NCBI RefSeq assembly: GCF_035084215.1
Contig: NC_090357.1
Span: 9,052,001 to 9,116,000, forward strand
Origin: Heptranchias perlo
Taxonomy: Eukaryota
Reading direction: 5' to 3'
DNA: 64,000 nucleotides
Positions 1-64,000 of the stretch are shown here, piece by piece (the first letter of the stretch is position 1; every line of letters starts with the position of its first letter). The notes below the pieces were generated by a model, which was not told the DNA's origin, made no database searches, and saw only the letters and a list, made by a program, of their open reading frames with translations. The position numbers were made by a program, and so were the translations under genes.

Positions 1-1068
1 TAGCCATTCAGATAAGGGCCGGTGAACGGAGGTCATGTCTGCTTGTGTTGCTGGTTCAGGAACGATTCGAGAAAGAGCAGAGAGCTGTCCCGGTGTCCTG
101 ACCAACATTCTCCCCCTCAAGCAATGCCATAAACAAAAAAAAGAAAAACAGGCTAACCCCGGTCATTCGTCGCACTGCTGTTGGCGGGTCGTTGTTGTGT
201 GCGAAATGGCTGCCTCAACTGCCGACACAACAGCGACCACTTGGGCGAGATAACGGAGGACTGCGGGCGCCTGTGGAACTGCACCCCTGCAAGGAGGCAA
301 CACCATCAGGGGGAAAGGAGAAGGAGGAAAAACAAGGGGGAGAAGCAAAGAAAAAGAGAATTGCTAGCAATCTCTTATTGCTATGTCACATGGCACAGTG
401 CATTGGTAACCCGATATGCCATGCCATGCGGGCGGGGCAGCTCAATTTTTAATACATATGATTTTTTCCTCTACTTACAATTGGCTATTGGGATCTGGAG
501 GAAGTTCTTCACACTAAAAAAGGGGGAGAAAAAAAAAAGAAATCTTATTTTAGAAAACTACTACAGTAAGAGCTCACAGGGCAATTACAGATGAGGAAGG
601 CCCTTTGGCCCATCTTAGTTTGTCCGTCCACAATGGCCCTAAAGTCCCCCCATTGCAGCATCCAATTAGTTCTTAAATGATTCCAGGGGTTTCACCTCCA
701 GCACACTATCCAAAGTCCATTCCAAGTACTGATCACTCCCTGCGTGAATAAGAACTTCCTGATATCAGTCTTGAATTTACCTTGTACTAGTTTGAATCTG
801 TGGGCCTTCATCTTTCTCTTGCAATTTAGTTCAAAATAATTGTCGAGATTTACTCATAAAAGGTATATCAGATAGTAAGTAACATGCATCAGATCACCTC
901 TCGGACACCACCTTTCAAGGCTGAAAAGCCGGTCTTTCTCTGTTCTTTCCTCATAACCCAGACCTGTAACAGTAAGGATCAGGCTCGAGGCTCTTCCCTG
1001 CACTGCCTCCAGTGCTTGAATGTCTCCATGACTGGAACTTCCCGAGTGTATTTCAATTTAACATTTAC

Positions 1069-4000
1069 CAAACACAACGTAGGCCTGTTACACTTCTGAC
1101 ACACTTTCCCCAATTTTGCAACGCTGGAGGGGGGGGCGCGGTGGGAGGTACTGACGGCACAAACCGCACACCCAACATATGCTTTTACCGGGTTTTTCTT
1201 TTCAGCTTTGGGAGTTGACTTCTGGCTTTTAATGCTTTTCTCAGGCTCCTCTTCAAGGATCTCATCTACAACAAAACAAATGGATAGAGGGGTGAATGTG
1301 CACACCAACAACAGCAAGTTGCATTTATATAGCACCTTTGATGTAATAAAATGTCCCAAGGCGCCTCACAGGAGCATAATCAGACAAAAAAATTGACACC
1401 AAGCCAAAGAAGGCGACATTACGACATGTGACCAAAAGGATGGTGGACGAAGGGAGTCGGGGATGCGTAAGAGGCCAGGATAGGAGAAACGCAGAGTTCT
1501 CGTAGGGTTGTAGGGCTGGAGGCAGTTACAGAGATAGGGAGGGGTGAGACCACGGAGGGATTTCAACAAGAGGATGAGAATTTTAAAATCAAGTCGTTTG
1601 GGAACCAGGAGTCAACGTAGATCAGCGAGCATAGGGGTGATGAGTGAACAGGACTTGGTGCGAGTCGGGATACGGACAGCACGAGTTTTAGATGAGCTCA
1701 AGTTTATGGTGGGTGGAAGATGGGAGGCCGGCCAGCAGAGCATTGGAATAGCTGAGTCTGGATGTAGCAAAAGCATCGAGGACGAACCAGACAGACCTCA
1801 GCTCATATACTTGTTCCTGCTCGCCCTGACTCCTTTCCTGATCTTCTGGGTTTGGTTCCATTCCTCCTGGCAGCCCTCCTTCACCTCATCCAAGGGGTCA
1901 TGTGTGACTCCAGACAGTATAGGCAGACTATTCGATTGTGTGGGAAATCATAGCCAACCTCAATCCTGTTCTTGCCCAACTGGAACATATGTATAACCTA
2001 CCAGTGGGGGCAGGAACCCCGACACAAAGGGTGGTAGAAGTTGGGAACTCTCTTCCGCAAACGGCAATTAATACTAGCTCAATTGCTAAATTTAAATCTG
2101 AGATACATAGCTTTTTGGCAACCAAAGGTATTAAGGGATATGGGCCAAAGGCGGGTATATGGAGTTAGATCACAGATCAGCCATGATCTTATCAAATGGC
2201 GGAGCAGGCACGAGAGGCTGAATGGCCTACTCTTGTTCCTATGTTCCTATGCTGTTACCCCCCCATAGTCCAGGAACTGCAGCACCCCCATCACGAGCTC
2301 AAGTGCAGCTGTGCATAGACCAGAAATCAGATCTGGATCCTTCCTGGTTTACGTAGCTCAGTTGCACACCAGATGCTACCTTTGCCTATAAGGCCATCGG
2401 GGGTGGGGGGTTGGAAGGGAACTGTTTCTATTGTTCAATCTCTAATCAGAAATCTCACCTACTTCTACCCAGTTTACACCATGAACTCCATGAATATCTC
2501 ATTCAGTTTGAGTCAGCGCTTAATGGACCCCCCAGGGTTTACACAGAGGGACTGCACGCAGTGAATTTCATGAGTCAGGAGGCATACAATGAACGGCCAA
2601 ACACCAGCTAAGCAGATGGGAGTTTCTAGCTTATTTTTTCACAAATGGGAGATGGAAAAATTCACGCAAGAAAAGTGATGGGAAAGTGCAAGAAACACAC
2701 AGACATAGACAGACAGACAGATAGAGAGAACAAACCAGAGAAAAGAAAAGCAATTGGAAAAGGAAGTGCGTGTGGCAGACATTTTTCTCCTCTGACTCAC
2801 CAAAAATCTCGTAGTTTTTTTCGGTTAAGTTATCAATCAGGTTTTCCCAGGCTGCCTGGAAAAGGAAACAAGGAAACAAGGCTAATGATTTTTCTATTCT
2901 TCCTCGACACTACTTCACTGGGCACCAAAATTCTTGATAAAAGGAAACTCCTTCTGCCATGGAGAATTCAAACCCGACACAGATTCACCTCATTCACTCA
3001 TGTAGCACTGAGCCTGCTTGTAAAGCCCATTTATTTTAAATGGGTTATCACCTCCATTAAAACAATGGGTTACCACCTCCATTAAAACAATGGGTTATCA
3101 CCTCCATTAAAACAATGGGTTACCACCTCCATTAAAACAATGGGTTATCACCTCCATTAAAACAATGGGTGGAGGAATGTCATATGAAAGTGTTAATTGT
3201 TCATCGGCTATTATGGCCAATAGTAATTTATAGCCCAACATCACGTTGCTCCAGAGGAAGCTTGAGATACCACTGATCGGGGCCCGGGGATAAGAGAAGA
3301 AGCCCGTGGACGCATCCCCCCCCTCCCCCCACCCCCCGCTCTGACTGCGGAGTGGGAGGAGGAAGTTGCAATCCCATTGTTCACGTCTGGATTGGGGCCT
3401 GGCCTGACTTTATGAAGGAGGAAATATTTTTCAAAGTTATCAAAGAAATTCAGACCTGATGAATCTAAAATTTACCTGGAATTCTTCCCCTCTGAAAACT
3501 CGGATTGCTTCGTGTCCTTCCAAAGATTGAAAATAATCACGGCCGTCGTCTGAGTCAGACACCAGCTCAGGCATGGGGCTGTCCTCGCCACTCAGGATGG
3601 TCCCCTTTTTACTGAATAAAGCGTAACAGGGAAAATAAAATAGGAACAGGACTGAACAATGACAGGAGAAAACGAGACATAGGAACATAGAAACAGGAGA
3701 CGACCATCCAGCCCCTCGAGCCTGTTCCGCCATTCAATTAGATCACGGCTGATGTGTATCTCAACCCCATTTGCCCGTCTTTGCTCCATATCCCTTGATA
3801 CCCTTACCGAACAAAAATCTATCAATCTCAGTCTGGTAAGGTTCAATTGACTCAGCATCCACAACCTTTTGGGGGAGAGAATTCTATTACCCTTTGTGTG
3901 AAGAAGTGCTTCCTGATTTAACTCCTCAATGGCCTGGCTCTAATTTTCTCAGGTCGCCCAAAATCAACTAAAACTTGGCGATAAGTCCCAGCAGCCCTGC

Positions 4001-7000
4001 GGGGAATGATCACACTTGGGAATGATGGGGTTGTACCAGCCCTTGCACCCACCCAACTGATTAGAAACAAATTATTCACAAGGAAGAGCAAAGGGGTCGT
4101 GGGCTTCAGTTTCAAATCCCAGACCAATTAGTTCCTGAATTCAGTCGAGTCACAGAGTGGAGAATCCAAATAGAGGCCACAGGGAGGGAGCAAAATAAAA
4201 AAAGAAATCAAATCAAAAATAGGAGTGGTCAGCAGGCCATCCTCAGGCACCGCCCGGAAACTAGTGCAGAGTATCACTGGTAGTGACAGGGAGCAGGTAG
4301 CTTTCTTCCCGACTCTCCTTACCCCAGGCCTGGGAAAAGTGGAGGAGGAAAACTTCTCAAAAGTAAATATCTATACTCAGCAGTAGCACTCCCTCCTCCG
4401 AGTCAGAAGGTCGGTCGGTTCATGCCTCACTGCTGGAGTTGAGCACATAACCTAGACTGACACGCCAAGGGAGTGCTGCATTCTCGCAGATGCAATCTTA
4501 CAAATGAGAAGGTTCACTGAGCGCCCATCTGCCTGTTCTGGTCAATGCACAAGATCCTTATTTGATGACAGGCAGGGAGCTCTTATGATGTCCTGGCCAA
4601 CATTTATCCCTCAACCAACACAACCAAAAAAAAAAGGAACAGATGATCCGATCATTTATCTCACTGCTGCGTGTGGGACCTTGCTGTGCGCCAACTGGCT
4701 GCCGCATTTCCCTACATTACAACAGTGACTACACTTCAAAAGCAATTCATTGGCTGTAAAGAGTTTTATGACATCTTGGAAGAGTGAAAGGCACTTTATA
4801 AATGCAAGTTCTTTCTTTCGTTCATACACTGAATATTCAAAAACAAGATTCCAACCAAAACAAGGGAACTTTCACTCAAATTCTCTGAATTAGTCATTGG
4901 ATTGCAGGAATGCACCATCTCTCAGCGTGTGACATGGAATAACTGAGATTTTTAATATTCAACAAGTCATTTAGACAGAACAGATATGGAGGACAGAACA
5001 CACCCGGCAACCCAAAAGAAATTTTTTTTTCTCATTTTAAATTATGTCTTCACTAATAAATTTGGTGTCTGTGTACTATTACTCAGTGCATGTGCTGACC
5101 TCTCAATCCCACAGAGGAAGACATTTAAAAATAAAATCACCTATGCATTGCGGGATAGAGGGCACAGCTGTCCGGGGTGGGGGGGAAAAATAGAAAAATC
5201 ATTCGCTCACCTTGCATTTTAGTTGGACAAATCACAGTGGCTACAGGTAGTTATAGGTTGAACCTATTTATTGAAATACAGGAAATGCAGAAATTCCTCA
5301 ATTTTTATTTAAAAATACAGTATCTACCCTCTCCCAAAGAATCCTTTTGGGCAAACAATTCAAATGTTGAACAATCCACTTACCTCGAACTGTTTTGCCC
5401 ATTTGATGTTTCACAGTTGCCTGTAAAAATAAAATGTATGTCAGCCACTGCGGGAGTTCCTGCACTTGCTCAGTGTTTGATTGTAACTCCGCCTCTCTCT
5501 CCTTCTTTAAGACGCTTCTTAAAACCTATCTCTTTGATCAAACTTTTAGTCACCCGTCTTACTATCAACCTCTTTGGCTTGTGTCAATGTTTGTCTGATT
5601 ACACTCCTGTGAAGCGCCTTGGGATGTTTTACTACGCTAAAGGTGCTGTATAAACGCAAGTTGTTGCTGTTGTCGCTGCACATGGCACAGTGTGTGTTTA
5701 CTGGCTCGCTGTACAACAAATATGACAGCTACAGTATGCAGGTCAGCGCGATTCCCTCCTGATTTTCACGTTTCAGAACATGCTGACCGAAGGCTACACA
5801 GAAACGTACTTTAACTTGGTCCCCTCGCAGCAGTGAGCCCCCCACAACCTTCCAACGGTTAACTTCACCAACTCTGGCTCCTTTAGTGACAGCGGGCCTG
5901 CCGACTGATTGAAGCCAGTACTTCCTCAAAAAACAAATCTCCAGCCTTCACTGGTAATAGAACGGGATATCTACTCTAATCCCCTCTCCCTGCTCTTTCC
6001 ATGCATCCCATAGAATCGTAGAAAAGGATTTGCCAGAAGACGTTGATAAACATTTAATTACCTTTTTTCTTCATTTCCACTTGAATTTCACTATGTTGTT
6101 CCTGCAACACTGTGATGTCACTTCCTCCCGCTTGGCAGAGGTCGGTGCCTCTTCTGTTCACTATTCTAGCATATTCCGAGTAGCCTGCTGACAGGAGGCC
6201 TTTAGCACAGAAGTAATGGCCCTGGGGAGCAGAGTGAATAGAACAAGATATTAAAGCTACTTGGGGCAGGGGGGAAGAGGGGGAACCAACAACCAACTGA
6301 GAGTTTACACTTCAGCTATACAAAGAACAGAATCAGGGTCACTGACTTACGGGCGACAGGATAAGTCGCATTACGTTTTTATTACGTGGATTTCTGGGAT
6401 TTTTACTGGTGTTTTGGGTAACTCATTCTGCAATTTTCCGTGAAAAGAGAATTCTAGTGGCCTTGAACATAAACCATCCAACGAAAAGCAGGAGCACAGA
6501 GAGTTCAATCATACTGAAAGACAAAATAAATGCTCCACTTTGTGTAAAATTTTATCTATAAATTATTCATAATTTTCTGTAACAAGCAGTAGGAGGCCCC
6601 TTATTATATGAACAGAGGAGTTGAACACACAGGCTTTTCAGAATTCCAGTGCGAGGGGTCAATAATGATTGCTGCTAAGTAATGAGACGTGCCTGATTTT
6701 TTGTTTGTAACTTGTTACTATTTTTTTTTAAAAATCAATGCAAAAAAGCCTGCCAGTGCTGGGGAAATGGAACATCTTGTCTGCATCCAGTGTCCCATGC
6801 TTCCCTCTTACTCTTCCTCACAATTGTGTCTATTTCTTAGGAACAGAGGCCAAGCCCAGCTGGACTGAAGAAACACAGAAATAATAGGGTGGCAAGAATT
6901 ATGCACATTTAAAAAAAAAAGGTTTCTCTTTGGATAACAAATATGCTTTTAAAAAACCCCAAAAAGAATCAACTAAAAGGATGACTCCTACCTTAAAATA

Positions 7001-10000
7001 ATCTGGTTTTAGTACTGCTGCTCTAATACTGTCCAATATCGCCATTCTGAAAGGAGAAAAAAAATTATCTTTATGTAATCAAATCAAGCGTTTCGTCTCA
7101 AAAGACGACTCCAGGAGAGATTCACACAAACACTCCTACGAAATTGTGAACCTGCTCCTAGCATCGCACACTTCTTAAAGGGAGTAGAAGGGGAGAGGGG
7201 GGCAGTGGCATGCAGGCCACTGGTGCTCACAAATCCAGCCATTTTACTTTGGCTTCACTATTGGCTGCGTAAGACCCATGCATCGCAAACCTGCAGGACT
7301 AGAATGCCACCGGAGCAATGAAAGAGCAGCCAGATACTGAATCCACAGCCTCACTCCCACCCTCCCAGACAGCACTGACTGTAAACAACGGCAAGGAGGG
7401 GGGAGGGGGGGGGGTGCCTCATTTTTTTTTTGTGACTTGTTTTGATATCGATGCAAAGCATGTCAGTGCTGGGGAAATGGAACATCCTGTCCGCAGCCAG
7501 TACCCCGCAGCTCCTTCTACTCGTCCTCCCAGGTAGTAGTCCCTTCACTCTTCAGTAATGTTCACATGTGGATTAGCGACCAAAGGATCAAAGCAAGTTC
7601 TACAAGATTCCCCAAATCAGCATCCCACTTAAACTCCCACGGGGGCAATACATCATCCAAAACATTGAGATTCAAAAGACAACCCGCTCCCCCCATCATG
7701 GAATAGGATCCTGGTAAATTTATCAAAATGTGTTCTAATGGATTGAAGCATAAAGATGTCCCATTTGTTACAAGGAAAGTGTCCACGGCCGGGACTCACC
7801 GGTGATCATTCAGCTGCAGGTAACAATAGGCTCTTCGACAATACAATTGATGATTATAGGGGCTGGAAAAGAAGCATTCCATTAATGATAAACACCACTT
7901 AAATTACATAATCACCACCTTTAAATTGTTTATACGAACTGAATCATGACCAGGTCTGAACTCCTCATTTTGGCACAGAACAATGTCCTGGGTGGATGCC
8001 ATGTAAGTCAAGTTAGCCCAGCTCTAGGACAAATAGCCCTGGTAATTGCTTGCTAGGTCAACTGATCACATCCTGGTCAATTGCCCGGGTGCTGCTATTG
8101 GCCTTAGTGGTCCTCCCAGCCTGAGCCCTTCCAGCCTGCCTCAGTCCTCCCAGCCTCCGAATTAGGGAGGGAAAGGATAATTTTTTTTAAAAATCAGCCA
8201 GCCTGATCAGCATCCAACGATCCCTGTTTTAAAGTGCACGTGCGCAGATATCAGCTCAACTGCAACGTACTGCACGATTGAACAGCCTGAGTCTAGGCTC
8301 ACTCATGAACAAGGGCCATCTGAGTGAGCTACCAGAGGACACCCAGGTGCCTGAAATCTGCACCTTCATGAACCTGGGAAACTTTTTTTTTTAAACATGT
8401 ACTCTTCTTACCAAACGGACAGGGGTGAACGGTACCTTGTTTCGACTGCCTTGCTGTATGTGAGGACGGCAGCTTTGAATTCACTTATATTCACTTCATC
8501 TTCACCTTTCCTCTGAAGATGCTCAATCTTCTAATAACAAAACAGACAAGATAACTGTAATGGTAAACCCACCCCACCCCCCCCACAATCTTCACTGCTG
8601 CACACCCCTTCGTGCAAGTTTTGTGCCTTTTAAATATTACGTGGATGGTCCCTGCTGGCTCAGTGGGGTAAAAGTGCCAGGTGCGGAACTGAGCCTCACA
8701 GACCAGAAAGGTTCAATGCCTGGACTGTGCTGTTAACTGATCTCAATGAAGGTGGCAGAGTGGGCATTGCATTGATCTCAATGTCCCAGAGGCTATGGGG
8801 GAGGGGGAAGAGAAGAAAAGGACAGGGGGGAATTAACCAAAGTTGCTGCTCCTGATTACTATTCCTGCTGCAAGTGCATGTGTGTCAATGCCGGATGAGG
8901 AAAGGACTGGACTCAGTTGAACAGTCCACTTACATTCACTGTCCCGGCACATATGTGAAAAATGGTCACTTGGATAGGGTACTGTAGACAATCGCTTCCT
9001 ACAGAACTGTCGCCACCTTCAGGAGAGGAGGAATAAGCACAAAAAAATCGGAGGGGGAAAAATATATATTGAATTAAAAGGATGACTGTGGATAGGGGTA
9101 CAACTTAGACAATGGATTCCGCAAAGGAATAAGGTTCCCCTGCAGAGAATAGACCAAAACAAAAGAACCAGGCAGACAAATATCAGGCAGCCGTTCAGCA
9201 GAGTCCCATTAACACTGACTCACTAGCTGCACTATGCAAAACAAATTGTTGAAAGCACTCAAAAGGGTAGGCAGGTCACAGGAGTGCTCCTGAACCACAA
9301 AAGGACACTTGATGCTTCTCCTCCTGTCGCTCAGCTTTTCACACACAGGATTAAGGTCATTAAATATTGCCTGAAGCTGAAACAGGGAAAGAAAATATGA
9401 AACTTTATTATCTCAAAAATAGGTTTTAAAACCTAAGCCCCCTGGCAACAAATGGTTGTTGCCTTGCCAACAGGCAACGTCACCCAACTGCGTACACAAC
9501 TAGCAAAAGGCAAATATGTAGGACTGATATAAGGAAGCTCTCCACACAGAAAGGATCGATACACTTTCACACAAGGTAATGGAGGCGAAAGCCCAGGAAT
9601 TGCCTTAAGAGAAAATTGGATGATATGATGGGTGGGGGCGGGGGGAAGATAGTGCTGGGGATTGTAGGGTCTTTCCAGATCTGGTGAACAAAGGAAGACC
9701 CCTAATATATACTTCTGCAATGAGGGATCTATTCCATAACATGTCGGGACCTGAGAAAGCACAGACATGTTTGTGCAGCTGAATGAAAAAAAAAAGGTAC
9801 TGACCTGATTGTTTGCTTCACAATTTCTTTCAAAGTCACTTAGCACAGAATCCCCCTCGGCAGCAAATTTCTTTATATAATCTGCAACTGAACAGAGGAA
9901 AACGCAAGACGTTACGTCCATCAACAAAACACGGGGCTGTGAATGGAGATTTCGTACATGGAAGAGAACACCACATTCCACAAATACTGAGCTGCAAACA

Positions 10001-12866
10001 GTGGCCATTTCTCCTTTGGCTGTTAAAAGTGAGAATTGCTGTCCTATAGCTCAGTTGGTAAATGCACTGATCAGTCATTTGTGCAAGATACTGGAACCAT
10101 ACAGACCAGGGAGTTCCCCAGTTCAATCTCCAGTTGTGTTGAACTAGCTGATCTCAGTCAGGACAAAGGTATGGATGCTACACAATTGGTCTCAGCACCC
10201 TTGGCTCAGGTCTCCCATCCATTTTTTGTGTGTGTGATTTAGGCCGCCCTTTTATAAGAAGTTGGGGGTGGGGCGGGAGTTAGGGTGTGTTTTTATTTAC
10301 AACAAATTATAAACCAAAATAAGTGTCAAATAATAATTTTATTATAATGATCCAGGATGCACTCCAGTCCCTGCGGTGCCCACCGGTCGCGGAAAGCCTC
10401 AAGCGTACCGGCAGACACCGCGTGCTCCCTCTCCAGGGCCACCCGGGCGCGGAGATTGCCGCAGAAGAGAGGCAAATCCCATCCTCATTGCTCTCCAGTG
10501 ACCTCTCCCGGAAAGTGTACGTGTGGGGACAGGACTGTGCTTGGCTCTGATCTCCCACGGGTTGAAGAGCCTATTAACATTCACCGTCTAGACTCATACA
10601 AGAAGAAAGGCCATTTTGGCAACATACCCACGGCATTGTAACCCAGCATCAGTCATCAGCTTCAATAAAATAATAGGAGAAATAAACATGGGCAATTTTT
10701 TTAAAAACTCAGAACCACGTTACTTAATGAAAGTTTCCCATCCGAAAAGCCAGCACCACTGTTAGACGGCCCTGCCGCTGAGTAAGAAAACACTGCAAGT
10801 CTTGTGAAAGTTGTAGAGAAAGCAAAGGCATATGTGCTTACCACAATAAGCAAGTTTGTAAGTGTGCATTATTGGTTCTGCATTATTGATCAGTCCCGTT
10901 CTTTCCCTGTTCGTTCTTCAGTCAAGAGGAACGGGTGTTCTGGACTGGACTCATCGGACCAGAGGCTTCTTCTAGGCCAAACTCAATGGTCAGCCCAGCC
11001 TGCCTCCAACACCCAGCTGCCCTCAATGGACAGCCCAGCCTGCCTCCAACACCCAGCTGCCCTCAATGGACAGCCCAGCCTGCCTCCAACACCCAGCTGC
11101 CCTCAATGGACAGCCCAGCCTGCCTCCAACACCCAGCTGCCCTCAATGGACAGCCCAGCCTGCCTCCAACACCCAGCTGCCCTCAATGGACAGCCCAGCC
11201 TGCCTCCAACACCCAGCTGCCCTCAATGGACAGCCCAGCCTGCCTCCAACACCCAGCTGCCCTCAATGGACAGCCCAGCCTGCCTCCAACACCCAGCTGC
11301 CCTCAATGGACAGCCCAGCCTGCCTCCAACACCCAGCTGCCCTCAATGGACAGCCCAGCCTGCTTCCAACACCCAGCTGCCCTCAATGGACAGCTCAGGC
11401 TGCTTCCAACACCCAGCTGCCCTCAATGGACAGCTCAGGCTGCTTCCAACACCCAGCTGCCCTCAATGGACAGCCCAGCCTGCCTCCAACACCCAGCTGC
11501 CCTCAATGGACAGCTCAGGCTGGCTCCATCGTTCTATGTTTTTTTCTCGTCTTGAGATTTTCCGTGCTTCATCCAGGCTTTGCTTATATCTTACGCTTCA
11601 ACAACACAGGAATTGCTAGACGAAAAGATCCACCTGGTTCGCCTTCTACTCTCCTGGTAGTCGCATGATACAACAATAATGGAGTTGTTGACTAATCATA
11701 GCAATCAATCTCTATCAATTGGTCTACAACAGATCCAGAAATAAAATAGAATCATAGAATGATACAGCAAAGGAGGAGGCCATTTGGCCCATCGTGCCTG
11801 TGCCAACTATTTGAAAGAGCTATCCAATTAGTCCCACTCCCCTGCTCTTTCCCCACAGCCCTGCAAATTTTTCCCCTTCAAATATTTATCCAATTCCCTT
11901 TTGAAAGTTGCTATTGAATCTGCTTCCACCACCCTTTCAGGCAGTGCATTCCAGATCATATCAATGCGCTACGTAAAAACAAAATTCCTCATGACACCTT
12001 TTTTTTGCCAATTACCTTAAATCTGTGTCCTCTGGTTATTGACCCTTCTGCTATTGGAAACAGTTTCTCCTTATTTACACTATCAAAACACTTCATGATT
12101 TTGTATCAAATCTCCTCTTAATCTTCTCTGCTCTAAGGAGAACAACCCCAGCTTCTCTAGTCTCTCTATGTAACTGAAGTCCCTTACCATTCTAGTAAAT
12201 CTCTTCTGCACCCTCTCTAAGGCCTTGACATCTTTCCTAAAGTGTGGTGCCCAGAATTTAAATGAGGCGAGGAAAATCCCAGTGGTGGAAAGATTTAGGA
12301 ACCTCGGTCCAAAGTCACCTGTTCCTCACAAAAACGCTGCACTTACCACATGTCATGTCTCAAATTACTCATATACTGTATAAAATATTCATCTCCAACA
12401 ACCCTCAAAAGGGTGAGTGTTGCTGATGTAAAATTATCCTACTATAAGCCAGGATAATTAAAGTGAATTGGAACAAACAACACAAAAAGGACCTCTGAAA
12501 GTTGCACTTCTTAAAAAAAAGTATGTCATAAGTTGCAGCCTCATAGAGAAGGGAACTTACAGTGTGCCAGCAGGATTGTAAGGGCTGTGTTCCTCTGGAG
12601 ATCTGTCCACTGAGGGGCTATATTGTCAATAGGAATTTGTTTTATTAAAGGCTTTGTACAGCAGATGATCTCTTTCAGTTCAGAGTCGTCCTAGAGAGAA
12701 GGCACAAGAAATAAATTGTAAATTCCCCTTTGTTAGGAATAAGCTCTCGTTCCCCCAAAGACTCGTGTCACCAAGGCAAGGATGGTGCAATTGGCTGCCG
12801 CAAACCTTGGGGATGGGAATGGTAAAAACCAGCCATGGTCATTACTCCTTATCACTTTCCAGCTTC

Positions 12867-12915
<49 letters not shown>

Positions 12916-25758: not shown

Positions 25759-26712
25759 AGTGTAGAAATTTACAGATGTTTAAAGGTGCTGATTCTTTTG
25801 CCCCAGCGAGGGGCGGTTTGGATCCCGCGAAAGGGTACGGGATTCTCACGGATAATGACCATTCACAGGTGCATTCAGGAAATCTCCCCATTTCCCATAT
25901 GGCCAGTCTATCCTGGTCCCAGCACAGTAGCAACTTGTGCTTCTAGTGACTGACCTAGATCGGAATTACTAGTAAGGAGGACAGGTCCAGATACTCAAAC
26001 TCTCTGAAATATGCTGGGATATGAAAAATAAAATCTAGAGGCAGGAACATAGAGGAAGTAAGATTGGTCTGAGCATCTTTCCTGCCAGTTTCTGGCGGGC
26101 TTTCCCTGCACAGTATTCATTCCTGATTCATTTCAAGCTGCAGGCAAAACCCTTCAAAAATATCACCACTGACTAGTTGCCCATCCACAACATCAGTCGA
26201 ATGACTGGTGGTGCTCAGGGCAGACATATAGATTAACCAAGGACACGTCTCCCAATCAATCGCCGCAAACAGCAAGCGGACTAAGATCAACGTTTAGCAG
26301 ACACATGGAGGATTAAGGCCCCTTTCCCTGGAATTCTAACTGTGCTTCTCCGTCAGAATCCTCCCCTGCTCCTTCTCAAACCATTTTGGGAAACCGTATC
26401 GGATAATTAAAAAATATATAGAATGGTTTTCAGACGGTTACGTGTCGCCTGGTAAAAAGGCTGAACAATTCTACACTTCAAAAATGACAACTTAAGTTTT
26501 TTTTGGGGGGGTGGGTCCCAGATTGTAACCGAATTACGATCTACATCCGTTTGGCTGGAATGTTACAGCAGAGCATCGCAGGGGGGGGAAACAAGTCCGA
26601 AAACAGGTGTCGTTACATGTGGGCAACGTGTCCGATGCCTTTTGTTTTTTTTCGCTTATTTCACACGCGGGAAGACGAAGCGATCGCAGATGTTGCCCTT
26701 TTCCCACCGCTC

Positions 26713-27334
26713 GCTACAATGTATCAGCCGGGGGTCTGCTACAATGTATCGGCCGGGGGTTCGCTACAATGTATCAGCCGGGGGGGTTCGCAACAATGTA
26801 TCAGCCGGGGGTTTGCTACAATGTATCAGCCGGGGGGTTCGCCACAATGTATCAGCCGGGGGTTCGCTACAATGTATCAGCCGGGGGTTTGCTACAATGT
26901 ATCAGCCGGGGGGTCTGCTACAATGTATCAGCCGGGGGTCCGCTACAATGTATCAGCCGGGGGTTCGCTACAATGTATCAGCCGGGGGGTCTGCTACAAT
27001 GTATCAGCCGAGGGTTTGATACAATGTATCAGCCGGGGGGGATCGCTACAATGTATCAGCCGGGGGGGTTCGCAACAATGTATCAGCCGGGGGTTTGCCA
27101 CAATGTATCAGCCGGGGGTTTGCTACAATGTATCAGCCGGGGGGGGTTCGCTACAATGTATCAGCCGGGGGGTTCGCTACAATGTATCAGCCGGGGGTTT
27201 GCTACAATGTATCAGCCGGGGGTCTGCTACAATGTATCAGCCGAGGGTTTGCCACAATGTATCAGCCGGGGGTTTGCTACAATGTATCAGCCGGGGGAAC
27301 GCTACAATGTATCAGCCGGGGGGTTTTGCTACAA
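26713..27334. repeat. Minisatellite, 24 copies plus a partial copy of a 25-28 bp unit GCTACAATGTATCAGCC(G)5-8TTY
   Basis: Direct reading. The core ACAATGTATC is invariant, while the G-run length and flanking bases vary. Confidence 0.95.
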
Positions 27335-27745
27335 ACGGCGCGTCGACGCTTTGAAATGAACCAACCTCGGTCGCTCACGATACGTGGCTGTGACTTTGCC
27401 CACCGATGTCTCTCCCTCTCTCTCTCTCTCCTTCCGATCCTACGAAAGGGGGAAAAAAACTCACACACATTGGTACTGAAGCTATCGCGAGCGTTGGCCT
27501 CTTCCGCGCAAAAAAGACATTTAAAGGGTCATTGTACCTTTGAGAAATTGTTGAGAAACCCCAATGTGCTACATCTCCCAATATTTTCTAATCATTATTA
27601 TTATTTTTTTAATCTGTATGCTTTTGTGTGGCATTTTGAAATGTTACTCAATAGATTTAATTATGGTCTACAGACTGAAATGAGAACGCGATTTGCAATG
27701 TGCTTTACCTGCCTGCCAGCTCTCCCCCCTCACCACAAGTGTGTT

Positions 27746-27865
27746 GTCATGATGTGGAGATGCACCACGGTGATGGACTGGGGTGGACAAATGTAAGGAA
27801 TCTTACACCACCAGGTTATAGTGCAACAGTTGGACTATAACCTGGTGTTGTAAGATTCCTTACAA
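27746..27865 (-). mobile_element. Penelope-related short inverted-repeat element
   Basis: GATGTGGAGATGC...GATGGACTGGGGTGGACAAATGTAAGGAATCTTACA...GGACTATAACCTGGTGTTGTAAGATTCCTTACA. Related to 47230-47430 and 52690-52760. Confidence 0.7.
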
Positions 27866-28114
27866 GTGTGTTGTGTATAAGGGTTGATATTGCTTATCGT
27901 TCTGGTCAGTTTTATAATTCATATGGAGGCCAGTTTAAAAGGTACACGGACAAAATGTAGCGTCACCAGTGTGATTTGTTCAAAAAGGAAGTTTAGAATA
28001 ACTGAGTTCTGATGAGATTACCTTAACTAACTTTCTGTTTCATATGCTGACTAGCATCCTGTTTATTGCCAACATCTGTTCTTATCTCAGATTACCAGCA
28101 TTTTCAATTTATTT

Positions 28115-28575
28115 CAATTGGCTCACGGTCCATCAAATTTTAAAATTCTCACCCTTGTCTTCAAATCCCTCCAGGGCCTCACCCGTCCCTATCACTGTAA
28201 CCTCTCCCAGCTCTACGACCCTCCGAGAACTCTGCGTTCCTCCAACTCTGGCCTCGTGTGCATCTCCCACTTCCTTCGCCCCACCAGCGGCGGTCCTGCC
28301 TTCAGCCATCTAGACCTGAAGCTCTGGAATTTGCTCCCGAAACCTCTCCGCCTTTCCCTCCTCCTTTAAGACTCTCCTTAAAACCTACCTTTTTATATAT
28401 TTTTTTCTTTTTTAGGCTCCCCCCCCCCGCCTTAAAACCTACCTCTTTTGACCAAGCTTTATAGTCACCTGTCCTAATGTCTCCTTTTTTTGACTCGGTG
28501 TCAATATTTTTGTTTGATAACACTCCTGTGAAGCGCCTTGGGACGGTAAAGGCGCTATGTAAATGCAAGTTGTGG
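28115..28575 (+). mobile_element. L2-type LINE 3' end
   Basis: ORF FKILTLVFKSLQGL...LRSSNSG...AFSHLDLKLWNLLP, with the 3' tail GCGCTATGTAAATGCAAGTTG. Confidence 0.75.
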
Positions 28576-28589
28576 TCGCTGTTGACTTT

Positions 28590-28800
28590 GGTCATCCGCC
28601 GCAGAGGGCGCTGTGCGGCGGGACACCGGACGGTGCCCATCGCCCAGGGCTCTTAAAGGCGATGGTTCTTCGCGACCTCCCCTTTAATGATTTCGCCGAC
28701 TTTTAATGAGCCTCTGTTAGGCGTCGGCGGTTTTGTGATGTGAGCGGGTTGGGTGACTGCTCGAGTGTCCGAACCCGAGTCCCGGGGCTTCGGCCTCCCG
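28590..28800 (+). promoter_or_regulatory. CpG-rich CENATAC promoter/5'UTR with a CTCF-like motif
   Basis: GC/CpG-rich stretch directly before ATG 28801. GCCGCAGAGGGCGCTG at 28598-28613 resembles the CTCF core. Confidence 0.5.
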
Positions 28801-31800
28801 ATGGGTAACAACAAGAAAAAGAAGAAGAAGAAGAGGGTGGCGGCGGAGGCGGCGCCGGGGGCAGCGTTTTACTGCGAGGTTTGCAGACAGACTTTCTTCG
28901 GCGGCCGGGGACATGTTTACGGGCTGAAGCACCAGGAGAGGCTCGGGGCGCTGCTAGGCCGCTTCTTGCAGAAGGTAATGAGGGGAGGAGGGGAGAGAGA
29001 GAGAGACCCTGGGACAGGGGGCTGGGAGATAGACCGCTCTTAAAGGCGCTGTGTCTGCGAATAAACAGGTGGCAGGTGGTTTTTTTTTGTGTGGGGAAGG
29101 GGCTGCTCCTGGTCTGTCAGCTGCTGAAAGGGTTTTGACTCCAATCTGCCCCAACTGAGCTGTGTTTGTCAACAACAGGAAAATGCTATTTTTTTTCATG
29201 AAGGCATTGCCCCTTTTAAAAGGTCTTCTGCTGTGTAAACATAACCCTATATATATAACCCTATATTCCACATCGTTCACCTGAGGAAGGAGGTAGCCTC
29301 CGAAAGCTTGTGAATTTAAAATAAAATTGCTGGACTATAACTTGGTGTTGTAAAATTGTTTACAATTATATATATATATATATATATACACACACAAACA
29401 CACACACGGAAACAATTACTTCAATTGACTCCAATTTATACCTTGCAATTCACCTAGGAGAATCTTGGCTCACCTGTGCCAACTCTGGATGTTAATGGAA
29501 CCCTGCAGACTGCACTATTGCAAACAGGGTAATGAGACACTGCCCCCAAGACTATTGCAACATCACAAGCTGCTGTAGGTGATACAGGATCCCCATCGGT
29601 AAATTGGGAGATTAATAATTTATATGAACTGCTCACGAAGGTACCACATAGTCTTTGTATTACATTTGTCAAAAAGGAATTTAATTTTCTTTCTTCCTTC
29701 CCCCCCCCCCCCGCCACCATGGAATTGGTCCATCCTTCCTCTAGTTCAGATGGTGATCGACCTGAGCCTGTAATATCTGTCATTATTTGCCACTGCGATA
29801 TGCCACCTATAAATTGGCATGCACGTGTAATCCGAGCTTGCAATGTGCAAAATTACAACATCGACAAGATGCTCTAAGCATCAGTCCACTTGTGTTCATT
29901 TTACCTACCTTTGAAGGTGAGACACTCTCACTTTTTTAAGGTATCTTTCTCTTCTATTCCTACTTGATCTGCCAATTTTTGACATCTCTGGTTACATTTT
30001 ACTTTTTTCCTTCTTCTCTCCTGAAGCCATTGGCTCCTTGCTGGTGTCTCCTTCACGGATGGCAGTGGCCATTATTCATTCATAAGCCCTGACAGTCTGT
30101 GTTGGTAAGCTATTTGACTGCAAGGGGCACCACATATGAACCCAAGCCCTTCCTTGCAAGACAAATACGGACAAACACACGCACTTGAAGCAGAGGCAAG
30201 GTAGCTGGATAATTATTAGCAGCAGGAACCTGATTAATTTTCCTCCTGCACCTCGGGGGCACTGAGGCCAACTGTAGCATCCCTATCATCACTCCAGATG
30301 AGATCAGCTTACTCAGCACAGAGTAGGGAATGATATTTGGAGCTTCCTAATCTCTGTGGCTCAACCATTAACTGGATAAACTCACCGAGCCATCGGGGAA
30401 GCCTGTTTCTATCTTGTGTGATGGCTGAGAGGGCAGGGTCACCAGGTCCCGCACCTTTGTCAGAGTCTCTCTGAAATGGGCCAATCAGAGTTGTGTAAGA
30501 CAATGCTGTGCCTCAGCTAAAACTGGCAATTCAGTGTGTATGCGCGCACTTTCTGTTTCTAAAAGGAATAAGCAAGTCCATGGTGGTAGAATTGCAACAT
30601 TAGTGATCCTATCATCAATACTGCCAAAAAAACAATCGCAGCTAATTCAACAACATCTTTAAGAACGTATGCAGTTATGTTGGTAATTGGAGTCAGATAC
30701 AGAAGGGCACACAGTGATTGATTTTTTTTCTTTATTATGTAACAAATGTTGGACAGTGCATCTGTTTTGAAAAAAAAATTGTATTTCTAAATTATTCTAT
30801 AACTGATGTCTACGAGCAGTGGGTTTCATTCCATTGAGTGACATCAGCCAGCAGTAAAAATCCGACCACTGCCTACTGGGGCCTCAAGTCACAAGCTGTA
30901 ATCGGGCTCAGCCATTCACTCTTTTTAACCTTCAGGATATAATCAAAACCACCACTTTTAGTGTTCAGATTATAATTGATAAATATTATCCCAGAGCTTA
31001 CAGAAAGAAGTGACCTTGATGCCTTCCAGCTCTGGGTTTTGTACAGCATAGTTGCACACTTCACTTACATTTGGGATAACAGTTTACCATTGTGGCCAGT
31101 ACCTGAAATTCTTTACACTGTACAATCTACTCTTAATTTGAAGTTTCTAAATTGAAATGTCAGTTAATTGAAATCATGCACAAAACAACATCTGTGCTGT
31201 TTTGTTAAAATTCAAGCCATTGGAAAATTTGATTTTTTTTTCAAGCAAAAAAAAAGTAGATTGTGAGGGTGGTGGCATTCCTGAAAGCTCCTACGTCAAT
31301 GTTACTTCAATCAATTTGCACCCGGTTACAAGGTCGTTATTCACCCGTGTGTCTATTGAATTTAGGTCAACAGGATCTATTCTTATTAACTAATAGAGAA
31401 TAACACAATGTTATAATTCGAGCTCATGCCAGATATTCTCTTATGCCTGGTGTAAAAAGTCTATAGGCAAGCCCTCATCTGTCTGAACCGAAATGTGCCC
31501 TTCTCTTCGAAGTAATCTGGGACAGCAGGCCGTAGGGTGAACAATGAATTGTTGTCACCGTTCATCCTTTACTGTTGAGATCCCAAATGATTTCTTGGGT
31601 ACCTTATCAGATGCTCAATCTCTTTGACTGACCACACTGATGAAGGTAAGACTTAGAATAAAAACTACACATCAAGTTTATGAAGAAGTAAACTGTGTGG
31701 ATAGTCACGGGTGTGAAGCTCCATCTTGTACTCCATAATGTTGTTATCACTTCCATTCATCCCCATCTCTGCTGCCTTCCTCAGTGTGAAAACATTTAGC

Positions 31801-34800
31801 ACATTTCGAGCTAGTTATTGGAGATGTTGATAGGGTTGGATGAAGTAGGGTGGGAGGAGGCTCGCGTGAAGCGTAAACATCTGCACGGATCATTTGGGCC
31901 GAATGACCTGTTTCTAGTGCCGTACGTTGTATATAATGTGAGACAAAGGAAGAGTTACTTGTCTGCCAAGTTTTCAACAACAAAAAAAAATATTCTGCAC
32001 TTAAATTAAGAACCTGACAGAAAGGTACTGCCAGGCTTTCAAACAAATCCATGTTTCCTGTTTATTTTTGTAAAAGTTGTAAATCTGATGAGTACAATCG
32101 AAAGAAGCTCACAAAGGAACGGAGGTCCCTCTAAAGGTGGTTGCTGTTGTTCCCCAGGTTGAGGACGCTCAGAAGGTTCTTAAAGAAGTGAAAGTGGAGA
32201 AATATGACTTCACGGAGCATGAGCAGAACTTCTGGTGCTACTGCTGCAAGGGGGAGGTGAAGAAAAACATCACTAACGGGAGCCTCGCTGTGGTGTACGG
32301 GGGGCTGCTTGAACACTTTGTAAGGTACTGGAGCAGGGGGAGCATCTCTTTCCCACTTTGTCGTTATAGAATAAACAATTTCCTGTCGCAGTGAAGGAAA
32401 ATTCCAGTGACCACTACTGACGGCCATTGCAAATATTCTGTGCTCGTTGCCCTAAAGGTTAACTTTATTCGCAACAAAGTAAGAAGCACTAGTATCTTAG
32501 TAGATGTGGTTGATATGATTGTTCTTCAAATGCTAATTTTCTGACTTTCTTGTGTAGCTCAGAACACTTGAAGCAAACCAACAAATTCTGGTGGGAAAAC
32601 AAAGCTGACATTAAACTGAAAGACAAGTTTCTACTGTCCGGAGAAGCTTATGAGAAGTAAGTGGTGGATTCAACTCTGCAATTGGATGCTGTATTGTCAA
32701 AAAATTGACTTTATTTAAGTCAGTAGCAAGAGCACGTTCAAACTCCTTTTGAGTTCATTTCCAGCACATGGTGAACGTCCTGATCTCACTGGGTAGAAAT
32801 TGTCACTGCACAGGTTAGAGCAGGACAGAAAATAATGGAATGGTTAAACCTAGGTCCTGCTGGTATACCTCCAGCAGCTGGTCACAAGAACAGCAATGGC
32901 AGAGGCCTGAGTGGTTATGGAATGTCACATGGCCTAAAAGGGGGAATGGGACCCATTTTGAAGCAGTCCTACAATGTTGCTCGACACACTGTCCCACAGT
33001 GATAGAAGAACAGATACGAACGTACGAAAATGACAGGCAGGAAAAGACCAACCGGTCTGTTAAGCCTGTCCCATACAGTCATGCCACATCCGAGCATCAT
33101 GATCTGCAATGATCCCACCCGCCAGCAGCCTTAAAATCTCCTGGAAGAGGCAAAAAAAACATAGGCCAATTTGGGGATAAAAGGAATTTTGGGAAATTCC
33201 TCTCCAACCCTTCAGGGCAATCAAGCAAGTTCCAGGAGACCACTATGAACATAAGACACGCTAACCAACAACCCACCTACCTTCTGTACGCAGTGCTATC
33301 AGTCAGGAACTCGTCCAGCTCCCCTTTGAATGCCTGCGGTAAATCCGGAATCACTGCACGAGCCGGCAACCTGTTCCTATGTTTGCCCATATGATATTCT
33401 TGACCATGTCTTTGAGGGAGATGCAGGCTGATTACACGGTACTTTTAACTGAGGTTTGGGGCAAGTTGCCTACCTGCTTCCTTAATTAGGGACTTGCCTA
33501 TGGTACGGGAAACCAATTAGCAGGGAAGGACAATGTACTTTAAAATGAGGTCAAAATATATTTTTTTTTCCCGTATTTTATTAAGGTTCAAAACAGCTGT
33601 TGCAAAAGCAGTAGAAAACTATGAAGAGAAGGAGGATGAATATATTAAACAGGTATTTGTCAGTTAAATTGGTGAATGGGGTTGTGTGCAGTGTTACCAT
33701 TACTTCACGTCTTGCACATCTCGGCTGCATTGTTGCTGAGTGGGAGCACGAGGCCTCCCAGACAGATGGAAAGATTGGCGGGAACATCATCGGGCTCGAC
33801 CATGCAACACCGTGTAGCCTGTACAGCTTGAGGTTTAGAAATATATTGCCTGCCTACACTCTCAACTGGGGGAGACACAATGGGGGGAGGATTGTGGTGG
33901 AACAAAATTTTTAGTTTGTTGAGGAGAAGGAGGCTGATTGGTGTAGTAATGCTATAACAAAGAATTAGTAGCCCCTCTTTCTCAACCATTTAAAGCAATT
34001 AGATTCATGCATGCTGTAAATCCTCTGAGTGACACATTTCCGTAGTCAAAATTATGGTGCATGTACCTGTGTTTATGGAGGAGAAAATCTAATAGTGTTA
34101 TTTAAATAAAACCACAGTGACTACTGATAGAATGTAGAGGTATGTTTTCCAACCAGTGCTGTTGAACGAGCTTGTACTAAAGTCCTCTGGGCTTTTTGTA
34201 ACTCTGGTGTTAACCCATTTATACGGGAACAATGCTGGTCAGAAAATATATCCTATGCCCTCCTAGTGCTGAGGATCTGCAAGGGACACTCTTGGTTATT
34301 GCTCCAAAGAAGCTCTGTCTGACATCTGACTAAGGCAATAATAGTTGAAATCACTCTGTGATATTGTTTATGAAGATGTTAATGTATTTGTATGGGGGTT
34401 AACCCACCCATCTTATTTTAAACAGATTAATGTTTTCATTCAAATAGCAGATGGTGGAATTTAATACAAACCCACATTTGTTACTAATAATGCATTGTGT
34501 GTGTTTGTGTAGTGCTCCATTCTTTTTAAAAACAACAATTTGTAAAGGCAGGCCTGTTGTTTTCTACTGCTTAATGGATTCCATTGTGTCTCTTGACTTT
34601 TTCACTCCAGTAATGAATGATTTTCACATGTCATCTTGTGGATTCTCTGTAGGAAGCAGAATATATTCGAGAAGTGGAACGGAGAAGACAGGAAGTGGTG
34701 CAGGCTGCCTTTGAGGTTGGTTTTACCTGGATGAGCCTGAACAGTATCCATGGCAACTGTTGTGTTTTATACCTACTGATCTATAAATTGCACAATGATT

Positions 34801-37800
34801 CTGAAAGGTCTAAATTAGGCTCCCCTGATGGCTTGCTGTTAAAGCAGTGTGTAGTTAAGCCATAGGAAGATCCCAGATTTGGTTCCTGATGTGCTGTTTT
34901 AGCTGATCTCGGTGAGGGCATTGTTAAGGGTGCTACAATTGGCCTCAAGTGCACTTAGGGTTAGAGAGGGAAGTTAGGCAACTAGAATTCTTGATGTCGA
35001 TCGCTATCCAGCAACTCTGCCCCTTCTCCTCCTCCTCACCCCCCATTGGAAGTGTTTGTGTATTGATGTTGCGTGAGGACAGGATTTGGCTTGGCTTGAC
35101 TCTAATTGATTCCACCAGGGGCAAATAGCCTACCAACATTATCTGTCAAGGCTCGCAGAATTTAGCCACTTGGGTGAGGTAGCAGAGTGTGAGTGGCAAC
35201 AGTGGGACATACCCCAGCCAGAGCTGTAGCCTTCAGAGAGGAGAGAATTTTTTTTTTTTTAAAAAAGATGAGGGAATTACAAAATTTGAAGTGATGCTGT
35301 GTTTTTCACTTTATTCAAACCAAACAGAGCTCCTATCAAAAGCAACTGCTTTAATTCCCACAAAACTGGATCATAGAGTTGACCTTTCCTTTTGAAAAGT
35401 AGAGCAGTTATTTGCAGTAATGTCCCTGAGCAAGTTTCCGTTCATGTAGGAACACTTTACTCCCACTTGTACTTTTGTTATTCATCTGATTTCTAACTTT
35501 TGATTTGACTATGCAGTGGAGGAAATTGACCCAATTGTAATTCCTCCATTCTATAAACAGTTTTAGGAAATGAGCAGAGAAATGGGATTCAAGTAGATGG
35601 CTCCAGTTCAATGGGCTGAATGGCCTCACCCTGTGCTCTACTTTCTATGGTTCCATTCCTTTTTTATATACATTTGTTGATAGAAATCTCTGAATCTGCA
35701 ATCAGAATTGCATTCCTCCAACCTGGTTAGTCCCAGACCTCAGCTGTACTTTCAAAGGCAAAATGTGTTGTTTCTGCTGAATTAAGAGATGGAGTGTATT
35801 GGACAGAGTAAAAATGGATGGTGTGTTCAAAAAGAAAATTAGAGGGAGCCATGTAATAAATACTGAGATTATTAATACAGCCTCTCTCACTACTGGAAAA
35901 TTGGCTCCTAAACTGCATTTTAGTGAGAGTGGATATATTTTGAGTTTTCTACCTGTGTCTTTAAAGAAAATTGAACATCTTTGTCTGACTGTACCCTGGA
36001 ATGAGTCTGTGTCTTCAGGGGAGGGGGGAAATGAGGATTTTCTTAAACTGTGAGTTCAAAGTTTATATATACAAATTATATTTTCCAATAGGTGCATCTT
36101 TTTTTTTCTCTCTCCAGTTCACTATTGGGAATAATTTTAAAACAGATCCTCTAAAAATGGATGTAGTAAATATATCCTTAACTATACAGTTATTCCACAA
36201 AGCAGACATTATTTACTTTGGTTGTAATGGTTTGTCATCTGTATTTGATACAGTGTACTACTCTACTCACGTTAATATTTCCTAGACTGGCACATTTGAG
36301 CACCAGTCTTTCATTTTAGGAAACAGGACGCAAAATGAGGATGTCTGGAAATTGAAAAGTATTGATTTGCTTTCGAAGTGTTTCTCTTTCCTCCCCTCCA
36401 CCCCTTGGTATTTGCTGTTCCTCGTGGTTTCACACAACCCACCCTAACTGGGGTAGGAGCTCTAGATTTCCATTTCAGTCAGTCACTGCTGCTGTGTTCT
36501 GCAAGCATGCAATGTCGTTCAAGCAGGGCGAGCCAGCCTTTGCCCACTGCCCCTAAGGGTCTAAGGTAGAGGACATTCTCGGATCTTATATTTGTGTTGT
36601 CTAACAATACATCAGACAGCTTTATAACATGGGATGGATGTGACTCCTGTACCCAGTCCTGAGATCTGCCTATGCAGGTGAGGAGAATTGAGTTTATAGC
36701 AGTGAGTCCGTTGTCCAAATAGTGTAGGGGGAGCACATGCAAAGTGAAGTAGAATGCATTGTGGAATATGTCCTATTTACCAAGATCACCCTAATCTTAG
36801 AGAATAAGACTTGTGTAAATATTAATTATGTCGACCACTGGAGTTGAACACCTGGAAGCTGCTCAGATTTATTACAAAGCATTACAGATGAATATTTGGG
36901 TGCTTATGCATCTCTATTGCAATAGATGTGTTGATGCTGTATTTTAAACTTTAAGAAAAATAGTGTTGATTTTTCCTGAATCAAAACCAGCCACAGGCAG
37001 AGCAGACTTCTTTCGATGGACTCCCAGTGTTTGCAATCGATCACTATGACAGGTAAGAGAAAGGTGTTTTCCTTTATTAAATCTATACTGGTATGCTATA
37101 AGAACATAAGAAATAGGAGCAGGAGTAGGCCATACGGCCCCTTAAGCCTGCTGCGCCATTCATTAAGATCATGGCTGATCTTCTGCCTCAAATCCACTTT
37201 TGCACCCTATCCTCATATCCCTTAATGTCCAAAAATCTATCGATCTCAGTCTTGTACAAATTCTATATAAATTCATTGAGTATATTCATCATCACGACAG
37301 CCATTCCTACCTGTGACACGTTTAGGCTACGTGCTCCAAGAGCAACAATTGGCTTCATTGTTCCTGGGCTAGGGAGAGGAAAAATTTGCCAGGGTTCCCA
37401 CTCCTGATTGCTATCCATTGACCACTGTTGGAAAGTGCTTATTTGTGAATGTTGAGTAAGGGCAGGGGCAGGATCAGGCTCTTCGGTGTGATCTCCCACG
37501 CCCGAACCTTCATTATCAAGACTTGCATGTGAAGATTGACCAGGTATTGGATGACAATAAGATACTGGAAGGCTGCTAGCACTAGTGGGACCATACCGCA
37601 GTAAGAGTTACATAAATCGAGAGGCATTGCTGTAATTCTAACAATTTGTCCCACATCCCAGAATATCTCCCTCTGTCTCTAGTTCCTGGAGAACATGTTC
37701 CTTAGCATTTGCAAGTCCTCCCCATGCTCTTATTATGATGTGTAATCTCAGAGGCCAAAGCTCTCACTGTTACCTGAATCTCAACTTGTGGGATGAGTCT

Positions 37801-54644: not shown

Positions 54645-56043
54645 TTTTTATTCGTTCATGGGATGTGGGCATCGCTGGCGAGGCCGGCATTTATTGCCCA
54701 TCCCTAATTGCCCTTGAGAAGGTGGTGGTGAGCCGCCTTCTTGAACCGCTGCAGTCTGTGTGGTGAAGGTTCTCCCACAGTTCTGTTAGGAAGGGAATTC
54801 CAGGATTTTGACCCAGCGACGATGAAGGAACGGCGATATATTTCCAGGTCGGGATGGTGTCTGACTTGGAAGGGAACGTGCAGGTGGTGTTGTTCGCATG
54901 TACCTGCTGCTCTTGTCCTTCTAGGTGGTAGAGGTCGCGGGTTTGGGAGGTGCTGTCGAAGAAGCCTTGCCGAGTTGCTGCAGTGCATCCTGTGGATGGT
55001 ACACACTGCAGCCACTGTGCGCCGGTGGTGAAGGGAGTGAATGTTTAGGGTGGTGGATGGGGTGCCAATCAAGCAGGTTGCTTTGTCCTGGATGGTGTCG
55101 AGCTTCTTGAGTGTTGTTGGAGCTGCACTCATCCAGGCAAGTGGAGAGCATTCCATCACACTCCTGACTTGTGCCTTGTAGATGATGGAAAGGCTTTGGG
55201 GAGTCAGGAGGTGAGTCACTTGCCGCAGAATACCCAGCCTCTGACCTGCTCTTGTAGCCACAGTATTTATATGGCTGGTCCAGTTAAGTTTCTGGTCAAT
55301 GGTGACCCCCAGGATGTTGATGGTGGGGGATTCGGCGATGGTAATGCCATTGAATGTCAAGGGGAGGTGGTTAGACTCTCTCTTGTTGGAGATGGCCATT
55401 GCCAGGCACTTGTCTGGCGTGAATGTTACTTGCTACGTATGAGCCCAAGTCTGGATGTTGTCCAGGTCTTGCTGCATGCGAGCTTGGACTGCTTCATTAT
55501 TTGAGGGGTTGCGAATGGAACTGAACACTGTGCAATCATCAGCGAACATCCCCATTTCTGACCTTATGATGGAGGGAAGGTCATTGATGAAGCAGCTGAA
55601 GATGGTTGGGCCTAGGACACTGCCTTGAGGAACTCCTGCAGCAATGCCCTGGGGCTGAGATGATTGGCCTCCAACAACCACTACCATCTTCCTTTGTGCT
55701 AGGTATGACTCCAGCCACTGGAGAGTTTTCCCCCTGATTCCCATTGACTTCAACTTTACTAGGGCTCCTTGGTGCCACACTCGGTCAAATGCTGCCTTGA
55801 TGACAAGGGCAGTCACTCTCACCTCACCTCTGGAATTCAGCTCTTTTGTCCATGTTTGGACCAAAGCTGTAATGAGGTCTGGAGCCGAGTAGTCCTGGCG
55901 GAACCCAAACTGAGCATCAGTGAGCAGGTTATTGGTGAGTAAGTGCTGCTTGATAGCACTGTCGACGACACCTTCCATCACTTTGCTGATGATTGAGAGT
56001 AGACTGATGGGGCAGTAATTGGCTGGATTGGATTTGTCCTGGA
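54645..56043 (-). mobile_element. CR1/L2-group LINE fragment with RT domain (degenerate)
   Basis: ORFs contain NYCPISLLSIISKVME, AAFDRVWHQ, GVPQGSVLGPTIFSCFINDL, FADD and LGVTIDQKLNW. The reading frame is broken near 55430. Confidence 0.9.
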
Positions 56044-56665
56044 TCTTGTGTTGCAAACAATGTAAAGCGGTTCTGATGAATCACTCTACACTGATCAAAA
56101 TGCAATTCATTCCCTTCCTCTTCCACAGTCAGTGACTCATTTTAAGGTACAGTTCCATGTTACCTCTCGCAAGTATTCATTCTTTATGCGCAAGTCCACG
56201 GGGTGAGTGTCGGCAGGTATCGGGAGCATCACAGCTAATGCCAATCCAGTCCAGACTTCATGTGCACACAGGTGCGCTTTCCATTAAGTGTCACAGGACT
56301 TGGAACTCTAGCCAATAATTCCCCCTCATTGGTCCAAGGGTACTGAAGTCATCCAGAGCACCTCATTCATTCATGGACTGAATGTGAGATCTGCCTGGTC
56401 TGTGTAGCTCAATACCTTGTGAGTTTCACTCCCTAGGCAATGGGATGTAGAGCAAATCAATGTATGGTTTGAGCTCATAATCCAGATTGACAATCCAGTG
56501 CATTACTGAGGCAATGTTGCACTTTTGAAGGTGTTGTCCTTCGGATGAGATGTTAAACTGAGGTCCTGTCTGTTGGTTGTAGTGAATTCTAGGCTTCCAT
56601 GGTGCTATCTGAAGAGAAGCAGGGATTCATCCCAATGTCCTGAGCAACACTTCTCCCTCAACCCT

Positions 56666-57605
56666 TCGTCGTCCAGTACTTCTCCGGAGCGGAGAAACTA
56701 CGCCATGTTCTCCGCAGCCTTCAACATGTCATCAATGATGACGAACACCTCGCTATGGCCATCCCCACACCTCCACTACTCGCCTTTAAACAGCCACCCA
56801 ACCTCAAACAAACCATCGTTCGCAGCAAATTACCCAGCTTTCAGGAGAACAGCGTCCACGACACCACACAACCCTGCCACGGTAACCTCTGCAAGACATG
56901 CCAGATCATCGACACAGATACCACCATCACACGAGAGGACACCACCCACCAGGTGCACGGTTTATACTCCTGTGACTCGGCCAACGTTGTCTACCTCATA
57001 CGTTGCAGGAAAGGATGCCCCAGAGCATGGTACATTGGCGAGACCATGCAGACGCTGCGACAACGGATGAACGGACACCGCGCAACAATCGCCAAACAGG
57101 AGGGTTCTCTCCCTGTCGGGGAACACTTCAGCAGTCAAGGACATTCAGCCACCGACCTTCGGGTAAGCATACTCCAAGGCGGCCTTCGAGACACACGACA
57201 ACGCAAAATCGTCGAGCAGAAATTGATAGCCAAGTTCTGCACCCATGAGGATGGCCTCAACCGGGATCTTGGGTTCATGTCACACTACACGTAACCCCAC
57301 CAGCGAACAAATGTTATCTGTTTTTAATACAACGGGTCATTGACTGTCTTCCTTCTCTCTCTCTTTTTTTTGGGGGGTTTGTATATTCGGTGGCCTTTTA
57401 GGTGACACCTTTCTGTCTGCTCACTGTGATTGCCTTGGCAACGGGCAGTAATCACCAGGCATTGTTCTGTGATTTTCAAATGCGAAGGATTCGAAAATTT
57501 CATTTCCATACCGTTCACCTGAGGAAGGAGGAAGCCTTCGAAAGCTTGTGGAATTTAAAATAAATTTGTTGGACTATAACTTGGTGTTGTAAAATTGTTT
57601 ACAAG
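56666..57605 (+). mobile_element. Penelope-like element 3' portion with GIY-YIG endonuclease and pLTR
   Basis: ORF 56755-57294: PPLLAFKQPPNLKQTIVRS...CKTC...CDSANVVYLIRCRKGC...YIGETMQTLRQRMNGHR...VGEHF...GLNRD. It is inserted in a SINE. Confidence 0.9.
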
Positions 57606-57948
57606 TATCAGAAAAAACAGATTAACTGGTCACTCATTTCAGTAAAACAAAAGCAAAATACTGTGGATGCTGGAAATCTGAAATAAAAACAGACCGCAGG
57701 AACTGGAGTGCATAATAGTTGCTGATAAATACTACTACGATTTAATTTGCTAAGTTGGCTTTTGTAATTGATCCATGAAGATGACATGGGTTGCCCCACT
57801 TTCATCAACAAAGAAACAATTTTACACCTTTTTAAGAGGCATAACTAAAAAAAAATTACATTTTTAAAAAAAGAAATAAAAATGCTCGAAACATTCAGCA
57901 GGTCAGGCAGCATCTGTGGAGCGAGAAACAGAGTGAACGTTTCAGGTC

Positions 57949-58850
57949 ATAGGAACATAGAAACATAGGAACAGGAGTAGGCCATTCAGCCCCTCGTGCC
58001 TGCTCCGCCATTTGATAAGATCATGGCTGATCTGTGATCTAACTCCATATACCCGCCTTTGGCCCATATTCCTTAATACCTTTGGTTGCCAAAAAGCTAT
58101 CTATCTCAGATTTAAATTGAGCAATTGAGCTAGTATCAATTGCCGTTTGCGGAAGAGTTCCAAACTTCTACCACCCTTTGTGTGTAGAAATGTTTTCTAA
58201 TCTCGCTCCTGAAAGGTCTGGCTCTAATTTTTAGACTGTGCCCCCTACTCCTAGAATCCCCAACCAGTGGAAATAGTTTCTCTCTATCCACCCTATCCGT
58301 TCCCCTTAATATCTTATAAACTTCGATCAGATCACCCCTTAACCTTCGAAACTCCAGAGAATACAACCCCAATTTGTGTAATCTCTCCTCGTAACTTAAC
58401 CCTTGAAGTCCGGGTATCATTCTAGTAAACCTTCGCTGCACTCCCTTTTTTTCCCAAAAAATATACCTTATTCATAAAATTTGTAGCAAAAACATACAAT
58501 ACAGTTGTCATATCACATTCCAAACGTACACAATACAGATTATACAATTTGCAGGTTAAATCAAGTACAGTTCAATAAACACATTGTGCATAATTACAGT
58601 TCATGACACTCTGGGGTGTCTCATTGCATTATACTCAATACAGATTATTGATTACAGATTCATCACAGGTACATTACAGATTCATTACAGGTACATTACA
58701 GCAATTTGAATTTTACATTCTGCCCGGGTTTTTTTTTTCCCTGATTGCAGCCCCTCGATATACAATGGCGGGAAGGCTCTAAATGGTTGCACTCCCTCCA
58801 AGGCCAATATGTCCTTCCGAAGGTGCGGTGCCCAGAACCGCTCACAGTAG
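57949..58850 (-). mobile_element. CR1 LINE 3' fragment interrupted by an L1-type 3' tail (58447-58787, TSD TGCACTCCCT)
   Basis: [47 protein letters not shown] and a (TTCCTATG)n tail. The TSD lies at 58437-58446 and 58788-58797. Confidence 0.88.
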
Positions 58851-58921
58851 TCACGATGACCTTTCATCAGCACTCTATTTGTTGGTGGGACTTTGCACAG
58901 AATGCCAGCCTACAGAGCACT

Positions 58922-59415
58922 TTTTTTCTTTTTTTCTTCTTTTTTTCCTCTAAATTAGGCCCCCCTTTTATAAGAAGGGGGGGGTGCGGGGTGTGCTTAA
59001 CAACTAAAAACCAAACAAACCAAAACCAAGTGTTTTTTTTTCTCTTTTTTTTTAGGTTTTTTTTTCCTCTAAATTAGGCCCCCCTTTTATAAGGGGGGGA
59101 GGTGTGGGGTGTGCTTAACAACTAAAAACCAAACAAACCAAAACCAAGTGTTCAAATCAAAATGTTATTATCCTCGTTCAGGATGCACTCCAGCCCCTGC
59201 GGTGCCCACCGGTCGCGGAAAGCCTCAAGCGTACCGGCAGACACCGCGTGCTCCATCTCCAGGGCCACCCGGGCGCGGAGCAACCCGCGAAAGAGAGGCA
59301 GACAGGCCGAGCGCCCGCCCCCGCGGGCCGCGAGCATCCTGGACCTGCGGATAGCCACCTTGGACAGGCCCAGGAGCAGGCCCACGAGGACGTCCACCGA
59401 CCTGCCCGCCCCCCT
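58922..59415 (-). mobile_element. Same L1/Tx1 family, short 3' fragment with duplicated 3'UTR and 13-bp TSD
   Basis: Encodes GAGRSVDVLVGLLLGLSKVA...[18 protein letters not shown], nearly identical to the 51233 copy. The TSD CCTACAGAGCACT lies at 58909-58921 and 59416-59428. Confidence 0.88.
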
Positions 59416-59539
59416 CCTACAGAGCACTCAGTGCAATTGATTTGTGTGAAATGTTTCAAGATGCCTCCTTGACCATGTGATGTACAAGCTGCTCCTTTAA
59501 GGGGGAGGAGGGGGGGGAGGGGCAGGTGCGCGCGGTGCG

Positions 59540-59605
59540 CTCTGGGAGTTGTAGGCGCTCTATTGCGCAGCTGCGGGGAGGGGGGAGGGACTACATTTCC
59601 CAGCG
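59540..59605. promoter_or_regulatory. TRAPPC4 promoter with two opposed ZNF143/SBS motifs
   Basis: CTGGGAGTTGTAG at about 59542-59554 (reverse complement CTACAACTCCCAG) and GGACTACATTTCCCAGC at about 59588-59604 match ACTACAnnTCCCA. The context is CpG-rich. Confidence 0.75.
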
Positions 59606-59633
59606 TTCCCCCCCCCCCGCGCGCGGCGCAGTG

Positions 59634-62600
59634 ATGGTGGTTTTCAGCGTCTATGTGGTGAATAAGGCCGGCGGCCTGGTTTACCAGTACGACAACTACT
59701 CGCCCCGCTCCGACGTGGAGAAGACCTTCAGCTACCCGCTGGACCTGGTGCTGAAGGTGTACGACGAGCGGGTGGTGGTGGCTTTCGGTCAGAGGGACGG
59801 TATCAAAGGTGAGGGCAGGCCGGGGAACAGAGCGCTGATGGCGGCGGCGGCTGCTGCTAGGAAACGTCCCCCGTACGACTGGGGCCTAGCCCAGGCAATT
59901 GGGCGTTGAAGTGACACAGAAAAAGAGGTTTTAAACAATGCCCCTGGCTGTTGCTTTTACAGCAGCTATTGTCAAGTTGACATTCACAACTGTGAGTCAG
60001 TCAGACGTTCATACATCTTAGAAAGAAAATGGTACATTGCATTTCATTAATTATCCTTTAGCCGTCACATATCTCTAATAGATTCCAAGATTTCTTTTAA
60101 AAAATCTGTCAAGGGTGGGTGGAACTTGAGATGGAAATTGGGAAGATGTGTCAGTGCCAAGTCTCCATCATCATCATCATCAACAACCCAACCCAACCCA
60201 ACCCACAGATGGAGCTCTGCATCTGTAGCGATAGATTTGAGTTAGTTTGGACATAAGTGTTTGGATTGTTTAATGTATAGTAATGGTAATATTGCACCGA
60301 GACCTGAATCTGTATCTAGGCTTTGTGTGTTTGGGTATTTTAGTTGTTTGCGAGGAAGCAGCTCTATTAAATACTTGCTCTATTTTTATGGATTGTTCCT
60401 TTCTCTCCTGAAGGTGCTGACTTGTCGGTTTGCTCCATGGGTGTCATTTGCTTTCTAGTTCCCCATTGCAGTGGTTGTCTTCATGGATGAGTCTAGACTT
60501 TCTATGTCAGTGTGGCATCACGACCAGTGTCAGTTCCTGTCCTTGCCTAACATTCACACATATGTATTTCCAGCAGCGGCATTGGATATTAATCAGCAGT
60601 AGTTCACTCTCCCTGCCCCCAATTCAGAGGCACTGAGGCCAGTTTTAGCTACTGCCACCCTACTGAGCTCAGCAAACTCAGTACAAACTGGGGAGCAAAA
60701 CAGATGTAACTTTTTTTGCCTTCATTCCCCGCTCCTCCAATGAATGGGTATCAGGAGGGATACAAATGGGCTCTGGGGATAAATGGCAAAACAGAGTGGA
60801 GGAAGATGTTGTGATGAGATGTTAAACCGAGGCCTGTCCGCCTGTTCAGGTGGCTGTAATACATCTCATGCCATCTCATTTGAAGAATAATAAGGAGTCT
60901 GCCAGTGTCCTGGCCAACGTTTATCCCAAAACTGACATCACTTTAAAAAAAAATTGGTCATTATCTCATTGCTGTTTGTGGGACCTTTTGCTGTGCACTA
61001 ATTAGCTGCCACATTTGCGAATGTAACAACGGTGAGTACACTTCAGAAGTTATTAATTGACTGAAGTGCTTTGGGACATCTGAAGATATAAAAGGTGCCA
61101 TATAAATACAAGTTTGTTCTTTCTATAAATGTAAGTTCTTCTGCATCAGCACAGCTGTAAGACCTAGCACTCTATTTCTCTTGAGTTTTTCCATGTACCA
61201 AGCACCTGTCATGGTCAAGAGGAGTCCTACATTTATGTAAATGTAACTTTAATTTTACAGTTCAAATGTAGATTTTGTTACTGTTCATACCAGCAAGCCA
61301 CATGGTAATTATTCTTAAAAGTACTTCTGCTGGCTGCAGAATTTTAAACTATTTTTACTGACCTGTGAGTCTAACTATTTGTGTGTTTAAGCTTTGAATA
61401 CTATTGCTTTGGTGTTTCAATTTTACATTCTTTCTGCTTTTTTCCCAGTCGGATATGCTGTGCTTTCAATTAATGGGATTGATGTAAATGGAAGGTACAT
61501 GACTGATAACAGGGACGTGATGGAGTATCTGAATACCTCTTTCAATTACCCTTTGGCAATTCGCTTTGGACGTCCTCGTCTGACGTCGAATGAGAAATTA
61601 ATGTTGGCATCCATGTTTCATTCGTAAGTTTTGTAACAGCAAAAAAAACCTGATTTTTAGAATTGCTGGTGTTTCACATGGACAGTGAGATGAATGGTCG
61701 GATAATCTGTTTTCTTTTGGTACTGGTTGACGGAAGAATGCTGGCCAGGACACCCAGAGAAACACCAGCTCTTTTTCAAGTAATAGGATGAGATCTTTAC
61801 TATCTATCTGGACTATGGTACTTGGGATGCATTTTCTTGTTACTCTGCTGGTGGTTGTTATACTATTTTGTTGTATTTTTGGCCCCCTAAAAATTAGCCT
61901 CTTAGTTCAAATAATTATAGATTTGGTGAGCCCTGTCTTCAGCACCTGGAATTTTGAAAATAGGACTGTTACAGGTCACAAAATAGGTTTGAATGAGGAA
62001 GGCCCTTCTGTCCATTTGATCTTAGTCTTCTAGAATACCTGCTCCCCTGTTTTCCTGTTAAAGCCTTAATGTCCATCTCAACATGTAGGACCTCTGTTTC
62101 ATATCTCGTCCGAAGGATAATGCCTCCAAAAGTGCAACACTTCCTCAGTGCTGCACTAGAATGCCAGCCTAGATTATACACTTGGGCCCTGATATGGGGC
62201 TCAAACTTTCCACCTTCTGACCAGAAGTGAGAGTGCTGCCCTTTGAGTGGTAGTATGTCCATCTAACCCTACAATTACCCACTGGCTCCATTATCAGTCT
62301 CAACTGTGCCTCTTGAGAAGACCAGGCACTTCCCCAGACAGCCAGTTACCTCAATTTGTTCTTGTGTAGCAGCATTGATGGAGGTCTGAGAGCAAGTTTC
62401 TAGCCCATTCTTACCCCTGAAGAAGATGCAGTGAGATGTCTTTATTAAACTGCCAAAGTAAAGAGTGATGTTAGCTGGAAACAACAATGACTGTTATGAA
62501 TTTGTCACTTTAAGAGGACTTGTTGCATCTCCGATGGTGGTGACCGAGGGTTAATTTGAATGCTGTGAGAAGCATGTGCTGATAATTGAATGTTGCCATT

Positions 62601-63694
62601 GTCCCAAGTCCAGTGAAAAGGAACAATAGAGTCAAGGAAGTAATTTAATCTAAAGTTTCCCTTGATCTCCATAAAGCTTTTTTTTAATATATATATATAT
62701 ATACTTTACTATTGCTCAAGTGTTAGAGTCGGGATAGACACTGTGCTGAAAGTTAGTGCACTATTGCTCAGTGTTCAGAGTGGGGATAGACAGGAAGTTG
62801 AAACCCACTCTGCTCACTTTTTGATCTGAGCCATATTGAGTGTGGAGGCACAGAGCGGAGGCTGCACTGTCTCCCAGCAGAAGGAAAGGAAAGGCATCCC
62901 TGCGTAGTCCCCTGGAATGTCCTGGTGACTGTCTGCAGGAGGCATTGGCAGTGTGTGCGATCAGGCTGTGTGCTCACCCTCTCAGCTGCACAGGTGTCAG
63001 GCCAGGCAGATGCAAACATTCACATGGAGATCTGTTGGGAAATGCACAACTGTCAGGATTGGAAGGAAAAACTACAAATGTTGAAAATCTGAAATAAAGA
63101 CAGAAAATACTGGAAACAGAGAGCCGGTGCAGCAGCACTTGACAAAAGATTGGTTAATGTTTCAGATAAAGAACCTTTATCAGGGCCAACAAAGGGTCTC
63201 CACCTGAAATGTTAACTTGTCTTTTCAGATGCTGACCTGTGAACTTCCAGCATTTTATTTTAACTTTTCAGGGCTGACCATCTACACTGAGGCTCCAGGT
63301 ATCCCCACTGTTGAAATTCCTGACCATATCGACACTGCAGCTGGGATCAGTTTGGAAGTACAAAGTGAAGAAACTACATGACACAGACACAATTTGTGCT
63401 TAGTAACGTTTCAATTTTAAAAAAAAATGAGTGTGCACATTCTTTACAAATTATATTTGGAATTGAGACCCTAAAATGATTCTACTGGCACTTGGAAGTA
63501 ATGGCCTCTGCCTTTACATTTTGGGGCTTTTTGAAGGATATTGTACTGTACACATATCAGACCCAAAATAAGTTCTGTTTATATTCTCAGGTTGTTTGCA
63601 ATTGGTTCCCAGTTGTCACCAGAGCCAGGAAGTTCTGGAATAGAAGTGCTGGAAACTGACACCTTCAAACTGCATTGTTTCCAAACACTGACAG
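59634..63694 (+). CDS. TRAPPC4: Trafficking protein particle complex subunit 4 (synbindin), exons 1-3; the gene continues beyond the window
   Basis: Exons 59634-59808 ([20 protein letters not shown]...FGQRDGIK), 61449-61623 ([15 protein letters not shown]...[21 protein letters not shown]), 63591-63694 ([34 protein letters not shown]). All are GT-AG and in phase. Confidence 0.97.
60815..61120 (+). mobile_element. DeuSINE copy
   Basis: Same block. Confidence 0.65.
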
Positions 63695-64000
63695 GTGAGT
63701 AACATAGCAGAACATTTCCTATTTCTGAAGCTTCATACTATTTCATCCATGTTCCCTTTCTCCATAATATAGAAAGGATAATGTGATTACATTGTTGGGC
63801 CAGGGCATCTGCTTCGTTCTCCCTACTTCACCACCTCCCATTACACAAGGTGGTTGAGAATGAAAACCAGTCTTATTTATGATTTCCATTCTGACTGGAT
63901 TCCCAATAAAATACCCCAGTAATTCTTGTAGCATTGTCCTGGAGGTTTATTATTGATGTTCTGAAGTTCCTCTTTAAAGTGAGTTATTCTGACTCTGTGT

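Follow-up and report, generated by a model that had tools for sequence, protein, structure and literature searches.

A minisatellite of 24 DMRT-type sites in a promoter-type CpG island near the 5' end of a TTC3-like gene of the shark Heptranchias perlo

The response element of DMRT1 has been described as a 13-bp inverted repeat that has G at position -6 and favours a particular base at -8; reporters containing one or four copies of such a site are driven by DMRT-VP16 (PMC1931443). DMRT1 can open chromatin, and its motif overlaps that of Sertoli SOX9 (PMC8216462). In juvenile gonads of the bamboo shark Dmrt1 is male-biased, while it was undetected in the primordia (PMC12318234). Tandem repeats can also gather many copies of one motif. 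The human repeats IFNB1-MRE and TWIST2-MRE hold 45 and 26 SPI motifs and have been shown to function, and in the same study of MORC3 only two of the restricted repeats (53 are plotted) activated neighbouring genes (PMC13373173). In spermatogonia, a mutational bias adds tandem copies to binding sites, through insertions of 5-20 bp at NRF1, PRDM9 and CTCF sites; for the DMRT motif family in human spermatogonia, 7 insertions were observed against 4 expected, which was not significant (p 0.093) (PMC8559717). In medaka, the Izanagi transposon, present in 28 copies, supplies a Dmrt1 site to the dmrt1bY promoter (PMC2820524). No natural tandem array of DMRT sites was found among listings of open-licence papers.

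In this paper we describe such an array in a stretch of 64,000 nucleotides from H. perlo, referred to below as the window. The array (Table 1) is a minisatellite of period 25 with 24.3 copies and 89% matches by TRF, and unit parsing resolves it into 24 full units, the number given by the first-pass annotation, each of 25-28 bp, and a partial 25th, GCTACAA. Each unit combines a DMRT-type pseudo-palindrome of 13 bp with AGCC, a run of 5-8 G and a triplet that varies. The 10-mer ACAATGTATC is invariant, as had been noted: all 24 units have it, and it is absent from the rest of the window on both strands. The 13-mers begin with GCT in 18 units, GCC in 3, GCA in 2 and GAT in 1; the pattern RNWACAWTGTWNY, earlier said to suit most units, fits 21 of the 24, with no match in the window outside the array. 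The spacer had been described as freely varying, which did not hold: GCC-G and the three G that end the run are invariant as well, and variation between units comes to 9 distinct minor alleles in 6+1 of the 25 columns, together with G-run length. Neighbouring unit pairs recur (units 3-4 equal 14-15 and units 11-12 equal 20-21), which indicates growth by block duplication, and the anatomy of the array agrees with the suggestion that a single ancestral site was amplified. A search of positions 24000-30000 gave no Rfam matches. Long open reading frames across the array were rejected as a gene, since a stop-poor repeat yields such frames and RNA-type contig depth here is 0.

Each unit is identical at 12-13 of 13 positions to the core of a DMRT1 or DMRT2 gel-shift probe published in PMC1931443. 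Eighteen units match both probe cores at 12 of 13 positions, and exact matches are found in 3 of 24 (two units to the DMRT1 core and one to the DMRT2 core); the three GCC units match the DMRT1 core at 12 of 13 and are one base off the consensus. Scoring relied on patterns and published probe cores rather than on a measured weight matrix. The strict pseudo-palindrome with a central A/T, GHWACAWTGTWDC, gives 21 exact and 3 one-mismatch matches in the array, so that all 24 units fit when one mismatch is allowed, and 4 one-mismatch matches in the rest of the window, against 2.9 expected in shuffles. The G at -6 that DMRT1 requires is present in every unit in both orientations. At -8 the probes carry T, from which we take T to be the preferred base, whereas all 24 units, read in the orientation of the probes, have C there; read the other way round, 18 of them have T. 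A SOX core, CATTGT, lies inside the 13-mer in all units. Judged against the published probe cores, the units are DMRT-type sites and the earlier identification is sound; binding is what we infer from it.

The left flank of the array holds further DMRT-like sequence. There are six half-sites in the 313 bp of the left flank where 1.2 are expected, a number reached by 0 of 202 control blocks, in a test that was chosen post hoc and used the half-site pattern GHWACA. The plus-strand half-sites at 26562, 26588 and 26612 lie roughly in the 25-bp phase of the array. Single alignments to the unit, one for each flank, were borderline (4% and 1% of control blocks, in 4 tests), but a tandem-query test of the flanks as decayed units was null, with 76% and 52% of shuffles scoring as high, and this origin of the flanks was rejected.

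The array is a minisatellite within a promoter-type CpG island near the 5' end of a TTC3-like gene, which bears out the setting proposed for it. Its flanks are each CpG-rich on their own, as had been stated, with CpG observed/expected ratios of 1.13 on the left and 1.16 on the right against 0.39 for the window. High-copy repeats (DNA contig depth about 2e5, bins 27272-28599) part this island from that of CENATAC. DNA contig depth, which is not equivalent to copy number and for which some repeats were skipped, is 17 in the array bin, 17-32 in single-copy bins and 1e5-1e6 in repeat bins. The contigs under the two immediate flanks are at half depth, 5-7; one of these contigs has 2 differences and a gap, and no contig spans the array. 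In a second organism (run X9) the array had no contig cover, which is uninformative about conservation. The array is likely to be at a single locus, and the many genomic loci that a dispersed satellite would occupy were not seen in the depth of its bin, which is like that of single-copy bins.

Table 1. Positions in the window of the array, its surroundings and the control repeats, with the basis for each
Feature	Position	Strand	Basis or description
Intronic minisatellite, TTC3-like gene, control	3039-3170		25 bp x 5.3; TRF
Intronic minisatellite, TTC3-like gene, control	10982-11528		40 bp x 13.7; TRF
Second coding exon, TTC3-like gene	21970..22132	-	tblastn P0001 100%; RNA-type contigs X5 record 11, X6 record 23
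34-nt exon with annotated start codon (23071)	23050..23083	-	P0001 starts MKSSISAEEM; splice sites
Candidate 5' exon, donor GGAT/GTAAGC	25695..25760	-	donor rank 2nd in 25.5-27.7 kb
Alternative 5'-exon region, donor CTAG/GTCAGT at 25955	25955..26607	-	top donor score
CpG island holding the array	26501..27540	.	CpG o/e
Six DMRT-like half-sites (GHWACA), no full site	26524..26696	.	pattern scan, left flank
Minisatellite, 24 units and partial 25th	26713..27334	.	TRF and unit parsing
CENATAC-start CpG island	28091..29100	.	CpG o/e; distinct from array island
First exon of CENATAC (CCDC84), ATG at 28801	28682..28976	+	Pfam CCDC84 E 1.7e-10; RNA-type contig X5 record 15

The TTC3-like gene is on the minus strand at 466-23083, leaves the window at its left end and encodes a TPR/HEPN/RING protein, a TTC3/DZIP3-like E3 ligase. 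The exon used for searching is 100% identical by tblastn to a DZIP3-like record of H. perlo (P0001), which has close relatives in other sharks and rays. Cartilaginous-fish proteins, or a close match, make up 13 of 15 matches, the remaining 2 being distant TTC3 proteins, and a single-exon search of 1.84 billion representatives returned a strong match to P0001 only. There is weak evidence that the gene is restricted to cartilaginous fishes, and it may be an unnamed TTC3 paralogue. Open-licence papers yielded nothing on the expression of this paralogue, and one supplement of PMC12318234 has no entries for TTC3, DZIP3 or CCDC84. FOXR1, considered as another candidate for a germ-line target, neighbours CCDC84 in bony vertebrates and was reported as not found in chondrichthyans (PMC6109588); in the window the TTC3/DZIP3-like gene occupies its place beside CCDC84. 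The TTC3-like transcript was present in both of the RNA-type runs examined, out of 4 listed; if the two runs come from different tissues, this would oppose strict germ-line restriction. Runs X7 and X8, which had small shares, were left out of the analysis.

The array had been placed about 1 kb upstream of the exon with the start codon. The annotated ATG is in fact 3,642 bp away, and it is a candidate 5' exon that lies at about 1 kb. The second coding exon begins at positions 90 and 100 of the RNA-type contigs that carry it, so that an additional 5' exon would have 55-65 nt. The depth of these RNA-type contigs is 2.3 and 18 in the bin 25944-26607 and 0 in the array bin. Among the matches listed, 4 of 12 relatives start with MKTVTM or MKSVTM, five residues ahead of the MKSS start of the H. 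perlo protein, and a candidate exon that ends in GGAT and not in ATG would explain this shift; with ATG at the donor, the exon would yield the start seen in those relatives. With donors ranked by a splice matrix, a 5' exon ending at 25695 is plausible, and the distance from the array down to the 5' end of the gene is probably 0.1-1 kb. The ATG near 25758 was rejected as a coding start, because the exact splice join (T+AA) makes a stop. A small CpG-rich patch with what we take to be a GC box (25812-25818) lies about 55 bp upstream of the candidate exon at 25,760.

On the other side of the array the CENATAC start is 1,467 bp away, close to the 1.5 kb given for it earlier. CENATAC is a component of the minor spliceosome (PMC8280824). 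Further to the right, a start in a CpG island at 59440-59800 has no Pfam match and is presumably TRAPPC4-like; this would agree with the ccdc84-rps25-trappc4 synteny described in PMC6109588. Retroelement-like open frames cluster at 50500-57300. Some of these we take to be reverse-transcriptase-like and others GIY-YIG-like.

The 24 sites descend from one seed, so that they are one observation copied and not 24 independent matches. For a random 25-mer, the probability of containing a strict site is 3e-5 to 6e-5, and that of containing the pattern of the first-pass annotation is 3e-4. Taken with the density of comparable arrays, which is 2-3 per 64 kb by TRF in one window, this gives a rough chance rate of about 1-3 strict-site arrays per Gb, or 10-15 with the looser pattern. 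A promoter position lowers the rate perhaps 30-100-fold by our estimate; a chance origin nevertheless stays plausible, because any of dozens of known motifs would have caught the eye of a reader. As to constraint, only one of the 9 minor alleles disrupts the consensus, and the other two that fall within the 13-mer yield published probe cores. Simulated mutation leaves at most one disruptive allele with a probability of 0.02-0.05 if 9 events are counted, and of 0.08-0.17 if two variants are discounted and 7 remain; for an invariant run of at least 10 at any place the probability is 0.08-0.26. Longer invariant runs, of 24 and 25 bp, are present in the two control arrays of the window. The invariant core leans to constraint as weak evidence of selection, and is within chance for a young array.

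The same 13-mer was also found elsewhere. Metagenome contigs scanned for two tandem copies gave 2 stretches, both from one marine assembly, in which a 20-bp AT-rich unit with the identical 13-mer is repeated in 9 and 10 copies. The stretches are at contig ends (L001 1-193 and L002 999-1197) beside apparent small exons, and probably belong to a single intronic array of an animal, seen from its two sides; arrays of the DMRT word would thus arise outside CpG-island promoters too. The two-copy pattern gave 0 stretches in 185,579 prokaryote genomes and 6 in viruses, each a single two-copy match. The marine array fits either chance or DMRT sites that are prone to duplication in the germ line, and one case cannot tell these apart.

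The explanation that we favour, tentatively and at somewhat less than even chances, is that a promoter DMRT site was amplified by minisatellite turnover and is now a homotypic DMRT enhancer of the TTC3-like gene in the gonad. On this view the minisatellite is young, confined to one locus and part of the promoter region that the CpG island gives this gene. It would have begun when one 25-bp promoter segment with a predicted high-affinity DM-domain site was duplicated, and would then have expanded by the ordinary slippage and block duplication to which its anatomy points. In cells that express DM-domain proteins, above all DMRT1 in juvenile and adult testis, the open island would give DMRT dimers access to many of the units. 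The cluster of occupied sites would then form a homotypic enhancer and shift the expression of the TTC3-like gene, which is the nearer of the two, while CENATAC would be driven mostly from its own island. Amplification need not have been selected. The parts of this explanation differ in strength: the match of the sites makes occupancy by DMRT1 or a paralogue likely wherever one is expressed, a measurable effect on the TTC3-like gene may well exist but falls a little short of probable, and a selected, copy-number-tuned role for the array is unlikely.

Several lines of evidence agree with amplification into a DMRT enhancer. Every unit is near identical to a probe core, a strict site is rare in random 25-mers, reporters respond to as few as one copy of the site, 2 of the 3 variant alleles within the 13-mer retain the consensus, and the array has both a promoter position in a CpG island and additional half-sites in its left flank. 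In published work, juvenile bamboo sharks express Dmrt1 with a male bias in their gonads (PMC12318234), a tandem repeat of 26-45 homotypic motifs can serve as an enhancer (PMC13373173), and mutation can add tandem copies at spermatogonial binding sites (PMC8559717). However, the signal of selection fades once two variants are discounted, the control arrays have longer invariant runs, chance alone yields a few strict-site arrays per Gb, and the identical 13-mer is found in the intron-like array of the animal-like marine contig pair. The base at -8, which is important for DMRT1 (PMC1931443), is C throughout in the probe orientation, and the TTC3-like transcript appears in 2 of 2 RNA-type runs. 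The precedents too are limited, in that few of the restricted repeats in the MORC3 study activated their neighbours (PMC13373173) and the DMRT motif family was not significantly insertion-prone (PMC8559717). It is nearly as likely that the array is a neutral promoter minisatellite that contains a DMRT word by chance, perhaps bound incidentally in testis and leaving expression unaffected. This would suit the single seed and the chance rate, the marginal constraint, the presence of two further minisatellites in the same 64 kb, the unrelated marine array, and the commonest triplet variants, which are C-to-T before G as decay of CpG would give; it would also agree with the finding that most motif-rich repeats have no general regulatory activity (PMC13373173). 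A purely neutral repeat fits less well with a seed match that is near perfect and lies within a promoter island, with in-site variants that lean to consensus-compatible bases and with the extra half-sites of the left flank.

Other explanations give the array a different function or origin. It might be regulatory through SOX proteins on the CATTGT core, which is in all units and is in keeping with the overlap of the DMRT1 and Sertoli SOX9 motifs (PMC8216462), or through a zinc-finger protein of GC-box or ZIC type on the CAGCCGGGGG half of the unit. This half we take to be ZIC/KLF-like. A 6-bp SOX core, however, carries far less information than the full 13-bp palindrome, and at many sites SOX9 needs DMRT1 in order to bind (PMC8216462), so that we consider action through such factors improbable. 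The first-pass annotation had also raised a DMRT sink and G-quadruplex formation by the G-runs, both of which we regard as very improbable. A density of 24 sites in 620 bp and a G-run of 5-8 in each unit speak for them, but 24 sites are negligible beside the 3,295 and 2,616 DMRT1-bound regions of one mouse comparison (PMC8216462). Canonical quadruplex patterns matched nowhere in the array when loops were limited to 7 or 12 nt, and matched only with loops of 20-25 nt; mean G4Hunter is 0.64 and the best 25-nt window reaches 1.2, a value attained by 2.3% of positions in the window, and loops of about 20 nt with so low a mean make a G-quadruplex unlikely. Membership in a dispersed satellite or transposon with DMRT sites has a precedent in Izanagi, whose Dmrt1 site is carried by a transposable element (PMC2820524), but it is equally remote in view of the low contig depth of the array and its flanks and of the lack of a second copy in the window.

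If the array is functional, it would connect the rapid mutation that minisatellites undergo with the DMRT pathway of sex differentiation, which is conserved, would be the first direct DMRT target candidate in a shark, where gonadal regulation is barely mapped, and would point to an unstudied TTC3/DZIP3-like ligase as a gonad gene. In a stronger form, which we hold to be unlikely, a conserved cartilaginous-fish site would have expanded in this lineage into a selected, length-polymorphic DMRT rheostat whose repeat number sets the output of the TTC3/DZIP3 paralogue in testis or germ line. Such a rheostat would be an example from nature of a tandem-repeat enhancer that serves a sex-regulatory factor and, together with the marine array, would hint that minisatellites have been seeded by DMRT words more than once in the germ lines of animals. 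If the array is neutral, it warns that 24 repeats of a perfect motif amount to a single event and not to 24.

Compared with known systems, the units share with the DMRT1/DSX response element (PMC1931443) the 13-bp inverted repeat, the central A/T and the G at -6, whereas the shark array has 24 natural tandem copies at a spacing of 25-28 bp and a -8 base that fits in one orientation only. Like the enhancers IFNB1-MRE and TWIST2-MRE (PMC13373173), it is a tandem repeat with tens of homotypic motifs; those are human repeats with SPI, AP-1 and SP-KLF motifs, whereas the shark repeat has a DM-domain motif in a CpG-island promoter and a function that is predicted. In the MNS16A promoter VNTR of TERT, which contains GATA1 sites, the number of sites is likewise set by the number of units (PMC5438627); length polymorphism and activity were shown there and are predictions for the shark array. 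As in the homotypic clusters of spermatogonia (PMC8559717), a bound motif that was duplicated in open chromatin of the germ line could have seeded the array without selection, although the insertions there are 5-20 bp and the shark unit is 25 bp. Izanagi (PMC2820524) resembles it in that repetitive DNA brings a DMRT site to a promoter, but has one site per dispersed element, while the shark array is tandem, apparently at a single locus and devoid of transposon features. The layout of regulatory VNTRs, in which tandem units each carry a motif for the same factor near a gene start, is found here as well, and on its anatomy the shark array belongs with the promoter minisatellites that multiply one factor site.
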